In this document: positions 1 through 64,000 of the stretch, in pieces
Position numbering within the stretch: the stretch's first letter is position 1
Layout: the number at the start of each line of letters is the position of its first letter
DNA from: Oligoflexia bacterium
GTDB taxonomy: Bacteria; Bdellovibrionota; UBA1018
DNA: 64,000 nt
Assembly (NCBI GenBank): GCA_963758495.1
Contig: CAVWVI010000003.1
Location: 1,344,001 to 1,408,000, forward strand
Direction: 5' to 3'
Position numbers and translations under genes: made by a program
Notes under the pieces: generated by a model
Database searches by the model: none
What the model saw: the letters and a program-made list of their open reading frames with translations, nothing else
What the model was told of the DNA's origin: nothing

Positions 1-30
1 AAGTCGTCTAGGAACTGAAATGACTTTCAT
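1..30 (-). CDS. Possible 5' end of a gene running off the window (MKVISVPRRL...)
   Basis: ATG at 30-28 with an open frame to the window edge, divergent from anmK; too short to assign. Confidence 0.3.
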   Translation of the reverse strand, partial: MKVISVPRRL

Positions 31-92
31 GAATATAATTTAACATCAATTAGCCTACATAATTCCAAAAAAGGGCGATAATCTAGAAACTC

Positions 93-1262
93 ATGACAGA
101 ACCCAATTTAAATATCTTAGGCGTAATGACAGGTACTTCTTGCGATGGACTCGATGCAGCTTGTATTGAAATCAATCCAAATGGCTGGACTCCGCTCTGG
201 TCTGCGTCGCTTCCTTATCCTCCAGCACTTAGGAAATCCGTCCTTGCTTTTCAAGTGCCTGGCTCACTTCATTCGACCCGAAGCTGGCTTGAACTCCATC
301 GAGACTTAGGAGACTGGTACGGTACTAATTTGAGAAAATTAATCAGGAAACAAAAGCAGGCCCCTGATGTCATTGCAAACCATGGCCAAACAGTGGGGCA
401 TTTTCCAGAAAAAGCATTTAAAGGAACCACTCTCCAATTAGGAGACGGGGCGCGTATCGCGACCCAAACAGGGCTCACTGTTGTTTCTCGTTTTAGAGAG
501 GGGGACATGGCTGCAGGTGGCCAAGGAGCACCTTTAGTTCCTCTTTTCCATCAAATGCTGGCCCTGCCACTCAATGAAAATAAACCGGGAATTGCATTTC
601 ATAATATCGGAGGCATCAGTAATTTGACGTATCTTGGACCACAAGGGAAGATCTTAGCCTTTGATACGGGACCAGGAAATATGTGGATTGATGCAGCAGT
701 CCAAAAAATCACAAATGGAAAGATGAAATTTGATCGAGAAGGTAAACTTGCATCCCAAGGAAAAGTCGATCTGCCAGCACTCAGGGCGATTTTAGAACAT
801 CCTTTTTTCTCCAAAACTGCTCCTAAATCTACGGGTCGAGATGATTTTCCAAGCTCCTCCTTTTTTTCTCAGACTCGTGTCAAAGGACTGTCACTGGTCG
901 CCACGGCAACCGCTGTCACGGTAGAATCAATCGCGCAAGCTTATGAAGTTTCCATTATTCGTAAGCGGCTCCCTTTGAAAACGATCCTGCTCTGTGGAGG
1001 CGGTGCGAAAAACAAGTTTCTATTAGAGCAATTGAAAACTCGACTCCCCCAGGTCACCATTGCCACCCTGAGCGAACGTGGCTTTGATTCACAATTCATT
1101 GAGGCTCAAGCCTTCGCTGTCTTTGGCTTTCTGTCTTTAATGGGGATTCCTTTGGGAGGTGAATGGACAGGCGCTCAGACTTATGCCCCCCCTGGACAGA
1201 TTATTCCTGGTAAAAACTGGACTCCACTGGTCCTGAAGCTTCATCATTTTCTAAAAGACTAG
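93..1262 (+). CDS. anmK: Anhydro-N-acetylmuramic acid kinase
   Basis: Motifs GVMTGTSCDGLD, HGQTV, DMAAGGQGAPLVP, NIGGISN, FDTGPGN, PKSTGR. Confidence 0.95.
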   Translation: MTEPNLNILGVMTGTSCDGLDAACIEINPNGWTPLWSASLPYPPALRKSVLAFQVPGSLHSTRSWLELHRDLGDWYGTNLRKLIRKQKQAPDVIANHGQTVGHFPEKAFKGTTLQLGDGARIATQTGLTVVSRFREGDMAAGGQGAPLVPLFHQMLALPLNENKPGIAFHNIGGISNLTYLGPQGKILAFDTGPGNMWIDAAVQKITNGKMKFDREGKLASQGKVDLPALRAILEHPFFSKTAPKSTGRDDFPSSSFFSQTRVKGLSLVATATAVTVESIAQAYEVSIIRKRLPLKTILLCGGGAKNKFLLEQLKTRLPQVTIATLSERGFDSQFIEAQAFAVFGFLSLMGIPLGGEWTGAQTYAPPGQIIPGKNWTPLVLKLHHFLKD

Positions 1263-1284
1263 TCTATTTAACCGTGAGTTAAAC

Positions 1285-2310
1285 TTAAATACTCATCCAC
1301 TTTCCACCATAGCCTATGCCTTGCTCAAATGCATGTCGTCCAGGGATCGCTCCATAGAGGACGGCCCGAGGGCCTAGTATTTGGGGTGTCGGTACTGGAT
1401 TGAATTCGCCATCTTGGCTTCCATCCCAATATCCGGGTGCCACCCACTTAAAGTTTCCCTGAGCCCGTGGCGAATGAGACGAACGACGTGAAATCCAAAG
1501 CCGTTCGCTGATTCGTAAATTGAACTCCTGGAATCTTTTCTTCCACTGTAAGGCAAACTGATTAGGGAAATAGTCGCTCTCCAAATGATCCAGGATGGAT
1601 AAATGGGTGCCTAACCATAGAGAAGGTGAACCTATATCAAACCAAGATCCCGAACTAAAAAAAACCCCTGCACGTCTTTCACGAATGGCTGGCTCAAGAA
1701 TGGTGGGCACAAATTCGGCAGGGCCATCCTTGGGAACATGAGAAAGGGCGTCCGGCTCTAAAATAGCCGCTCCTACGAAAAATGGACGACCTTCTGCAAG
1801 AGCACCTATGCCCGTAATCAATCCTGCTTGAGAATCAAAAATAATTTCGCGATAAGAACCGCCGGGTGGCCCTGCTCCAAATACCGCCAATGTTAAATGA
1901 ACCCCCCATCTCGCTCGAAGTTTCTGATGACAATCAGAGAGGGCCTTATAATCTACATCACAAAGCACATCGGAGTTAGCTAAGAAAAATGACTTCCCTC
2001 TAAAATGAGTTAAAGCCTTACGGATTCCACCTGCACTCCCCAGTAGACCCTGAGACTCATCGCTGATCTTCAGTGTGGCTTGCCCAGACTCCAAAGCCAA
2101 CAGTCCGGCACGGGTTCGAGCAGCATCATGATGAATATTGGCCACAATCGTTTGCACCCCAGAACTCAACAATGAATCCAAGGTAAATTGAGCCACGGGT
2201 ATACCGAGCAAAGGTAAGAGTGCTTTCGTAGTAACATCGGTAAAAGGACGCAACCGCGTCCCTAAGCCCGCTGCCATCAACATCGCCTGAGACGTAAATA
2301 CACTTTCCAT
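1285..2310 (-). CDS. murU: Nucleotidyltransferase, MurU-like (MurNAc-alpha-1-phosphate uridylyltransferase)
   Basis: AMLMAAGLGTRLRPFT...K motif, GSAGG, W-DIGS; directly downstream of amgK. Confidence 0.75.
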   Translation of the reverse strand: MESVFTSQAMLMAAGLGTRLRPFTDVTTKALLPLLGIPVAQFTLDSLLSSGVQTIVANIHHDAARTRAGLLALESGQATLKISDESQGLLGSAGGIRKALTHFRGKSFFLANSDVLCDVDYKALSDCHQKLRARWGVHLTLAVFGAGPPGGSYREIIFDSQAGLITGIGALAEGRPFFVGAAILEPDALSHVPKDGPAEFVPTILEPAIRERRAGVFFSSGSWFDIGSPSLWLGTHLSILDHLESDYFPNQFALQWKKRFQEFNLRISERLWISRRSSHSPRAQGNFKWVAPGYWDGSQDGEFNPVPTPQILGPRAVLYGAIPGRHAFEQGIGYGGKWMSI

Positions 2311-2319
2311 AGAAATGAC

Positions 2320-3426
2320 TTAGAAATAATAATAATTAAATAAAATTTCTCGAAGTTTGGAATATTGAGGATATTTTAGAAGGGTTTTCCGAATATTTTC
2401 AAACGTATTACCAATGTATTTCAAATAGGTGGGATCCCCCCTACGGGTCATAAATGATGCAAAACTCCCAATTGCCTTGAAATTTCTTTGCACTGACATT
2501 AAGTCAAAAATCATTGTAAAATGAGGCTTGTCTATCGAGATTCCTGCCATTGCCTCATATTTTGCAATGTAGTAATCCTTTAAAATCGTGATTTGAGATT
2601 CTTCCAGTTGATAGTAGCTGTCTTTTAAAAGTGAAGCTAAATCATATTGCGGAGGACCCATTCTTGCGTCTTGAAAATCAATCATCACTAAACGCTCGCC
2701 CCGTTCGTTATCACCTAGATTAGGACCTTTATTTCGATCTTCATCGCACTGCGTTATCATAATATTACGACTGTGAAAGTCCCGATGAGTGAGCACTCGG
2801 GGCTGCTCCGCCAGAAGAGTGCAAATACCACTTAAACCCTCTGTTAAAATTCTATGATCTGGGTCAGTAATCTTGCGTTTTAAATAGCCTTCATAAAAAT
2901 TCTCGATCGTAAAATTCATTTCCCACATTAATTTTTCATGATCAAAATTCAAAGAAAACGCCTGAAGTTCAGACGCGGAGGTCTTCTTGAGTACCTCCTG
3001 GGATACAACTTGAAGCTGCACTAATGAATCAATGGCGCGCTCGTAAAGGTGCCGCTCAATATCTGGGGTACGTACGTCCTGTAATTTTTTAAGAAGTGTA
3101 ACGTCTCCTAAATCTTCCAGAAGAATAAACCCTCTACCTGGATCCACATCAATCACTGCCGGAACATCAACACCGGAAGCCGCTAAGAATTTCTGAACAT
3201 CCAAAAACGAAGTGCTCCCATTGGGTTTGGAAAAGGGTTCCATTCGCATCACAATATGATTCCCCATATCGGATATGACGCGGTAATATCTTCTTGTACT
3301 TGCATCGCCCGGCAGACGGACTACGGAATGAATGGTTCTTGATTTTTTAATCCAACTTGAAATTTCTTCATCACCGAGTATGAGCTGATCCATCATTTGC
3401 AGTAACTCCATTATGATTTCGTTCAC
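2320..3426 (-). CDS. amgK: Anomeric MurNAc/GlcNAc kinase (APH/phosphotransferase family)
   Basis: GDASTRRYYR, LEDLGD, HRDFHSRNIM, IDFQDARMGP, YDLASLL, QRNFKAIG. Confidence 0.88.
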   Translation of the reverse strand: MNEIIMELLQMMDQLILGDEEISSWIKKSRTIHSVVRLPGDASTRRYYRVISDMGNHIVMRMEPFSKPNGSTSFLDVQKFLAASGVDVPAVIDVDPGRGFILLEDLGDVTLLKKLQDVRTPDIERHLYERAIDSLVQLQVVSQEVLKKTSASELQAFSLNFDHEKLMWEMNFTIENFYEGYLKRKITDPDHRILTEGLSGICTLLAEQPRVLTHRDFHSRNIMITQCDEDRNKGPNLGDNERGERLVMIDFQDARMGPPQYDLASLLKDSYYQLEESQITILKDYYIAKYEAMAGISIDKPHFTMIFDLMSVQRNFKAIGSFASFMTRRGDPTYLKYIGNTFENIRKTLLKYPQYSKLREILFNYYYF

Positions 3427-4271
3427 AGGTTTTTTATTCTCTTTCGAATGAGCAAAAACTCCTCAGACCTCACAATGGGATTACGCAAAGGGGCGTAAAT
3501 AGCAATCTCCTGTCGTGTATGGTCTATCAATCTATTAATTGTACCTAATTCATATGGAGAGTAACTTGGATTTTCTTGAAATCGATTATAAAGCGATATA
3601 AGACCCCGTGCATCATAACCAGCTCGGTATAAAAGTCCTACTGCCGTTTGCATGGTTGAAATTTCTGCTTCTTCTGAAAATGAGAAAAGCCCTTTAGGTC
3701 CAAAATAATCTACATTTTTAAATACTTCGCTGTGATCTTCATGTACCTGATCCCGATGTGAGTCGTCCTGCGCTGTCTTTATATTTTTGGAATTTTTAGA
3801 ATTTTGGGCAGCTTTGGAATTTTGGGAGCTTTGGCTGAGTCGTGCTATGAGAGGCTGATTCAACAGATGGCCGAATTGAATAGCCATTTCAGCGGCGATT
3901 TCATTTTCAAACTGAAGCGTCCGAAGTAAACTCACGGACAAATAAATCCTGTTTCCCGGCAGGCTGTAACTCTTCCATTTGGTTTTTTTATCTTGAATGA
4001 GCGAAACGATTGCACGAGATCCCTGTAATCCAGGAGTTCCATCTACTAAAGTTTGCGCGATTTTACGAAGATACCCCAACACTTTCAGATCTCGCTTAAA
4101 CTTCAGCTTGGACTCCATTTTCTGGATGAGCTGCAGCTCCATGACGTGATCTCGTTTCACCATTTCTGCATGAGTAACCTGGTTATGCGGGGGTGCAACA
4201 CTGGCACAGCCAGAAAAAATCAATGAAACAGTCAAAATTCTTGCTGCTAAAAACCAAAGTTTGGATTGCAT
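3423..4271 (-). CDS. Peptidase M48-like lipoprotein, zinc motif degenerate
   Basis: Lipobox FSGC; SLPGNRIYLS, ENEIAA and RAGYD segments match M48 layout; HExxH replaced by IQFGH. Confidence 0.65.
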   Translation of the reverse strand: MQSKLWFLAARILTVSLIFSGCASVAPPHNQVTHAEMVKRDHVMELQLIQKMESKLKFKRDLKVLGYLRKIAQTLVDGTPGLQGSRAIVSLIQDKKTKWKSYSLPGNRIYLSVSLLRTLQFENEIAAEMAIQFGHLLNQPLIARLSQSSQNSKAAQNSKNSKNIKTAQDDSHRDQVHEDHSEVFKNVDYFGPKGLFSFSEEAEISTMQTAVGLLYRAGYDARGLISLYNRFQENPSYSPYELGTINRLIDHTRQEIAIYAPLRNPIVRSEEFLLIRKRIKNL

Positions 4272-4315
4272 CCAGGGACGATAACCTAGACGAGTCTTTT
4301 GATAATACTAAATTT

Positions 4316-4954
4316 CTAATGAATTCGTCGCGTCAAGAGGTTAGCGCTGGGGTCGAGATCTTCAAAATCTTCTATTTCATTTGAGGCCTCAAAAGCATCA
4401 TTCAGGTGATCTCTATATTCTTTCGCTCGTCTTATTCGACTTTCCTGTTCAGTCAGACTGCCGCCGCTTCTCAACCTTTCCATGCTTGAATTCCATGCTT
4501 CCATAGTGTTCTTAATTGCATCTAAACTATCCAATTGCCTAAAATAGTTTGCTAGGGACTTCATTTCTATCTTTTCGCATACGCCTAATGGAACACCATT
4601 CATATAGATCTTATCCAGCACTTCAATCATATCCTTGATTCCAATTCTCATGTCAGGATATCGATGCTCAAGCTTTGAATAAAATTTATCTAATATTTTC
4701 TTGCTTTCCTTTACCTTCACGCCTTGCTGAAAGTTGTGTGCTGCTTTCAATCGATTGGCATCGTTGAGCAATCGAAGGGCTGCATCCCGATCGGCTTCAT
4801 GCAATAATGCACAGATCTGGCCTGCGACGGGCACCATATACATCCCTAGCCACGGCCGTGCTGTCACACGTAAATAATGAGCGCAGCTATCTTTTCCTGC
4901 AAAGCTCGGAGACGAAGTTAGTAGCACAATAATACAAACGAAGAGTATTCTCAT
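4316..4954 (-). CDS. Secreted hypothetical protein
   Basis: ATG at 4954 after GAGGG RBS; signal peptide MRILFVCIIVLLTSSPSFA; ORF track extends to 4984. Confidence 0.7.
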   Translation of the reverse strand: MRILFVCIIVLLTSSPSFAGKDSCAHYLRVTARPWLGMYMVPVAGQICALLHEADRDAALRLLNDANRLKAAHNFQQGVKVKESKKILDKFYSKLEHRYPDMRIGIKDMIEVLDKIYMNGVPLGVCEKIEMKSLANYFRQLDSLDAIKNTMEAWNSSMERLRSGGSLTEQESRIRRAKEYRDHLNDAFEASNEIEDFEDLDPSANLLTRRIH

Positions 4955-5025
4955 GGTTCCCTCTTCATGATTCCTACATGGCACACTGAATTATTGTCAA
5001 TTAAGGAATTAATGCTTTGGGTCAA

Positions 5026-7225
5026 TAGATCAATCTTCTCGTATTCACAGCTGATTAAATTCATAATTAATCCATATGAGAACCAAACTTGTGGTGTCAG
5101 GTTGGATTTTACTCTTATCCATTCCTTTTTTTTCTTCCGTTTGGGCTGGGCCAGGGTCAGACTCCATTCAACTTCCCTCTCTCAAGACAGATGGGGAGAA
5201 ACTCGCTTTCCTGATTGAGATCAAACAGAAGATTCCCAAGCTTTTTGGCGATGCAGCAAAGTACGACATCGATCTTTTCTCATTGCTTGACGATGAGACA
5301 CAGTTATTAGAAAGGTTGAAATCGAATCCCAAATACCTTCATGCATTCGAGAATAAATCCTATGACGAAATTACCGTAACCCCTCCTCCGGGAGGTTTGG
5401 AGGTGGGCACTCGAAAGATCAAGCGAGAGGCCATCCAGCAATGGAAGAGCCAGCTCAATCAAACACTCCAAAATGTCGAAAGAGGAGGTCCCTCTCCTCA
5501 AAAAGCAGTGAGTTCTCAGATCAATGGAATTGTCGAGAGCTTGGAAGATTCTGGGGACTTTTCGAATCTCTCAGGTAAGAAATTCGGTCGTCTTTTAGCA
5601 GAGTTTGGGAGGGAAAAACAAAACCAGGCACTCTTTAATGAAAAAATTGGAAAAGCTAAAGACTTGGATCTGAAAGGCAGGCTGGCTTTGGCGCTAGAGC
5701 TCTATGATCAGTTTCCAGTCAAGCCTCATGCCGTTACAAAAGAACATCTGGAACGCGCGATCCAATCTTTGTCCGAGGTTGAAAAGCTGATCTCCTTGTC
5801 TGCCTTACAAGTGGTTCTTCACCGTCCTGGACAAGCAGAGCATGCAGATGAAATACCCTGGGAATCTTGGAAGGCCGCCGAGGATTCTTTGAATCAACTG
5901 AATGGACAGGACCTTGAGTTTTTTCTGGATAAACAAGATGCCTTAGCTCCTTTGGTGAGGAGTTCAATCTCTCATCAAGTTCCTGCGATGAGTGCACTTG
6001 AACCCCAATTGATTGAGGCTATTTTCGAAGGTATTGAATTTTATGCTCAGCAGACCGAGGGAGAATTGCAAAGGGCAACTGAGAAAATTCGGCTGACTCA
6101 GGTTCCTCCAGCGGTAGGAATCTTTCGGGGATGCACGGGTGGAGATTGCTCTTCACGGTATTCTTTTCCCTATCCCAATGATCCTCACGAGCGAGTGTTT
6201 TTTATTTACGATTCAGAGGACCAACTCAAAGGCTATGTGAGTAGTACGGAAGTGAGGGTTCAGGGCGAGCCCTCTCTCTATATCATTACGATAAGCGGAA
6301 ATCGGGTGAATGCAGCGGATACGGAATTAGTTTTAAGAGCTTTGGAGCGGGCAAAAGATCAGCTGGGTGTAAAAAATATTCTACTTCCAGAGCCCTCTAA
6401 AGTCGCCGGTTTAATTAATTTCTCAGAAATTCGGGGAGTTTATGAAATGTACACTCAACAGAAGCCTCTCCTCCCCATCCAATATCAGGCGCCTGCCCTC
6501 AGGAAAATCATCGAAAGGTATGAAAATCAGTTGAATAGTGGCCAGTATGATCACATGAAAAACAATCGGCACGGAGTGGTTTTAAAATTCTCGGATCAGA
6601 AGTCAAGTCAGTTGTCTGTCCAACATGAAAGACTTTCCGATACACGAATTCTTTCCAAGTCATTAAGTGAGATTCAAAATTCGGATATTGTGGAGTTTCT
6701 GTTGGATCTGAACAAGTCAGGACGGAGCGAGATCGTGCAGAAAGTGACTCAAATTCAAGAAGTCCGATCGAAGATCAATCTGAAACATTTTATTAAATTG
6801 ACTGATGATTTGTTGAAGAAATGCTCGGAAAAAGCAGGCAGTCCTCTGAGCGTACAGACTTACCGACACCAAGTTCAGACTTTGTTCTCTGAATTAGGAA
6901 TGGATTCAAACTACCTGGAAAATCATCTCGCTCTCCTCTATCCTGGCATTGTTCATTGTCAGGACCCCTATTCGGATCAAAATATTAATTTGACTGCAAA
7001 TTTCATTATCAAGGATATCAAGGAAACTGACAGGCTTTATCCACAAGGGATAAATTTGTCCGCCCTGAAAGACTCAGATAAAAAAGCCATTTCACAGAGC
7101 GCTCCGTTTTTGAAGTATTATAATCAATTATCGCAACAGATCAGCGATCCGAGTTTTAAACTTTCTGAAAACGTTGTACGAGCTTTTGGAGCATTGCTCA
7201 GGTTGGGTGATCTCAAGATAAAAGA
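5026..7225 (+). repeat. Left arm of ~2.2-kb inverted duplication (partner ~10066-12310)
   Basis: Near-identical reverse complement including ~50 bp upstream of both ATGs; proteins align with two short indels; right boundary approximate. Confidence 0.92.
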
Positions 7226-8405
7226 TGTGGCAATTATTCATACACTGACTGAGCGGTTGAAGGACAAGGACTCTGATTCCAAGGCTCGAGAAGAATCTGC
7301 AAGGATGTTGGGAATTCTCAAGCCCAGTAATCCTGCGATAGCGCATGCACTGGCTGAACATCTGAAAGATCCTGATGACAGTGTGAGATATGAAGTGATG
7401 GAGGCGTTGGGAGAGATTAAGCCGAGTGATCCATATTTTTATCATAAACTAATTGAACATTTGAAGGACAAGGATGCTGATTCCGCGGTTCGAGAGGAAG
7501 CTGTAAGGGCGTTGGGAATTCTCAAGCCAAGTGATCCAACGATAGCGCATGCACTGGCTGAACATCTGAAAGATCCTGATGCCAGAGTTAGATATGCAGT
7601 TATAGATGCGTTGGGAGAGATCAAGCCGAGTGATCCTGCGATAGCACATGCACTGGCTGAACATCTGAGCAATCCTAATGCCAGTGTTAGATATGCAGTA
7701 ATAGATGCGTTAGGAGAGATCAAGCCGAGTGATGCGTCGATAGTTTGTGCACTTGTTGAACTTCTAAAAACCGCTCCCTACCCCTCTTCAGATGCAGCTG
7801 GAAAAGCGCTAATAAAAATTAGACCGAGCGATCCACTGGCTCTTTTTGCTCTAGTGGAGCTACTGAGGTCTGAAAATTTTTATATCTCAACACTTGCTGC
7901 AAAAACACTAGGAGAGATTAAGCCAAATGACCTTGGAGTCAATCAAGCTTTGGCCAAACTTTTGAAGGAAAAACCCATTGGTATTCGCATTTATGCTGCC
8001 TATGTGTTGGCAAAGATTAATCCCACTGATTCAGTGATTCATCAAGCTTTAAGTGACCCGGAAATCTATTTAGCTCTAATTGAAACTGTACAGAAGAATC
8101 AACCGACTCATAGTAAATACTTTGCTAGCAATGTCTTGACCCAGCTTGAAGCAGAGCCAACGGTTCGAAAAGCAATCCTAGGTAATCTGATATTTGAGTT
8201 TCACAAGGCCAACACGGTAAAAAGGACGAAAATTTTGACCGCTGTGCAACGTCTTCATAATGTGGATCCTACGTTATTGGAAGACTTTTCCCAGGAAGCT
8301 AAAAGAACCGTCGAAGCGTGTAAAACGTCAAATCATAATTTAGAGGAGTGCCAGTCCCTTGAAGTATTAAGCGATATTACGCACAAACTCGGCCATGTCA
8401 GGTAG
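5076..8405 (+). CDS. Secreted HEAT/PBS-lyase repeat protein, copy A (1109 aa)
   Basis: Signal peptide ending SSVWA; C-terminal ~32-aa repeats LKDPD..VRY.V..ALGEIKPSDP. Confidence 0.88.
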   Translation: MRTKLVVSGWILLLSIPFFSSVWAGPGSDSIQLPSLKTDGEKLAFLIEIKQKIPKLFGDAAKYDIDLFSLLDDETQLLERLKSNPKYLHAFENKSYDEITVTPPPGGLEVGTRKIKREAIQQWKSQLNQTLQNVERGGPSPQKAVSSQINGIVESLEDSGDFSNLSGKKFGRLLAEFGREKQNQALFNEKIGKAKDLDLKGRLALALELYDQFPVKPHAVTKEHLERAIQSLSEVEKLISLSALQVVLHRPGQAEHADEIPWESWKAAEDSLNQLNGQDLEFFLDKQDALAPLVRSSISHQVPAMSALEPQLIEAIFEGIEFYAQQTEGELQRATEKIRLTQVPPAVGIFRGCTGGDCSSRYSFPYPNDPHERVFFIYDSEDQLKGYVSSTEVRVQGEPSLYIITISGNRVNAADTELVLRALERAKDQLGVKNILLPEPSKVAGLINFSEIRGVYEMYTQQKPLLPIQYQAPALRKIIERYENQLNSGQYDHMKNNRHGVVLKFSDQKSSQLSVQHERLSDTRILSKSLSEIQNSDIVEFLLDLNKSGRSEIVQKVTQIQEVRSKINLKHFIKLTDDLLKKCSEKAGSPLSVQTYRHQVQTLFSELGMDSNYLENHLALLYPGIVHCQDPYSDQNINLTANFIIKDIKETDRLYPQGINLSALKDSDKKAISQSAPFLKYYNQLSQQISDPSFKLSENVVRAFGALLRLGDLKIKDVAIIHTLTERLKDKDSDSKAREESARMLGILKPSNPAIAHALAEHLKDPDDSVRYEVMEALGEIKPSDPYFYHKLIEHLKDKDADSAVREEAVRALGILKPSDPTIAHALAEHLKDPDARVRYAVIDALGEIKPSDPAIAHALAEHLSNPNASVRYAVIDALGEIKPSDASIVCALVELLKTAPYPSSDAAGKALIKIRPSDPLALFALVELLRSENFYISTLAAKTLGEIKPNDLGVNQALAKLLKEKPIGIRIYAAYVLAKINPTDSVIHQALSDPEIYLALIETVQKNQPTHSKYFASNVLTQLEAEPTVRKAILGNLIFEFHKANTVKRTKILTAVQRLHNVDPTLLEDFSQEAKRTVEACKTSNHNLEECQSLEVLSDITHKLGHVR
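7240..7760 (+). repeat. Intragenic tandem repeats (~96-102 bp units) encoding HEAT repeats of copy A
   Basis: Recurrent gcgcatgcactggctgaacatctgaaagatcctgat and ttgggagagat(t/c)aagccgagtgat blocks. Confidence 0.85.
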
Positions 8406-8532
8406 CACCCCTGTTTGATTAACCAGTTTATAGACACCGTGACACAACCTGCAATAACAAATCTTTAAGGTTTCCCTCTGCCTAGTCCGAGAAGAAGTCT
8501 AAGAACTTGATTTTTCTCGGAGGATAGATGCT

Positions 8533-9471
8533 ATGAGTGTGTGTCTTTATCGCTTTATGATTATTCTGAGTATGACGTTTTTACTTGGTGCATGTTCTCA
8601 TTCGAAAAAAACTGACGAGAAAACTGACGAAATTCCCGCATCTACCGAGCTCCCCGCGGATGGACCTCTTGATGCGGGTACTGACGCTGTGCCTCAGGTC
8701 AAAGCTGAAAATTCTGCAATCGCAAGCTTAGAACAACCACCTGCACCCCTTGCGTCATCTACGCCTCCTCCCCCGACAATGGAAGCCAATGAAAAGGCTC
8801 ACGAAGCCACGGCACCGTCACTCGACTCTTCTGCTCATTCCACAACCACAGCCACAACCACAGCGTCTGCAACTGATTCAGCCACAAACTCAGAAATGAG
8901 TGGAGAAGTTGAAAACTATACGATGCAAGATGGCGATACTTTGATGAAGATTGCTTACGAAACTTATGGGGACATCTATAAGTGGAAAGATATTTATGAG
9001 GCAAATAAGGATAAAGTTCCAGATCCCAATAAAGTTCCAAAAGGGACAGTTTTGAAAGTCAATAAGCCCTCAAATGCAGTTGCCATTAACCGAAATGGTG
9101 AAAAATACCTGATTCAAAAAGGAGATACATTGGGGAAAATTTCCAATTCAGTCTATGGGACTGAGTCTAAATGGAAGAAAATTTGGGATAATAATAAGCA
9201 ATTGATTCATGATCCCAATAAAATTTTTGCTGGATTTTATTTATACTACCTGACAGATGAATCCAAAAAGGCGCCTGCTGAAAATCTCATTTCTCCTCGA
9301 GTTCCTGCCGCTCAATCTAATACCCCTCAATCTAATGTGAGTGATCAAACCAGGCAAACCACTCTTCCTTCACATACAAATACAAACTTAAACGGAAATG
9401 TAGATGCACTATCCAATTCAGTAAATGCACTCAATGCTCCGCCAAACCTGGGAGAACCCCCTCGGCCTTAA
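8533..9471 (+). CDS. LysM-domain lipoprotein (two LysM domains)
   Basis: Lipobox LGAC; YTMQDGDTLMKIA..YG..W..IYEAN and YLIQKGDTLGKIS..YG..W..IWDNN; GGAGG RBS. Confidence 0.9.
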   Translation: MSVCLYRFMIILSMTFLLGACSHSKKTDEKTDEIPASTELPADGPLDAGTDAVPQVKAENSAIASLEQPPAPLASSTPPPPTMEANEKAHEATAPSLDSSAHSTTTATTTASATDSATNSEMSGEVENYTMQDGDTLMKIAYETYGDIYKWKDIYEANKDKVPDPNKVPKGTVLKVNKPSNAVAINRNGEKYLIQKGDTLGKISNSVYGTESKWKKIWDNNKQLIHDPNKIFAGFYLYYLTDESKKAPAENLISPRVPAAQSNTPQSNVSDQTRQTTLPSHTNTNLNGNVDALSNSVNALNAPPNLGEPPRP

Positions 9472-12260
9472 GGAGAACTTCGGATCTCTTCTAACGCCTT
9501 TTCAACTTCGTATCTAACAACGAAATCAGGATCTTTCAAATGTTCAGTCAGTGCATGGGCTATCGCTGGATCACTTGGCTTGAGAATTCCCAATATCCTT
9601 GCAGCACACCATCTCACCCGGGAAGTAGAGTCCTTCAATTGCTCAACCAATATATGATAAAAAACTGGATCACTCGGCTTGATCTCCCCCAATGCATAGA
9701 TCACTGCATATCTAACACTGTTATCAGGATCTTTCAGATGTTCAGCCAGTGCATGGGCTATCGCTGGATCACTTGGCTTGAGAATTCCCAATATCCTTGC
9801 AGCTACCTCTCGAACCATGGAGGCAGAGTCCTTCAATTGATTAACCACTGTATGATAAAAAACTGGATCACTCGGCTTGATCTCAATCAACGCCTTTTCA
9901 ACTTCATATCTAACAACGAAATTAGGATCTTTTAGATGTTCAGCCAGTGTATGGGCTATCGCTGGATCACTTGGCTTGAGAACTCCCAACATCCTTGCAG
10001 CTTCCTCTCGAACCCGGGAATCAGGGCACTCCAATTGTTCAACCATTTTACGATAAAAAGCTGGGTCCTTTATCTTGAGATCACCCAACCTAAGCAAGGC
10101 GCCAAAAGCTCGTACAATTTTTCCAGAAGGTTTGAACCTCGGATCGCTGATCTGTTGGGCTAATTGATTATAATACTTCAAAAACGGAGCACTCTGTGAA
10201 ATGGCTTTTTTATCTGAGTCTTTCAGTGCAGACAAACTTACCCCTTGAGGATAGGGCCTGTCACTTTCCTTGATATCCTTGATAATGAATTCCACAGTCA
10301 AATTGATATTTTGATTCGAATAGGGGTCTTGACAATAAACAATGCCAGGATAGAGGAAAGAGAGATGATTTTCCAAGTAGTTTGAATCCATTCCCAACTC
10401 AGAGAACAAAGTCTGAACTTGGTATCGGTAAGCCTGTACGCTCAGAGGACTGCCTGCTTTTTCCGAGCATTTCTTCAATAAATCATCAGTCAATTCAATA
10501 AAATATTTAAGATTGATCTTCGATCGGACTTTCTGAATTTGAGCCACTTTCTGCACGATCTCGCTCCGTCCTGACTTGTTCAGATCCAACAGAAACTCCA
10601 CAATATCCGAATTTTGAATCTCACTTAATGACTTAGAAAGAATTCGTGTATCGGAAAGTCTTTCATATTGGACGGACAACTGACTTGACTTTTGATCCGA
10701 GAATTTCAAAACCACTCCGTGCCGATTGTTTTTCATGTGATCATACTGGCCACTATTCAACTGACTTTTATACCCTTCGATGACTTTCCTGAGGGCAGTA
10801 TCCTGATATTGAATGGGGAGGAGAGGCTTCTGTTGAGTGTATGTTTCATAAACTCCCCGAATTTCTAAGAAATTAATTAAGTCTCTCACTTGAGAAGGTT
10901 CTGGAAGTAAAATATTTTTTACACCCAGCTGAGCTTTTGCCCGCTCCAAAGCTCTTAAAACTAATTCAGTATCCGCTGCATTCACCCGATTTCCGCTTAT
11001 CGTAACAATATAGAGAGAGGGCTCGCCCTGAACCCTCACTTCCGTACTACTCACATAGCCTTTGAGTTGGTCCTCTGAATCGTAAATAAAAAACACTCGC
11101 TCGTGAGGGTCATTGGGATAGGGAAAAGAATATTGTGAAGAACAATCTCCACCCGGGCATCCCCGAAAGATCCCTACCGCTGGAGGAACCTGAGTCAGCC
11201 GAATTTTTTCAGTTGCCCTTTGAATTTCTCCCTCGGTCTGTTGGGCATAAAATTCAATACCTTTGAAAATGGCCTCAATTAATTGGGACTCAAGTGCTGG
11301 GAGTGCCGAAAGTGAAGATTGAGCACTCATCGCAGGAACTTGATGAGAGATTGAACTCCTCACCAAAGGAGCTAAGGCATCTTGTTTATCCAGAAAAAAC
11401 TCAAGGTCTTGTTCATTCAGTTGATTCAAAGAATCCTCGGCGGCCTTCCAAGATTCCCAGGGTATTTCATCTGCATGCTCTGCTTGTCCAGGACGGTGAA
11501 GAACCACTTGTAAGGCAGACAAGGAGATCAGTTTTTCAACCTCGGACAAAGATTGGATCGCGCGTTCCAGATGTTCTTTTGTAACGGCATGAGGCTTGAC
11601 TGGAAACTGATCATAGAGCTCTAGCGCCAAAGCCAGCCTGCCTTTCAGATCCAAGTCTTTAGCTTTTCCAATTTTTTCATTAAAGAGTGCCTGGTTTTGT
11701 TTTTCCCTCCCAAACTCTGCTAAAAGACGACCGAATTTCTTACCTGAGAGATTCAAAAAGTCCCCAGAATCTTCCAAACTCTCGACAATTTCATTGATCT
11801 GAGAGTTCACTACTTTTTGAGGAGAAGACACTCCCCTTTCGACGCTCAACTCCGCCTTCAATTTTTGGAAAGTTTGATTGAGCTGGCTCTTCCATTGCTG
11901 GATGGCCTCTCGCTTGATCTTTCGAGTGCCCACCTCCAAACCTCCCGGAGGAGGGGTTACGGTAATTTCGTCATAGGATTTATTCTCGAATGCATGAAGG
12001 TATTTGGGATTCGATTTCAACCTTTCTAATAACTGTGTCTCATCGTCAAGCAATGAGAAAAGATCGATGTCGTACTTTGCTGCATCGCCAAAAAGCTTGG
12101 GAATCTTCTGTTTGATCTCAATCAGGAAAGCGAGTTTCTCCCCATCTGTCTTGAGAGAGGGAAGTTGAATGGAGTCTGACCCTGGCCCAGCCCAAACGGA
12201 AGAAAGAAAAGGAATGGATAAGAGTAAAATCCAACCTGACGCCACAAGTTTGGTTCTCAT
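9468..12260 (-). CDS. Secreted HEAT/PBS-lyase repeat protein, copy B (930 aa)
   Basis: Paralog of 5076..8405 in inverted orientation; different HEAT repeat array and no unique C-terminal tail. Confidence 0.88.
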   Translation of the reverse strand: MRTKLVASGWILLLSIPFLSSVWAGPGSDSIQLPSLKTDGEKLAFLIEIKQKIPKLFGDAAKYDIDLFSLLDDETQLLERLKSNPKYLHAFENKSYDEITVTPPPGGLEVGTRKIKREAIQQWKSQLNQTFQKLKAELSVERGVSSPQKVVNSQINEIVESLEDSGDFLNLSGKKFGRLLAEFGREKQNQALFNEKIGKAKDLDLKGRLALALELYDQFPVKPHAVTKEHLERAIQSLSEVEKLISLSALQVVLHRPGQAEHADEIPWESWKAAEDSLNQLNEQDLEFFLDKQDALAPLVRSSISHQVPAMSAQSSLSALPALESQLIEAIFKGIEFYAQQTEGEIQRATEKIRLTQVPPAVGIFRGCPGGDCSSQYSFPYPNDPHERVFFIYDSEDQLKGYVSSTEVRVQGEPSLYIVTISGNRVNAADTELVLRALERAKAQLGVKNILLPEPSQVRDLINFLEIRGVYETYTQQKPLLPIQYQDTALRKVIEGYKSQLNSGQYDHMKNNRHGVVLKFSDQKSSQLSVQYERLSDTRILSKSLSEIQNSDIVEFLLDLNKSGRSEIVQKVAQIQKVRSKINLKYFIELTDDLLKKCSEKAGSPLSVQAYRYQVQTLFSELGMDSNYLENHLSFLYPGIVYCQDPYSNQNINLTVEFIIKDIKESDRPYPQGVSLSALKDSDKKAISQSAPFLKYYNQLAQQISDPRFKPSGKIVRAFGALLRLGDLKIKDPAFYRKMVEQLECPDSRVREEAARMLGVLKPSDPAIAHTLAEHLKDPNFVVRYEVEKALIEIKPSDPVFYHTVVNQLKDSASMVREVAARILGILKPSDPAIAHALAEHLKDPDNSVRYAVIYALGEIKPSDPVFYHILVEQLKDSTSRVRWCAARILGILKPSDPAIAHALTEHLKDPDFVVRYEVEKALEEIRSSP

Positions 12261-12310
12261 ATGGATTAATTATGAATTTAATCAGCTATGAATACGAGAA
12301 GATTGATTTA
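10066..12310 (-). repeat. Right arm of ~2.2-kb inverted duplication
   Basis: Reverse complement of ~5026-7225; outer boundary coincides with the deoxynucleoside kinase stop codon. Confidence 0.92.
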
Positions 12311-12949
12311 TTTCAAAAACAGATCCCGTTGATCCAGAGCTTCAATAATACTTTTATTGAGACTTTGAAAATCAGTTGGACTCTCAATGAAATCTAATTC
12401 ATCGCTTTCAATAATGATTTTTTTCCCCAAAAGATAACTACTCATCCAATCGTCATAGTAACGGTTTAAATTACTAAGGTATTCGTCTGGAATGTTCTTT
12501 TCGAAATCTCTACCTCGTAATGCAATTCTCTTTTTGAGTTTAGGTAGGGACTTTCTTAAATAAATAATGAGATCGGGTGGTGTTAAAAACTGGCACATCA
12601 CCTGATAGAGTTCGAGATAATTTTTATAGTCTCGTTCCTCCATATGGCCTTGCTCATAGAGGTTACGAGCAAAAATATTGGCATCTTCGTAAATACTACG
12701 ATCTTGAATTGCGCTACTCGTGCCTTGACTGACATTTTGATGCGCTTGAAACCGATTGGTCAGGAAAAAAATCTGTAATGGAAACGACCATCGGCTCATA
12801 TCCTTATAAAAATCAGTAAGATAAGGATTATCACTCACTGCTTCAAAATGAGCTACCCAACCAAAACGCTTAGAAAGCATATTGGTTAAAGTTGTCTTTC
12901 CTGTTCCAATATTTCCTGCAATTGCGATAAAAATTTTTTCACTCGCCAA
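12308..12949 (-). CDS. Deoxynucleoside kinase (dNK family)
   Basis: IAIAGNIGTGKTT P-loop, QDRSIYED, PDLIIYL, RGRDFE; TTG start at 12949 after GGGGAG RBS (ORF track starts 13030). Confidence 0.92.
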   Translation of the reverse strand: MASEKIFIAIAGNIGTGKTTLTNMLSKRFGWVAHFEAVSDNPYLTDFYKDMSRWSFPLQIFFLTNRFQAHQNVSQGTSSAIQDRSIYEDANIFARNLYEQGHMEERDYKNYLELYQVMCQFLTPPDLIIYLRKSLPKLKKRIALRGRDFEKNIPDEYLSNLNRYYDDWMSSYLLGKKIIIESDELDFIESPTDFQSLNKSIIEALDQRDLFLK

Positions 12950-13075
12950 ACGACACTCCCCCTTTAAACAGATGTATTTTTTGACATAGAACCTTACAAG
13001 GGTCGAAGTCAAGAATGGATTTGCACTCAAGGGGCCAATCCGGTAATTCAGGTAGATAAAGAGAAGGATTTAAAT

Positions 13076-14206
13076 ATGTCGCAAATTCCAGAGAACGCAA
13101 ACAAAGGCTTGGAAAATGTCATCGCCTGCACCAGTGAAATCAGTACCATCCATGATGTTACATTGATTTATCGTGGATATACGATTGAGGATCTCTCCTC
13201 CCTCTGTGGTTTTGAAGAAGTGATCTACTTGCTATGGTATGGAAAACTTCCCAATGCCAATGAATTGAGTCAATTCAAAGCTCAATTGAATGCTCAGATG
13301 GTGTTGCCGCAAGAACTCATGCCAATACTTGAATCAATTGCTAAGCTAAATGCTCACTCAATGGCAAAACTCAGGACTGCCGTGTCCTATTTTGGAATGC
13401 TTGACTCAAATGCTGACGATATTTCTATTGAGGGGATTCGCAATAAAGCAATTAGCTTAACTGCGGCCATTGGTCCGATTGTCGCTGCGATTTCTCGGCT
13501 GGAACAAAAACTAAAACCCATCGCACCTACCCCTGGCAAGACGCTAGCCTGGAATTTTTTAAATATGATTCAGGGAAAAGAACCGAGTGCTGAAGAAGAG
13601 AAGCTCATGGACACGGCCCTCGTTCTTCACGCAGACCATGAACTCAATGCCTCTTCTTTTACAGCAAGAGTAGTGGCCTCAACCACGAGTGATTATTATA
13701 GTGACATCACTGCTGCAATTGGCTCCCTAAAAGGCCCTTTACATGGCGGCGCCAATGAACAGGTGATGCTCATGCTCCGTGACATTGGATCTTACAGCAA
13801 AGTAGATGCTTTCATTGAAGATGCCGTCCATTCTAAAAAGAAAGTCATGGGAATTGGGCATCGTGTCTATAAGCACGGCGACCCAAGAGCCAGGATTTTA
13901 AAAGAGCTTTCTTTACAAACCTGCAAAAAGGCAGGGCTAGAAGATTACCATCGCATGCTGACACGGATTCAGGAACAGATGGAGGCAAAGAAAGGCCTCA
14001 TGCCAAACGTCGATTTTTATAGTGGCTTAGTCTACACAGCGCTAGGCCTGCGCCCAAGAGACTTCACACCTATTTTCGCTGTCAGCCGAATTTCAGGCTG
14101 GACCGCTCAAGTACTTGAACAATACGCAAATAATCGTATTTATCGCCCTAGAGCCTTTTATACGGGACCTGTTGACTTAAAAGTTAAACCTCTGAATGAG
14201 CGTTAA
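13076..14206 (+). CDS. Citrate synthase / 2-methylcitrate synthase family (short type)
   Basis: KGLENV, LHADHELNAS, GPLHGGANE, MGIGHRVYK, PNVDF. Confidence 0.93.
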   Translation: MSQIPENANKGLENVIACTSEISTIHDVTLIYRGYTIEDLSSLCGFEEVIYLLWYGKLPNANELSQFKAQLNAQMVLPQELMPILESIAKLNAHSMAKLRTAVSYFGMLDSNADDISIEGIRNKAISLTAAIGPIVAAISRLEQKLKPIAPTPGKTLAWNFLNMIQGKEPSAEEEKLMDTALVLHADHELNASSFTARVVASTTSDYYSDITAAIGSLKGPLHGGANEQVMLMLRDIGSYSKVDAFIEDAVHSKKKVMGIGHRVYKHGDPRARILKELSLQTCKKAGLEDYHRMLTRIQEQMEAKKGLMPNVDFYSGLVYTALGLRPRDFTPIFAVSRISGWTAQVLEQYANNRIYRPRAFYTGPVDLKVKPLNER

Positions 14207-14221
14207 GCCCTTCCCGAGGAG

Positions 14222-14274
14222 TGTTGACAAGCACTACAAGGATTCCTGGCGCAACAGGAATCCTTGTAGTGCTT
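14222..14274. repeat. Perfect 20-bp inverted repeat (REP/MITE-like; may act as bidirectional terminator)
   Basis: aagcactacaaggattcctg-gcgcaa-caggaatccttgtagtgctt preceded by tgttgac; homologous to 61903-61981; between convergent genes. Confidence 0.85.
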
Positions 14275-15310
14275 ACTGTAATTGATCTAAACGGCCCTGA
14301 ACTACCTGCATTAACCTTTGAATTTCACCTTTGATTTCATAAGTAGGACGGCTGAGGTCCAAGCTTAATTCACTTTCAAATCGAGGTGAGTTAGAAGCTT
14401 CTTTCTGATCTAATCGGCTCATTGCAAGTTGTAATTCTTTCCTAGCTGACCACAGTTCCTTTGCATCAGGGCGAGCTGATTGAAGTCGAAACTTGGCTAG
14501 GTTGATCATACTCAAAATATGAAAGGGGGATACTCTGACATCCCGTTCTAAAAGCCGGATTGCCGAAACAGTTTGCCCCAGAGATGACAAAACTTCAGAT
14601 AACCACACAGATGCGATCTCCGACCCATGAAGTTCGCTATTAGCTTCGCGGAGTTCAACAAGAGCATCCCTGGCTGCACCCCGTTGTTGTAGAGCTCTAC
14701 CCAACCACAGCTTGATTTCAGGTTCATAGGGATTCAATTTTTTTGCATATTTTAAACGCTCAATGGCATTGTCAAAATCATTATCAAATACCAAACTTTG
14801 TCCTAAGCGAATTAATATTTCAACGTTCGCGGGTTCAGTCATCAGAGTCTTTTCAAACTTCTCTTTTGCATTTCTATACTTTTTTCCAATCAGTAAATTT
14901 AAACCATCTTGATAAATTTCGAAGGATTTATTTGTGAGAAAAAGTCTGGAGCTAACACGGATTCTTTGGACTAATAGAAGATGCTGGGGCAGAGAAGTCC
15001 AATTCATGGCTTGACTCATCAAAGTCAATGCCTCTTCGCGTTGATTTGAGTAAATCAAAGCTTCAGAAAGCCCCAGTACGACCGGTAAAGATTTTGGATT
15101 ATTTCTCAATAGAGATCTAAATGCAGTCGCGGCCTCATCCCACTTATATTTATTTAAGAGACTTTTAGCTTCAGAGTAGGCACGATTTGCCGTGTCTTCG
15201 CTTTGGGATACCGGACTTTGGGGTACGGGACCCAACTTCCGTAGATCCGCCCCAGCTAATGTTGGACTTCCAAATGAAGTCAATAAAATTAAAATTCCAA
15301 AAAAGATCAT
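14273..15310 (-). CDS. Secreted TPR-repeat protein
   Basis: Likely start MIFFGILILL at 15310 (signal peptide); TPR-like helices (A..LNPYEPE..LWLGRAL). Confidence 0.8.
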   Translation of the reverse strand: MIFFGILILLTSFGSPTLAGADLRKLGPVPQSPVSQSEDTANRAYSEAKSLLNKYKWDEAATAFRSLLRNNPKSLPVVLGLSEALIYSNQREEALTLMSQAMNWTSLPQHLLLVQRIRVSSRLFLTNKSFEIYQDGLNLLIGKKYRNAKEKFEKTLMTEPANVEILIRLGQSLVFDNDFDNAIERLKYAKKLNPYEPEIKLWLGRALQQRGAARDALVELREANSELHGSEIASVWLSEVLSSLGQTVSAIRLLERDVRVSPFHILSMINLAKFRLQSARPDAKELWSARKELQLAMSRLDQKEASNSPRFESELSLDLSRPTYEIKGEIQRLMQVVQGRLDQLQ

Positions 15311-15366
15311 AGACTGAGGTTTCTCGACACAATTATCCAAACAAGATAAACTTAGTTTATTGAAGC

Positions 15367-16671
15367 ATGCATAAACTTCGAACTTTGCCATTAAACCGCA
15401 TTAAACCGAATACAGCACAGGTTGTCAAACCTCCATTTTCTCCACGACGGGGTCTCAAGGTATACCTTTATCTTATATTCATAATACTGGCTTTAAATAC
15501 TGCCCCAATCAAAGCAGATGAACCTACGCTGAGCGAATCTGAACCCATACCGACTCCACAAATTACCCAAGAGCCCAAAATACCCGAATCATCCGAATCG
15601 TCCGAATCACCCAAATTACCAAAATCAGAAGACGACATGGAGCATCTCCCCAAAATCGAGGCCAACACTTATGAAATAACCGTATTACAGCGAAATAATG
15701 CTAATAAAATTTACAAATTTCAGAACAATTCAAAAGACGAGCCAGGCATAGGTCGCATCTTACTCCTCAAAAAGAAGGAAGACCCCGTCATGGCCTTTCG
15801 AGTCTTAGAAAACTACTCTGACCAAAAGGCTTTTGCAGCAAAACGCATCAAACGTTATGGCGATTTCCAAATTTTAGAGAATAATGAATCATTCACCGCC
15901 GTTGAAAAAGTGGGGGACCTCGAAGACCCAAGCGCCTTGAATCGCAAAACTGCTTCGAATCCTGCCCCTGTTCCGTCTCCTAACCCTTCCCTCCCTAGCC
16001 CTAGCCCTAGCCCTTCCCCTAGCCCTTCTTCGTCCCCTAACCCTGCTCAGACTCCTGAAACACCCGAAAATCCCGATCCTAAACCCACTGTCTCCAAACC
16101 TGAACCGACAGCAGAAGAAGCTGAAGAACCACCGGACGAACTCGAAGATCAAATGGCTCTGGTCGTTCCAGACACTCGTAAGATTGATACTCACTCTCAA
16201 TGGTTAACTGCGGGATTTGGTTTTGTTCAAAATAATAACACCCCAAGTGCCGGCGGCTTGCATTCGTTTGCTGCAGGGAATGCACGGTATGCCATTACGG
16301 TAAAAGAATTACCCTTCTTTAATAAACCCAATCTCCAAGACTCTATTGCAATTGAAGGGGGCTTTTACGTTTATAAAGCCATTAATTACACTAGCGTAGC
16401 CGCTGCTGATTCCTATACTTTGCTCGGCATTACCGGCACAGTCCGCTATAACCTTCTCTTTAGCGAAAGTTTCGGAGCATTCGTATATGCCGGTATATTG
16501 CAAAATAATGTGATTGCCGCAAACCTGTCACAGGCCAGCGCCTTGTCCTCTTTAAATTCAATATTCCCAGCATTTGGTACAGGACTCTTGTTTCAAATAG
16601 GTCCAAACTGGTATATCCGATGTGATCTTGGATACGATGCCATTAATGTGAACCTTCTTTTACGATTTTAG
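15367..16671 (+). CDS. Exported protein with Pro/Ser-rich linker and C-terminal outer-membrane beta-barrel
   Basis: Hydrophobic signal segment, (PS)n linker, amphipathic beta strands, terminal Phe (NLLLRF); start uncertain. Confidence 0.7.
   Translation: MHKLRTLPLNRIKPNTAQVVKPPFSPRRGLKVYLYLIFIILALNTAPIKADEPTLSESEPIPTPQITQEPKIPESSESSESPKLPKSEDDMEHLPKIEANTYEITVLQRNNANKIYKFQNNSKDEPGIGRILLLKKKEDPVMAFRVLENYSDQKAFAAKRIKRYGDFQILENNESFTAVEKVGDLEDPSALNRKTASNPAPVPSPNPSLPSPSPSPSPSPSSSPNPAQTPETPENPDPKPTVSKPEPTAEEAEEPPDELEDQMALVVPDTRKIDTHSQWLTAGFGFVQNNNTPSAGGLHSFAAGNARYAITVKELPFFNKPNLQDSIAIEGGFYVYKAINYTSVAAADSYTLLGITGTVRYNLLFSESFGAFVYAGILQNNVIAANLSQASALSSLNSIFPAFGTGLLFQIGPNWYIRCDLGYDAINVNLLLRF
15958..16050 (+). 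repeat. Low-complexity (Pro-Ser)n coding repeat (cctagc/ccttcc units)
   Basis: NPAPVPSPNPSLPSPSPSPSPSPSSSPNP. Confidence 0.7.
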
Positions 16672-16677
16672 GAGTCT

Positions 16678-16872
16678 ATGCGTCACTCCCTTATATTACT
16701 CCCCTTAGTGTTATTGACTGTGGTCCTCCCTTGTATTTCCTGTGGTGTAAAAGGACCGCCATTGCCTCCCATCCCCACTATCCCACAACAATCAGAAGCT
16801 CAGAGGCAACCGCCTATCGCTCCAAAACCTCTCCCCAGCAATACTCCTACACAACAGGAAGAATCAGAATGA
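16678..16872 (+). CDS. Small lipoprotein of LppL/LptM (YifL)-like family
   Basis: CGVKGPPLPP after signal peptide; AGGAG RBS; directly upstream of lysA with ATGA overlap. Confidence 0.75.
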   Translation: MRHSLILLPLVLLTVVLPCISCGVKGPPLPPIPTIPQQSEAQRQPPIAPKPLPSNTPTQQEESE

Positions 16873-18161
16873 CTTCACCCTTACAGTTTTTTTCATATAA
16901 AAAAGGAATACTCACTTGTGAAACTATTTCCTTACTTGAACTTGTAAAAATAACGGGAACACCCTCATACATCTATTCATCCAAAGGATTCCTAGAACCC
17001 CTTAAAGCTTTGCAAAAGGGGCTCATCGGTTTAAATCCAACGATCTGTTTTGCGCTCAAATCCAATTCAAACATCGCGATTTTAAAATTACTTGCAGACG
17101 CAGGAGCAGGAATGGATCTTGTCTCTGGAGGAGAGCTTCACCGTGCAAGCCTTGCAAAAGTCCCTGCCGAGAAAATTGTTTTTTCGGGCGTGGGAAAAAC
17201 AACTGACGAAATGGCGATGGCTCTACGATATCAGGGAACCGGAATTTTTTCTTTCAATATTGAGTCCATCCAAGAACTCATGAAGCTGAATCAAACCGCG
17301 ATTGCACTGAAGTGTAAAGCACCCGTTGCCCTCCGCTTTAATCCAGACGTAGATGCAAAAACACATCCCTATATTTCAACAGGTTTAAAAAAAAATAAAT
17401 TTGGAATGCAAAAAGCAGATATTTTGAAAATCACCCATCAGCTCCATGAGCTTAAAGGGATTGAACTCAAAGGAATCAGTATTCATATAGGGAGTCAATT
17501 GCTTTCTCTTGCACCTTTGAATGATGCATTTACACGCGTTCGCCTCTTAATAGACGAGCTAAATGCCCACCTTTCCATCCCTCTCAGTTTCGTGGATCTA
17601 GGGGGTGGAATAGGCATTACTTACAAAAGCGAAAAGCCTCCCAGTCTCAAAAATTATTGCGAACTCATTCACCGGCATTTTGGTAAAAAATCAAAACTCA
17701 AAACACCTCTTAAAATTTTAGTTGAACCCGGAAGAACCATTGCTGGTAATGCAGGCATTCTGCTCACTCAAGTACTGTATCGAAAAGAACAGTCTAAAAA
17801 GGATTTCTTAGTCGTAGATGCTGCAATGAATGATTTGATTCGACCTGCATTATACCAAAGTTACCACGATATTATTCCTATAAAAAAACCCCTCAAAAAG
17901 AGTGGGAAAAGGAAAATGAACGTGGTGGGTCCGGTTTGCGAAAGCAGCGATTGCTTTGCTCAAAATCGCCTTCTCCCTGCACACCTTCAAGGCGGTGATT
18001 TCTTGGCAATTCTTTCTGCAGGGGCCTATGGCTTCACGATGGCTAGCAATTATAATAGCCGACCCAGACCACCGGAAATTTTAATTCACCAGGGAAAATT
18101 CACTCTGATTCGTAACCGGGAAACCTATGATGATTTAATACGAGGTGAACAATTAGAATAG
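16869..18161 (+). CDS. lysA: Diaminopimelate decarboxylase
   Basis: FALKSN PLP lysine, HIGSQ, DLGGG, EPGR, GPVCESSD, GAYGFTMASNYNSRPRP; ATG at 16869. Confidence 0.96.
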   Translation: MTSPLQFFSYKKGILTCETISLLELVKITGTPSYIYSSKGFLEPLKALQKGLIGLNPTICFALKSNSNIAILKLLADAGAGMDLVSGGELHRASLAKVPAEKIVFSGVGKTTDEMAMALRYQGTGIFSFNIESIQELMKLNQTAIALKCKAPVALRFNPDVDAKTHPYISTGLKKNKFGMQKADILKITHQLHELKGIELKGISIHIGSQLLSLAPLNDAFTRVRLLIDELNAHLSIPLSFVDLGGGIGITYKSEKPPSLKNYCELIHRHFGKKSKLKTPLKILVEPGRTIAGNAGILLTQVLYRKEQSKKDFLVVDAAMNDLIRPALYQSYHDIIPIKKPLKKSGKRKMNVVGPVCESSDCFAQNRLLPAHLQGGDFLAILSAGAYGFTMASNYNSRPRPPEILIHQGKFTLIRNRETYDDLIRGEQLE

Positions 18162-18180
18162 TTATGCTAAGTCCATTACT

Positions 18181-19080
18181 ATGCAAGGCGTTTGGACTGC
18201 TCTCATTACCCCCTTCAATGAAAAAAATGAAATTGATTTGCCTGCCTTTAAAAAAATCCTCCAGGATCAAATTCAAGCTGGCGTATCGGGTGTAATTCCC
18301 TGTGGAACGACGGGTGAATCTCCCACCTTGAGCACCGCTGAAAAGAAAACTCTCATTCTTACAACACTCCAAGAGGTCAAGGGAACTGGCTTAAAAGTAG
18401 GCGCAGGAACAGGTAGTAACAATACGGCTGAATCCATTGAATTTTCTGTTTGGGCATCACAACAAGGAGTCGATGCCGTATTGCTCGTCTCTCCATACTA
18501 TAACAAGCCATCACAGGCTGGCCTTGAAGCTCATTTTCGCGCCATCGCTGATGCAATCCAATGCGAAGTCATTCTTTACAATGTTCCAGGTCGCACTGGA
18601 GTGAGTATGACTGCTGAAACTATTGTTAGCTTAGCGTCGCACCCTAGAATTAGAAGCATAAAAGAAACAACAGGGAACGTTGCATTTACGAGCGAACTTC
18701 TCAGAGAACTTTCTTTAAATGACTGCAAAATGGATATTTTATCAGGGGATGATGTCCTGTTTCTTCCATTATTGAGCATAGGAGCTGTGGGCGTCATCTC
18801 TGTGGCAAGTAACCTATTTCCAAGAGCCATGATTGCTCTTCATCAAGCTGTTAAAACCGGCCAGCAAGAAGAAGCACTCAGACTTCATAATCAGTATTAT
18901 CCTCTCTTTAGGGATCTCTTTATTGATGCGAACCCTATCCCCATCAAACATGCGATGTCGGTTATGGAAAGATGTCATTCCAGAGTTCGACTTCCTTTGG
19001 TCACCCTCAGTGAAAAAAAGGCCAAGACACTTGAATCTGCATTAATTCAGTGCAAAATTTACCCAGGGAGTCTCGCATGA
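18181..19080 (+). CDS. dapA: 4-hydroxy-tetrahydrodipicolinate synthase
   Basis: TALITPF, GTTGESPTL, PYYNKP, LYNVPGRT, IKE, SGDD, NPIPIK. Confidence 0.96.
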   Translation: MQGVWTALITPFNEKNEIDLPAFKKILQDQIQAGVSGVIPCGTTGESPTLSTAEKKTLILTTLQEVKGTGLKVGAGTGSNNTAESIEFSVWASQQGVDAVLLVSPYYNKPSQAGLEAHFRAIADAIQCEVILYNVPGRTGVSMTAETIVSLASHPRIRSIKETTGNVAFTSELLRELSLNDCKMDILSGDDVLFLPLLSIGAVGVISVASNLFPRAMIALHQAVKTGQQEEALRLHNQYYPLFRDLFIDANPIPIKHAMSVMERCHSRVRLPLVTLSEKKAKTLESALIQCKIYPGSLA

Positions 19081-19802
19081 TTCGAATTGGAATTTTAGGC
19101 GCTCATGGTCGAATGGGCCAATGGGTTACAAAACTTCTTCTTTCTGAATTTTCCTCCCAGACTTCATTGTCCGCGCAGGTGAGTCGAGGAGATCCACTTG
19201 CTCCCTTATTAGACTGTGACGTCGTGATCGATTTTTCAAGTCCTGAAGGAATGCGAAAGCTAGCACATCTCGCCCTCAATCATCGTGGAAAACTACCCTC
19301 TTTTGTCGTTGGCAGCACAGGTTGGACTGATCTCAATTACAATACGCTTGAAGAACTGGCCTCCAAAACAGGAGTGCTTCTAGGCTCAAATTTTTCATCC
19401 GGCCTTAATATTGTTTCTGAGATTCTTAAAAAATACGCTTCTGTTTTAGAAAAACTCAAATATACACCCGTCATTGTGGAGGCTCATCATTGCCACAAAA
19501 AAGACGCCCCCAGTGGAAGCGCTCTGACGCTTCAGCGAGCGATTGACTCTAAAAAGCCCGAACGCATCCAAACTTACAGTATTCGGGCCGGCGAAGTCAT
19601 TGGGGAACATGAAGTGACTTTTTATGGGCCAGGAGATCAAATTTCAATTCGACATGTCGCCCAAGATCGTTCCCTCTTTGCCCGTGGAGCAATCGAAGTG
19701 GCTCTTTGGCTAGCAAAAAATCGGAATAGCATGACGCCGCAAGTAGGACTGATGGGTATGGATCGTTATTTAGACTCACTCTTTCAGGAGCAAAACACAT
19801 GA
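19077..19802 (+). CDS. dapB: 4-hydroxy-tetrahydrodipicolinate reductase
   Basis: GAHGRMG, VIDFS, EAHHCHKKDAPSGSA, IRAGEVIGEH; ATGA overlap with dapA. Confidence 0.95.
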   Translation: MIRIGILGAHGRMGQWVTKLLLSEFSSQTSLSAQVSRGDPLAPLLDCDVVIDFSSPEGMRKLAHLALNHRGKLPSFVVGSTGWTDLNYNTLEELASKTGVLLGSNFSSGLNIVSEILKKYASVLEKLKYTPVIVEAHHCHKKDAPSGSALTLQRAIDSKKPERIQTYSIRAGEVIGEHEVTFYGPGDQISIRHVAQDRSLFARGAIEVALWLAKNRNSMTPQVGLMGMDRYLDSLFQEQNT

Positions 19803-20974
19803 GCGAGATGTTAGATTTTACTCAGCGCCTTACACAACTTCCCCCTTATTTATTTGCAAAAATAGATAAAATTAAACAAGAGGAGATGAAGAAGGGCCGG
19901 AAGCTGATCTCTTTAGGTATTGGCGACCCAGACCTACCCACGCCTGACTTCATCATTAACCGTCTTATTTTGGCTGCAAAGAAACCACAGAATCATCAGT
20001 ACCCTTCTTATTCAGGTATGATTGAGTTTCGCAAAGCAGTCGCACGCTGGTATCAGTCGCGTTTTGGAGTGACAGTCAATCCTGAGAATCAAGTTTTAAC
20101 GCTTATTGGCTCTAAAGAAGGAATAGCTCATATTCCGCTCGCCTTTGTGAATCCAGGAGAAGCCACTCTAGTTCCCAATCCCGGCTATCCTGTTTACCAC
20201 TCTGCTACTCTATTTGCAGGAGGAACCCCTCTTCATTTTGCTCTTCGAGAAAAAAATGGATTTCTTCCCGATTTTTCTGAACTTGAAAACCATATTAAGT
20301 CGGGACGCAAAATTAGGATTTTATTTCTAAACTACCCGAACAATCCGACATCCGCCTCCGCGAGCTTGGAGTTTTTCAAAGAAGTAGTGGCGTTTGCAAA
20401 GAAACATCAAATCATTGTTTGCCATGACAACGCTTATTCTGAAATTTTCTATGATGGCAAAAAACAACCTAGCTTTTTAGAAGTCCCTGGCGCCATGGAT
20501 ATAGGGTGCGAGTTCCATAGCCTTTCTAAAACATTTAATATGACAGGTTGGAGGGTAGGTTTTGTAGTCGGTCACCCTAAAATTATCGAAGGACTTGCGC
20601 AGGTCAAAACGAATATTGACTCCGGCGTATTTAACGCGTGCCAAGAGGCAAGCATTGAAGCCCTAGATCATTACGAACCCTTTTGTTCAGAACTCAGAAC
20701 CATTTATCAGAAACGAAGAGATATTCTGATTCCGGCCCTTCAAAAGATAGGTTTGAAGTGCAGAAATCCCGATGCGACTTTTTATGCATGGGCTCGACTT
20801 CCGGAAGGACGCAAATCGGAAGAATTCGTTCTAGACCTGATTCGGGACAAGGGAATTGTCTCCACACCAGGCAACGGATTTGGTCAAGAGGGCGAGGGAT
20901 ACGTTCGCTTCACCTTCTGTTCTGATATTTCTGTATTAAAACAAGTTGCAGAATCCCTCATTGCGTCTGTATAA
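19799..20974 (+). CDS. dapL: LL-diaminopimelate aminotransferase (class I)
   Basis: LGIGDPD, IGSKEGI, NYPNNPT, DNAYSE, SLSKTFNMTGWRVG; in dap operon. Confidence 0.85.
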   Translation: MSEMLDFTQRLTQLPPYLFAKIDKIKQEEMKKGRKLISLGIGDPDLPTPDFIINRLILAAKKPQNHQYPSYSGMIEFRKAVARWYQSRFGVTVNPENQVLTLIGSKEGIAHIPLAFVNPGEATLVPNPGYPVYHSATLFAGGTPLHFALREKNGFLPDFSELENHIKSGRKIRILFLNYPNNPTSASASLEFFKEVVAFAKKHQIIVCHDNAYSEIFYDGKKQPSFLEVPGAMDIGCEFHSLSKTFNMTGWRVGFVVGHPKIIEGLAQVKTNIDSGVFNACQEASIEALDHYEPFCSELRTIYQKRRDILIPALQKIGLKCRNPDATFYAWARLPEGRKSEEFVLDLIRDKGIVSTPGNGFGQEGEGYVRFTFCSDISVLKQVAESLIASV

Positions 20975-20985
20975 GCAGGAGTATT

Positions 20986-21759
20986 ATGAATATTTACGTG
21001 TGTATCAAACAAGTTCCAGACACTGAAACCAAAATTAAATTAAATGCCGATCAGAGTGGCATCGATACCACAGGGATTAAGTGGATTATGTCCCCTTATG
21101 ATGAGTTGGCTGTCGAAGAGGCGCTCCGATTAAAAGAAAAAAATCCAGGAAGCACTGTTACGGTACTATCAGCAGGTCCAGCGCGAGTGACTGAGGCTAT
21201 CAGAACCGCTCTTGCGATGGGGGCTGACAATGGAATTCATGTTGAAATTCCAGAGTCCGCAGATAGTAATCTTGCCGCAAAAGCACTTGCAGGTGCTCTT
21301 AAAAAGGAAAGTAAAGTAGATATTATATTCACAGGGAAAGAAGCAATTGATGATGGTGCCGCTCAAGTCAGCCAGCTCATTGCAGAATATTTTGAAATCC
21401 AGTATTTGACAGTCATCTTAAATATCGAATACGGCGCAAACAGCGTTAAATGTAAGAGAGAAATTGAGGGTGGCGCTTTTGAACTCATAGAAGCTCCTAT
21501 GCCGGTTCTTATTGCAGCGCAAAAGGGGCTAAATGAGCCTCGTTACGCTAGTCTTCCCAATATTATGAAGGCGAAGAAAAAGGAAATTAAACTCTTCAAA
21601 ATGGTGGATGCCGGCGTTTCTGATTCGGATCAGAAAATCCGTTATAAGAATTTTCAACTCCCGCCGCCTAAACAAGCTGGAAAGAAAATCGCAGGGGATC
21701 CTGCCGCGCAAGCAAAAGAGCTCGCTCGGCTTTTACACGAAGAAGCAAAGGTAGTGTAA
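20986..21759 (+). CDS. etfB: Electron transfer flavoprotein beta subunit
   Basis: VCIKQVPD, AVEEAL, ALAMGAD, NEPRYASL. Confidence 0.95.
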   Translation: MNIYVCIKQVPDTETKIKLNADQSGIDTTGIKWIMSPYDELAVEEALRLKEKNPGSTVTVLSAGPARVTEAIRTALAMGADNGIHVEIPESADSNLAAKALAGALKKESKVDIIFTGKEAIDDGAAQVSQLIAEYFEIQYLTVILNIEYGANSVKCKREIEGGAFELIEAPMPVLIAAQKGLNEPRYASLPNIMKAKKKEIKLFKMVDAGVSDSDQKIRYKNFQLPPPKQAGKKIAGDPAAQAKELARLLHEEAKVV

Positions 21760-21761
21760 TC

Positions 21762-22730
21762 ATGGCTAAAGTATTTATTATTGCAGAACAACGAGATGGT
21801 CGTCTTAAGAAATCCACATTTGAGCTGATTGGAGCTTCCGCCGCGGCTGGAAATGAAACTCATGCTATCCTTCTAGGAGAAGGTGTAGCGGATCTAGCAA
21901 AAGAGCTGGGTCATTATGGCGCAAAAGTAGTTCACTTGGCGCAAAGTCCGGCACTTAAGTTTTATACTTCTGAAGCCTATTCAAAGATTATTATAAATAC
22001 TCTTAAATCAGCATCTCCTGACATTATACTCGCAAGCCATTCACCTACAGGTCGCGATTTAATGCCTCGAATTGCAGCAAGGCTCGGAGTTGGATTAGCA
22101 AGCGACTGCACCCAACTTACTTTTAATGGAAATAAGATCCAAGTTCGTCGGCCCGTCTATGCAGGCAAGGCGACAGTCGAAGTTGAATTTTTAGGAGCAG
22201 GTCCTCAAGTAGCGACTCTCCGTCCCAATGCGTTAGGAATGTTAAAACCAGACACATCAAAAACAGCCGAGGTCATTCAAGTCACCCCTGATTTGGGTGA
22301 ACTAAAAACCAAAGTACTTGAAGTCGCTCAAGGCTCCAGTGGTCGTCCTGATGTCACTGAAGCATCGATTGTGGTATCGGGTGGTCGATCGCTCAAGAGT
22401 GCTGAAAACTTCAAAATCATCGAAGAAATGGCTGACGTGCTCGGAGCAGCCGTCGGAGCATCTCGCGCCGCTGTAGATGCCGGCTATCGCCCTCACAGAG
22501 ATCAGGTAGGACAAACCGGAAAAGTCGTTTCTCCCTCTCTCTACATTGCTTGTGGGATTAGTGGGGCCATTCAGCATTTAGCTGGAATGCGTACTTCTAA
22601 AGTGATTGTGGCAATTAACACCGATGCTGAAGCACCTATCTTTCAGCTCGCTGATTATGGAGTAGTCAGCGATCTTTTTACTCTTGTTCCATTACTGAAA
22701 GAAGAGTTTAAAAAAATCAAAGAACATTAA
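21762..22730 (+). CDS. etfA: Electron transfer flavoprotein alpha subunit
   Basis: [34 protein letters not shown]. Confidence 0.95.
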
Positions 22731-22853
22731 TCATAACTGTTTAAAGGTGACAGACAACCCTAGAGACGAAATGAGAAAACACCATCCGTCTTTACTATTG
22801 CTTGTCACCTTCTTACTCTAAGCTGTTGTATTAAATTATTTATCTATCTAAGA

Positions 22854-24839
22854 TTGGTTCCTATGACTTGGCAGACTTTCGCATTTTTGATCGTTGCAGG
22901 CTCCGCATTTGGTTATTCCGGCTATCGCTTTAGCCTTCTCTTGAAGATGATGAAGAATCATCAAGGAAAAGCCGCAAAGTATGATCAAATCTCCCAACGA
23001 ATTCTAACTACTATTGCCAACGTCTTAGGCCAAAAGGCCGTGCTCAAAAAAAGAGCTGCTGGAATCATGCATGCCACCATTTTTTGGGGCTTCTTAGTCA
23101 TCACCACCGGCACATTAGAACAATTTGCCACCACTCTCTACCAGCCGGCAAATTTTCAATTTATCGGTATAAGTGCTTATTCCTGTTTAGTCTTCCTACA
23201 AGACATCTTTACCCTTGCGGTACTCGTGGCAGTAGGATTTGCCTGTTATCGAAGATATATTATTCGTCCTGAAGGCTTAGGGAAATCGGTAGATGCCAAT
23301 CGCGTTCTCGCGTTAACAAGTTCCCTGATGGTCTCCATTCTTCTCATGAATGGCTTTCATATTTTAGGAATGGATCCTTGGTACAAAACAGCAATGCCTG
23401 TTTCAAATTCCCTAGCTCATTTTTTAAGCCCACTGGGATTCACTCCTTACACAAATGACGTCTTCAGTACTTTTTTTAAGTGGATTCATATGCTCATTGT
23501 TTTGGGCTTTGCGGTTTATATTCCCAGCTCAAAACATCTTCATATTGTAGCCGCTGGACCCAACACATTCTTACGCACTCTGACTCGAGAAAAGGGCATG
23601 AAACCGATCAACTTTGAGGATGAATCGGTTCAGCAATATGGCGCTGCCAAAGTGACGGATTTGAATTGGAAAGATGCCTTAGACTATTACTCCTGCACTG
23701 AATGTGGAAGGTGTCAGGATCTTTGTCCCGCTTACAATACAGAAAAACCCCTTTCGCCGAAAATGCTCATACTGGACCTTAAAAACAACATGTATAGCAA
23801 TAAGGAAAAAATTCTTGCGGGAGAGATCGATCAAGTCTCTCACATTATTGACTCACATGTTACGGAAGACGTGATTTGGGCATGTACTTCATGTCGCGCT
23901 TGCGAAATTGCTTGTCCAGTATTCATTGGACACACCGATAAAATCTATGACATCCGACGCAATCTCGTGATGATGGAGTCACGCTTTCCATCTGAAGTAC
24001 AAACTGTCTTCAAGAATATGGAAACGAATGCGACTCCTTGGGCATTTAGCTCATCCGACCGAGGAAACTGGGCTGAAGGCCTCTCCATTAAAACCATGGC
24101 GGAAAGCTCGGACGTGGATGTTCTGCTCTGGGTTGGATGTGCGGGCTCTTACGACGATAGAAATAAGAAAGTACTTCGGGCCTTTGCGAGCGTCCTTAAG
24201 AAAGCAGGAGTTAAATTTGCGATTCTAGGCACTGAAGAACAATGTACTGGAGATCCTGCTCGCAGAATTGGAAACGAATACCTTTATCAAACACTTGCAA
24301 AAGCAAATATTGAAACCCTAAATCGCTATCAAGTAAAAAAGATTGTAACTGCTTGCCCACATTGCTTCAATACCATCAAAAACGAGTACAAAGATTTTGG
24401 CGGTAACTACGAAGTTCATCATCATTCTCAATTTATTGCCCACCTTATTGCTCAAGGTAAAATCAAACCTACAAAAACTCTCGATGATGCGGTTACTTTT
24501 CATGATAGCTGCTATTTAGGGCGTTGGAATAATATTTATGATGAGCCTCGAAGTGCTCTTAAATCTCTTCCTTCAATCAACCTGATTGAAATGAAAAACA
24601 ATCAGGACAAAAGCATGTGTTGTGGTGCTGGAGGAGGTAGAATGTGGATGGAAGAAAAAATCGGCAAGCGCGTCAATATTGTTCGAACTGAGCAAGCTCT
24701 CGCTACTCATGCCGGCATTGTGGCATCCTCTTGCCCATTCTGTATGACCATGATGACTGACGGGATCAAGTCTAAGGATATGCAGGATAAAGTAAAAGTG
24801 ATGGATATCGCCGAACTCATCGATCAATCCACGCCCTGA
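22854..24839 (+). CDS. Membrane Fe-S oxidoreductase (FadF/HdrD-like, CCG domains)
   Basis: N-terminal TM helices; CTECGRCQDLCP, CTSCRACEIACP; CCG-type motifs CTGDP, CCGAGGG, CPFC. Confidence 0.9.
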   Translation: MVPMTWQTFAFLIVAGSAFGYSGYRFSLLLKMMKNHQGKAAKYDQISQRILTTIANVLGQKAVLKKRAAGIMHATIFWGFLVITTGTLEQFATTLYQPANFQFIGISAYSCLVFLQDIFTLAVLVAVGFACYRRYIIRPEGLGKSVDANRVLALTSSLMVSILLMNGFHILGMDPWYKTAMPVSNSLAHFLSPLGFTPYTNDVFSTFFKWIHMLIVLGFAVYIPSSKHLHIVAAGPNTFLRTLTREKGMKPINFEDESVQQYGAAKVTDLNWKDALDYYSCTECGRCQDLCPAYNTEKPLSPKMLILDLKNNMYSNKEKILAGEIDQVSHIIDSHVTEDVIWACTSCRACEIACPVFIGHTDKIYDIRRNLVMMESRFPSEVQTVFKNMETNATPWAFSSSDRGNWAEGLSIKTMAESSDVDVLLWVGCAGSYDDRNKKVLRAFASVLKKAGVKFAILGTEEQCTGDPARRIGNEYLYQTLAKANIETLNRYQVKKIVTACPHCFNTIKNEYKDFGGNYEVHHHSQFIAHLIAQGKIKPTKTLDDAVTFHDSCYLGRWNNIYDEPRSALKSLPSINLIEMKNNQDKSMCCGAGGGRMWMEEKIGKRVNIVRTEQALATHAGIVASSCPFCMTMMTDGIKSKDMQDKVKVMDIAELIDQSTP

Positions 24840-24932
24840 AGCGTATTCCCAGTCCTAGGCCACAGGTACAACGGCCCTAAGTCGCCCATCCAGCGCGACG
24901 GGGACGTTTAGGATTTGAAGGATTTCGAGAAC

Positions 24933-25121
24933 TTAAGTCTGTTTTAACTTTGGAAGAAAATCCTTATGGGACGCAATAAATCGCTTCAATGCTGTATTTG
25001 TAATCTCAGATTGAGTCAATTGTGAGTGCTTCTCCATAAGGTGGAGAGTTTTCGCTACTTCAAGTTCAATTTCAACTTCTAATTTTTCAGTTTGACCCTT
25101 GAGCTTATAATCATCAAGCAT
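24933..25121 (-). CDS. Small hypothetical protein (possibly ribbon-helix-helix)
   Basis: 62 aa, AAGGAG RBS; SEITNTALKRFI resembles RHH helix 2. Confidence 0.6.
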   Translation of the reverse strand: MLDDYKLKGQTEKLEVEIELEVAKTLHLMEKHSQLTQSEITNTALKRFIASHKDFLPKLKQT

Positions 25122-25204
25122 AATGATTGATTCTCCTTTTCATGCGATGAATTAATTTTATGTATATATAAGTGACTTTAACACGATTTTTTTGCAATAC
25201 CTTA

Positions 25205-26206
25205 TTAATTTATTGATCGCCCCCGGAGCAAATCTTTCACTACTCCATACATCACAGAAGGCAAGGCTTCCAGCTCCTCTACCTCTCGAACCACTCCTCT
25301 GCCTCGTTTAGCCATATCTCGACATAGTTCATAACTGGCGCGCTCCCGACCCATTTTTAAAAGTACTAAATGTGGGAATCTCGATGCTAAATAACTGGGA
25401 TCTCTTCCCGCCGTGTATTTTCCATCTGTCAACAGAACCACAGAAGGGGGCCTTCCAATGCCGCTTGCTATTAATGTAGTCATGAGTTTTAACGTCGCCC
25501 TCATTCCGTCTTCAAGATGAGTATAGCCTTGGGCGGGTACGTCCAAGAACCTTTCTAAGAGTTGGAATACAGATATGACTTCATCTGGACGCTTGAGTAT
25601 TTTTGCTTCATTTTCAAAGGCAATCATTCCAATAGGATCTTCAGGGAATTGAAGCAATACTACTGCCAACGCAACAGCCGTAAGTGCTAACTTCTCTCCC
25701 GTCATAGAAAGGCTAGTATCTACCGTCAATAGAAGAGGGTATCGACGATGAACCGAATAACTCATCCAAATATCTGGATCCGTCAGAGGATGAGGAGAGT
25801 TTTCAATCGTCTCATCCAAATCCAAATCCACTTGTTCTGCACTACTTGGAACGTCTCTCCAAGGCACTATTCTCTGCTCCATAGGCCGCACCACTGAGCC
25901 GAGTACTTCTCGAGCTCTCTCTAAAATAGCTTCTGCAGAGATCTTACGTAGATGATTTGCAAGCTTCTGGGAAGAACTCTTGGACTTAAACTCATGGTAA
26001 CGTGTAGCGACATCCCATCCACTGGAGTTTTTTATATCTATTTCTAGCGCATCTGATTCCTGATTAGAACTCGAACCAAAAGTTTCGGGTGGGAAAAACT
26101 GAGGTTTGGGTAACTGATGATCATCTGACTTCTTTGAGTCAAAAATACTACGAAATACATTACGTTTTTTAGTCAGATCGTTCTCAGGTGGCAGCGAATT
26201 TATTTC
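25205..26206 (-). CDS. VWA-domain frame, probably reached by -1 frameshift from the MoxR gene
   Basis: MIDAS motifs DTSLS, GYT, LLTDG; frame stays open 104 codons upstream of the GTG at 25894 with no ATG/GTG/TTG, up to the slippery site. Confidence 0.8.
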   Translation of the reverse strand, partial: EINSLPPENDLTKKRNVFRSIFDSKKSDDHQLPKPQFFPPETFGSSSNQESDALEIDIKNSSGWDVATRYHEFKSKSSSQKLANHLRKISAEAILERAREVLGSVVRPMEQRIVPWRDVPSSAEQVDLDLDETIENSPHPLTDPDIWMSYSVHRRYPLLLTVDTSLSMTGEKLALTAVALAVVLLQFPEDPIGMIAFENEAKILKRPDEVISVFQLLERFLDVPAQGYTHLEDGMRATLKLMTTLIASGIGRPPSVVLLTDGKYTAGRDPSYLASRFPHLVLLKMGRERASYELCRDMAKRGRGVVREVEELEALPSVMYGVVKDLLRGRSIN

Positions 26207-27138
26207 TTTTTTTTTACCCCATCTGAAGTCACAGGGTTCAGTACTTCATCCACCCAACCTTTTAATAAAGACTCCATCTCAGATCGTAAAGTTTTACCTT
26301 CGTCTGAATCACGCTCAATTTCAATACGCGTAGGCAATGCCAAAAGCGTGGCAGATAAAAAAGCATCGGAAAAGATCATGCCTTCTTGAATCATGACACT
26401 TGCGATCTCTGCAATACTCAAAGCAGCACGGACAGATGCACCTCTTCTTATCCGAGCATGGCTACGAGTCAATCTTGTCAACAAAACTGCCGATACAGTC
26501 AGGCGATGGCCCAAAGTAGAGTCAAGAGCCGGAGAACTCACCCTGAGCCGATCTCCCACGATCCGAATTTCTTCTTCTTCGCTTTGATAATCGAGCACCA
26601 CTAATTCAAACCGATCTAAAATAGCTTCGCTTAAATGTGAGGTCGCTACAAATTCCTTGGGATTTTGAGTTGCAATCACCTTAAATCCAGGAGCTGCTCT
26701 GATTTCGCCCAAACGAGGAACTACGATCATCCTTTCATCAATGGCGGGTAGTAAAACATTTTGAACCCCTTCGGGCAATCGATTGAGTTCATTAATAAAA
26801 AGAACTCCACCTTTTTGCATCGCTTCTACTAAGGGCCCCGGCATAAATGTATCTACTGTAAATCCGTTTTTAATCACACTCGGTGGGTCAAACCAGCCCG
26901 ATAATTTCTGCTCCGAATAACGATTGTCGCCGTCCACGCGAAATACCTGTGACCCCAATTCACTCGTCACAGCCAAAGCTAAATGAGTTTTCCCTACACC
27001 CACCGGCCCTTCTAATAAGATATTCCGATGAGCTCGTAAGCATGCTCGAATCTGTAAAACTTCATGACTACGGCCTACTAACTCTAGAGAACTGTGCTTC
27101 GATAAATGAGATGAGTTATGAGATAAATCCGTAGTCAC
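26200..27138 (-). CDS. MoxR-family AAA+ ATPase
   Basis: Walker A GPVGVGKT, Walker B variant LFINE, ATQNP, LSEAILDRF; GTG start overlaps the dehydrogenase stop (GTGA). Confidence 0.9.
   Translation of the reverse strand: MTTDLSHNSSHLSKHSSLELVGRSHEVLQIRACLRAHRNILLEGPVGVGKTHLALAVTSELGSQVFRVDGDNRYSEQKLSGWFDPPSVIKNGFTVDTFMPGPLVEAMQKGGVLFINELNRLPEGVQNVLLPAIDERMIVVPRLGEIRAAPGFKVIATQNPKEFVATSHLSEAILDRFELVVLDYQSEEEEIRIVGDRLRVSSPALDSTLGHRLTVSAVLLTRLTRSHARIRRGASVRAALSIAEIASVMIQEGMIFSDAFLSATLLALPTRIEIERDSDEGKTLRSEMESLLKGWVDEVLNPVTSDGVKKKK
26206..26215 (-). other. A9G slippery site (A_AAA_AAG) two codons before the MoxR stop
   Basis: Minus strand GTA AAA AAA AAG AAA TAA; the -1 frame continues GAA ATA AAT into the VWA frame. 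Confidence 0.7.
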
Positions 27139-28190
27139 TCCTTCGCTGCCTTCCGAATTCGTTCCTCTGCCATCCGATTGGCGACCCATTGAGTGGGAAA
27201 CTTTTCCTCTTCAGCACGATTGAGAATATGAGTAATCGTCTGCTCAATTCGAACTATATGATCAAATGCTCCCGCTCGGTTATAAACACCTTGGACTGTA
27301 TCCTCATAATAAATATTGATCAGGCCCCCAGCATTAATTGCATAATCTGGAGCATAAGTAATTCCTCGGTTCATGATTTCATAATCCAGCTCAGCGGTAG
27401 CCAATTGATTGTTTGCAGCACCTGCAATAATTTTAGACTGAATTCGAGGAAGGGTTTCAGGGCTGATCGATAAACCTAATGCCGAGGGTGCAAAAATATC
27501 GCACTTCACATCATAAATAGCATGAGGAGAAACTATTTCTATTCCGTATTTTTTTACGGCTCGATCAATCATCGCACTGTCGATATCACAGCCAATCACT
27601 TCCGCGCCATCTGCAATCAAGTGTTCGAGCAAATAATAAGAAACACTTCCTAAACCCTGGAGAGCAACTTTCACTCCCTTAAGCGAATTTGCTTTAAAGA
27701 CATGTCGTGTACAAGCACGCATGCCATGATACACGCCCCAGGCAGTTGCAGGAGATGGATCTCCACTCGAACCGACATTCCCTTCGATACCCAGTACATG
27801 TTGAGTTTTAGACTTAATTTGCCTTAAATCATCTGCACCAATTCCAACATCCTTTGCAGTAATATAATTTCCACCTAAGCGATCTACAAATTCTCCAAAT
27901 CTCGCAAGCATTTGAGGATTTTTTTGAGACTTCGGATCTCCTAAAATGACTGCTTTTCCTCCTCCCCAATTGAGTCCTGCAAGAGCGGCTTTATAAGTCA
28001 TTCCTTGAGATAATCGCAATACGTCATTAAACGCTTCCATCTCCGAAGCATAATTCCACATTCTACAACCACCGGTGGCTGGCCCGAGAATGGAAGAGTG
28101 AACAGCAATAATTGCGCGTAGTCCTACCGATGAGTCATTACAAAACACAATTTGTTCAAAACCATCCGTTTGAATTTTCTCAAAGATCAT
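27135..28190 (-). CDS. Glu/Leu/Phe/Val dehydrogenase (leucine dehydrogenase-like)
   Basis: LGPATGGCRM, MTYK, GGGKAVI, GDPSPATAWGV, QGLGSV, AGAANNQL, PDYAINAGG. Confidence 0.92.
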   Translation of the reverse strand: MIFEKIQTDGFEQIVFCNDSSVGLRAIIAVHSSILGPATGGCRMWNYASEMEAFNDVLRLSQGMTYKAALAGLNWGGGKAVILGDPKSQKNPQMLARFGEFVDRLGGNYITAKDVGIGADDLRQIKSKTQHVLGIEGNVGSSGDPSPATAWGVYHGMRACTRHVFKANSLKGVKVALQGLGSVSYYLLEHLIADGAEVIGCDIDSAMIDRAVKKYGIEIVSPHAIYDVKCDIFAPSALGLSISPETLPRIQSKIIAGAANNQLATAELDYEIMNRGITYAPDYAINAGGLINIYYEDTVQGVYNRAGAFDHIVRIEQTITHILNRAEEEKFPTQWVANRMAEERIRKAAKE

Positions 28191-28429
28191 ACGTTCATTT
28201 CCCTTTTTAACTTTGAATTTTTAGAAATCCTAATCTAACAAGCCCCATGGCCGTTCGCAAGTGGTTCTCTAGAAAGCAATAGCTCAGTTGCTTTTAAGTA
28301 CAATGCCTTCAACTGCCACCAAATTCTCGTTTTTATTTGATATTTTCTTTTTTCATTTGACGCCAAACGAAATCCGGGATTACTTCAAGTAGGTTGCTCT
28401 TCTTTTTATATTTTTCAGGGGGTGTTCGA

Positions 28430-28639
28430 ATGGCAACAGGTTCAGTAAAGTGGTTCAATGATAGTAAAGGTTATGGTTTTATTCAGGCCGATGGCACAGA
28501 AAGGGACGTATTCGTCCACTATACGGCAATTCAGGGCGAGGGGTTCAAGACTCTCGTTGAGGGGCAAAAGGTACAGTTTGATTTGATTGAAGGTCCTAAG
28601 GGTCCACAAGCGGCAAACGTTGCAAAAGCCATTCAATAA
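28430..28639 (+). CDS. Cold-shock protein (CspA family)
   Basis: [34 protein letters not shown] at 28430. Confidence 0.96.
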
Positions 28640-28657
28640 TTAAAAGCCTACAGTCTT

Positions 28658-28708
28658 AAAAACGGAACCGGAGATCTATTTTTTTTGTTTTCCGATTCCG
28701 TTTTTTTT
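28658..28708. terminator. Probable bidirectional intrinsic terminator
   Basis: aaaaacggaaccgga...tccgattccgtttttttt between convergent csp and astD. Confidence 0.7.
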
Positions 28709-28723
28709 CATATCTATGTCCGC

Positions 28724-30262
28724 CTATGTCCAGTTGAGCCCTGGGGTTTTAGCCGCCAGTTGTGCGGTTGATTGAATTTCAGCGACTTCAAGTGAGGCAG
28801 TCGGCGTAGTACAGTAAAGTGTCGCATTCACTGCTGTGGGAAAATGGTTCCCACTCTTTTTCAGTCCACCAAAAGGAAGTCGAGAAGATGCACCTACAGT
28901 TGATTTATTCCAATTAATTAAACCCATCTCTAAACCATCCCAGCACTTTTCATAAACAGCCCTACTCTGAGAGAAAATACTCGCGACTAGGCCGTACTGG
29001 GTTACATTGGCTTGCGCGATCGCTTCGTCCAATTCTGAAACTCCCTGAATACATACATTAGGTGCAAATAATTCTGTCTGCTGATAGGTGCTTTTTCTCG
29101 CTTGCTCAAGCGAAAGTTCCTTAATCCAACAAATTGACGGAGTCACATAATTTCCATTTACAGAAAGCTCTAGCGCCTTGCCCCGCATGATCAATTCACA
29201 GCCTTCTCGTGAGGCGATTCCCAAAAATTTCGTGTACCGATCCATAGAACCTTGATCAATCAAGGGCCCCATAAAGGGATTATCCAATGGATGACCAATC
29301 GAAAATGACTTAGCTCGTTGATGAAATTTTTCTGTAAATTGTTCCAAAATCTTATGTTGAACTAGAATTCGACTTGTCGCACTACATCGTTGTCCTGCGG
29401 TCAAAAAGGCTCCCATGAGCGTTTCATAAACAGCACCCTCGATGTCAGCATCTTCCCAGACAATAGTGGCATTCTTTCCACCCATTTCAAGAACAAGCAA
29501 CTTCCAATGTTGCTGAAGAGTATCTTGTTTAATGCGAGTCCCTACCTCGTATGAGCCCGTAAAAAGAACTCCGTGAACTCCCTCATGAACACATAGACGC
29601 CGCCCAACTTCCTTTTCACCTTGAATTAAATTAAACACTCCTGGCGGAAAGCCTGCTTCTTGAAAGCATTCTGCCATCAACTGCCCCACCATAGGGGCTT
29701 TTTCAGAAGGCTTAAAAACGAGGGTATTGCCCGTCAGTAAAGCAGGAACAATATGCCCGTTAGGCAAATGACCTGGAAAATTAAAAGGACCAATCACAGC
29801 CATAACGCCTAGAGGTCGATATTTACAAACCCCTCGTGTATTTTCCATGATTTTAGGAATTTCGAAGTCGGTAACATACCTCAGAGATTCCGTAAGAGTA
29901 ATTTCTACTTTATTGAGCATAGCAGAAACTTCCGTCCTCGCTTCCCAAGCGGGCTTCCCTACCTCTCTTGAAATCACTTCTACAAACTCTTCCTCACGTC
30001 GCATTAAAATCGATTGGTACTTTTTAAGAAGTTCGGAACGTTCTGAAATTGATTTTCGACGCCACGCAGGAAAAGCCATACGACCTGACTGAACGGCTTC
30101 ATCAACAGATAAATAAGAATATTGAAATTTACCTAATTCATCAGAATAATCCGCCGGGCTTTTACTTACCCACTCTCCTTGTGGATCAAGCGGCGCTTTA
30201 AAATGCCCTTGAATAAAATTACCCCTTGCCGAAACTTTAAAGTTAGATTTCGTCATACTCAC
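28724..30262 (-). CDS. astD: Succinylglutamate-semialdehyde dehydrogenase
   Basis: GPFNFPGHLPNGHIVPALLTGN, FTGS, LEMGGKN, GQRCS, PFGGLKKSGN; adjacent to astA. Confidence 0.88.
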   Translation of the reverse strand: MSMTKSNFKVSARGNFIQGHFKAPLDPQGEWVSKSPADYSDELGKFQYSYLSVDEAVQSGRMAFPAWRRKSISERSELLKKYQSILMRREEEFVEVISREVGKPAWEARTEVSAMLNKVEITLTESLRYVTDFEIPKIMENTRGVCKYRPLGVMAVIGPFNFPGHLPNGHIVPALLTGNTLVFKPSEKAPMVGQLMAECFQEAGFPPGVFNLIQGEKEVGRRLCVHEGVHGVLFTGSYEVGTRIKQDTLQQHWKLLVLEMGGKNATIVWEDADIEGAVYETLMGAFLTAGQRCSATSRILVQHKILEQFTEKFHQRAKSFSIGHPLDNPFMGPLIDQGSMDRYTKFLGIASREGCELIMRGKALELSVNGNYVTPSICWIKELSLEQARKSTYQQTELFAPNVCIQGVSELDEAIAQANVTQYGLVASIFSQSRAVYEKCWDGLEMGLINWNKSTVGASSRLPFGGLKKSGNHFPTAVNATLYCTTPTASLEVAEIQSTAQLAAKTPGLNWT

Positions 30263-30283
30263 ACCCTTTCTAAGATGACTCTC

Positions 30284-31336
30284 TCAATAATAAGGCATAA
30301 ATGCGACTAGATCGTCTTTTTTTAATCCTAGAACTGTTCGTATGATCTCCGTCGAAGGCTCTAAAACATGAATTCGCCCCTCTTGAAGATGGGCCTGAGC
30401 AGCAATCGCCCGAAATTCTCCTGGCTTCTGACTCATACTACATAAGATCCCCGATTCACAAATAGGGGAAGCATTTGCTCCCTGAGTAGTGTCTAAAAAA
30501 AGCCGAGTAGCCATTCTCTTAACAGGAAGAATATCATCTACATTTGCCCACAAATGAGGCCCACCATCAAATGGATCGACCTGGTTTTTATATTGAAATC
30601 CAATTTTCCTTAACATATGCAAAACAGGTTCAGTTTCTTTTCCAACTTTTCCAATTGCATTTCGAGCTTCAGCCGGAAGAAAAGTCGTATATATTTTTCC
30701 TGATGGAAAAAGAGAAAAAATAAACTCTTTGTTTTTTCGGCAAAGTTGATCCGCCTCCCCATAATCCATGTTTGTGAATCTTCTACCAATCGCCTCCCAA
30801 AGAGGAGATTGTCCTTTTTTATTCAGGGGAGGGAGTAGCTCTGCAAGAATTTTTCTCTTAAATTTATTTCGATTCAATCCTAGAAATAAAAATCGAACAA
30901 ATGAAATCTGGCGTCCAATTCGACTTTCTGAATTTCTATATTGAGGATCGAGTACAAGTCCACCAATCTCAGAAGGTCCATTAGTGTCGTATTTGAGTTT
31001 CAATGTTCCATGGATAAAACCAGTACTAATTGTTTCTGAAAACTTTTCTTCACTACCCACTTCAAAATAAAAATGCGGTGACTCTACCGAACCATGCTGA
31101 CCTGCGATCATCGAAGTCCCTAAAATTTGATGAGTTTCTATGTCTTCCGCAACAAATATATATTTTCCATCAAACTTATTAGGAGCATCCTCTCGAAATG
31201 AGGCCACTGCTCTAAGAATTTTCTCTCGTAATAAATCTTTATCATTAGGAAGATTAATAAAACCGGGAGTCTGAGAAAATTTTTCTAAAGCATCTAGATC
31301 TTGCTCTTTGATTTCTCTCAGAAGTATCATAGACAC
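30284..31336 (-). CDS. astA: Arginine N-succinyltransferase
   Basis: GFINLP, SEIGGLVLDP, RFLF, SPLWEAIGRRF, DPFDGGP. Confidence 0.88.
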   Translation of the reverse strand: MSMILLREIKEQDLDALEKFSQTPGFINLPNDKDLLREKILRAVASFREDAPNKFDGKYIFVAEDIETHQILGTSMIAGQHGSVESPHFYFEVGSEEKFSETISTGFIHGTLKLKYDTNGPSEIGGLVLDPQYRNSESRIGRQISFVRFLFLGLNRNKFKRKILAELLPPLNKKGQSPLWEAIGRRFTNMDYGEADQLCRKNKEFIFSLFPSGKIYTTFLPAEARNAIGKVGKETEPVLHMLRKIGFQYKNQVDPFDGGPHLWANVDDILPVKRMATRLFLDTTQGANASPICESGILCSMSQKPGEFRAIAAQAHLQEGRIHVLEPSTEIIRTVLGLKKDDLVAFMPYY

Positions 31337-32808
31337 ACCTGTTCAATGACTCTTTCATAAAACCCAACAGCCTTCTCAATATGCTCTAATAAATTATGCT
31401 CATTAGGGCTATGACTGTTTCCTTGAGACTTTCCAGGACCAAAAACAATTGCAGGATAGCCTGCTTGAAAATATTGCGCAGCTTCGGTTGAAGTCGCTTT
31501 TTTTGAAAAAGCTGGCTCAATTCCAGCCGATATCATTGCCTCTTTACATATTTTTAACAACTCATCATCAGCCGACAAATTCAAGCTAGGGTTCATTCGT
31601 TCTCGGACTACTGCAACATTTAAACTCGGATAACGAACAGCTATTGCCTGAATCCCCTTTTGAATGGTTTGCTCTATTTCTTGAGGAGGGATTTCTGGCA
31701 AAAGTCTTAAATCAAAATGCAGCTCCATAATTCCCGATCTTTGCTTCAGTTGACCGAAGTTTACTGTAGAACAGGATGGATCATAGGTTTCATCGTTAAT
31801 TTTAGAAATTTGAACGGATAGCTCTTTGAAAAATTTTGTAACCTCTGTGAGACAGGGAAAAAGGTTATCGGGCAAAAACCTCACGCCTGAATCACCTACG
31901 CCCCCAAGTTCTACTTTAAAAGCCTTGTCTGGACTATCAGATCGACTCGACTCTCGAAAGAACCGTTTAAAATCTTCAAACTGATGCGAGGTCAAATAAA
32001 ATTGAGTTGACGCATGATCAGGAACTTTATTGACCGTATCTCCGCCATCCAAGTGGGTAAACCGAATTTCAAAGCCCTGATCTAAGGCACGATGAAGAAA
32101 ATCCAACGAAGCAAGAATCGCATTGGTTCCTAAATGTGGATATGAGCTATGTGCAGATTTTCCATATGAAAGCAGATCGATTTTGCGATTGAATCCTCGA
32201 GCATCTCTTTCGATCATTTGATATCCAATAGATACACGATAAATATTTAAACATTTATGAGCGTACACTACTTTTAATTCTGACGGTTCTCCAACAAGAA
32301 CATATTTTGGATTGAGCGCCATGGACTTAATCAAATATTTTGCTCCAAACATTCCAATTTCTTCACCACAGGTGCCCACTAAATAAATTGGATTCTTCAG
32401 TTTTTTTTCTCTAAATTTTTGAACTGCATGTAATTTACAGAGAAAATCCAGTTTTACATCTGCAGTGCCTAATCCAAAAATTTTTCCATCTTTTAGCGTA
32501 ATGCCAAAAGGATCCGCCCCTGTTTCGGTCCAATTCTCTTTTATCCCTGGACTGACAGTATCCAAATGAGTATTCAGTAAAAGCCCTTTTCGAATTTTTC
32601 GATCGGAAAGAGGATCTCCTAAAACACCAATCACATTAAATTGTCGTTTGGAAATAAGCTCATTTGAATGGGTGACATGCTGAATCTGGGTCTTCAGACC
32701 TCGATCTTGCATCAAGGCCGTTACATAATTTGCAATTTCTTCATTCCCATTTACGCTGACAGAATTAATTCTAATAATCCGTTTTGCATCCTCTAAAAAG
32801 CGCTTCAT
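31327..32808 (-). CDS. M20 family amidohydrolase (ArgE/DapE-like) with expanded dimerisation region
   Basis: NTHLDTV, GLGTADVK, GEEIG, VGEPS, GKSAHSS, GPG..SHSPNE. Confidence 0.85.
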   Translation of the reverse strand: MKRFLEDAKRIIRINSVSVNGNEEIANYVTALMQDRGLKTQIQHVTHSNELISKRQFNVIGVLGDPLSDRKIRKGLLLNTHLDTVSPGIKENWTETGADPFGITLKDGKIFGLGTADVKLDFLCKLHAVQKFREKKLKNPIYLVGTCGEEIGMFGAKYLIKSMALNPKYVLVGEPSELKVVYAHKCLNIYRVSIGYQMIERDARGFNRKIDLLSYGKSAHSSYPHLGTNAILASLDFLHRALDQGFEIRFTHLDGGDTVNKVPDHASTQFYLTSHQFEDFKRFFRESSRSDSPDKAFKVELGGVGDSGVRFLPDNLFPCLTEVTKFFKELSVQISKINDETYDPSCSTVNFGQLKQRSGIMELHFDLRLLPEIPPQEIEQTIQKGIQAIAVRYPSLNVAVVRERMNPSLNLSADDELLKICKEAMISAGIEPAFSKKATSTEAAQYFQAGYPAIVFGPGKSQGNSHSPNEHNLLEHIEKAVGFYERVIEQVCL

Positions 32809-32819
32809 TTTTTTACCAC

Positions 32820-34241
32820 CTATTTAAAATTTTTCTGAGCTTTACTTACGTCAAGAAGTGCCGCTTCTATATAAGAACAGACCCGATCTACATCATCCTG
32901 CGTCATGACACCCAAAGGTGGGAGCATACGAATAAAATAAGGGCCATGACCACAATAAAAGGCAACAACCCCGTGATCAAAAAGGCGCATTAAAACAGAT
33001 TTAACTTCATTCATAGTTCCGCTGAAGGGGGCGAAGGCGATCATGCCTCCGATCGCTCTTATTTCTTGGATCATACCTTTGCAGGAAGTTAAGGATATCT
33101 TCTCGAGCTGCTGGGTAAAACGTGAGGACAATTGTTCAATTTTACCTTCTTTACCTAAATAGCCTCCCTCAGAAAGCAGTTCAATAACGCGACGAGCTGT
33201 TCGTAACGCTGCAGTACTTCCAGAAAAAGTTCCTGCGACCAACCCAGCTTGAGGATTGTACTCTTCTGTATAGAGAACCATACAGGACTGAAGCATTTTT
33301 CCTAGAGTAACTACATCCATGTACTCATTTAAAAAAAACTTTTGATAGGCAAACATCTCGCCTGTTCGTCCGAAGCTTTGAATTTCATCCGCCCAAATTG
33401 CCAAACCGTACTTTTTCGCTTCTTCAAAAACACGAACATAAAAATCACGAGGGGCATATTGAAATCCCCCTTCCCCTTGAATCAACTCAATCATCAGTGT
33501 AGCAAATTTATCAGGATAGCGAACCAACAACTCACGCATCGCGTTAAGAGTTGCATCGATGCTAGCCTCTAATCCTATTTTTGGATTATAAAAAGGAAGA
33601 TAATGAACTTCTCCATAAACGGGCTGGCCTTGTCTATAACTTGGATTATCTGTAATTTCCTGCATTGCAGTAGACCGCCCTGCAAAGCAATCCTTAAATG
33701 CTAGTACTTTAGTAGCAGGGAATTTTTTTTGTCGAATGATCTTCAAAGCAACTTCATTGACCATCGTCCCACTACACATCAACCAGCCATGCTTGAGCCG
33801 ACTTCCTGCACCTACTTGAGCAAGAACTGCAGTCAAAACGGCCTTCATTTCAATGCCAGGCTCTAAATTCCCTTGCATCACATCAGATGGCAAACCATCA
33901 ATCATTTCTTCGATCATTGCGGGATGGGAATGACCAAAAAAATTAATCCCAATCCCAGTAATCATATCGAATTTGACACTACCATCCAGTAATTCAATCA
34001 GAGGGCCGTTACCTAATCCCGAAGCTAAAAACGGAAAATAGAGGTCCCTTCCCCGATCCTGACAAAACTCACGGATCTCTTTCAGATAGGCTTCCCTTAA
34101 TTCCGGAGAAGAAGCACATGGCTTCACCCCTTTCAGCTTTGAACTTCCCTCAAAAATAGCTGCAAGAAGTTCTTTTTTTGCTGAAAGAAAACGAGGGGAT
34201 TTCCGTAAAGTGGCGGATTCAGTCGTCAGCTCAAGTCTCAT
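32820..34241 (-). CDS. Class III aminotransferase (AstC/ArgD-like)
   Basis: FGHSHP, ELIQGEGG, ADEIQSFGRTG, TLGK PLP lysine, GTFSG. Confidence 0.85.
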   Translation of the reverse strand: MRLELTTESATLRKSPRFLSAKKELLAAIFEGSSKLKGVKPCASSPELREAYLKEIREFCQDRGRDLYFPFLASGLGNGPLIELLDGSVKFDMITGIGINFFGHSHPAMIEEMIDGLPSDVMQGNLEPGIEMKAVLTAVLAQVGAGSRLKHGWLMCSGTMVNEVALKIIRQKKFPATKVLAFKDCFAGRSTAMQEITDNPSYRQGQPVYGEVHYLPFYNPKIGLEASIDATLNAMRELLVRYPDKFATLMIELIQGEGGFQYAPRDFYVRVFEEAKKYGLAIWADEIQSFGRTGEMFAYQKFFLNEYMDVVTLGKMLQSCMVLYTEEYNPQAGLVAGTFSGSTAALRTARRVIELLSEGGYLGKEGKIEQLSSRFTQQLEKISLTSCKGMIQEIRAIGGMIAFAPFSGTMNEVKSVLMRLFDHGVVAFYCGHGPYFIRMLPPLGVMTQDDVDRVCSYIEAALLDVSKAQKNFK

Positions 34242-34312
34242 ATGAAAAGCTCCAATGAAATAATCAGGATGAACGGCACTCGGGTGTTCTAGAATACTTT
34301 TCCTGAAATATC

Positions 34313-35170
34313 ATGAAGTTATTTTTGTTGCAAGATCCTGCCCTGGACGAGTATTTTCACAAAATGGCTGGCCCAATAGTTTGTATCATTCGCATTTTCC
34401 GCATTTTTATGATTTCGACTCTACTTCTAGGTAGTAGCTATCCAGTCTACGGATCTGAGTGGCAAGATACCAAAGCTCTCTATGATTCAGGTAAATATGA
34501 GGAAGCGCTTCAAACTCTCCAGAAGAACCCTCGCAGTGACTTCAGTTACAATTACAATCTAGGCACCATCTACTTTCGAATGGGACAACTCGGTAGCGCA
34601 GTCGCCTATTTAGAAAAAGCGAATCGCAATCATCCTCATGATCCAGATATTCAGTTTAATCTCTCTGTCGCAAAATCAGCTCTTGGACGATCCATTGGCG
34701 CTGATCACCTCGACCCATCCTCTAATGGGTTTGAACAAATTGCGGATCGAATTTCTTTAGATGAAGTGCGCGCAATATTAGGATTACTGGGAATGATCGT
34801 CGTGCTCCTTTGGATTCGCGTCTACCTCAACACTAGAAATATACAAATGACTTTTCTGCAGCCCGCTGGACTTTTAGTACTTTTAGGGTTTTCCATGACT
34901 TTCGGAATTTACGCCATTCAACGGTATACAGCGGACCATCCTTCCGCTATTTGTTTGGAAAAAGGGATGATACGAAGCGGACCTGGTGACAATTATATTG
35001 AATTAGCCCAAACAGAGGCCGGATCAAAACTGCGACTCCTGGGTCCCTCTGCTTCAGATCAAAATCATTCGAATCCGATTGCTTCCAAACCTCCAGAAGT
35101 TTGGCAACAAGTTCGTTATTCAGTTGATGGTATAGGATGGATTAAGGCATCACATCTTTTGGTCCTATAA
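34313..35170 (+). CDS. TPR + TM + SH3-like membrane protein (BatE-like)
   Basis: YNLGTIYF..GQLG.A..YLEKA TPR, two TM helices, IRSGPG..W..V....GWI SH3b-like tail; start uncertain. Confidence 0.7.
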   Translation: MKLFLLQDPALDEYFHKMAGPIVCIIRIFRIFMISTLLLGSSYPVYGSEWQDTKALYDSGKYEEALQTLQKNPRSDFSYNYNLGTIYFRMGQLGSAVAYLEKANRNHPHDPDIQFNLSVAKSALGRSIGADHLDPSSNGFEQIADRISLDEVRAILGLLGMIVVLLWIRVYLNTRNIQMTFLQPAGLLVLLGFSMTFGIYAIQRYTADHPSAICLEKGMIRSGPGDNYIELAQTEAGSKLRLLGPSASDQNHSNPIASKPPEVWQQVRYSVDGIGWIKASHLLVL

Positions 35171-35171
35171 A

Positions 35172-35891
35172 TTGGTAAATATGAGGTATTTAACTATGCA
35201 AAAGCTCATTAGCTTGACTTTAACACTCGCCTTTTTGTTTCTATTTTCTAATTGCTCTACAACTCCAGTCGATGAAAATGATCCGGGCGCCCTCTTAAAA
35301 GAGGCCGAGTCTGAAATCAACAGCGATCACTATATTATTGCTATTGATAAGCTGAGAGTGATTAAAAATAAGTTCCCCTATTCGAAATATGCAATTGATG
35401 CCCAATTGAGGATAGCAGATGTTTACTTTTTACAGGAATCCTATGCTGAAGCTGCTGCATCCTACGAAGCTTTCAAAGATCTTCATCCAAAACACGAAAA
35501 AGCTTCATATGCGGTATTTCGAGCTGCAAAGTCCTATTATCATGACATGCCCAGCACGGTCGCCAGAGATCTCACAACTGCCCATAAAGCACAAAGTACA
35601 TATAATGATTTTTTAAGACTTTATCCCGGAGCACCTGAAGCAGTCGAAGCTCAAAAAGACCTGGCTGAGGTCCGAAATCTCCTCGCCCAAAAAGAACTCT
35701 ATGTAGGGGATTTTTATTTTAATAGGAATTTATACGATTCTGCTAAACCTCGTTATGAAAAGGTTATAGGATTATATCCAGAGACTGATACTGCCAAATC
35801 AGCTCAAGAGAAATTAGCTCAAATTGAGTTAAAAACCAAAAAGGAGGCTTCTTCTCAAAATGCAGAATCTCCCAAGTCCACAATCAAATGA
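35172..35891 (+). CDS. bamD: Outer membrane protein assembly factor BamD
   Basis: Lipobox FSNC; FPYSKYA..AQL..AD, F..LHP.H, RD.T, LA.KELYVG.FY; start may be 35181 or 35196. Confidence 0.88.
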   Translation: MVNMRYLTMQKLISLTLTLAFLFLFSNCSTTPVDENDPGALLKEAESEINSDHYIIAIDKLRVIKNKFPYSKYAIDAQLRIADVYFLQESYAEAAASYEAFKDLHPKHEKASYAVFRAAKSYYHDMPSTVARDLTTAHKAQSTYNDFLRLYPGAPEAVEAQKDLAEVRNLLAQKELYVGDFYFNRNLYDSAKPRYEKVIGLYPETDTAKSAQEKLAQIELKTKKEASSQNAESPKSTIK

Positions 35892-36639
35892 TCATTTAAG
35901 CGATCGACACATCCAGGACCTTCTTTCTCGCCGGAACTTTTCTCAAGCAGAAACCCTGATTCGTCAACGCTTAAAAAAGGAACCTCATAGCCCTGATGTT
36001 CATTATTTACTCGGTGTTATGTATTACTTTCAAGGGAACGTGAGTCAAACTGTAGAAAATCTCCGCAAAGCGCTTTCAATCGATCCAAGACATACGGACG
36101 CAGCTATCTGCCTATCCGTATTATTCAATGATATTGGAAAATATGATGACGCCAAAAAGGTCTTCGAGCAAGCGAATCATTCGGTAGTTCATAAGCAAAC
36201 TGGAGGAGACCCTGGAATTGATCGAAAATTTGCAGTTAAGCATTTAGAACTCGCTGATCTTTATTTCCGCTATCGTCGTTATGATGAAGCTATCGAGGAA
36301 TATAGTAAAGCGATACGTCTTGATCCAACAACTCTGGATATTCGAATTCGTAGGGCAAAAGCTTATGCTAAAAAGGGCTTCTTAACTCGCTCCATTCAAG
36401 AACTCCAACAACTCAAACGAGAGCAACCTTATTTCATTCCCGCACGCATTCAGCTCGGTTTACTCCACTACAGTCAAGGCAATGTCCTTGATGCAGAACT
36501 GGAGTGGGAAAATATCGTTGCAATCGAACCCGAAAATCGGGAAGCCCTTGCCTATCTTCAAATGGCCAAAAAAACTAGAGCGAATCCAACAGGTAATCCA
36601 GAATCTTTCCCAGACGCTATGAATCACCTGATCAGATAA
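35860..36639 (+). CDS. TPR-repeat protein
   Basis: Multiple TPRs (ALSIDP, AIRLDP, ARIQLGLL). Confidence 0.85.
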   Translation: MQNLPSPQSNDHLSDRHIQDLLSRRNFSQAETLIRQRLKKEPHSPDVHYLLGVMYYFQGNVSQTVENLRKALSIDPRHTDAAICLSVLFNDIGKYDDAKKVFEQANHSVVHKQTGGDPGIDRKFAVKHLELADLYFRYRRYDEAIEEYSKAIRLDPTTLDIRIRRAKAYAKKGFLTRSIQELQQLKREQPYFIPARIQLGLLHYSQGNVLDAELEWENIVAIEPENREALAYLQMAKKTRANPTGNPESFPDAMNHLIR

Positions 36640-36642
36640 AAC

Positions 36643-38244
36643 TCATTTTGCGGTTGGAACTATCGAAGTCAGTGTTCCTATTGTCTTAAGAAATTGAATT
36701 TCACTTTCCAACTCTAAAGGATTATTTGAATTTAATTTTAAAATCTTGGATCTAATCGCCCCACCTGGATCTATGAAAGTAATTTTTTTAGATATTGGAG
36801 CCGAATGGCCTTTTCCTCGAAGTGATTTCTCACAAATGTAATTCATCCCTTCTTCGAACTGTTTGGAATTGATTCTTTTGGAAGGATCGGTGTTCACTGC
36901 TGCAGCTATGAGATGCTCAAAAGGGTCTAAGGCGGGGCTTTCAGCTTCTTCTTTGATGAAGTGATTGAGTGCAGCACTTTGACACTTCAAAAAATCACTA
37001 TAAAGATGACGCTCATCATCAATGAGGTTTTCGCATTTTGTTACCCAACTTTCCTGATCTGGTTTCATCATTTGATAAGCAATAGTAGCAGCAGCATAGA
37101 CATCAGTCTTAAAAACGTTTTCTTTTTTTTCGGTCTCATTCAGTCCATTCCAATATAGATTGTCTTGACCTGAATCCACTAACATTTTGAGAAACTCTGG
37201 AGCATGCATTCGTGTAGTCCCTCCTTTGAAGATTCTGGGTTCTTTATTACGAATGCTTTCCTCTGGATAATCACTTGTATCAAAATCACTAATGGCTAAT
37301 TTTGGCTTTTTAGCCGCTAAGTTCACTAAAATATTTTCTTCTTTTAAATCTCCATGGTGAATCCCTAGCTCATGAAGTTTTCTAAGCCCTACGCTAAGTT
37401 GATGGATCAGATCTAGTCGTTGAAGGTTTGTAATTTTTTGAAATTCATTTGTTTCAACCATTGCATTAAATAGATCTTGAGCATACATCGTTTGAATAAT
37501 CTGATCTTCTCCTACGTGATAAGTTTCAACAATGCCCGTGAGTTCTTTGGCTGGAATATCCATGATCTTTTTTAGAATTTTTTGTTCATTGATGAACTGT
37601 GGAGCTCTATCGCTCCGCTTAGGTTTGAGGGTGAGCCTTGCCAATTTCGACCAACTTCCATAGGAAGTGATTTGGTGGGCGATTTTAGTAGCGCCATTCC
37701 CCAATGGGACGGGTTCAAATTCTAAATAGATTCTACCTTTCTCATCTAATTCAAAAACCACGGGTGTGGTCTTCCCCTGTTTATTGCGAATAATGAAAGG
37801 CGCCGGCACTTCTGTGCCCGCTCTCCACTGTTCTTGATTGGACTCAATATAGTCGATAAGCCTATAAACTTCAGAAGGATTGATATCTGATTTATAGATA
37901 CTATCTATCTTTTTTAATGCTTTTAGAAAATTATTTTCAAGGGCGGGCAGTTTAGTCTGTGGAGTAACTTGAGCGGAAGAGTGAAACGAAATACAGGAAT
38001 GATTTGGAGTTTGGTGAATCACTTTTAGAGAATGTAGATATTTTTTGAGAAATTCAAGTTCTTGAATCACTTGAGCATCTTCAGTTTTATTTTTTTGGAG
38101 TTCCTCTATCTTCTTTCCTGTCTTGCTGAGCTCCATGTCTGATTGCAATTGAATCTCTGAAAAACAAGGAGGAATCAGAGTAACCCAAAAGAAGAGGAAG
38201 CAAATGAATATTTTTTTTGGAGATAAGATTATATTTGACACCAT
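36643..38244 (-). CDS. Secreted eukaryote-like (Hanks-type) protein kinase, paralog 1
   Basis: Signal peptide; LGNGATK, alphaC NEQ, HGDLKEENIL, DFD, GTTRMHAPE, DVYA. Confidence 0.85.
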   Translation of the reverse strand: MVSNIILSPKKIFICFLFFWVTLIPPCFSEIQLQSDMELSKTGKKIEELQKNKTEDAQVIQELEFLKKYLHSLKVIHQTPNHSCISFHSSAQVTPQTKLPALENNFLKALKKIDSIYKSDINPSEVYRLIDYIESNQEQWRAGTEVPAPFIIRNKQGKTTPVVFELDEKGRIYLEFEPVPLGNGATKIAHQITSYGSWSKLARLTLKPKRSDRAPQFINEQKILKKIMDIPAKELTGIVETYHVGEDQIIQTMYAQDLFNAMVETNEFQKITNLQRLDLIHQLSVGLRKLHELGIHHGDLKEENILVNLAAKKPKLAISDFDTSDYPEESIRNKEPRIFKGGTTRMHAPEFLKMLVDSGQDNLYWNGLNETEKKENVFKTDVYAAATIAYQMMKPDQESWVTKCENLIDDERHLYSDFLKCQSAALNHFIKEEAESPALDPFEHLIAAAVNTDPSKRINSKQFEEGMNYICEKSLRGKGHSAPISKKITFIDPGGAIRSKILKLNSNNPLELESEIQFLKTIGTLTSIVPTAK

Positions 38245-38266
38245 AATGGTAAGTAGTTCCTTTAGG
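38245..38266. repeat. 22-bp sequence identical to 61879-61900
   Basis: aatggtaagtagttcctttagg at both sites. Confidence 0.8.
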
Positions 38267-38268
38267 AC

Positions 38269-38295
38269 TTATCGGAAAACAGGAAAGACTCTGTA
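38269..38295 (-). promoter_or_regulatory. Sigma28 (FliA)-like promoter for kinase paralog 1
   Basis: TACA-N15-TCCGATAA vs consensus TAAA-N15-GCCGATAA. Confidence 0.55.
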
Positions 38296-38304
38296 GGTCA
38301 AAAT

Positions 38305-38331
38305 TAAATAATTTTTAAATTTATCCGATAA
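38305..38331 (+). promoter_or_regulatory. Sigma28 (FliA)-like promoter for kinase paralog 2
   Basis: TAAA-N15-TCCGATAA, 6 nt upstream of ATG 38338. Confidence 0.65.
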
Positions 38332-38337
38332 GCCAAT

Positions 38338-40263
38338 ATGAGGTTTAAGGCTAGACAATTATCTCAAATAACATTCTTTTGCTTTCTAGTCTCTTGCATT
38401 ACCCCCATTTATCCGTGTTTTTCAGAAACCCCTTTAAATTTTGAACAGGAGCGAGCTTCTACTCTCAAAAAAATAAAAACGCTTCGCGAAAAAAGAGAAG
38501 GAATTGTGTGGAGAGCACAAATGCTTTCAAATAGAAACAAAGGTCAAGATGATCAAGTTCTCCAAGAAATCAAGATACTTAACAAATATTTACAAACTCT
38601 CCAAGCACTCAGTCAAAACCCAAACCAACCCTGTATTTTATCTCAATCTACATCCCCCTCACCTACTGTAAATGATGATTTATCTTCTATTGATAGAAAT
38701 TTTTTAATCGCATTAGAGAATATAGATCAGGTCTATAAATCAGAGATCAATCCTTCCGAGATATACAAACTCATTCATTATATTGAATCTAATAAAGAAA
38801 CCTGGTTCGCTAACGCTAAAAAGAAAGTGCTCCCTCTTCCATTTATTTTTCGTACTAAATCAGGAAAAACTACTTCGGTAGGTTTTTCGATAGATAGAAA
38901 AAATAGAATCTATTTAGAGTTTGAAGATAGCTTACTGGGAAAAGGTGCCACAAAGATCGCCCACCAAATCACGGCTTATGGAAGTTGGACCAATTTAGCG
39001 AGGATTAAACTCCGAGATACTAAAAAAGATGCCAGGTCCCAATTTGAAAATGAGCAAAGAATGTTAGGAATTATTTCCAATCTTCCCAGCACGGAACAAA
39101 TAGGGCTAGTAGAAACTTACCATTTAGGGAGCGAACAAATCATACAAACCATGTACCCTCAAGACTTAAAGGCAATCATGGAGGATCAAAAACAACTCAA
39201 AAAGCTGCCAACACAACAAAAACTAGAACTGATCCATCAACTCAGCTTAGGACTAAAGACATTGCACGAGTCTGGCATTAACCATGCCGATTTAAAGCCT
39301 GCAAATATCTTAATAGACTTAACAAAACAGAATCCCAAACTAGCTATTAACGACTTTGATCTAGCTTACCTACCTAAAGAACACATGAATGAAGACAGAC
39401 CTGCGGACGGTACTCCTTATATGATGGCTCCAGAAATACTCAAGGAGTTCATAAGTTCAGATCCCGACTTCACAAGTTCAGATTCCAATCAGAGCACATG
39501 GAAGAACACTTGGAGTGGAATCACGAATGAAGAAAGAATAGAAAATGCATTAAAAAGCGATACCTATGCTGCTGCAACCATCGCCTATCAAATGATGAAA
39601 CCAGGCAATACCAATTGGATCAAGGAATGCGTAGGCCCAGATGATAAGAGTAATCTTTATAAAGATTTTATAAAGTGTCAAAGTGTTGTTCTCAATCGCT
39701 TCATCAAAGAAGAATCTAAAAACCCGGTTTTAGACCCTTTTGACCACCTCATAGCGGCTGCTGTAAATCCAGATCCCCTACTCAGAATTACTTCAAAGGT
39801 GTTTGAAGAAGGGGTCGCCTATTTGCAATCCAGGTCTGAAATAAATCCGACGATGTCTTCCATTTCAGCGAAGTCTCCCATTTCGATGAGGTCTTCCACT
39901 TCGGCGAGACCTTCCACTTCGACAATGTCTTCCACTTCGACAAGGCGTCCCCCTTCACTGTCTTATTATGCTCAAATGACAGATTCCGATGCACAAGCAA
40001 GCATTAAAGGCCGAAATGCCGGTACTTATTTAGTTCACAGGGGTGAAGCTACTGAGAAGGATAGCCTAACTCTTACATTTATAGATCGGCAGGGGCTTCC
40101 TAGATCCAAACTATTAAAAATAAATCCAAATCAGCCCCTAGAATTGCAAAATGAAATTCAGTTTCTTACGGCCATAGGCACTCTCAAAACAACATTTGGA
40201 AATTACATCACACCCGCCCAAAATACCGGTAAGATAAAACTGGATCCTTTAAAAAATGAGTAA
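38338..40263 (+). CDS. Secreted eukaryote-like protein kinase, paralog 2, with Ser/Thr-rich linker and SH2-like C-terminal domain
   Basis: Signal peptide; LGKGATK, HADLKPANIL, DFD, GTPYMMAPE; tail YYAQMTDSDAQASIKGRNAGTYLVHR. Confidence 0.85.
   Translation: MRFKARQLSQITFFCFLVSCITPIYPCFSETPLNFEQERASTLKKIKTLREKREGIVWRAQMLSNRNKGQDDQVLQEIKILNKYLQTLQALSQNPNQPCILSQSTSPSPTVNDDLSSIDRNFLIALENIDQVYKSEINPSEIYKLIHYIESNKETWFANAKKKVLPLPFIFRTKSGKTTSVGFSIDRKNRIYLEFEDSLLGKGATKIAHQITAYGSWTNLARIKLRDTKKDARSQFENEQRMLGIISNLPSTEQIGLVETYHLGSEQIIQTMYPQDLKAIMEDQKQLKKLPTQQKLELIHQLSLGLKTLHESGINHADLKPANILIDLTKQNPKLAINDFDLAYLPKEHMNEDRPADGTPYMMAPEILKEFISSDPDFTSSDSNQSTWKNTWSGITNEERIENALKSDTYAAATIAYQMMKPGNTNWIKECVGPDDKSNLYKDFIKCQSVVLNRFIKEESKNPVLDPFDHLIAAAVNPDPLLRITSKVFEEGVAYLQSRSEINPTMSSISAKSPISMRSSTSARPSTSTMSSTSTRRPPSLSYYAQMTDSDAQASIKGRNAGTYLVHRGEATEKDSLTLTFIDRQGLPRSKLLKINPNQPLELQNEIQFLTAIGTLKTTFGNYITPAQNTGKIKLDPLKNE
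39850..39957 (+). repeat. Six degenerate 18-bp tandem repeats encoding a Ser/Thr-rich linker
   Basis: Units TMSSIS/AKSPIS/MRSSTS/ARPSTS/TMSSTS/TRRPPS. Confidence 0.85.
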
Positions 40264-40355
40264 GCATTCAAGTCACAACTCAAGCCAAGAAGGGCTTTTG
40301 TTGTGGCCTGTTTCCTGTGGCCTGAATACTTACAAAAATTATAAATAATAAAATT

Positions 40356-40914
40356 TCAACAATTTAAACTCTTGACGGTCAAAGACGGCGGAATATTTTT
40401 AATAGAAATGGCCGAACTCCCCATCTCTTCAAGCTCATTGGCAATGCCCACGCTCTTTTGGGCATTCAGAGTTACGAGATGCGCTCTCAGCTCTTTAAAC
40501 ATCTCATGTTTAATGCTGTATTCATTTTCCTGAAGCACCACTTGCTTCGCAATTTGCTGTTTCAAGTTAATGACAAGCGGAGCTTTCAAATTGGCAGTCA
40601 TTTTTGTAATATCTTCAGAAATGGTCAGGATTGAAAAGACTGCTGATTGATTCACATTTTCCAATTTGAGTTCTCGGAGCTCTGCCGCAGAAAGACGCAC
40701 TGCATAATCCGGTTTAAATAGCTTCGGCTCTAAAAGCGGAAATGCTATTTCTGGATTCTCCAAAGACTGGAGCCATAAAATAAAAATTTCATCGCCAGGA
40801 TCAACCAAACAAAATTTCTTATACTCCGGGAATCCTAAAATCCCCTGAGGAATCTGAATTGTTTCGTCGATCACCGACCTTGAGCTGTCCAAAACGTCCT
40901 GTTTTTATGATCAC
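40356..40914 (-). pseudogene. fliW: Flagellar assembly factor FliW with a 1-bp frame break near codon 15
   Basis: GTG 40914 gives MIIKTGRFGQLKVGD; one extra base near 40869 separates it from DETIQIPQGILGFPEY...WLQS...TANLKAPLVIN. Confidence 0.75.
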
Positions 40915-40947
40915 GCTCACCCTCTTGGTTTAGTTCTGGGTTTCAAC

Positions 40948-41172
40948 CTACCCCTTTAAAACCTTTGATACCTGGGCCATCGCTATGGGAGCCTTCACAG
41001 CTTCCTTATTTTGTTCCTGAATAGCTGCATAGACTTCCTCACGATGAATTTTTGTTTCTTTAGGGGCTTGGATTCCCAAGCGAACTTGTTTGCCTTTAAT
41101 TTGAACCACTACAACTTTGATGTGGTCATCAATAGCAATGCTTTCCCCCAGCTTTCGGGTCAATACTAACAT
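40948..41172 (-). CDS. csrA: Carbon storage regulator CsrA
   Basis: MLVLTRKLGESI.I, QVRLGIQAP, IHREEVY. Confidence 0.97.
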   Translation of the reverse strand: MLVLTRKLGESIAIDDHIKVVVVQIKGKQVRLGIQAPKETKIHREEVYAAIQEQNKEAVKAPIAMAQVSKVLKG

Positions 41173-41283
41173 AAGATCTCCATCTTTTCGTAAGGCGAGT
41201 ATTCCATTACCGGAAGAACGTTTAGACTAACGCCCTGCCACTTGCAACTTTTTTCTCTTCGCGTCACGGTTTTTCGCAAAAAT

Positions 41284-42240
41284 TTATTTTAAAAACTCCA
41301 ATAAAGTCGGTTGGATTAATCTTTTTGAGCTTGCCAAGGCGCTTCTAAATACCATCTCCTCCTTACTGAGATCGCTGACTACTTGAGCCATGTCAGCATC
41401 TTCAATGGACGAACTGAGCATTGCATTTGTAATATTATGCCGCTCGAGAGCTTGCTCGGTAGACTGAAGTCCCTGGAGGCGAGATCCCAATTTTGTGCGA
41501 GTAGCAACCAACTTTGAATGCATCTGATCAAAGCGATCTAATGTATTATGAATACTCTCCATGCTTCCCGTCAGGAGAGCGATTCTAAAATTTTGCAATT
41601 CATCAAAAATATTTACATTTTCTATAATATCTTCGTCACTCTCTCTTTGATTCAAATCACTGTAAAGCCCCTGCTCTTGCGACGATAGCTTAGGATGAGT
41701 ATTAAAGGCTTCAACTCCCGGGACATTAAGAGTTAAGAAAACATCATCCGCAATTTCAACCATCATTTGGTGATCGTCGCCTAGGTATTTCCCTTCCGGA
41801 CTCACAGGCGGTTTTTGCGTCTTATAGCCGCCAAAAAGATAACGCTCTCCCACTCTCCTATTTCCGACAGAAACGGCTTGCTTATATAGTTGACCTATCT
41901 CTTCTGAAACACCTAAACGGGTGCTCTCGCTTGAACTGGCTCCACTGGATTGGCTAATTGCTATCTCTTTAGCTCGCAGCACAATATCTACGAACTCCCC
42001 TAAAGCTTGATCCGTATTATTTAAAAAAGTCTCCGCTATCTTTGCATTATACTGATACTGGTCATTTTTTATTTTATCCGTTCTGAGCTCCAAAACTTTA
42101 GCTGCACCTACTGGATCATCCGAGGGTTGATTCAGTTTTTTCATAGTTGCTGATTGTTGTTGCAACTCTTCCATTCGACCTCGACTTCGATTGATATTGT
42201 CTCGAATCGAATCGTAATTTGAATGTTCAGTTACTCTCAT
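41284..42240 (-). CDS. flgL: Flagellar hook-associated protein 3
   Basis: PSDDPVGA, YLFGGYKT, EDADMA, PTLLEFLK. Confidence 0.92.
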   Translation of the reverse strand: MRVTEHSNYDSIRDNINRSRGRMEELQQQSATMKKLNQPSDDPVGAAKVLELRTDKIKNDQYQYNAKIAETFLNNTDQALGEFVDIVLRAKEIAISQSSGASSSESTRLGVSEEIGQLYKQAVSVGNRRVGERYLFGGYKTQKPPVSPEGKYLGDDHQMMVEIADDVFLTLNVPGVEAFNTHPKLSSQEQGLYSDLNQRESDEDIIENVNIFDELQNFRIALLTGSMESIHNTLDRFDQMHSKLVATRTKLGSRLQGLQSTEQALERHNITNAMLSSSIEDADMAQVVSDLSKEEMVFRSALASSKRLIQPTLLEFLK

Positions 42241-42250
42241 TTATTTTCCT

Positions 42251-43675
42251 TTAATCTCTTTTCAATGCCATGACCGTTTTCAGCATTTCATCAGCCATCT
42301 GAATTACTTTTGCTGAAGCATCAAAAATATGTTGATACTGTAATAAATTTGCCGTTTCCTCATCAATTGAGACACCCGATATTTGATCACGTACTTTATT
42401 AAGCTGGGTCATAATATCTTTTTGTTGATTTAAGACGAACCGATTTCTAGAACTTGAAACGCCTACGTCACTCACAATCGAGTTATACCACTCATCCATT
42501 GTAAAATTACCGTCGCCCATGCACTTTTCGTTCTGTAATTGAGAAATGGCAATCGCAATCCGATTATCACCTGGAGAGTCTGGAAGTACCGCCGTCGCCA
42601 TATTATTGACGCTCGATTCTATCTCGTCTGAGAGTGAAATAAATTCGGCGGCTCGCTCTTTGTCTGTTAACTGCTGAAAAAAATCAACCGACTGCGCTCC
42701 CTCTGGAGTGACGCCTTGAGAATGAATTTCATTCACTGCCTCTGTCAGAGAATATGCCATATCATCAAGCCGATTAGAAATGGTCGTCAGCGTATGATCC
42801 CGTGCTTCAAGTAATGCGCCTAACTTTCCACCCTGAATCTGATGAGTGATGGTTCCCCGCGCATTTCCAGAGCTTACGACATCAAACGCCCCTTCTTGTT
42901 TACCCTGGCCATCGGCGCCTGTCCGCTCTACTGAGAGGCTCTCAGCGGCTCCTGATGATACCAAAGGCCCAACGCCTTTAATATCAACATTAAAATTGCC
43001 GTGCTTATCTTTATGCATAGTCAAATCCAAATAAGAGGCAAGTTTCTTAAGAGCTAAGTCTCGTTTATCCAAAAGATCATTGGGTTGGCCGCCGGCAATT
43101 TCGCCTTCTCGAATTTTTTCATTGAGTACCGCTATTTCACCCGAAAGAGAATTCATCTCTCTCGTATAACCTTCTATTTTTGCGTCAATGTGCCGACGAA
43201 TCTCTTCTACTTCGCTGTGGAGTCGATGAAAATCATTTACCATGGACTTGGTAGCCTCTCGAACCGACTCACGACCGGCTGGGCTTTCAGGCTCTTGAGC
43301 TAGTTTTCTAAACTCATTGAAAAATCTCGAAACCAGACGATTTAAGCCATCCCCATTCATTTCATTAAAAGTATCTTCGACCTGCTTGAGAATAAGGTCT
43401 TTTTCTTCATGATGGGCAAGCTCACGTTGAGAGTTTCTAATTTGTTTTTCTATATATTCATCATTTACTCTCTCGACTCTAGCTACCTTGGTACCGAAAC
43501 CAACTGCGTTTTTTCCCCATCGCCCGAGCATAGGATCACAGTTTTCCGTAATCACCCGCTGCCGTGAATACCCCTCCGTATTGGCATTAGTAATATTATG
43601 CCCCGTGGTGGCAATAGCAGTCTTTGCTGCAGTTAAGCCGGAATGGCCAATAGTCATGATATTCGGAATTGCCAC
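42251..43675 (-). CDS. flgK: Flagellar hook-associated protein 1
   Basis: GHNITNANTEGYSRQ, NDLLDKRD, SGVSIDEE..NLLQYQ. Confidence 0.95.
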   Translation of the reverse strand: MAIPNIMTIGHSGLTAAKTAIATTGHNITNANTEGYSRQRVITENCDPMLGRWGKNAVGFGTKVARVERVNDEYIEKQIRNSQRELAHHEEKDLILKQVEDTFNEMNGDGLNRLVSRFFNEFRKLAQEPESPAGRESVREATKSMVNDFHRLHSEVEEIRRHIDAKIEGYTREMNSLSGEIAVLNEKIREGEIAGGQPNDLLDKRDLALKKLASYLDLTMHKDKHGNFNVDIKGVGPLVSSGAAESLSVERTGADGQGKQEGAFDVVSSGNARGTITHQIQGGKLGALLEARDHTLTTISNRLDDMAYSLTEAVNEIHSQGVTPEGAQSVDFFQQLTDKERAAEFISLSDEIESSVNNMATAVLPDSPGDNRIAIAISQLQNEKCMGDGNFTMDEWYNSIVSDVGVSSSRNRFVLNQQKDIMTQLNKVRDQISGVSIDEETANLLQYQHIFDASAKVIQMADEMLKTVMALKRD

Positions 43676-43682
43676 GGATCTC

Positions 43683-44195
43683 CTATGCCTCCTTGGAAAT
43701 CAGCCTAGATGCAGATGGCCCATTAGCCTTCTGCCCTCGCTGGGTATAAGTGTTTGATTTGGGAGTGGCTTCCTCCAAAATATTTTTTTTCATTTGATCA
43801 ACATGACAAAGAGATTGTTCAACCAAAGCAAGATTATCCCTATTTTGCGCTGATATCCTTTGAATGAGAATCGTCAAAGCATTGAATATACTTCTTAATT
43901 GAGCGGCACTTTTTACATCACTATTTTCAATTTCGATAATAATATAAGGCAAAGTGAGATCGCGACATGGCTTTTTCCACAAAAGTGCCAGCTCCATTGT
44001 TAATTTTAAACGCATTGATTCGGTTTGATGAATTTCCTCAATAAGCGTTTGCTTCGAGTTCGTCACCGCTTCAATAGCCTTAAGATCGGCTTGCACGAGG
44101 GATTCACGTTCGAGTCGCACCACGTCTAAAAGCTGGCGATGCAATCCCGTGAGTTTTTGTAAAACTTGGTAAATCTGACTTACACTATTTTCCAC
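43683..44195 (-). CDS. flgN: Flagellar export chaperone FlgN
   Basis: Helical 170-aa protein between flgM and flgK; N..L, TY...G tail; GGAGG RBS. Confidence 0.8.
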   Translation of the reverse strand: MENSVSQIYQVLQKLTGLHRQLLDVVRLERESLVQADLKAIEAVTNSKQTLIEEIHQTESMRLKLTMELALLWKKPCRDLTLPYIIIEIENSDVKSAAQLRSIFNALTILIQRISAQNRDNLALVEQSLCHVDQMKKNILEEATPKSNTYTQRGQKANGPSASRLISKEA

Positions 44196-44279
44196 GTCGC
44201 AATCCTCCTGATTGCTCCGGGCTATTTACCGCAATATCCGTAATTTCCTTCTTTAAATCCTTTTAAAGAGAAATTACTT

Positions 44280-44306
44280 CTATCGGCTGAACCGAGCCCT
44301 AACTGA
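44280..44306 (-). promoter_or_regulatory. Sigma28-like promoter upstream of flgN-flgK-flgL
   Basis: TCAG-N15-GCCGATAG. Confidence 0.65.
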
Positions 44307-44648
44307 TCAGCCAATACCTGACATTCTTAAATGATCATCTACTAATCGGTCTGCAATAGATTCGCCATCTATTTTATAAGTCCCATCAGCAATCTTTCGT
44401 TTAAGATCTGCTACACGATCTTCTCTCACATCGGGAGTTTCTGATGCTAATGCTTTAGCTTGTGCAAATTCTTTACTTTTAGATGAGATCTCTGTTTTAG
44501 CCCCTGAATAGATATCCCTATCAACACCTGCTGGAGATGCCTTCTCTGATTGTTTTGCTTCATGAGTAGCTGCTGCACGCCCACTGTGCTTGGCGCCGGA
44601 AGCTTCTCCGCTTGGAATTGGATTATTTCCCGGATGATTCACCTTCAT
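44307..44648 (-). CDS. flgM: Anti-sigma28 factor FlgM
   Basis: PDVREDRVADLKRKIADGTYKID..IADRL. Confidence 0.92.
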   Translation of the reverse strand: MKVNHPGNNPIPSGEASGAKHSGRAAATHEAKQSEKASPAGVDRDIYSGAKTEISSKSKEFAQAKALASETPDVREDRVADLKRKIADGTYKIDGESIADRLVDDHLRMSGIG

Positions 44649-45055
44649 GGCTTCTCCTTAGTTGGGACTCCATGCCCCTGAGATAAATTATATCCCTGAG
44701 TTCCTAGATAAGCAATCACCTGATCTGCCAAACCGATCCCTCCATGATGGGCTGCTTGTTCGGCATATTCAGAATCCATCATTCCCCTGTAGATTTCCGT
44801 AGCAGGGGATTCTAAATCCAACTCATTCTTAGGCACTGTTTGCCGCATCACTTTCAACATGTAATCAATAAACATCGTTTCGAGACCTTCTGCGGCCTTT
44901 AAAACTTCTGGAGCAACCTTGGATTTATCAATATTTGGAACTACTTTTGCCGGTGTAGTAGGTGCAGACTGAGCATCCCTACCCCAGTCAAGTCGATCTC
45001 TCAATGAAGGTGAGGGAGAAAAGGATGGCCCACCAAAACCGATGGATTTTGTCAT
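44645..45055 (-). CDS. flgJ: Rod-binding FlgJ (single domain, no muramidase)
   Basis: KAAEGLETMFI..MLK.MRQTV, YRGMMDSEYA, GIGLAD. Confidence 0.85.
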   Translation of the reverse strand: MTKSIGFGGPSFSPSPSLRDRLDWGRDAQSAPTTPAKVVPNIDKSKVAPEVLKAAEGLETMFIDYMLKVMRQTVPKNELDLESPATEIYRGMMDSEYAEQAAHHGGIGLADQVIAYLGTQGYNLSQGHGVPTKEKP

Positions 45056-45279
45056 CTTTCCCCCCTCTGTCGCAGTTTCAATCCTCGGTCGCCATTCTCA
45101 GCTTCCATGCTGATTTGGGCTGAATCAAGACGAATTAGACCTACCATCCTAGCGGGCCGTTGTTCCTGTCCTGTTTCCTGGATTGAGTCACAATTAAGTG
45201 ACTCTTTTTGTTTGCCTCTTGCATCTTCCCTAATGCTTGGGCGTCCGAGCTGCTTCCTACGACAATTTGATAAACTCAC
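45052..45279 (-). CDS. Small hypothetical ORF between flgI and flgJ
   Basis: 75 aa, ATGA overlaps with both neighbours; no recognisable family. Confidence 0.4.
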   Translation of the reverse strand: MSLSNCRRKQLGRPSIREDARGKQKESLNCDSIQETGQEQRPARMVGLIRLDSAQISMEAENGDRGLKLRQRGER

Positions 45280-46328
45280 ATCACCACCAGTTCGGCCTGA
45301 AGTGCACCGACTTCCTTAAGAGTCTGAAAAATCGCGGTGAGATCTTTTGATTGTACTCCTAGTGTATTCAATGCTTTCACTAAATCAGAAACACTTGTGC
45401 CTGATTTTATTTCTGCAACACGTTCAGGCTTTGCACCTTTGGGTGCACCTTTAATCTCTATTGCTAAATCTCCATGTGATATCGCAACGGGGGTAATTCC
45501 AATATGTTCCCCCATTACGACAGTACCTGTCCGTTCATTCAGAACAACTCGGGCTTTAGAATCCTCGTTAATATTTATATTCTCAAGTAGTGCAAGGAGT
45601 TCAACAGAATTACCTTCATAATTGAAAGGCACTACAACATCTACCGTTCCACTATCACGTGCCCTTGCATATTTTCCCCCAAGTTCGCCATTAATGACCG
45701 CTGCAACTCGGGCTGCAGTTGTAAAATCAGAATGATGTAATGCGAGTCTAAAATTCTTTTTACTTGCAAAATTGAAGTCAAAGTCTTTTTCAATCGTCGC
45801 ACCTGAAACTACTCTACCCATTGTAGGGAAATTTTTTGATGATCCATCAGCAACACTCCCAATACTCACAGGACCTTGCGCAACAGCATAGACGTTCTGA
45901 TCTCCGGCTCGAAGAGGAGTTACCAGCAACATCCCACCTTCCAAACTCGCTGCATCTCCAATAGAGCTAGCAGTCACATCTAGCTGATTTCCAACTCTAG
46001 CAAAGGGGGGAAGTTTTGCTGTCACAATGACTGCTGCAGCATTTTTAGATTTTACATTGGCATTACTCTGTATATCTAAACCTAATTTTGTAAATAAACG
46101 AGTAAGAGACTGACTCGTAATATCCGTACTGGAATCACCGGTTCCTTTTAAACCTACGACAATTCCATAACCAATCAAAATATTTTCTCGAACCCCTTTG
46201 ACCGTAGCTAAGTCCTTTAATCTCGCGGCTTCGCTCGTTTTTGGCAAAAAAACGGTAAATAAAACGACAGCGATAAAAATAATGACGATACTGATTTCTC
46301 TAATGTGCGACTTCGACACGATATTCAT
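45276..46328 (-). CDS. flgI: Flagellar P-ring protein
   Basis: ARLKDL, GVRENILIGYGIVVGLKGTGD, SSIGDAASLEGG, NERTGTVV, GALQAEL; start uncertain. Confidence 0.96.
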   Translation of the reverse strand: MNIVSKSHIREISIVIIFIAVVLFTVFLPKTSEAARLKDLATVKGVRENILIGYGIVVGLKGTGDSSTDITSQSLTRLFTKLGLDIQSNANVKSKNAAAVIVTAKLPPFARVGNQLDVTASSIGDAASLEGGMLLVTPLRAGDQNVYAVAQGPVSIGSVADGSSKNFPTMGRVVSGATIEKDFDFNFASKKNFRLALHHSDFTTAARVAAVINGELGGKYARARDSGTVDVVVPFNYEGNSVELLALLENININEDSKARVVLNERTGTVVMGEHIGITPVAISHGDLAIEIKGAPKGAKPERVAEIKSGTSVSDLVKALNTLGVQSKDLTAIFQTLKEVGALQAELVVM

Positions 46329-47235
46329 ATATTTTTCCTGAATTAATAGCACCCGTATCATCATTAATATCTGCTGGCCTCACTATACCCACAACACTAA
46401 TCGTTCTCGGCGGACCTTGTTTATATGCGATACGTTTAGTTGTTTTAATTTTGTAATTTCCATTTGAAAATCGCTCTAAAATTTCGCCCATCATCACGTC
46501 ACCTACTTTCAAAGAAATGGATGGATAAATATCAACTTCAGAAAAATTAACTTGAGTCATGGCCACTTTTCCCGTTTTTTCAACTATTCCTTTTTCAACT
46601 GTTCGAGGAGGAGTTGGCGCAGAACCTGGAGGAGTCAAAACAGGAGGCGCCCCTGTATCTGGAAGGGAAGGGGTCTTCTCTGGTGAGGCAGCTGAACTTA
46701 AAAGGTGATCTTTTGCACTACGTTGATCTCTGAGTAAAACGAGCTCTCTCGCTTTTTCTCTAGGAGAGAGCATGCGCTTTATTTCCGAACCAATATCGAG
46801 AAATAAATCATTTTCAATAGTTACACTAATCAGCTCTCCAGCAATACGAATTTTATTTTTAGTAAAATAATAATTTGTTTGTCCAGTAGAGGCCCACAAA
46901 GAGCCCTCTTCCTGAGATTGATCAATAAAATCATCTTTCGTAGCGCGCATGCCATTTTTATAAATTCTTTTTTTCTCAGGTTGCATCATGGAGTTCGTCG
47001 AACTAGAAATAGACGGTGTCTCGGGAATCATAGTTACTCCTGCGCGACTTCTTCCTGTTGAAGTTGGTTTTATTGAACCCATCTCTTCTTCATCAAAATT
47101 ATTTCTTTCGAGAGTGGAATTTTCATCGGAACCTTCTTGCTCTGGTTTCAGATTCTTAAATAGCTTTCCACACCCAGTTGAAATAAGAATCACCGTCGTT
47201 AAAACTAAGATCATACCTGAATAAAGCTCTCTCAA
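46300..47235 (-). CDS. flgH: Flagellar L-ring protein (divergent)
   Basis: Lipobox STGC; GSLW, GELISVTI, NGNYKI, GIVRPADI; between flgA and flgI. Confidence 0.8.
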   Translation of the reverse strand: MRELYSGMILVLTTVILISTGCGKLFKNLKPEQEGSDENSTLERNNFDEEEMGSIKPTSTGRSRAGVTMIPETPSISSSTNSMMQPEKKRIYKNGMRATKDDFIDQSQEEGSLWASTGQTNYYFTKNKIRIAGELISVTIENDLFLDIGSEIKRMLSPREKARELVLLRDQRSAKDHLLSSAASPEKTPSLPDTGAPPVLTPPGSAPTPPRTVEKGIVEKTGKVAMTQVNFSEVDIYPSISLKVGDVMMGEILERFSNGNYKIKTTKRIAYKQGPPRTISVVGIVRPADINDDTGAINSGKIYEYRVEVAH

Positions 47236-47984
47236 AGCCGCACCTCTACAATTCCACCACTACGTAATTGCCCGGAAAACTCTCGTTTATTTTTATTTGT
47301 CATGACTCTAATTTGACGTTTTAAATACCCCGGCTCCTCTGCAACACCCAAGGTACTCAACGTAAGTCCTCCAGAAACTAAATGGATACGAACAGAGTCT
47401 CCTCTTCGGATATCTGGAATACGCCTGGCCGCCGTACTCAGAAGAAATTGCCCTTCTAAGATCGTCTGATTTGCCTCTAAGCCATTCACATCCATATGAG
47501 CTGGCAGCATGAGTCCTCTATACTCATAGGCTTGGCCATTTGCGACATTAACTGGCTGAGTTATAAATTGATCAGAACTCAAAACTTCTCCAGGATGAAT
47601 TCTTCGCAACGAAATTTTGGCAGGCATCCATGCAGCAAAACTGATCCACACTTCACTATAATTCGTGGAATTTCCAGAATCTCTAGAAAATCCATCCAGT
47701 GTAAGTGAGAAATGTGCATTGCCTTTACCATCAGTATCTAAAAAAGTAACTGCATTGATCTCTTGATTTAGCCCTCTCTCCGCCCCTCTCAAAGGACCTA
47801 TTAAATCTACTTTTGCATTTCCGAAATTTTTAGAAATTTCCTTCTTTAAAATAAAATTCAAATCAGTCCTTAGGTCCATTCCAAATGACAAGTTTAAAAA
47901 TAACAAGTATTGAAAAAATAAAAAAGTGAAAGTTAAATTGATGGCTTGTCGCCAGTGGCTTGAAAGTTTCCCCTTATTTAACAT
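47232..47984 (-). CDS. flgA: Flagellar P-ring chaperone FlgA
   Basis: SAF-like R.I.PGEVL, IRRGDSV, G.AEEPG..IRV. Confidence 0.85.
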   Translation of the reverse strand: MLNKGKLSSHWRQAINLTFTFLFFQYLLFLNLSFGMDLRTDLNFILKKEISKNFGNAKVDLIGPLRGAERGLNQEINAVTFLDTDGKGNAHFSLTLDGFSRDSGNSTNYSEVWISFAAWMPAKISLRRIHPGEVLSSDQFITQPVNVANGQAYEYRGLMLPAHMDVNGLEANQTILEGQFLLSTAARRIPDIRRGDSVRIHLVSGGLTLSTLGVAEEPGYLKRQIRVMTNKNKREFSGQLRSGGIVEVRL

Positions 47985-48756
47985 TTACCGTCGCTCCCAG
48001 CATCTGATCCGCAACTCCCATTACTTTTGTTCCCATTTCATAAGCGCGTTGAGTCGTAATCATGTCCACCATGCTATTGGCAACATTCACATTTGAGCCT
48101 TCCAATGCTCCTTGTTGAATTAAGCCCAGCCCATTTTCTCCTGGAATCCCCTGGACTGGAGCACCACTAGACAGCGAAGCTTTATAGAGACTATCTCCCA
48201 TCGCCATTAAGCCTTGTTCATTTTGAAAACCCACTAATTGAATTTGTCCCAAAATCACACTATTACCGCCGGGCATCAAAGCAGAGACTTCTCCCGTATG
48301 ATTGACGGTTATATTCAATACATTATTAGGAATTGTAATTTGAGGAACAAGCTTTGCCCCATTAGAAAGCTGAACAATTCCTTGAGAATCAATATGAAAT
48401 GCCCCTGCGCGCGAATACGCCAATTCTCCTTGGGGAGTCGTAACGGGGAAAAACCCAGGGCCTTCAATCATAAAATCAAATGGGTGATAAGTCATTTTAG
48501 CCGGGCCTGGTTCAAAGTTTTTATGGGCTGCACCCACTTTTACTCCCATTCCCACCTGAACACCCACAGGAGTTTGACTTCCAGCACCGAGTGCGCCACC
48601 AGGAGCTTTGATTGTTTCATACATTAAATCGTGAAATTCGGTGTTTGTGCGCTTATAACCATCGGTATTAACGTTTGCGAGATCATTGGCGATATTCGCA
48701 ATTTTGGTTTGCTGCGCCTCAAGACCCGTGGCAGCAGTGGTAAGCGCTCGCATCAT
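47974..48756 (-). CDS. flgG: Flagellar distal rod protein
   Basis: TAATGLEAQQ, ANDLANVNT.GYK, QGALEGSNVN, MITTQRAYE. Confidence 0.95.
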   Translation of the reverse strand: MMRALTTAATGLEAQQTKIANIANDLANVNTDGYKRTNTEFHDLMYETIKAPGGALGAGSQTPVGVQVGMGVKVGAAHKNFEPGPAKMTYHPFDFMIEGPGFFPVTTPQGELAYSRAGAFHIDSQGIVQLSNGAKLVPQITIPNNVLNITVNHTGEVSALMPGGNSVILGQIQLVGFQNEQGLMAMGDSLYKASLSSGAPVQGIPGENGLGLIQQGALEGSNVNVANSMVDMITTQRAYEMGTKVMGVADQMLGATVNVK

Positions 48757-49622
48757 AATTTGCCAACCTCATTTACTTCTTTACCCATTAATTCTCCGTA
48801 AGTTTTGAGAGCTTTCAAATCTTGCTCAAAAAGACGATTTGCCTTAATCATATTGGTCATTTCTTCAATCGGATTCACATTCGAAGTTTCAACCATACCC
48901 TGACGTATTTCTGTATGATTCGGACTTATTTTATTTAGTATATCTTTATTTTCAAAAAGTTGACCTCCAGATTTATTTATTTTCTTGAGATCTTGAAATT
49001 CACTCACACTTAATTTTGCCACTCGCTCATCACCCGCATAAATTTCCCCCTGACTATTTATTGTAAAATGAGCGCCTCTATCCTTGAGATTAATAAATCG
49101 TGCGGCAATATCATCTGATTGTCGACTTGCCAGATTCGTTTTAGCAGAACTGGCATTGCTTGGCATAGCACCTGATATCCCACTTAGTTCAGCGGCAAGT
49201 ACTGGAAACCCTTCTGAGGTGACAAGGCGCCCATCAGAAGCTACTTTAAGACTTCCTTGTCTCGTGTAACGTATTCCATTCGGAGTACTTACTTCAAGAA
49301 AGCCGGGTCCATCCATTGCTACATCAAACTGTGATTGCGTGACACTTAGATTCCCTTGCCTAAAGTTAGTATAGGTTCCGTCCAGAATGACATGAGATTG
49401 ATCGCGCCCATCTAGGGGGTAAAAGTCCTTATCTTTAATCGCACCACGAGGAATATCTAAAGATCCATGGTCTCTTTCAACTGTTGTTAAATATTCTTTA
49501 AACGTCGGTAAGTCTTTTTTAAATGCAGGGGTATCAGAATTAGCTAAATTATTTGCAACGATATCTAGATTTTGAGACTGAACGGAAGCCCCTGCTGCCG
49601 CAGTCCACATTCCTGTAGCCAA
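48753..49622 (-). CDS. flgF: Flagellar proximal rod protein
   Basis: ANNLANSDTPAFKKD, YTRQG, QGMVETSNVN; TTG start after AGGAG RBS. Confidence 0.88.
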   Translation of the reverse strand: MATGMWTAAAGASVQSQNLDIVANNLANSDTPAFKKDLPTFKEYLTTVERDHGSLDIPRGAIKDKDFYPLDGRDQSHVILDGTYTNFRQGNLSVTQSQFDVAMDGPGFLEVSTPNGIRYTRQGSLKVASDGRLVTSEGFPVLAAELSGISGAMPSNASSAKTNLASRQSDDIAARFINLKDRGAHFTINSQGEIYAGDERVAKLSVSEFQDLKKINKSGGQLFENKDILNKISPNHTEIRQGMVETSNVNPIEEMTNMIKANRLFEQDLKALKTYGELMGKEVNEVGKL

Positions 49623-49654
49623 ATGTTTTCTCTCCTTCTCTAAGCATAACCTTT

Positions 49655-49671
49655 AGCAATCGGCATGCCTA
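49655..49671 (-). promoter_or_regulatory. Sigma54 (-24/-12) promoter of the flgF operon
   Basis: TAGGCATGCCGATTGCT with GG-N10-GC spacing. Confidence 0.7.
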
Positions 49672-49805
49672 AATAAAACTTAAATAAAATCGCTTAAAAA
49701 CCTAACCGGATTAGGTATTTTTTTCTACTTAGGTAAAAGTCGCATCTTTGAAGGAAGTTTTTGCCTGTTTGCGAAGTACTTTTTCCATGTTAAGGTCCTG
49801 TCACT

Positions 49806-50669
49806 ATGATTCGACTTCTTGCTAAGCCAGTTGCTGATGCCATCCAAACTGAAATTCGGATACGAACTGGGAATTTCATTCAAAAATATCAAAGAAAACC
49901 CCATCTCTCAGTGGTCTTAGTTGGTCAAGATCCTGCTAGCATGATCTACACTCGTAAAAAGGGCGAAGCAGCAATCGCTTTGGGCATGGATCATCAAACC
50001 ATTACTCTCCCTCAAGATACCACCCCCACTGAAGTCAAATCCGTTATAGACTTACTTAATCTGGATCCGAAGGTAGATGGCATTTTAATACAAAGACCCC
50101 TGCCTCATGGCTTTAAAGAAGAGGAAGTTTTATACTGGGTTGCTCCTGAAAAGGATGTGGATGCCTTTCACCCTGTAAATGCCGGAAGACTTTTTTTAGG
50201 ATTACCGTCATTTCAACCCTGCACACCCGCTGGAATCATGGCGCTCCTTAAATATTATAAAATTAATCCTGCAAGTAAAACTGCATGCGTCGTGGGTCGA
50301 AGCTCAATCGTAGGAAAACCGATGTCTGCCCTTCTTCTGCAGGCTGATGCAACAGTGTTACAATGCCATAGTAAAACTCCTGAATTACGAAACTTCACAC
50401 GACAAGCAGAGATTTTGATTGTCGCTGCTGGGAAAATGGGCCTGATTGATCAAACGTATATCCGAAAAGGTGCCATCGTAATTGACGTTGGAATGCATAG
50501 AAATTCAGAGGGAAAGGTAGTCGGAGACGTTCAATATGAAAGCGTCGCAGAAATCGCTTCAGCTATAACGCCTGTTCCGGGTGGTGTGGGGCCTATGACC
50601 ATTGCCATTCTTATGCAAAATACAATAGTGTCAGCTGAACGAAAAGAAAGTGAATCATCCTCTCCCTGA
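49806..50669 (+). CDS. folD: Methylenetetrahydrofolate dehydrogenase/cyclohydrolase
   Basis: EKDVDAFHP, PCTPAG, GRSSIVGKP, IDVG, TPVPGGVGPMT. Confidence 0.96.
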   Translation: MIRLLAKPVADAIQTEIRIRTGNFIQKYQRKPHLSVVLVGQDPASMIYTRKKGEAAIALGMDHQTITLPQDTTPTEVKSVIDLLNLDPKVDGILIQRPLPHGFKEEEVLYWVAPEKDVDAFHPVNAGRLFLGLPSFQPCTPAGIMALLKYYKINPASKTACVVGRSSIVGKPMSALLLQADATVLQCHSKTPELRNFTRQAEILIVAAGKMGLIDQTYIRKGAIVIDVGMHRNSEGKVVGDVQYESVAEIASAITPVPGGVGPMTIAILMQNTIVSAERKESESSSP

Positions 50670-50749
50670 AGAACTTTTTAAAGAAGAACTTTTTTAAAGT
50701 TGAGGAGCCAGACCTAGACACAAGCCTTCCCCAGGTGTAGATACATTTT

Positions 50750-51865
50750 ATGTTGAAGAGAACTGCCTTGTTTGAAGAACATCAACGTCTTGGGGGCCGA
50801 CTGATTGATTTTGGAGGATGGGAATTACCTGTCCAATATTCAGGCGTGATGGATGAACATCTTGCTTGCCGAGCTACCGCCGGCCTATTCGATGTCAGTC
50901 ATATGGGAGAAGTTCACATCGAAGGAGCGGATGCCGAAAATTACCTGAATTTCTTAGTGACCAATGATGTTTCTCGGCTTGCTATCGGCCAAGCGCAATA
51001 CACCGCAATGTGCCATGAAACGGGAGGGATCGTTGACGACCTCGTTATTTACCGTCGTGCATCAGATCGGTTCTTAGTCGTAGTCAATGCGAGCAACACA
51101 GATAAAGACTACCGCCACATGAGCTTAGTTCAACAGCAGTTCCAATCTAAATGGAAAGATCTAAGGATTTCCAACGAGAGCCCGAATTACACTCAGATTG
51201 CGATCCAAGGTCGGCAAGCTGAAGCCATTTTGAGCAAAATAACAAGAGTCTCACTCAATTCTATGCGGACTTATTGGTTTGCAGAAGGTACAGTTTTAAA
51301 CGACATTCAAGCACTATTAGGCAGGACGGGCTATACTGGCGAAGATGGCTTTGAAATTTATATTCCATGGGAAAGGGGTCCGGCTGTTTGGCGAGCGCTT
51401 CTTGAAGCAGGATCACCCTTAGGGCTCAAACCGTGTGGCCTCGGAGCGCGAGATACTTTGCGTTTAGAAATGAAGTACCCCCTTTATGGAAATGAACTCT
51501 CCGACGAAACTCACCCCCTCATTGCCGGTTTAGGCTGGGTTACTAAACTGAATAAAGGTGACTTTATCGGCCGCAGTTCCATCCTACAAGCTAAAGAAAA
51601 GGGAATGAATCGACAACTCATAGGAATTAAGCTTCTCGATCGCGGTATCCCTCGTCATGGATATGAACTATTCGATTCAGAAGGAATTCAGCGAATTGGA
51701 GAAGTGACCAGCGGAACTCAATCTCCTTCACTCAAACAAGCCATCGGAATTGGCTACGTAGATCTTGCGCATAGCGCAATCGGCTCCAGACTTACGGTAG
51801 ATATTCGCGGCGTCAAGACTCCAGCCGAAGTCGTGCCCACCCCCTTTTATAAAAAACCTTATTAA
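50750..51865 (+). CDS. gcvT: Glycine cleavage system T protein
   Basis: FGGWELPVQY, FDVSHMG, RTGYTGEDGFE, GLGARDTLRLE. Confidence 0.97.
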   Translation: MLKRTALFEEHQRLGGRLIDFGGWELPVQYSGVMDEHLACRATAGLFDVSHMGEVHIEGADAENYLNFLVTNDVSRLAIGQAQYTAMCHETGGIVDDLVIYRRASDRFLVVVNASNTDKDYRHMSLVQQQFQSKWKDLRISNESPNYTQIAIQGRQAEAILSKITRVSLNSMRTYWFAEGTVLNDIQALLGRTGYTGEDGFEIYIPWERGPAVWRALLEAGSPLGLKPCGLGARDTLRLEMKYPLYGNELSDETHPLIAGLGWVTKLNKGDFIGRSSILQAKEKGMNRQLIGIKLLDRGIPRHGYELFDSEGIQRIGEVTSGTQSPSLKQAIGIGYVDLAHSAIGSRLTVDIRGVKTPAEVVPTPFYKKPY

Positions 51866-51905
51866 CGAATGACTATCCAAAATGAATATCCTATGAGGAG
51901 GATTT

Positions 51906-52292
51906 ATGAAATTCCCTGAAAATTTAAAATACACTAAAGACCATGAATGGGCGCGGCTTGATGGGAAAACGATCACCATTGGGATTACCGACCACGCACA
52001 AAAGGCACTCGGCGACGTAGTCTATGTTGAGCTTCCTACCGTTGGCCGTGTTTTGAAAAAAGCTGAAACATTTGGTGTGGTCGAAAGCATTAAAGCCGTC
52101 TCTGATCTTTATGCCCCCGTGGCAGGCAAAGTAACCGAAGTGAATACCCAACTCACAGACAACCCAGCACAGATTAACCAAGATCCTCAAGGTGCGGCTT
52201 GGATGATTAAGATGGAATTAACAGATCCAGAATCTACAAAAGAACTGATAGACGCAGTGAGCTATGCAAAATACGTAGAAACCTTAAAATAA
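51906..52292 (+). CDS. gcvH: Glycine cleavage system H protein
   Basis: HEWAR, GITDHAQ..LGDVV, VESIKAVSD lipoyl lysine. Confidence 0.97.
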   Translation: MKFPENLKYTKDHEWARLDGKTITIGITDHAQKALGDVVYVELPTVGRVLKKAETFGVVESIKAVSDLYAPVAGKVTEVNTQLTDNPAQINQDPQGAAWMIKMELTDPESTKELIDAVSYAKYVETLK

Positions 52293-52369
52293 GGTCGCCA
52301 CGGCGAACGCCGTTCAACTTGAGTTAAAGTTGACATTTTCATGCGTTAAGAGGAAAAATTCTCAAACTT

Positions 52370-52948
52370 ATGAAAAAATCAACACTCGTACTTTTAGGTC
52401 TCATTACTCTTATTCTAATTTCGCTTAGCTGGGGGGTTTCAACCTCTAATCGACTCGTCACTCTAGATGAAGGCGTTAAAGAAAAGTGGTCGCAGGTTGA
52501 AAATGTTTATCAACGCCGTCTGGATTTAATTCCAAATCTGGTAAATACCGTCAAAGGTTATGCCAAACACGAGGCTCAGGTTTTTGAAGAAGTCACTCGG
52601 GCGAGATCCCAAGCGGGACAAGTTCGGGTCAATAACGTGGATGATTTGAAGAAATTTGATCAAGCACAGGCACAACTCAGTGGAGCTCTTTCTCGTCTCC
52701 TTGTCGTAGCGGAAAATTATCCACAACTTAAAGCAGACCAAAATTTTCTAGAACTTCAATCCCAACTTGAAGGCACTGAGAATCGCATCACCGTAGAACG
52801 AATGCGCTTCAACGAGTCCGCACGTGAATACAATACTTACCTTCGCCGTTTCCCTGAGTCCATAGTTGCAAACTTTAGAGGATTTCACGAACGACCCTAT
52901 TTTCAAGCAGACGTAACTGCGAAAACTGCACCCAAGGTTGAATTTTGA
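52370..52948 (+). CDS. lemA: LemA family protein
   Basis: QRRLDLIPNLVNTVKGYA, ENYPQLKA, LEGTENRI. Confidence 0.95.
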   Translation: MKKSTLVLLGLITLILISLSWGVSTSNRLVTLDEGVKEKWSQVENVYQRRLDLIPNLVNTVKGYAKHEAQVFEEVTRARSQAGQVRVNNVDDLKKFDQAQAQLSGALSRLLVVAENYPQLKADQNFLELQSQLEGTENRITVERMRFNESAREYNTYLRRFPESIVANFRGFHERPYFQADVTAKTAPKVEF

Positions 52949-53802
52949 TGCAAGCACTGAGAGTATGGCTGATTGTATTGGCTCTAGCGTCTACTTCTAT
53001 TGTTTATGCTGAACCACCTCCCCTGCCAGCGCCTCCCACCTCTTATGTTTTAGATGAACCGGGTGTCCTCGATGCAAAAACGCTCGGTTCTCTCCAAGCC
53101 CTTCTCAGCAGGCAAGATAGCGTCACTGGCGAGCAGGTGGTTTTTGCTATTTTTAAAACACTTTCTCATCAAGATTTGGTGACTTGGACCAACCAAGTTT
53201 TTCAACACTGGAAGATAGGTCAAAAAGGAAAAGACAACGGGGTACTTCTCGCATTGTATTGGCAAGATCACAAAGCGAGAATTGAAGTTGGGTATGGACT
53301 TGAATCCCGTTTAACAGACGCAAAATCGAAGTGGATCATCAACGAATATCTTATCCCTGAATTAAAAAGCAACCATCCCAATGCTGCACTCACTCTCACG
53401 GCAATTCAAATTCTTAAAACTCTCAACAGTCCCTTAATTCAAAACGGAGAAGCTGAGAAAATTTTGCAACAGGGTGGAAATCCTGTTCATCTTACAAACA
53501 CGCCATTGACATCTGCTCATCCCCTCGTTTGGTGGCTCTTAGGGTTTATCCTTTTCTTTCTCTTCTTTAGAATATTCTTCGTTGGCGATTCTCACTTCAC
53601 TCGTGGAAATGAAGAGGGGAGCCACAACTCCTGGACTGGAAAAAACCGTCGCTTTCGAAATAGAAGTAGATGGTGGTGGGGCGGCGGGGGTGGGGGCTTC
53701 GGCGGTGGGGGCTGGGGCGGCGGAGATGGTAATGGGGGTGGGGGTGGCTTTAGTGGAGGCGGCGGCTCTTCTGGTGGTGGCGGTGCCAGTGGCGATTGGT
53801 AG
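52948..53802 (+). CDS. TPM-domain (YgcG-like) membrane protein with Gly-rich tail
   Basis: WKIGQKGKDNGVLL, RIEVGYGLE..LTD, GGG.SGGGGASG.W. Confidence 0.9.
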   Translation: MQALRVWLIVLALASTSIVYAEPPPLPAPPTSYVLDEPGVLDAKTLGSLQALLSRQDSVTGEQVVFAIFKTLSHQDLVTWTNQVFQHWKIGQKGKDNGVLLALYWQDHKARIEVGYGLESRLTDAKSKWIINEYLIPELKSNHPNAALTLTAIQILKTLNSPLIQNGEAEKILQQGGNPVHLTNTPLTSAHPLVWWLLGFILFFLFFRIFFVGDSHFTRGNEEGSHNSWTGKNRRFRNRSRWWWGGGGGGFGGGGWGGGDGNGGGGGFSGGGGSSGGGGASGDW

Positions 53803-53820
53803 AACTGATTTAGCCAAAGG

Positions 53821-55293
53821 TTATTTGGTCAAAGGGAGTTGAATTACAAATCGGGTATTCGGGCTATCTACATCCTCAAACAAAGATCCTCCATGCGAAT
53901 CAATAATTCCCTTGGCGATACTGAGGCCCAAACCGATTCCGCTTCCAATTTCTTTAGTAGTGAAAAATGGATTGAATATGCTATCTCGAAAAACTTCAGG
54001 AATACCATTTCCAGAATCAGTCACAGAGATTTCAACATGTTCATTCCGGTTATAAACATCGATTCTGACCCACTTTTCATTTGACTTGGGTGACTCGGGT
54101 GACTCGCGTGACTGAAGCGATTCAGGCAACTCAGAAACAGCATCAAAAGAGTTATTGAGCAAATTCAGGATTGCTTGCTCAATCTCGACAAATCGGCATT
54201 TCAGCTCAACTGAATCCACTTGAGAACAGATTAACTTCACATTGCCTTTTTGATACCGCCGCTCACACAGAGCTATTGTATCTTTTATAATTTGTTTAAT
54301 ATTGACCTTGATGGGAGGGGTCTTTACAGTGTTCGGAGAAGAAAAAGTAAGTATCCCACTAATGATAGTGGCCATTCTATTGGCTGTCTGAGTAAGACTT
54401 TCTGTCATTTCCTTAACGATAGAAGATTCGACTACTTCTCCCTTCTCAGCCATGATTTGTAACTCTTCCAAGGTTAAAGCGATCACTGTCAACGGAGTAT
54501 TGATCTCATGTGCAATTCCGGCACACACCTTCCCTAATGCCGCCATTTTCTCAGCACGAACCAACTTTTCTTGCTGCTTCTTGAACTGTTGGGTGCGCTC
54601 TTCAACAATAGCCTCAAGCTGATCAAAAAGACCTTTCAAAGAAACCCTCGTTGTTTCAAGCGCCTGCCCCAACTCAGCGATTTCATCACTACCCGACCAA
54701 ATAAAGCTTTGATTCAAAACTCTATCGGCTAGTAATCGAGCATGAAAATGAATGCGCTTTAATCGTGATATAATTCGTATATTTATCAATAATGCTAGAA
54801 TTATAAAACAAATTGTAAGTTGAATTCCAAACTGAAAAAGATGAATAAAAGACGACCAATATATTTTAGACCGATATTTTGCCGAAGAAAATTCAACATG
54901 AACTTTTCCGATATTCATTCCATCATGCATAATCGGCAGCTCTTTGACTAAACTTTCACCACTTCTACGACTCTCACGCACTGTATCCAAGAACGACCTG
55001 TTCTGACTATCAGTGACAGAAACTCTCACGACTCTATCATCTGTCATAATTGCTTCTGATAGCTTCTTAAGCGAGGCTTTATCAAAATTCCACAATGGAA
55101 ATGAGGAAGATATACTTAAAATCTCGGTAATTCTATTATGATCCTGATTGGATTCGTTCTGGAGGCTTTTGCGTGTATAGATGCTTGAAAATATGAAAAC
55201 CAATGCAGTCGGAATAACTAATCCAATAAAAATACCACCCAAAACCACCGATTTGATTCTTAAATTTTTCCATATTAAACTTGGATTAGTCAT
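53821..55293 (-). CDS. Membrane sensor histidine kinase (HAMP-HisKA-HATPase)
   Basis: Two TM helices, DEIAEL HAMP, AHEINTPL, NLLNNSFDA, DSGNGI, FFTTK, GIGLGL. Confidence 0.92.
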   Translation of the reverse strand: MTNPSLIWKNLRIKSVVLGGIFIGLVIPTALVFIFSSIYTRKSLQNESNQDHNRITEILSISSSFPLWNFDKASLKKLSEAIMTDDRVVRVSVTDSQNRSFLDTVRESRRSGESLVKELPIMHDGMNIGKVHVEFSSAKYRSKIYWSSFIHLFQFGIQLTICFIILALLINIRIISRLKRIHFHARLLADRVLNQSFIWSGSDEIAELGQALETTRVSLKGLFDQLEAIVEERTQQFKKQQEKLVRAEKMAALGKVCAGIAHEINTPLTVIALTLEELQIMAEKGEVVESSIVKEMTESLTQTANRMATIISGILTFSSPNTVKTPPIKVNIKQIIKDTIALCERRYQKGNVKLICSQVDSVELKCRFVEIEQAILNLLNNSFDAVSELPESLQSRESPESPKSNEKWVRIDVYNRNEHVEISVTDSGNGIPEVFRDSIFNPFFTTKEIGSGIGLGLSIAKGIIDSHGGSLFEDVDSPNTRFVIQLPLTK

Positions 55294-55308
55294 TTAAAAA
55301 ATACTCAT

Positions 55309-56400
55309 ATGATTAAGAATAATTATACTTTATTTATACAAGTGTATATTAATTTGGTTCGACAAACTTCAAAATATTTTCAATTGAAAGTATTCGTTTA
55401 CCTTATTTTGAGCGCAAGCCCATGTTTTGCCCAAGACTTAACGTGGCTCGGGCCTAGCGATGGACCAAGAGCAGAAACCAAAAAAAGAATTACTTTTATT
55501 GGGTCTGACTTAAAAAATGGAGGAATCGCGGCAGTTTATCGCTCCTTTGAAACTGCCGCCAATAAAGTCGATTGGAGCGTGGCTACCTTTGATGGAGAAG
55601 GAAACTTAGAAACTCTTAAAAAACAAATGATTGTTGCGATAAAATCACACCCTGATGGAATGGTCGTTGCCGGACTCCCTGAGGAATGCATGACAGATTT
55701 GTCGACATGGATCAGACATTCGCAAATTGCTCTGGTGGGCTGGCATTCGGCGGCAAAAGCTGGACTCTACCACAAGCTCTATGTAAATGTATCCACCGAC
55801 CCCATCGAAGTAGCCAAAATCGCCACCGACTACGTCATCCAACATACGAATGGGCCAGTAGGTGTCGTCATTTTCAATGATAGTAGCTTCGCAGTGGCGA
55901 ACGCCAAGACAAAATGGATGATCGAGGCACTTGCAAAATGTAACCGTTGCAAAATTTTAGCAGTAGAGGACCTTTCAATTTCTAGTGTGGAAAAAGATAT
56001 TCCTGAAGCCGTGATTCGTCTAAACAAAAAATTTGGTCATACTTGGACTCACAATTTAGCAATTAATGATGCTTATTTTGACAGCATGAATTTTTCTCTC
56101 TCCAACATTGGAAGAACTGATATCGAAAATATCTCTGCTGGAGACGGCTCAAACAAAGCATTGAGTCGTATCAAATCCGGCTCGTCCCAACAAGTTGCAA
56201 CAGTAGCGGAACCTTTGAAAATCCAAGGATGGCAACTCGTAGATGAGCTCAATCGTCTTTTTTCAGGAGCACAGCCCAGCGGGTTTGTTACGAAGCCCCT
56301 GCTGATTACTTCCCCAATATTGGAGCAAATGGGAGACAAAGACATTGATTTGATACTCGGGGATTATAAAAAGGCATATTTATCGATATGGAAGAAATAG
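55309..56400 (+). CDS. Periplasmic binding protein type 1 (sugar-binding/LacI-like fold)
   Basis: Signal-like segment ending PCFA; AINDAYFD, SAGDGS, ATVAEPL..GWQLVDELNR; true start probably downstream of 55309. Confidence 0.8.
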   Translation: MIKNNYTLFIQVYINLVRQTSKYFQLKVFVYLILSASPCFAQDLTWLGPSDGPRAETKKRITFIGSDLKNGGIAAVYRSFETAANKVDWSVATFDGEGNLETLKKQMIVAIKSHPDGMVVAGLPEECMTDLSTWIRHSQIALVGWHSAAKAGLYHKLYVNVSTDPIEVAKIATDYVIQHTNGPVGVVIFNDSSFAVANAKTKWMIEALAKCNRCKILAVEDLSISSVEKDIPEAVIRLNKKFGHTWTHNLAINDAYFDSMNFSLSNIGRTDIENISAGDGSNKALSRIKSGSSQQVATVAEPLKIQGWQLVDELNRLFSGAQPSGFVTKPLLITSPILEQMGDKDIDLILGDYKKAYLSIWKK

Positions 56401-56471
56401 CTTTATGCGAGGAGCGATTACAGAAAGAGTAATGAATAGGGGCAGACTATGCTAACCTTAAGTGATAGAAG

Positions 56472-56771
56472 TCAGGCATGAGACTTGGGTGCAAGATCTC
56501 GGTGCTTGTGTGATATCAATACTGTTCTACCTTCTATGCTCGAATCTGGCATGAGAGCTATCTGGAATCCGTCAACTGATTGGATCTCTTGGAGCCCGTC
56601 CACATGCATTTTTTTTAGTTTAAATGGATCTTTAGTCTTTACTTTAGCTCGAGCCTCTTCAAAATTTTCAGCCGCAACAAAAAAATTTACGTGAGATTCG
56701 TAAATGCCATCACCGATTTCAGAATCATAATAACCACAATGCACAAGAAATAATTTCATTAAAATACCCAT
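56472..56771 (-). CDS. DUF1543-like small protein
   Basis: KLFLVHCGYY..YESH..FFVAA..EAR..K..MHVD..EI..VDG. Confidence 0.7.
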   Translation of the reverse strand: MGILMKLFLVHCGYYDSEIGDGIYESHVNFFVAAENFEEARAKVKTKDPFKLKKMHVDGLQEIQSVDGFQIALMPDSSIEGRTVLISHKHRDLAPKSHA

Positions 56772-56780
56772 TTTTAAATA

Positions 56781-58218
56781 CTAGCGTTCAAGATCATACG
56801 TTTTGCGAATCTTACTACCTTTTCCAATTTCAGGCAATCTGGCGTGTAGTTTGAAGACGGATTTCTCAACTGCCACCTTGCACGGATTATTTTGCTGAGA
56901 ATCAAAGTAATTTTTGAGTGCTACCTGCATCTGAAGTGAATAATCTAGAGCTACATCTCCCGCGCTAGGAGCCTGGTATTCACAATTTTTTGGGTCAATA
57001 CTACCAAATGGGGTAATCCCTTGTAAATTCCGAAACCAATTCATCTTTTGTTTATCTGAACACTGAATACTACCACCCGACCCTATCATTGGAGCAACAA
57101 TGGGATATTGTGCAGTTGAATGACAGCTTAAACAAGATGATGCTGGATTATCTACTGGGCCATTTAATCTTTTGCCCCAACCAAGATGCACTAACGCATA
57201 CGTTGGCGCCAGAGGACTAATATAGCTTTCAACAGGACGTGCTCCCGTAGTAAATTTTTCAAGCGTAAGTGTTGGATCGTTGCCCCACATCAAACCAACA
57301 AGTTTCATTTTATACCAGGGGATTATCTGACTGCTTTTTGAAATCATAAGCAAATGTTCCAAATACCCAACCTGTTTCTTCTGCTCTTTTGCTACGGATA
57401 GCAAAATCGATTTGTAGTACTCGAAGCTGCTGAATAGATTTCAGTCCATTGCTTCTATTAACTACAAAGCCGGATACCCTAGGAGAATCTGCTAAAATAT
57501 CAGGCCCATCAAACTCCTCTGATCTAGCGTCAGTGAGTAATAGTTTAACAACTGCAGAACCCTCAGGTAATTGACTCTTAGAAAGATCAGGTAAATCACC
57601 CCTCCAAATTTGCCCAATTGAATAGGCCGCTGTAGCATTATAATAGCCTACCGCGTAGTTATTTACAGAAGCACCCTTTCTAAGGCCTAACTCAGGCCCA
57701 ATAATGGGTCGTTCATCTGTCAGACCATGAACAAACTCTCGAGGGTGCTTTCCTGTTGTCATCCACGGAATATGGAACCATTTATGTTTAGAGTTAGCTT
57801 CCGCATACCAATCTGATTTAATCATGCCGTCGTATACGTACTTTAAAAATGAATCAGCATAGCGCTCCGCTTCATTATTTTTTTTGAAGTCAAACTCATC
57901 CCAAGGATACTTTTCATGAACTGCAGATGACGGATAATTCTGAGATAAAATAAACCGCGATCCAGAATAATTTTCTTGCACCTCAGATACAAAGTCAGGA
58001 TAGCGACCCGAACATTGAGCGACAAATTTGCCAGTCGAATTCGGCTTTCCATATGCATCCACTCGAAGGCAAATGGCGTCTTTTGAACATCGAAGGGAAG
58101 CAGGTTCAGGCAATGGAGATGACGTTCCAGTAGCGCTACAAGTTCGAGTAACGATGACATTTAAAATTAGACAGTTAAAAAGCAGAAGAAATAAAAAATA
58201 TTTATATATTATCTTCAC
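56781..58218 (-). pseudogene. Exported c-type cytochrome-like protein split by a 1-bp frame break (ORFs 57310..58218 and 56781..57404)
   Basis: Removing one base from the C4 run (57318-57321) gives SDNPWYKMKLVGLMWGNDP and one 478-aa ORF with signal peptide and CLSCH haem motif. Confidence 0.75.
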
Positions 58219-58343
58219 CGTAGTTCAATCCTACAGTGATTCATTTACTATAAAAATTAAAATTATAAAAATAATAGAAAATCATATGTCGGATACTACT
58301 TAAATTCAGTCTGATTAGTGCCTACAAAGATTTTTAAATGTAA

Positions 58344-58414
58344 ACTGTTCTAACTTCTATTCCTCGAATCTGGCATGAGAGATATCTAGAATGCGTCATC
58401 CGCTTGGATCCCTT
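58344..58414. repeat. Degenerate ~70-bp direct copy of 56521-56590 (internal DUF1543-like gene fragment)
   Basis: Shared actgttcta.cttctat..ctcgaatctggcatgagag.tatct.gaat.cgtca...ttggatc.ctt. Confidence 0.8.
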
Positions 58415-58624
58415 CCAGGCGGCACAATGGGTGAATGGTGACTTTGACGCAATAAAATCACATTAAAAATTTAAATCTTTCTAATAACAAATATTAATAC
58501 CTAAAGGGTCATCAAGCTGCTTATTTAATATAACTAACTGAAAGTACAGTGTTTTATTTTTTTTACTTGAGCATGGATATTGCTTTATAGCACCCTATAA
58601 ACGGACACAGGAGCCCAACCAATT

Positions 58625-59281
58625 ATGATAAATGCCACTCAAACAGTTTCATTCAAAAAAATATTTTCTCAATCAATCTGTCTACCGAGAATTCAAACTG
58701 ATCACCTCGATTTAGAGGAACTAACGGACGAAGAAGCTAGCTGTTTCTTTAGACGTGAGAATATAAATACGCTTACTAAATCAGTGATGTGGGAAACTCA
58801 CGTAAATACCCAAGAATCATTGAATTATATTCAAGAGCTTCGAAAAGTGGATCCACTCGAAAAGGATCAACTTTTTCTTTGCTGGGGAGTAAAAGAGAAG
58901 GGAAGTTCTTCTCTGATTGGATCTGTAAATTTAACTCAAATTGGGCCTATTTGTGCTCAAATTGGCTTTGTTTTTCATCATGACTGGTGGACCCGAAGCC
59001 TGCCAGTTGAAGCATTGCGAGCAATCCTTAATTGGAGCTTTTCAGAGTATCCTTCATTTGAACGAGTTCAAGCAACATGTTTGCCTAGTAGCGTCGATTC
59101 AACATCCCTACTCGAACGAACGGGCATGACCTGTGAAGGGACAAATCGAGCCATGATGAAGATTCAAGACAAAATCGTTGACTTCAACTGTTACGCTATG
59201 ACTCGGAAACAATGGCAAAATATGACTTCCTCTTCAGGAGCATGGACTCTATTTCAACACCAAATGGAAGGGCATATTTAG
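58625..59281 (+). CDS. GNAT N-acetyltransferase, RimJ/RimL family
   Basis: IQTDHLDL, LIGSVNL, AQIGF, RVQA, S..LLERTGM..EG; AGGAG RBS. Confidence 0.85.
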   Translation: MINATQTVSFKKIFSQSICLPRIQTDHLDLEELTDEEASCFFRRENINTLTKSVMWETHVNTQESLNYIQELRKVDPLEKDQLFLCWGVKEKGSSSLIGSVNLTQIGPICAQIGFVFHHDWWTRSLPVEALRAILNWSFSEYPSFERVQATCLPSSVDSTSLLERTGMTCEGTNRAMMKIQDKIVDFNCYAMTRKQWQNMTSSSGAWTLFQHQMEGHI

Positions 59282-59415
59282 AAAACCCGCACACTCATTG
59301 AGCTGCCGAATGAATGAAGCTCGCAGGCTACCTTATAGGAAGGTAGCTTCGTTATGTCAGAATTTTTGAAGGCAACAACCCCCACCACCTTACTTAATAA
59401 GAGAATCCGTTTTTT

Positions 59416-59644
59416 AACTTGAGGTCACAGTCCGTGATCTCAAGTTTTCTTTTGGTTTCAATAAGTTATTATACTTTCCCAATCTTGAGGTCACAGATTG
59501 TGACCTCAAGATTACCCTTAACTTTAATTACTTAGTACGCTTCTCAAACTTGAGATCACAATCTGTGATCTCAAGTTTGCCTTTAATTTTAATTAGTTAG
59601 TTCGTTTTTTCAAACTTGAGATCACAGATTGTGATCTCAAGTTT
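59416..59644. repeat. Array of four 27-bp palindromes CTTGAG(G/A)TCACA-nnn-(T/C)GTGA(C/T)CTCAAG, period 65-66 bp
   Basis: Cores start at 59418, 59484, 59549, 59615; AT-rich 38-39-bp linkers resemble each other. Confidence 0.95.
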
Positions 59645-59652
59645 TGCCAAAC

Positions 59653-60585
59653 CTAAAGTGCGAAGAGTAACTTCTGGATTATTTCCACAGTTTCGCAGAC
59701 TGAATTATCCCTCTCAATCGCAGTAGCAATCTTATTATAGGCGTGCATGACAGTGCTATGATCCTTCCCTCCAAAGGACTTTCCAATTTCCTTAAAGCCA
59801 ATACCAGTGTGTTTTCGAACAAGATAGATAGCAATCTGTCGCGGAAGTACAACCTCTCGCACGCGAGAGGGCGCTTTTAAGTCTTGGACTCGCAATCCAA
59901 AATATTTGGCTACAGTCTGATGAATTGAATTGATTTTAGAGTGAACTTTTTTCCCATGAATAAGGTCACCCATTTCTTTTGCTTTAAGTTTATCATTTGA
60001 ACCAAATGCATCTTGTTCTTGAGGATGACTAAACCTGTCATCAACATCAACAGTCGTTGGTTTGTGCAGAACCGATAATGCAGGTGCATTATTAGACGAT
60101 TTCTCCATTAAGAGTTGTTGGATTCCACTCAGTATCATTTTGAATTGACCATCCTGCTTTTGCTCAAGTTGCTCCAATCTGGTCTCAATTTCATCTAATT
60201 TCTCTCTTGATTCGATACCTATACCAGACAGTTGTCGAACTTCTGCAAAAGAGCGCATGATCGCAATATTCACCTGAACTGCTCGACCATTATCAAGAAC
60301 GCTCGAAAGCATTGCAACTCCATGCTCAGTGAATGCATAAGGAACAAAGCGGCGTCCTCCATGCTTTAAACTAGATGACACAATATGTATTTCTAGATCT
60401 TTGCTTTCCTCTAGGGTCAACTTAAACATGAAATCAGGAGGAAATCGGTCGCGGTTTCGTTGAACTGCTTGGTTCAGTACCCTAGTCTGAGTTTGGTAAA
60501 ACTCAGCTAGATCATTATCTAAAACCACTTTATGTCCTCGAACCGCATAAATTCGCCGTTTAATTTCACTAACGGATAACTCCAT
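59653..60585 (-). CDS. ORF6N-domain protein fused to DnaA domain IV (Bac_DnaA_C)
   Basis: N-term RGHKVVLDNDLAEFY..T..LNQAVQRN..RFP.DFMF.L, GGRR..PYAFTEHGVAMLSSVL; C-term V.PRQIAIYL.R..T..F.EIG..FGGKDHSTVMHA; ATG 60585 after GAGGG. Confidence 0.9.
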   Translation of the reverse strand: MELSVSEIKRRIYAVRGHKVVLDNDLAEFYQTQTRVLNQAVQRNRDRFPPDFMFKLTLEESKDLEIHIVSSSLKHGGRRFVPYAFTEHGVAMLSSVLDNGRAVQVNIAIMRSFAEVRQLSGIGIESREKLDEIETRLEQLEQKQDGQFKMILSGIQQLLMEKSSNNAPALSVLHKPTTVDVDDRFSHPQEQDAFGSNDKLKAKEMGDLIHGKKVHSKINSIHQTVAKYFGLRVQDLKAPSRVREVVLPRQIAIYLVRKHTGIGFKEIGKSFGGKDHSTVMHAYNKIATAIERDNSVCETVEIIQKLLFAL

Positions 60586-60705
60586 TTTTAATCCCTCAAA
60601 GCGCAATGAAATGCCACATCGACTTGCAGTAGTCTAGTTATTTCAAACCACATTTATTTTGCCATCAAAATCACTTAAGAGAATACTTGTAGTTCCAGAT
60701 AGTCC

Positions 60706-60811
60706 ATTTTTGCGGTCACATTTTGTGACCACAAAAATACAATAATCCATTTATCAGCCTAAAATTAATGAAAATATCAACATTTTGTGGTCACAAAATG
60801 CGACCGCAAAA
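60706..60811. promoter_or_regulatory. Two further palindromes of the same family upstream of the ORF6N gene, inverted relative to each other
   Basis: tttgcggtcacattttgtgaccacaaa (60709-60735) and tttgtggtcacaaaatgcgaccgcaaa (60784-60810). Confidence 0.85.
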
Positions 60812-60977
60812 ACTAAGTGAAAAAATTCTTAACTTAAATTAACTCAAAATTACTCGACATAGACTAGCACTTGATAGAATGCTTCAAATCGGTGTAGTGC
60901 TTATAATTTAAATACAACCGTATCGTCGAATCACTCAAATAAAATGATTAAATTTTTGAGAATAGAAGGCAGATAAA

Positions 60978-61886
60978 ATGCATCAAAAAGCAAAGCCATC
61001 TCCTTGGCATTCACTCTCTCTTTCTATTGTTGCGCACCTTCTCGTTTTATTGATCGCTATGTTTCTAATCCGGATTCCACCTCCTCAAGATAAATATATT
61101 CCATCCATTCAAGTTGAACTGATAGAAAATAAGTCTCACGAAAAATCATCATCAAACGGAAAAAAAGACCACCCTTTAACAAATCAAAGCTCAACTACAG
61201 CTCACACTCAACAGAATGGACACAAAAAACATGTTTCAATCAAAGACCTTGGCATTCATATTCATGGTTTGAAAAAAGAAAAGAACGAAGGAGAGGGTAA
61301 TCCAAGCGATCTATTAGATGGAACTGGTTTTCAAGCCGGTAATAGCTACAAATCCGCAACTGATAAAAACGTCACTCTCTACCATTACATTTATCAAGCC
61401 ATTGATAATAATCTCACTTACCCCTCAGAGTTCATCGACGCGAAGTTTCAAGGAACAGTGGTCACTCAGATCTATTTTGATCAAACCGGGGCGTATCTGC
61501 GCTCCAACTCCAAGTTCCAGTCTCCGCATCCTTACCTTAAAATTCATGTGATTAGAACTCTTCGAAAGGGGCTCGTTAACGCCGTCCCTGAAGCGATTAA
61601 TAAAATCCGAAAACCTTTTTTTCTAAACTGCTCTTTCCGCTTTTATTTCACTGAGAACGGTAACCAGGATCTGGTCAAATCTCAGAAATTTATCGTTGGA
61701 AATCAGCTATTTTTCTATCGATCCGTCCATAAATCAGCACTAGAGTGGGATCTGGGCCCCCTTCATGGGGTAGGGCCACTCGCAAATTTAAATCTTCTTT
61801 GGTTTTTCGAAAAGGGCCACGACCTTCTGTCAAAAAAAGTTAAATTCAGTCCACTCGAAAAGTATCAGGATGATCCCGAATGGTAA
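60978..61886 (+). CDS. TonB-family energy transducer-like protein
   Basis: N-terminal TM with S-x3-H (SIVAHLL), linker, TonB_C-like YP....KFQGTVVTQIYFDQTG. Confidence 0.7.
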   Translation: MHQKAKPSPWHSLSLSIVAHLLVLLIAMFLIRIPPPQDKYIPSIQVELIENKSHEKSSSNGKKDHPLTNQSSTTAHTQQNGHKKHVSIKDLGIHIHGLKKEKNEGEGNPSDLLDGTGFQAGNSYKSATDKNVTLYHYIYQAIDNNLTYPSEFIDAKFQGTVVTQIYFDQTGAYLRSNSKFQSPHPYLKIHVIRTLRKGLVNAVPEAINKIRKPFFLNCSFRFYFTENGNQDLVKSQKFIVGNQLFFYRSVHKSALEWDLGPLHGVGPLANLNLLWFFEKGHDLLSKKVKFSPLEKYQDDPEW

Positions 61887-61983
61887 GTAGTTCCTTTAGG
61901 GCTGTTGACAAGCACTGCAAGGAGTCCTATTGCGCCGTAAAGATTTGGATTCCCGGCGCAACAGGACTCCTTGCAGTGCTTAC
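61886..61983. mobile_element. Putative MITE/REP-like hairpin element flanked by 11-bp direct repeats
   Basis: 28-bp arms (61910-61937, 61954-61981, one mismatch); cccgaatggta at 61875-61885 and 61984-61994; homologous to 14222-14274. Confidence 0.6.
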
Positions 61984-62029
61984 CCCGAATGGTAGCTTTC
62001 TCAAAAGACTTGAGACTTGGCTTCAACAG

Positions 62030-62434
62030 TCAATCGACGAATAATCGAATCCCCAAAGTGTCGCAAAGAATTCTCATATCACCATCCCTCGACCATAATT
62101 CAGCATTCAGTTTTTTAGCAGTGAGTGCGATTAGAGCATCATTTTGAAGTGACGCAAGATTCGGCCCTTTATGTGTATTCCAAAAAAGCTTACGAATCAA
62201 ATCTGCTGCACTAGACCAATCTTCCTCATCAGGAGGAGCGGCCACAGGGGCTATACTTTTGTTTAAACTCAACTCCCAAGGTGAACCGGGACGCACTCCT
62301 CTACGAAGTTCATGCAGTGTAACAGGTGAAATAATGGGGGCTCGACCTGAAAGAAGAGCATTCCATGTCTTATCATCGATAGCGCCTCTTAAACGACGAA
62401 TGATGATATTCGTATCAATCAAGAGAAAGCTCAT
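62030..62434 (-). CDS. PIN-domain toxin (VapC-like)
   Basis: LIDTNIII, S.VTLHEL..G, NDALIA.TA, LWSRD.D. Confidence 0.88.
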   Translation of the reverse strand: MSFLLIDTNIIIRRLRGAIDDKTWNALLSGRAPIISPVTLHELRRGVRPGSPWELSLNKSIAPVAAPPDEEDWSSAADLIRKLFWNTHKGPNLASLQNDALIALTAKKLNAELWSRDGDMRILCDTLGIRLFVD

Positions 62435-62697
62435 CGAAGGCTTTCTAGGTCAAAATCATTCAAATCAAAGTTTTCTTGTATAGCAGTCATCCACTTATCA
62501 AATTCAGATCGCGCTAATTTCTCTCTCACAAGATCATTTATAATTTCAGACTCTGTCATGCTTGAAGGATAAAGCTCTTTAAGTTCCCGAACTTTCGATC
62601 GTGGAATACGCCCCGAAAATACTTTGGTCTTTGTTTCAGTGGCTGACCTTAATGATTTTCGACCCGCTGGCTTAGTTCGAGCCAATAGTTTTTTCAT
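62431..62697 (-). CDS. Putative antitoxin (RHH-like) of the PIN toxin
   Basis: 88 aa, ATGA overlap with toxin, SEIINDLVRE helix, acidic C-terminus. Confidence 0.7.
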   Translation of the reverse strand: MKKLLARTKPAGRKSLRSATETKTKVFSGRIPRSKVRELKELYPSSMTESEIINDLVREKLARSEFDKWMTAIQENFDLNDFDLESLR

Positions 62698-62735
62698 GTC
62701 TACAATATTACAATACTTGTAGACAAATAATCAAG
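62697..62735 (-). promoter_or_regulatory. TA operon promoter/operator
   Basis: Inverted repeat tgtctacaa-N11-ttgtagaca (62697-62725) overlapping TTGATT-N18-TAATAT on the minus strand. Confidence 0.6.
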
Positions 62736-62778
62736 ACCCTTTATATTGATCTAGAAGTCGCCGATTGAGACGACCACC

Positions 62779-64000
62779 TTATTCATAAGACTCAACAGGA
62801 GGACACCCACAAATTAAATTGCGATCCCCCAAGACATTATTAATTCGTCCGACTGAGGGCCAAAATTTATTATCACGAACGGAAGGCATTGGAAAAACCG
62901 CTCTCTCTCTCGAATAAGGAAAAGTCCATTCGGTTTTCACTGCCACTTCCATAGTATGAGGAGCATTTTTTAATAAATTATTCTGTCTATCCGCTTTACC
63001 TTTTTCGATTTCAGCAATCTCTTCACGAATCGAAATCATAGCGTCACAGAATCGGTCCAACTCTGCTTTAGATTCGCTTTCCGTAGGCTCAACCATCAAT
63101 GTACCTGCCACTGGAAATGAGATGGTCGGTGCGTGAAAACCATAATCCATCAACCGTTTCGCCACATCCTCGACTTCTACCCCAGAAGTATTTTTTAGAT
63201 TTCTTAAATCGAAAATACATTCATGAGCAACATATCCATTCTTCCCTTGATAAAGCACCGGATAATATTCGCTTAAACGTTTCGCTATATAATTAGCATT
63301 GAGAATTGCAACCTGAGTGGCTAGTGTGAGACCAGCGGCTCCCATCATTGAAATATACATCCAAGAGATAGGAAGAATACTGGCGCTTCCCCATGGAGCA
63401 GCAGAAACAGGGCCAATTCGCGTTTGATTCTCACCAAAAACAACTGGATGGCCAGGTAGAAATGATGCCAAGTGAGCTGCAACTCCAATAGGACCCATTC
63501 CAGGTCCTCCACCCCCGTGAGGGATACAAAATGTTTTATGCAAATTGAGATGACAGACATCGGGTCCAAATTCGCCAGGTCGACAGAGGCCAATTTGGGC
63601 ATTCATATTGGCGCCATCCATGTAAACTTGTCCGCCATTTTCATGAATGATAGAACAAATATCGCGAATGCCTTCTTCAAACACCCCGTGAGTAGAAGGA
63701 TAAGTGACCATAAGAGCAGCAAGCTGATTGCGATGCTCATGTGCTTTCACTCTTAAGTCTTCCAAATTCACATTTCCGCTCTCGTCACATTCCACTACAA
63801 TGACTTTTAACCCCGCCATCACCGCACTTGCCGGATTCGTACCATGTGCAGATTTTGGAATCAGACAAATATTTCGATGCTGCTCCCCACGTGAAGCATG
63901 ATATTTTCGGATGACCAGTAAACCTGCATATTCACCCTGCGATCCCGCATTAGGCTGCAAGGAAACTGCAGAAAATCCGGTAATTTCTTTTAACATATCT
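62779..64000 (-). CDS. gcvP: Glycine dehydrogenase P protein, C-terminal part (5' end outside window)
   Basis: [62 protein letters not shown]. Confidence 0.97.

Follow-up and report, generated by a model that had tools for sequence, protein, structure and literature searches.

Organization of the AAA-VWA locus

The window analyzed here, a 64,000-nucleotide stretch of contig CAVWVI010000003.1 from an Oligoflexia bacterium (assembly GCA_963758495.1, 92% complete), carries on its minus strand a MoxR-type ATPase gene followed by a VWA-encoding frame, with the features listed below.

27135-28190, minus strand: leucine/valine dehydrogenase-like gene, whose TGA stop shares bases with the GTG start codon of the ATPase gene (GTGA)
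26200-27138, minus strand: ORF1, MoxR-type (AAA_5) ATPase, short product, identified by its open reading frame and Pfam match
26986-27009, minus strand: GPVGVGKT, the Walker A motif; G44, G47, G49, K50 and T51 are invariant in the alignment
26788-26793, minus strand: atypical Walker B motif LFINE, with Asn replacing the usual Asp; N116 and E117 are invariant in 38 of 38 rows
26207-26215, minus strand: A9 slippery run (GTA AAA AAA AAG); 9 to 11 A's in 124 of 126 split junctions
26200-26202, minus strand: zero-frame TAA stop, one codon past the AAG; the gap between run end and stop is 0-1 whole codons in 81 of 126 junctions
25205-26245, minus strand: ORF2, which is in the -1 frame and open from 26245; it would be entered at the run and extends 333 codons past it
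25895-26206, minus strand: 104 start-less -1 codons comprising a variable linker, F..PE, W-D-V-A (TGG at 26017) and a predicted helical bundle; natural fusions have the same region
25418-25732, minus strand: VWA core (VWA_2 match), with MIDAS DTSLS at 25720-25706 and the T and D intact

The ATPase frame ends GGG GTA AAA AAA AAG AAA TAA, and re-reading of the minus strand gave exactly the terminal codons of the original prediction. The VWA frame lies at -1 with respect to the ATPase frame; it opens past a TGA at 26248-26246 and closes at a TAA at 25207-25205. Its earliest ATG, GTG or TTG is at 25894, 104 codons past the A9 run, and all coordinates that had been assigned to this frame (opening at 26245, absence of a start until 25894, 104 codons) were reproduced. 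The ATPase likely starts at GTG 27138, with ATG 27189 as an alternative, and its unshifted product is 312 or 329 aa long from the respective starts. With a single added A, or with a -1 shift, the product is 644 aa long (661 aa from ATG 27189) and has the junction peptide ...GVKKKEINSLPPE. These lengths agree with the earlier proposal that a 312-aa ATPase and an ATPase-VWA protein of ~640 aa come from one gene, a proposal that the orthologs described below also support. Pfam matches above cut-off were AAA_5 (75.7 bits, cut-off 22) and VWA_2 (33.9 bits, cut-off 27).

The GTGA overlap between the dehydrogenase stop and the ATPase start suggests translational coupling. Past the VWA gene lies a 59-codon ORF without a Pfam match (24945-25121, minus strand), and farther upstream is an arginine succinyltransferase-type cluster (28724-34241, minus strand; class III aminotransferase, M20 peptidase, AstA and aldehyde dehydrogenase). 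A promoter scan found 2 sites where 8.0 were expected.

Conservation of the A-run and of the -1 frame

Matches to the VWA part were found in 87 of 101 related genomes and in 119 of 401 genomes of the phylum. After removal of six loci with one gene missing, one with an N gap and 28 duplicates, the 162 fetched loci yielded 127 distinct Bdellovibrionota junctions, three genomes supplying two junctions each. The shift was -1 in 124 of these 127 junctions, which are kin, so that this and the following counts overstate independence. At least nine A's were present within 60 nt 5' of the ATPase stop in 124 of the 126 split junctions, the run being A9 in 58, A10 in 62, A11 in four, A8 in one and A6 in one. 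The comparison with orthologs that had been proposed as a check thus showed that orthologs keep the A-run with a stop close by and stay at -1, and that no VWA start is conserved.

Elsewhere in the same two ORFs, no run of at least nine A's occurred in 151,300 nt (87 loci, G+C 35 to 68%), and AAG accounted for 500 of the 1028 lysine codons outside the junction in these loci. The absence of such runs elsewhere and the common use of AAG for other lysines indicate that selection acts on the nucleotides of the run. Its last lysine-position codon varies among AAG, AAA and AAC (87 loci), and the A9 runs fall into three phases (51/6/1). The organism's own order is distributed 51/1/0, and the runs from other orders, 6 of 6, lie in the remaining phase. 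Conservation therefore lies in a stretch of nine or more A's and not in the A_AAA_AAG heptamer originally emphasized. Of another 120 short homologs, 108 have at least three consecutive lysines within their last 22 residues. Phase changes and fusions were scattered over a quick tree (82 rows, subsampled, unrooted), which was used only for viewing this scatter.

Several junctions depart from the common pattern. In L052, which has an additional break downstream, the -1 frame is conserved straight after the run. The reading is +1 in L089, whose run is A8. A second paralog in genome G017 (L098:1547-3523) is fused in frame with A8 and retains a relic TAA in the shifted frame; it is either a reversed arrangement or an assembly error. 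L015 (genome G050) has six A's only (A_AAA_AAG) and an intact -1 frame. Finally, L214 (run at 5879-5888) and L215 share an identical ATPase sequence in two assemblies, L214 being fused in frame with A10 and L215 having A8 with a break.

These departures bear on a phase-variable DNA switch, in which replication slippage would toggle the gene between A9 (ATPase only) and A10 (fusion). The A8 of L089, the in-frame A8 of L098 and the L214/L215 pair are the kind of variation that such a switch would leave, but the in-frame state was found in just one of the 127 Bdellovibrionota junctions and A9, A10 and A11 all accompany the -1 state. The frame is kept while the run length varies, unlike in a toggling tract, and a switch is very improbable. 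An even smaller chance is given to a homopolymer assembly error within a continuous fused ORF. Natural fusions of the two halves do exist, which is what this explanation would need, but many genera show the same split in independently made assemblies, the stop lying 0-1 codons past the run in 81 of 126 junctions, a result that answers the caveat raised with the original prediction. Sequencing reads matched to the window gave one 151-nt contig, at 25477-25627, away from the junction.

Coding sequence upstream of any start codon and natural fusions

The -1 frame upstream of 25894 is conserved in orthologs and includes F..PE, a helical segment and W-D-V-A, whose W is present in 84 of 85. No conserved Met column was found in the alignment ahead of the W motif. 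In 16 of 93 scorable loci, this window included, there is no ATG, GTG or TTG ahead of the W, and in the window the first start codon sits 41 codons past it.

Longer relatives comprise 457 proteins of at least 584 aa; among the 120 listed, most have VWA Pfam labels and a few are named Thermoplasmatota. Twenty-four natural fusions, when aligned, match the joined product collinearly across the W region and on into the VWA domain. Among 80 metagenome loci, for which the alignment was fusion-led, 70 were fused single ORFs, three were split and seven were incomplete. The linkers of the fused loci have runs of six A's or fewer in 69 of 70, the remaining one being L214 with ten A's in frame, and a -1 shift at A9 was seen in L222 and L242, which are split. 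No second ATPase copy was found in the fetched flanks of the 73 metagenome loci scored. Since many lineages are fusion-only and have no second ATPase in the fetched flanks, the short product does not appear to be universally encoded nearby.

The conventional reading of the locus is of two ordinary genes, in which translation of the VWA protein would begin independently, from a near-cognate codon or one farther downstream, and the A-run would be incidental. MoxR and VWA proteins are typically encoded separately (see also PMC13036017), and some ATG, GTG or TTG precedes the W motif in 77 of 93 scorable loci. The candidate start codons, however, are at scattered positions among the loci, the first start in the window falls beyond the conserved W, and separate initiation leaves unaccounted for both the A-only lysine codons, where AAG is used in 500 of 1028 cases elsewhere, and the fixed -1 frame. 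Two ordinary genes are accordingly considered very improbable.

Probable recoding and its possible mechanism

Recoding of one kind or the other, yielding the 312-aa and 644-aa proteins, is very probable from the comparative sequence evidence. The proposed arrangement is of one AAA+-VWA gene interrupted by the conserved A9 run and a stop codon. RNA polymerase would slip on the A9 run, so that part of the transcripts gain one extra A; slipped transcripts would be translated into the 644-aa ATPase-linker-VWA protein and unslipped transcripts into the 312-aa ATPase. We put the chance that transcriptional slippage is the mechanism a little above even.

Slippage is favored over a ribosomal event by the conserved length of the run, the use of three phases, the lack of a conserved hairpin or Shine-Dalgarno (SD) stimulator and the early stops in the third frame. 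Runs of at least nine A's irrespective of phase are found in 124 of 126 junctions and in three phases, and efficient slippage has been reported at nine A/T, with a 9-10 bp hybrid (PMC5009743). No downstream hairpin was conserved across 85 loci (mean z -0.08 to -0.25 at offsets 0-40), nor was an upstream hairpin conserved across loci, and the anti-SD profile was flat, without a clear peak (best mean -2.17 kcal/mol). In the window, the 76 nt downstream of the run have a weaker fold than their shuffles (z +1.36). A stop in the third frame lies within eight codons in 74% of 122 loci, compared with 48-62% in 200 shuffles of synonymous codons, which leave the -1 protein unchanged, a difference in which the kinship of the loci overstates independence. 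The genome carries both tRNA-Lys genes, including the cognate tRNA-Lys(CUU), and Thermus slippage has been linked to the presence of two tRNA-Lys (PMC5009743). With regard to direction, the orthologs are -1 in 124 of 127, and the in-frame runs of L098 and L214 may be either real or assembly errors.

Alternatively, all transcripts could carry A9 and ribosomes could frameshift by -1 or slide on A_AAA_AAA_AAG, with the same two products as the outcome; this is a substantial possibility, albeit one that we hold to be less than even. The fixed direction (-1 in 124 of 127) agrees with it, as a conserved shift direction has been taken as a sign of ribosomal frameshifting (PMC3711429, section 10). Furthermore, 51 of 52 A9 runs in the organism's own order are in a single phase giving two overlapping heptamers, A_AAA_AAA plus A_AAA_AAG occur together in 61 of 87 junctions, and L015 keeps an intact -1 frame with a bare A6G; this locus is the best natural test case for ribosomal frameshifting. 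Published work describes chlD recoding as ribosomal (PMC9227772) and reports that ribosomes can slide on poly-A (PMC4363877). On the other hand, a heptamer needs just 6-7 A's, yet at least nine are kept in 124 of 126 junctions; other families use other phases; there is no conserved stimulator and the fold downstream in the window is weaker than in shuffles; the cognate tRNA-Lys(CUU) gene is present; and robust cell-free sliding required 11 A's (PMC4363877). In E. coli, 40% frameshifting was obtained from a chelatase cassette that starts GTA AAA AAA AA and whose A9 has the phase seen here (PMC3711429, section 24 and Table S2), indicating that the bare signal can work. Polymerase slippage and ribosomal frameshifting may both be at work.

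Two features of the wider genome also speak for slippage. In its 2236 long ORFs, runs of ten or more A's are avoided (2 seen, ~42 expected). An IS630-like transposase gene in the same genome is split at A9 with a -1 continuation in three copies (L246:804-812, at ~194503 of C3, and copies on C1 and C4). Two further A9 runs lie between a long ORF and a -1 ORF (L245, at ~495966 of C1, and L247, at ~575904 of C4), one of the upstream ORFs being S8-peptidase-like and the other unassigned; both sites are probably ordinary overlaps.

Protein domains and predicted function

The ATPase has a MoxR-type AAA domain, with AAA_5 (75.7 bits) and AAA_3 (47.9 bits) both above cut-off and Walker A present. The canonical Walker B motif is hhhhDE. 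It was not found here, where the motif reads NE, as it does in 117 of 120 homologs. Scores for named MoxR equivalogs were below the NCBIfam cut-offs (GvpN, 76.3 against 266.8 bits; MadB, 49.9 against 475; CobS, 27.2 against 558.55), and by these scores the AAA-VWA family is an unnamed MoxR-type family outside the GvpN, MadB and CobS equivalogs. Among single-domain proteins of solved structure, NorQ was one of the nearest in sequence (63 bits).

The MIDAS residues D152, S154, S156, T218 and D250 are invariant in 38 rows. The predicted fold of the -1 product (pLDDT 90.8) consists of helices, a three-strand stretch and a VWA domain, and its best fold matches were Rea1-MIDAS and NorD VWA, with 13-16% identity. 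In NorQD, a VWA finger inserts in the hexamer pore (PMC13036017). By analogy, we infer a client-remodeling hexamer with a bound VWA partner, in which the short and long proteins would form one mixed hexameric ring carrying about one tethered VWA adaptor, whose MIDAS site would grip the client while the ring works the adaptor, as NorQ works NorD.

Comparison with known systems

The locus resembles frameshifted chlD genes (fs-chlD), in which, according to PMC3711429 and PMC9227772, an AAA+ ORF ends in a poly-A run with a stop within a few codons and VWA follows in the -1 frame. In both cases one gene gives a short and a long subunit and fused relatives are known, and the AAA+ and VWA halves of the present gene are likewise parted by a poly-A -1 site and a nearby stop. 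The downstream stimulatory RNA structure of fs-chlD was not found at the present site, and the window sequence differs from ChlD in its scores against the ChlD-type models (TIGR02442, 33.2 against 779.45 bits; TIGR02031, 31.2 against 499.55 bits). A natural fusion (P0030) scored 63 bits in the ChlD/CobT-type comparison. TIGR02442 at E<=1e-30 had no match in 151 genomes of the phylum, and ChlH/CobN (PF02514) had none in this genome, which is 92% complete; the control was positive in 5 of 14. ChlH/CobN is missing in some fs-chlD genomes as well (PMC9227772). Membership in ChlD was rejected on the TIGR02442 and TIGR02031 scores, the phylum-wide absence of TIGR02442 matches and the absence of ChlH/CobN. 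The AAA-VWA gene thus parallels frameshifted chlD in its way of working, but its sequence places it outside ChlD.

NorQ/NorD and CbbQ/CbbO also pair a MoxR-type ring with a MIDAS-bearing VWA protein (PMC13036017). The adaptor in those systems is the product of a separate gene, whereas here it would be tethered to the ATPase via recoding; the Walker B motif here reads NE and the fold identity is just 14-16%. Thermus thermophilus dnaX (PMC5009743) shares with the present site a nine-base run, the proposed polymerase slippage, near stops in other frames and two tRNA-Lys; there, however, slippage yields the short product and the long one is read in frame, whereas here the long one would come from slippage. 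Midasin/Rea1, an AAA ring with a linker-tethered MIDAS/VWA domain, gave the top sequence and fold matches, the sequence scores being sums over several stretches. It has six AAA modules and one VWA domain in a single chain, in contrast to the present gene, in which slippage would set the ratio.

Gene neighborhood and candidate client

The leucine dehydrogenase-like gene, which the original prediction took to be co-transcribed with the ATPase gene, adjoins and overlaps it in this window and is a neighbor in just 3 of 88 loci. A conserved linkage was rejected on this count, the association being local to the lineage.

The usual upstream genes among relatives are kamD-kamE, with kamE upstream in 52 of 88 and in 35 of 40 loci (its identity was checked on L039). 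Lysine 5,6-aminomutase is the best client candidate, on gene order, where kamD-kamE are present, but not the sole client: no kamD turned up in 31 of the 87 genomes that have the VWA gene, this genome included. No kamD, B12-binding domain or ChlH/CobN was found in this genome (92% complete), and KamDE as sole client was rejected for it because kamD-kamE were not found. In other clades the neighboring genes vary (MttB, a corrinoid protein, MtrH, a class III aminotransferase and a permease), and no common client could be named from them. Fused homologs at L203-L213 and L239 adjoin genes for MttB methyltransferase, a corrinoid protein and MtrH, which is another B12-linked context. A plus-strand gene at 22854-24839 of the window, past two ETF-like ORFs, presumably encodes a membrane Fe-S/CCG oxidoreductase; in 27 of 89 loci this gene and the VWA gene are transcribed toward each other.

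An in-frame TGA in the actinobacterial sister clade

A plasmid search gave two matching loci, both from Rhodococcus (L243, NZ_CP145320.1; L244, NZ_AP023173.1), and no member of the actinobacterial clade was found in a viral sequence scan. Both loci score ~205 bits on the family ATPase profile and 106-131 bits on the VWA profile. The ATPase ends CCC GGT TGA AGA GC (L243:5880-5893 and L244:5877-5890) and the VWA part continues in the same frame; the A-run is absent. With an X at the stop, L243 aligns with the natural fusion P0365 at 52% over 639 columns, and the similarity resumes directly past the stop (AVEADSPL to AVAADSPL), ahead of the earliest possible starts at codons 24 and 16. The residues PG are the protein end in 119 of the best 120 actinobacterial-clade homologs. 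Walker B reads EE in this clade, compared with NE in the Bdellovibrionota-type clade. These two DNA loci suggest that the actinobacterial TGA is a conserved stop-codon readthrough candidate; alternatively, there may be a conserved protein end and a separate VWA start.

Taking these data together, we would give about even chances to a broader model of one widespread AAA-VWA family in which the same protein pair is encoded in three ways: as a plain fusion, by a poly-A -1 slip (Bdellovibrionota and others), or, within a large actinobacterial clade, by programmed TGA readthrough (Rhodococcus, Gordonia, Geodermatophilus and relatives). Recoding would then be an interchangeable dial for the number of VWA adaptors per ring.

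Significance

The literature searches gave no paper on recoding in the AAA-VWA family, although an unnamed GeneTack cluster of PMC3711429 could cover it; the words MoxR and Willebrand are absent from the available text of PMC3711429 and from the first 300,000 characters of PMC5009743. The recoding trick itself has already been published for chelatase genes, and its use in the AAA-VWA family was not found in the literature searched.

Conserved recoding in bacterial chromosomal genes is rare, and the present site is kept across several families of one phylum. Annotation treats the locus as two genes, with the VWA protein truncated. The variation in run length and phase offers a natural panel for distinguishing polymerase slippage from ribosomal frameshifting at poly-A, which is not yet settled for signals of the chlD type. 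Readthrough of the actinobacterial TGA, if it occurs, would make frameshifting and readthrough interchangeable within one bacterial gene family, and the broader model, if true, would add a conserved case of cellular bacterial stop-codon readthrough in cultivable hosts and provide a bacterial counterpart of midasin's built-in six-to-one layout. In conclusion, the results suggest that the chlD trick extends to a separate AAA+ family, in which it may set the ratio of adaptor to motor in MoxR rings.

Follow-up and report, generated by a model that had tools for sequence, protein, structure and literature searches.

Introduction

In ParB-parS partition, in single-protein plasmid partition (pSK1 Par) and in viral episome tethers, a protein sits on a repeat array beside its own gene. 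BstA, encoded by a single gene, has a KilA-N-like domain and inhibits phage DNA replication, and its cognate DNA element, aba, overlaps the gene start; BstA is prophage-borne and without a DnaA domain, and aba has terminal direct repeats (PMC8585504). DnaA-titrating loci affect initiation, as shown by datA, and the sequence-specific binding of DnaA resides in domain IV alone (PMC5835720). A docking study citing E. coli data names R399, R407, H434, T436 and D433 as DNA contacts, and R399, D433, H434 and T435 as base contacts (PMC13451751).

Here we describe a chromosomal gene that joins an ORF6N domain to DnaA domain IV and is accompanied by palindromes, a module that by analogy would work most like protein-plus-cis-site systems (BstA-aba, ParB-parS, single-protein tethers). 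As in partition systems and episome tethers, an array lies beside the gene and could be hitched to other DNA; however, the fusion is chromosomal, has no ParA or CTPase, and its second head is the host initiator's reader. It shares with BstA-aba a single gene, a phage-type DNA-binding domain, a cognate DNA element in or at the gene and a link to replication, whereas its sites are palindromic; no BstA family was among the Pfam, NCBIfam and PADLOC matches of the protein. Like datA, it is an accessory locus that could dampen initiation and has IHF-like sites in some spacers, but the locus holds no exact DnaA box and competition would come from a protein instead of from DNA. REP/MITE-like elements likewise form short clustered intergenic palindromes, whereas those of the fusion are confined to ORF6N loci and oriC. 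In none of these likened systems did we find use of the host initiator's reader or repeated origin-proximal placement, and no published description of an ORF6N-DnaA domain IV fusion or palindrome system was found in a search that was thin on subscription journals.

The fusion gene and its protein

The window, that is the whole stretch of 64,000 nucleotides analysed (C3:1344001-1408000), belongs to a 3.66-Mb genome in five contigs (G000). A sequence-only reading had proposed that one of its genes joins an ORF6N domain, a coiled-coil-like linker and DnaA domain IV, with no AAA+ domain. Pfam confirms this composition for the product, P0002 (Table 1), in which it finds ORF6N (E=4e-30) and Bac_DnaA_C (E=1e-27) and neither an AAA+ domain nor any other family; an alternative start at an in-frame TTG (60606) would give 317 residues. 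With 104.3 bits against the curated cut-off of 27.8 for PF10543, P0002 is an ORF6N member by profile. Three PADLOC PDC-S05 models match it as well, the best at E 7.6e-47, over residues 3-164 only. The protein lacks DnaA domains I-III and cannot be an initiator, because Pfam sees no AAA+ domain III and the TIGR00362 score, 107, lies under the cut-off of 344.

The AlphaFold2 model (mean pLDDT 82.6, pTM 0.41) predicts a long helix at residues 124-164, likely a coiled coil, followed by a low-confidence stretch, in keeping with the linker first proposed. In the model the tail superposes on residues 374-467 of E. coli DnaA (Z 19.0, rmsd 1.2, 94 residues) and has the basic loop and helix-turn-helix fold of DnaA domain IV (PF08299; PDB 1J1V, 3PVP, 8BTG), with which it shares both fold and box-reading residues. 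Indeed, the equivalents of R399, R407, D433, H434, T436 and H439 are kept and T435 is replaced by serine, the box-contact equivalents being R241 (R399), D275 (D433), H276 (H434), S277 (T435) and T278 (T436). For the ORF6N part, a whole-protein search gave no fold match above background (Dachshund/Ski, Z 5.6-6.4), and the DNA-binding domain of pSK1 Par (8CSH) was a weak match within background (Z 4.7, rank 42). Dimer prediction for P0002 scored 0.30, against a mark of 0.42.

An accessory block between convergent genes that we take, by sequence likeness, to be gcvH and gcvP houses the fusion gene; in a second genome, G043, the block is absent and the matching stretches are 20 bp apart. Two 151-nt records from one public run, which may be the source sample, are identical to 60132-60417, a span that leaves the palindromes outside. 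The same block holds, at 62030-62697, a gene for a PIN-domain protein preceded by a small ORF, likely a toxin-antitoxin pair.

Table 1. Features of the fusion locus, in window coordinates
Feature	Position	Strand	Details
Accessory block, 10.5 kb, holding the fusion gene	52293..62778	.	between convergent gcvH and gcvP (names presumed)
Downstream palindrome 1	59416..59446	.	arms 9/11
Three AT-rich spacers, 40-41 bp, alike in register	59444..59615	.	spacer alignment
Downstream palindrome 2	59481..59513	.	arms 11/11
Downstream palindrome 3	59545..59579	.	arms 11/11
Downstream palindrome 4	59612..59644	.	arms 11/11; ends 8 bp beyond stop codon
ORF6N-DnaA domain IV fusion gene (P0002)	59653..60585	-	310 aa; ATG, GAGGGA upstream
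DnaA domain IV, residues 216-309 (E. coli 374-467)	59659..59940	-	fold and residue match
Linker, residues 166-195, low-confidence and poorly conserved	60001..60090	-	AlphaFold2 model, alignment
Long helix, residues 124-164 (41 residues), likely coiled coil	60094..60216	-	predicted, AlphaFold2 model
ORF6N domain (PF10543)	60298..60555	-	PHROG anti-repressors and PADLOC PDC-S05 also match
Decayed in-gene palindrome, seventh copy	60372..60396	-	4/11 arm complementarity; codes loop LEIHIVSSS
Upstream palindrome 5	60706..60738	.	arms 10/11
Upstream palindrome 6	60783..60811	.	arms 9/11

Palindromes around the window gene

All six palindromes described in the sequence-only reading, four past the stop and two upstream, were found again, whereas their length had to be revised from 27 bp: the core has 25 bp (11+3+11) and the symmetry reaches 29-35 bp, with 2, 0, 0, 0, 1 and 2 arm mismatches. 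Spacings are 66, 65 and 66 in the downstream array and 75 between the upstream pair. Because the three downstream spacers align in register, we read that array as a tandem duplication of a 65-66-bp unit. Intact loop-coding palindromes are usual inside ORF6N genes, and most ORF6N proteins have a loop of the LRSQIVTSS type; here the in-gene copy is decayed and the intact copies lie outside the gene.

The genome scan suggested earlier found the exact motif at these six places alone. A profile scan of G000 gave 15 sites, all within 58 kb around oriC (C3 1403419-1461092), of which six flank the window gene, eight precede a second fusion gene and a single one stands at 1449614. When 75 family genomes were searched with a degenerate pattern, 36 had 1-9 sites, G000 having the maximum, and 39 had none. 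Together with its absence from 86 loci without ORF6N, this confinement rules out a genome-wide REP and agrees with the earlier view that the motif is tied to ORF6N genes.

No exact DnaA box (TTWTNCACA) occurs in C3:1402500-1406000; a single relaxed Bdellovibrio-type box, at 59681-59689, is at chance level, and the palindrome half-site is ruled out as a DnaA box, matching at just 2-5 of 9 positions. An IHF-like 13-mer with one mismatch lies in the first downstream spacer region (59456-59468), and the array at the second fusion gene holds two exact IHF-consensus sites. Rfam returned 24 matches at E<=1, mostly miRNA hairpin models and all under the gathering score. At 61900-61983 the window also carries an 84-bp hairpin with 28-bp arms, REP/MITE-like and repeated dozens of times across all five contigs, with another copy about 50 bp ahead of the second palindrome array; as a dispersed repeat it was excluded as a part of the module.

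The palindrome as an ORF6N loop-coding element

The palindrome is the DNA element that codes the variable loop of ordinary ORF6N proteins. Translated in frame, the copies read LRSQSVISS, LRSQIVTSR and similar, which is that loop, and in 134 ORF6N reading frames taken from fetched loci a palindrome of this kind almost always encodes it. In 93 distinct loop 25-mers, picked by position and peptide pattern with decayed loops left out, arm complementarity averaged 10.29/11 against 8.05 after permutation (maximum 8.44 in 5000 permutations). Watson-Crick swaps between the arms occur at positions 3, 5, 6, 8 and 9, and the outer and inner bases are fixed beyond mere pairing.

The element belongs to ORF6N genes generally, with or without DnaA domain IV. 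Extragenic copies accompany 27 of 104 ORF6N-only loci and none of 86 loci (593 kb) lacking ORF6N. Of 30 pairs made up of an in-gene copy and its nearest outside copy, 6 have the same arms where 0.8 would be expected, although one of the pairs (L005) is not truly in-gene and kin among them are not independent. Fusions thus have the N-terminal domain, long helix and loop-coding palindrome of other ORF6N proteins (PF10543; PHROG anti-repressors; PADLOC candidate PDC-S05); they differ in the DnaA domain IV tail, in a loop more often decayed and in mostly lying near oriC. In G000, the in-gene copy has 4/11 complementarity in the window gene and 7/11, partly decayed, in the second. A different 25-bp odd-centred palindrome, in inverted copies at C3:271384 and C4:658004 (L002, L003), gave no score on the ORF6N palindrome profile.

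Distribution of the fusion

The search for further fusions proposed in the earlier reading returned ORF6N and DnaA domain IV together in 113 of 257 retrieved proteins, always in this order, giving a family of at least 113. The equivalents of R399 and R407 are present in 113/113, of H434 in 109, of T436 in 107 and of D433 in 102, counted in proteins found by a profile that itself contains these residues; position 435 is T, S or A in 84, 23 and 6. Judged by these residues, domain IV would have kept its reading of DnaA boxes, as first suggested. Averaged over columns, conservation reaches 0.58-0.65 in ORF6N and 0.55 in domain IV, as against 0.07 in the linker. The palindrome-type loop peptide survives in 32 of 76 parsed fusions (37 unparsed), as against 116 of 133 plain ORF6N proteins (10 unparsed), and several fusions carry two to four in-frame loop units inside the ORF6N domain (P0011, P0022, P0185; L034:3790-3890).

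Named relatives belong to Bdellovibrionia or Bdellovibrionota (P0020; an Atlas cluster of 68 members). Full-length fusions occur in 5 of 127 genomes of the G000 class, all from one family; no other family yielded one among 401 phylum genomes, with at most six candidates scored in each. In the class of G127, reached through L128 (deposited as a Myxococcales MAG), they occur in 5 of 38 genomes. No full-length match was met in 50,697 phage records, 72,556 plasmid records or the 80 viral loci kept, and neither a recombinase nor a transposase consistently accompanies the fusion genes. Copies within one genome are not sisters in a quick tree (LG+G4), with identities of 43% in G000, 36% in G043 and 33-39% in G107.

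The expectation that homologs would carry the same flanking palindromes held in part. Among 17 fusion loci, 14 have a palindrome in cis, flanking or in-gene, but flanking copies occur at just seven (6, 8, 3, 1, 1, 1 and 1 copies, the last locus truncated by the end of its contig), and on both sides of the gene at the window locus only. Seven have in-gene copies alone. At the remaining three no copy passes the threshold; these are G107 beside oriC, where the upstream side is cut off, and G432 and G435, with weak remnants.

Fusion loci and the origin of replication

In G000, 17 DnaA boxes at C3 1449926-1450364, ahead of dnaN, mark oriC, with the GC-skew minimum adjacent (1446657). The oriC of B. 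bacteriovorus is likewise placed before dnaN (PMC5124646). The genome has only two ORF6N matches, namely the window gene, 45 kb from oriC, and a second ORF6N-DnaA domain IV gene (C3 1461185-1462102), which follows the ATP synthase c gene, 57 kb from the first and 11 kb from oriC; the lone palindrome is 0.3 kb away. The dnaA gene of G000 (C3:1441423-1442890, L393), 7 kb from oriC and on the strand opposite to dnaN, is split in two frames between domains III and IV. This break is probably an indel from assembly, given that 4 of 44 core orthologues are split likewise, and we set it aside.

The 17 fusion loci come from two classes and are counted as distinct, with G045 counted together with G043, whose serS site it shares, and most of the genomes are fragmented MAGs. 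Eleven lie within about 51 kb of oriC, four do not and two (G107:C313, G058:C318) are unplaceable; thus 11 of 15 placeable loci are near oriC, positional support for the link to oriC suggested earlier. Six of the eleven distances were measured on one contig (G000, 45 and 11 kb; G043, 0.8 and 50 kb; G107, 0.2 kb; G435, 2.8 kb) and five were inferred from another genome's gene order, with neighbour names read off sequence likeness: G107:C464 between uvrA and atpB, which are at 9-15 kb in G000, L048 at 18-24 kb, G432 at -4 and +27 kb in G435, G431:C11 at +34 kb, and the G444 rplC site at +36 and +37. By the same neighbour test G058:C160, the metK loci of G127 and G444, and G431:C36 are not near oriC; the G444 metK copy lacks 42 residues of domain IV. 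As a control in the same family, none of 14 placeable ORF6N-only loci (from 20) lay within 60 kb of oriC; in the second class, 3 of 39 six-kb background windows had a gene mapping within 40 kb. Fisher p was 5e-5 (7/8 vs 0/14) and 0.006 (4/7 vs 3/39), both overstated since kin are not independent.

In 30 oriC loci, some of them truncated where the contig stops, a palindrome lies beside oriC in G000 and G043 only and an ORF6N gene in G043 and G107 only, in each case on the flank away from dnaN. Beside the G043 origin (L211:2176-2443), a perfect palindrome is followed by a frameshifted relic of DnaA domain IV and then an intact fusion gene; the site may have received copies in succession.

A possible tether to oriC, and other explanations

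The best reading, which we hold tentatively and at somewhat under an even chance, is a two-headed protein that tethers its own palindromes to oriC. The ORF6N head would bind the palindromes and the domain IV tail DnaA boxes, with TTATCCACA and oriC as predicted targets, and the gene's own locus would thereby be tied to the origin. Binding of the palindrome by ORF6N is suggested because nothing else is constant at the loci, and the symmetry and fixed bases would fit a dimer site; the tail would bind oriC because the locus has no exact DnaA box of its own. A dimer joined by the long helix may sit on the palindromes and control its own gene, while the tail, on the 17-box oriC that it would be unable to open, would hence compete with DnaA. 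The link in cis would make copies land, or be kept, near oriC; a bridge would make gene position matter, either because landing is biased or because a cis effect on initiation is selected for. The six-copy bracket of the window gene reflects a local expansion through tandem duplication, likely replacing the decayed in-gene site. As a general rule, such replacement was rejected: it fits three loci and fails at G432 and G435. Since three fusions have no palindrome above threshold and the loop peptide is kept in only part of the family, the local anchor is not always present.

Somewhat doubtful is an origin-homing selfish gene with a captured initiator DNA-reading domain, gripping its own DNA through a codon-embedded palindrome; its oriC tether would lead to repeated landing in the chromosomal region that replicates first and has the highest dosage, and may dampen initiation. 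If a tether is true, accessory genes would have a novel means of choosing their chromosomal address, and DnaA's own reader would have given rise to a novel type of origin-binding factor. The module would also offer a handle on the very common, unstudied ORF6N domain, with a predicted site that has natural symmetric variants and is here free of coding constraint, and a small protein linking palindrome-bearing DNA to oriC could become a tool for origin tethering or initiation control.

The match of three PDC-S05 models to the ORF6N part (E 8e-47) points in another direction, since one PDC-S05 gene lowered plating of T7 and T5 about 1000-fold in E. coli B; the gene tested has a RhuM domain, however, and is not an ORF6N-DnaA domain IV fusion (10.1101/2024.09.26.614923). 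In a defence or dormancy system of the BstA-aba type, the palindromes would be a sink on self-DNA, and infection or stress would free the protein, whose domain IV would block the host oriC or invaders' DnaA-box origins. BstA's action on phage replication and its element at the gene start favour this, as do the patchy distribution of the fusion and the PIN toxin-antitoxin pair in its block. Nevertheless, the repeats marking aba are direct and not palindromic, and a trans-acting blocker needs no nearness to oriC, which leaves such defence an unlikely explanation, albeit one compatible with the tether, as both can coexist. Placement near oriC could also be a historical accident, with no tether: ORF6N would have taken the 3' end of dnaA once, at the dnaA-oriC-dnaN junction, and then made only local hops, the palindromes being operators or duplication-prone sites. 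The fusion domains IV indeed cluster with Bdellovibrionota-type DnaA (92/94, unresolved inside), in a tree whose 100 columns resolve little; fusions are not nested there in their own hosts' DnaA, and there was no sign that domain IV had been captured anew from each host. Moreover, the five first-found second-class genes form one clade of 23 rows (95), the G107 fusion beside oriC occupies dnaA's place in the ancestral gene order used for comparison (PMC5124646), and dnaA still adjoins oriC in 10 of 30 origin loci of the class (L208-L237), none of them from a fusion-bearing genome examined. Yet core gene order round oriC is conserved while unrelated copies (33-43%) sit at ten different sites, and the atp-uvrA site has been occupied twice, by genes 43% identical in opposite orientations. 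Local hopping would have to last across two classes, and the invariant box-reading arginines, as far as residues can tell, imply continued binding; we consider an accident decidedly unlikely.

Nearness to oriC would need no contact at all if the protein were a dosage-coupled regulator, an autorepressed DnaA competitor or transcription factor kept near oriC with a level that follows origin firing, rather like a protein version of datA, which shows that DnaA titration can affect initiation (PMC5835720). Palindromes 120-225 bp upstream of the start, and near -37 in several ORF6N loci, would suit an operator; however, a promoter scan was at chance (4 vs 4.5), the four sites past the stop would need looping, and presence in 5/127 and 5/38 genomes only is unlike a cell-cycle regulator, which makes this quite improbable. 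We consider it very improbable that the palindromes work as nucleic-acid structures or in recombination (terminators, RNA hairpins, integrase targets) instead of as ORF6N sites. Where the GNAT gene and the fusion gene converge, two downstream copies have terminator-like scores (3 found vs 1.1 expected), and the second array has its exact IHF-consensus pair, but IHF enrichment was not significant (3 of 11 spacers within one mismatch; 41 of 500 shuffles equally good). No Rfam family reached its gathering score, fixed outer and inner bases go beyond pairing, and coding-strand arm mismatches (A-C 24 vs G-T 10 in 98 sequences filtered for >=8/11 symmetry) do not favour an mRNA hairpin.

Other DnaA domain IV-like sequences

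Sequences resembling DnaA domain IV also occur outside the fusion family. In G000, a 63-residue ORF at C3:1535789-1535980, 85 kb from oriC and without palindromes, corresponds to the first half of domain IV only (56% to the fusion) and adjoins a small HTH-like gene and a transposase-like pair. Many viral contigs (L289-L368) contain domain IV-like stretches without an ORF6N part, and P0191, a protein of 673 residues, carries five domain IV-like repeats in tandem.

Follow-up and report, generated by a model that had tools for sequence, protein, structure and literature searches.

The LRSQxxTS motif of ORF6N proteins is the translation of a DNA palindrome: a putative self-encoded operator relocated outside an ORF6N–DnaA domain IV fusion gene

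The LRSQxxTS motif of ORF6N proteins is the translation of a 25-bp double-stranded DNA palindrome with the scaffold TTGA-xx-T-xx-CA-w-TG... A 64,000-nucleotide stretch of an Oligoflexia bacterium genome (the window, meaning the whole stretch that was analysed) adds a gene in which this site is lost inside and kept outside. Most probably the site is an operator encoded within the gene of its own binding protein and, in the window, a putative relocated one. The first-pass annotation of this DNA had suggested that the family motif may be a DNA-level operator embedded in the coding sequence, and both the palindromy and the covariation between helix and site bases described below support that suggestion; the motif which it gave for the family, LRSQ(F/I/N)(V/A)TS, is correct by the family alignment.

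Several features of the family establish the DNA-level constraint. A set of 255 loci gave 196 ORF6N domain hits, and 159 were retained after removal of 23 without anchors and 14 duplicates. In 150 of the 151 plain ORF6N genes, the best 25-mer between the anchors has at least 9 of 12 possible pairs; the sole exception, L169, is mis-anchored and carries a decayed site. When fusions are included, 145 of 154 strong sites start 21 nt after the FMFxL anchor. The 147 in-frame genes have a mean of 11.2 pairs, which drops to 4.9 when they are recoded synonymously at local codon usage (P<0.05 for each gene), and other in-frame 25-mers of the same domains have a mean of 2.9. Of the 51 loci with more than 55% GC, 47 begin the motif with TTG, and for Arg 37 use AGG or AGA and one uses CGG. 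At pairs 1–11, 231 compensated cells stand against 68 broken ones (cells count sequences, not events), and 230 of the 231 compensated cells lie in codons for a non-consensus residue. In three genes the palindromic DNA is one base out of frame and is read as VVTNCDH or VVTICDH. Normal synonymous variation with no maintained palindrome, which the first-pass annotation named as the outcome that would speak against its idea, is thus not what the family has: the codons are held palindromic by compensatory changes, most of which alter the amino acid.

In the predicted structure, the site codes for the end of a helix (residues 58–65) and a loop of lower confidence. Covariation, the second reading frame and the loss in the window gene show that the peptide at this helix end and loop tolerates change. 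The orientation of the palindrome centre is evenly divided (49:49), and mismatches within sites are A–C in 30 cases, G–T in 11 and others in 27, so that RNA wobble pairs are not favoured on the coding strand; these properties fit double-stranded DNA better than an mRNA hairpin. The excess of A–C over G–T (30 versus 11) on the coding strand across the 147 in-gene sites corresponds to G–T on the template strand. A metagenome scan with the fusion alignment returned true dnaA genes only, which were reused as a negative control; the family palindrome does not occur in 80 dnaA loci (395 kb).

Two further observations concern palindromes within coding sequences. Second in-frame copies or near-copies of the site lengthen the loop in five ORF6N genes (P0010, P0012, L062, L094 and L133). 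In-frame 25-bp palindromes are also seen, at a seemingly fixed place, in five RhuM ORFs (11–12 pairs) and seven DUF1016 ORFs (9–12 pairs), which were picked by regular expression from 40 loci (L256–L293) without a control.

The bases of the site covary with residues of a helix encoded in the same gene. This code was derived from 116 genes below 80% identity. Column 33 of the model (Q39 in the window protein) goes with bases 8–9: Q with CA in 109 of 114 arms, E with CG in 50 of 50, K with TC in 18 of 20, L with TG or TT, and R mostly with GC or AC. Column 29 (R35 in the window protein) goes with base 6: K with G in 149 of 152 arms and R with A in 32 of 40. Leave-one-out prediction is correct at bases 8–9 in 199 of 232 arms (baseline 111) and at base 6 in 210 of 232 (baseline 164). 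For a viral hold-out, 33 domains were reduced to 14 non-redundant ones, of which one was unanchored, one had 8 pairs and 12 were scored; all 24 arms are inside the allowed set at bases 8–9, and 23 of 24 at base 6. An earlier viral scan had given no match. Model positions 29, 30, 33 and 34, all in the helix, covary most strongly with the site. The code has no obvious explanation in shared descent, because the helix residue is scattered over a tree built without the helix and site columns, with 50 changes at column 33 versus 53.9 when shuffled, although this tree is poorly resolved (3 starred branches of 121) and an independent-pairs test had only 1–3 usable pairs. The covariation is observed; direct contact between the helix and the site bases would be its natural explanation.

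The window gene and the features within it are as follows.

59653..60585, minus strand: ORF6N–DnaA domain IV fusion gene, 310 aa (PF10543, E 4e-30; PF08299, E 1e-27)
59728..59934, minus strand: DnaA domain IV core (profile and alignment)
60370..60396, minus strand: decayed in-frame site, encoding L64–S72 (LEIHIVSSS), 4/12 pairs (position and recoding control)
60457..60486, minus strand: codons of the predicted recognition helix 34–43, TRVLNQAVQR (model helix and covariation)

The predicted model of the fusion protein (mean pLDDT 84.6) consists of the ORF6N domain, a long helix at residues 100–163, a low-confidence linker and DnaA domain IV. The ORF6N assignment scores 104.3 bits against a Pfam gathering cut-off of 27.8 (PF10543). 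A fold search with the N-terminal domain, made to see whether it resembles a KilA-N/APSES-like winged helix, gave weak rows only (Dachshund 1l8r, Z 6.2; Ski 3eq5, Z 5.4). From the helix-turn-helix layout of the model, helix 34–43 is presumably the recognition helix, and R35 and Q39, the two code positions, lie one turn apart on it. A homodimer prediction for residues 1–165 scored 0.12 and carries no weight in what follows.

Both the fold and the DnaA-box reading motif of DnaA domain IV are present in the fusion. The modelled C-terminal domain superimposes on 1j1v (Z 17.1, rmsd 1.3 over 94 residues), and a wider C-terminal part is 59% identical to domain IV of the host DnaA over 90 aa. The protein has DHSTVMHA where DnaA has DHTTVLHA, and the basic-loop Arg is also aligned; we take this type of motif and this Arg to be the residues that read the DnaA box. 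The fusion is not a full DnaA initiator: it has no AAA+ domain and reaches 107 versus 343.9 bits with TIGR00362, over residues 199–304 only. Two 151-nt reads of one public DNA run (share 0.07), which perhaps comes from the source sample, match 60132–60417 without difference, coverage being limited to that span; no RNA run was listed. A promoter scan stayed at chance level (4 versus 4.4), and the family searches returned no congeneric genome of the window host among their matches.

The in-gene site of the window gene has decayed. The first-pass annotation had recognized LEIHIVSSS at the in-frame position, placing it one base off at 60371–60397 (the stretch is 60370–60396 on the minus strand), and had counted 15 of 27 matches to array unit 3, for which a recount gives 16 of 27 to both units 3 and 4. 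A match of 15/27 or better to unit 3 is found in 0.15% of 127,948 window 27-mers, and random synonymous recoding of LEIHIVSSS gives a mean of 12.6/27 (P=0.09), so that the similarity to the array, taken alone, is weak evidence. Homology follows from position, because the stretch begins 21 nt after FMFxL as do 145 of the 154 strong family sites; there, the window gene falls short of 9/12 pairs. The codons for LEIHIVSSS are no nearer to a palindrome than random recodings of them (3.9 pairs, P=0.60), and therefore the DNA-level constraint has gone from this gene.

Six palindromes, listed without strand, are found outside the gene.

59419..59443: downstream unit 1, 10/12 pairs, arms GGTCAC / GATCAC
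59485..59509: downstream unit 2, 11/12 pairs, arms GGTCAC / GGTCAC
59550..59574: downstream unit 3, 11/12 pairs, both arms GATCAC, full match to the helix code
59616..59640: downstream unit 4, 11/12 pairs, both arms GATCAC, 12 bp past the stop codon
60710..60734: upstream palindrome 1, 10/12 pairs, 125 bp before the ATG
60785..60809: upstream palindrome 2, 9/12 pairs, 200 bp before the ATG, one arm off the code

Read as codons, unit 4 spells the family peptide LRSQIVISS (59616–59642, plus strand) and the upstream palindrome at 60785 spells LWSQNATAK, both as first noted. The downstream units are spaced by 66, 65 and 66. Over 34 nt, unit 4 is identical to the reverse complement of unit 3, and centres are flipped from one unit to the next, between spacers that are direct repeats. 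The TRVLNQAVQR helix predicts GATCAC arms. As expected for sites of an autoregulatory protein, the arms largely follow the helix at positions 8–9 (CA in 11 of 12 outside arms), and position 6 is the predicted A in only 5 of 12 (both arms of units 3 and 4, and one arm of unit 1). An open coding repeat was considered for the array and rejected, as no ORF of at least 50 aa covers it.

Other repeats and genes lie near by. A REP-like 78-bp inverted repeat at window positions 61906–61985 has 100 BLAST hits in the genome (both strands counted). A 52-bp direct repeat (87%) at 56539–56590 and 58363–58414, one copy being inside a DUF1543 gene and the other intergenic, is present in the genome only in these two copies. 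A PIN-domain ORF with a small upstream ORF (62030–62697) is likely a VapBC-type pair.

The host genome has one other ORF6N gene, likewise a DnaA domain IV fusion, whose in-gene site is partly decayed (8/12 pairs). Its E/K helix predicts GGTCGC, and eight palindromes lie upstream of it: four of them, one being the unit closest to the start, carry the predicted CG on each arm, and the remaining four are of an R type that matches neither fusion. One copy of the REP-like repeat is located just upstream of this array. Across all loci, 60 distinct outside sites lie beside 38 genes; 28 of them fit the adjoining helix versus 15.9 when permuted, and 19 of 46 versus 11.8 do so without the window genome (P=0.003). 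The 32 of 60 that do not fit count against the operator reading, as do the low agreement at position 6 in the window, the half of the paralogue's array that suits neither fusion, and a lone site beside oriC described below; the downstream sites alone are not significant (11 of 27 versus 7.2, P=0.11).

The claim that the site was lost inside the gene and multiplied outside is borne out for the window gene and its paralogue, and the proposed correlation between internal loss and external copies is seen as a trend. When only genes with flanks of 400 bp or more on each side are counted, a matching outside copy accompanies 4 of 4 decayed versus 16 of 141 intact genes (Fisher P=2.7e-4); these counts are not independent, and the four include two genes of the window genome and three fusions. 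The decayed fusions L167 and L168, with truncated upstream flanks, were left out of this count and have no site downstream. In the counted set, arrays of four or more units occur only at the two genes of the window genome. Against a general rule, outside copies also lie beside intact genes (27 of 138 intact plain genes), and of the three intact fusions two are likewise accompanied by a matching one; therefore fusion status and site loss are confounded. In about half of 13 aligned fusion proteins, as judged by eye, the motif is lost and the helix is kept.

The following mechanism is suggested from these sequence relationships. The ORF6N protein's own helix-turn-helix most likely reads the site, with residue 39 setting bases 8–9 and residue 35 setting base 6; binding through this helix is the part of the proposal to be held with good confidence. 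Because the helix codons lie only about 75 bp from the site, lock and key would be inherited together and could diversify together. Binding, presumably as a dimer, would most likely serve to cap the protein's own level, by an in-gene roadblock in ordinary members or by repression, looping or titration from outside; that it does limit this level has roughly an even chance of being correct. In the window fusion, the internal site would have been free to decay once outside copies had taken over; the two upstream sites are placed such that they could repress, and the four-unit downstream array could be a sink or a looping partner. Template switching, which would explain the flipped centres between directly repeated spacers, could copy a change from one arm to the other, so that lock and key might move together. 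Near-perfect symmetry exceeds what most operators need, which suggests such an added symmetrizing process. In the window, with the peptide lost, the helix intact and the outside site kept, the evidence suggests that what is conserved is the DNA rather than the peptide.

Some of these features could also be read in other ways. Near-perfect symmetry, flipped centres within the array, in-frame duplications of the site in several genes and the similar palindromes in RhuM and DUF1016 genes would all be expected if the palindrome were a hairpin, a cruciform or a recombination signal of another factor, made symmetrical by template switching, with the helix covarying as part of a linked block. Covariation that peaks at the four helix positions rather than over the block, a code that also holds for outside sites even where the internal site is gone, and the lack of any recognized recombinase or transposase among the ORFs adjoining the window gene make this account unlikely. 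Comparably unlikely is that the in-gene site is a real operator and that the copies outside it are debris without function, left behind by repeated insertion, deletion and slippage of ORF6N cassettes. About half of the outside sites mismatch the adjoining gene, as debris would, and in genome G218 a perfect site and a DnaA domain IV stump precede an intact fusion with a different code, in an oriC flank that is a variable-gene region (G218 versus G201). In the window, however, the outside copies keep 9–11 of 12 pairs and the in-gene stretch is at chance level, the reverse of what decay of debris would give, and the arrays of the two paralogues are differently coded, each favouring its own helix.

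RNA hairpins acting as terminators or processing sites would account for the many outside copies directly after stop codons and for the terminator-like scores of units 1 and 3 on the plus strand (3 hits versus 1.3 in shuffles). A terminator within nearly every gene is implausible, though, the even centre orientation and the coding-strand mismatches do not favour RNA, and the helix code is left unexplained, making such a role very improbable. The prominence of LRSQxxTS in protein alignments might suggest that the peptide is what is conserved and that the palindrome is a coincidence of codon choice; this is contradicted by the recoding control and the compensated pairs, as well as by the rare codons of the GC-rich loci, the second reading frame and the non-coding copies, and its probability is close to nil. 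The self-encoded operator thus stays the preferred reading.

The fusions have a particular relation to the replication origin. In the host genome, 17 DnaA boxes clustered upstream of dnaN, close to where GC skew is at its minimum, mark oriC. All 15 palindrome sites of this genome (in two the centre is altered) are no more than 47 kb away from this cluster. One of the sites stands alone.

G000:C3:1449614-1449638: lone perfect palindrome of TATCCC type, 288 bp from the first DnaA box, fitting neither fusion

No ORF6N remnant is found near this lone site. In G218, a perfect site 277 bp from the DnaA boxes is followed by the domain IV stump (L296:5914-6126), which resembles the remains of an earlier fusion, and then by the full fusion gene, the code of which differs from that of the adjoining site. 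In G335, the fusion ends 227 bp before the DnaA boxes. A dnaN match was obtained in 61 genomes of the family (the fusion carriers G302 and G309 have none), and in the 59 dnaN-upstream regions examined, several of them short, palindromes are found only in the host genome and G218, and ORF6N sequence only in G218 and G335. Five fusions share a contig with dnaN, and all are found no farther than about 51 kb from oriC, two of them within 0.8 kb; of nine plain ORF6N genes that likewise share a contig with dnaN (8 genomes), none is within 100 kb. Short contigs bias this comparison toward near genes. Given this bias and the variable-gene character of the oriC flank, birth at dnaA followed by local spread is a fair alternative to a function at the origin. 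No clean boundary of an insertion emerged when DNA was searched for empty sites at the fusion locus of G218 and G302.

Across the order (116 genomes), fusions are found only in the host's own family. In a tree, 16 of the 21 domains IV from fusions group on a single branch (SH-aLRT 92, unstarred), separate from the DnaA of the family, and the DH-TT motif is altered in several. The fusions L163 (G335:C464) and L001 both adjoin atpB–atpE genes, which suggests one old insertion about 10 kb from oriC. The host dnaA itself (G000:C3:1441426-1442941) contains a one-base frameshift, possibly an assembly error, that divides it into open frames of 346 aa and 175 aa. Speculatively, and with considerable doubt, the fusions might be two-headed adaptors in which one head binds a self-specified palindrome and the other a DnaA box, and palindromes near oriC might be a loading or storage site from which they compete with DnaA or bridge to it. 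If true, this would give a mobile lock-and-key gene control of host replication initiation.

If the operator reading is right, the conserved motif of a very large protein family (at least 7,990 hits among 8,000 candidates scored) is a DNA signal, with a cognate site beside each reading helix, and thousands of natural protein–site pairs and a two-residue recognition code could be tested or reused directly. The window supplies a rare natural control: its gene has kept the helix and lost both the peptide and the in-gene site, and copies of the site survive outside it. Fusion to DnaA domain IV, together with the clustering around oriC, provides a testable link between replication control and a family that matches an anti-phage candidate. 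Searches of the literature, with few subscription papers or supplements of bioRxiv preprints among what they covered, turned up nothing on the ORF6N palindrome, the recognition code or the fusion.

DNA sites inside the gene of their own binding protein are known: parS in spo0J/parB, the lambda ori iterons in gene O, and the purR operator in purR. The ORF6N site resembles these in lying within the coding sequence of the protein predicted to bind it. It differs from them in that it occurs family-wide at one codon position, is hypervariable with compensation, determines a protein motif, tracks two residues of the helix and can be relocated outside the gene.

Among the described systems covered, the nearest parallel for a KilA-N-like protein whose locus contains a cognate DNA element is BstA with aba: BstA stops phage DNA replication, its DNA-based aba element overlaps its own gene, and BstA variants have cognate aba elements (PMC8585504). 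The aba element spans 63 bp at the start of the gene and has direct repeats at its ends, whereas the ORF6N site is a palindrome; BstA lacks a DnaA domain, and in the accessible part of that source no recognition code is described and neither 'palindrom' nor 'ORF6N' occurs (PMC8585504). The N-terminal part of the window protein (145–163 residues) matches three PADLOC PDC-S05 models at E 1e-33 to 1e-47. With one PDC-S05 member, T7, T5 and T4 plated less well (10.1101/2024.09.26.614923); this tested member is described as carrying a Virulence_RhuM domain, with no DNA site reported in the part of the source available, and the window protein is instead an ORF6N–DnaA IV fusion. RhuM and DUF1016 genes lie beside programmed inversions, in a report whose accessible text does not contain 'palindrom' (PMC9881135). 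HdaB, a short stand-alone DnaA domain IV-like protein, acts by binding HdaA and affects initiation frequency (PMC7049699; Frandi and Collier). HdaB and the window fusion are alike in carrying a DnaA domain IV-like module outside DnaA; unlike HdaB as described there, the fusion has a second, predicted DNA-binding head.
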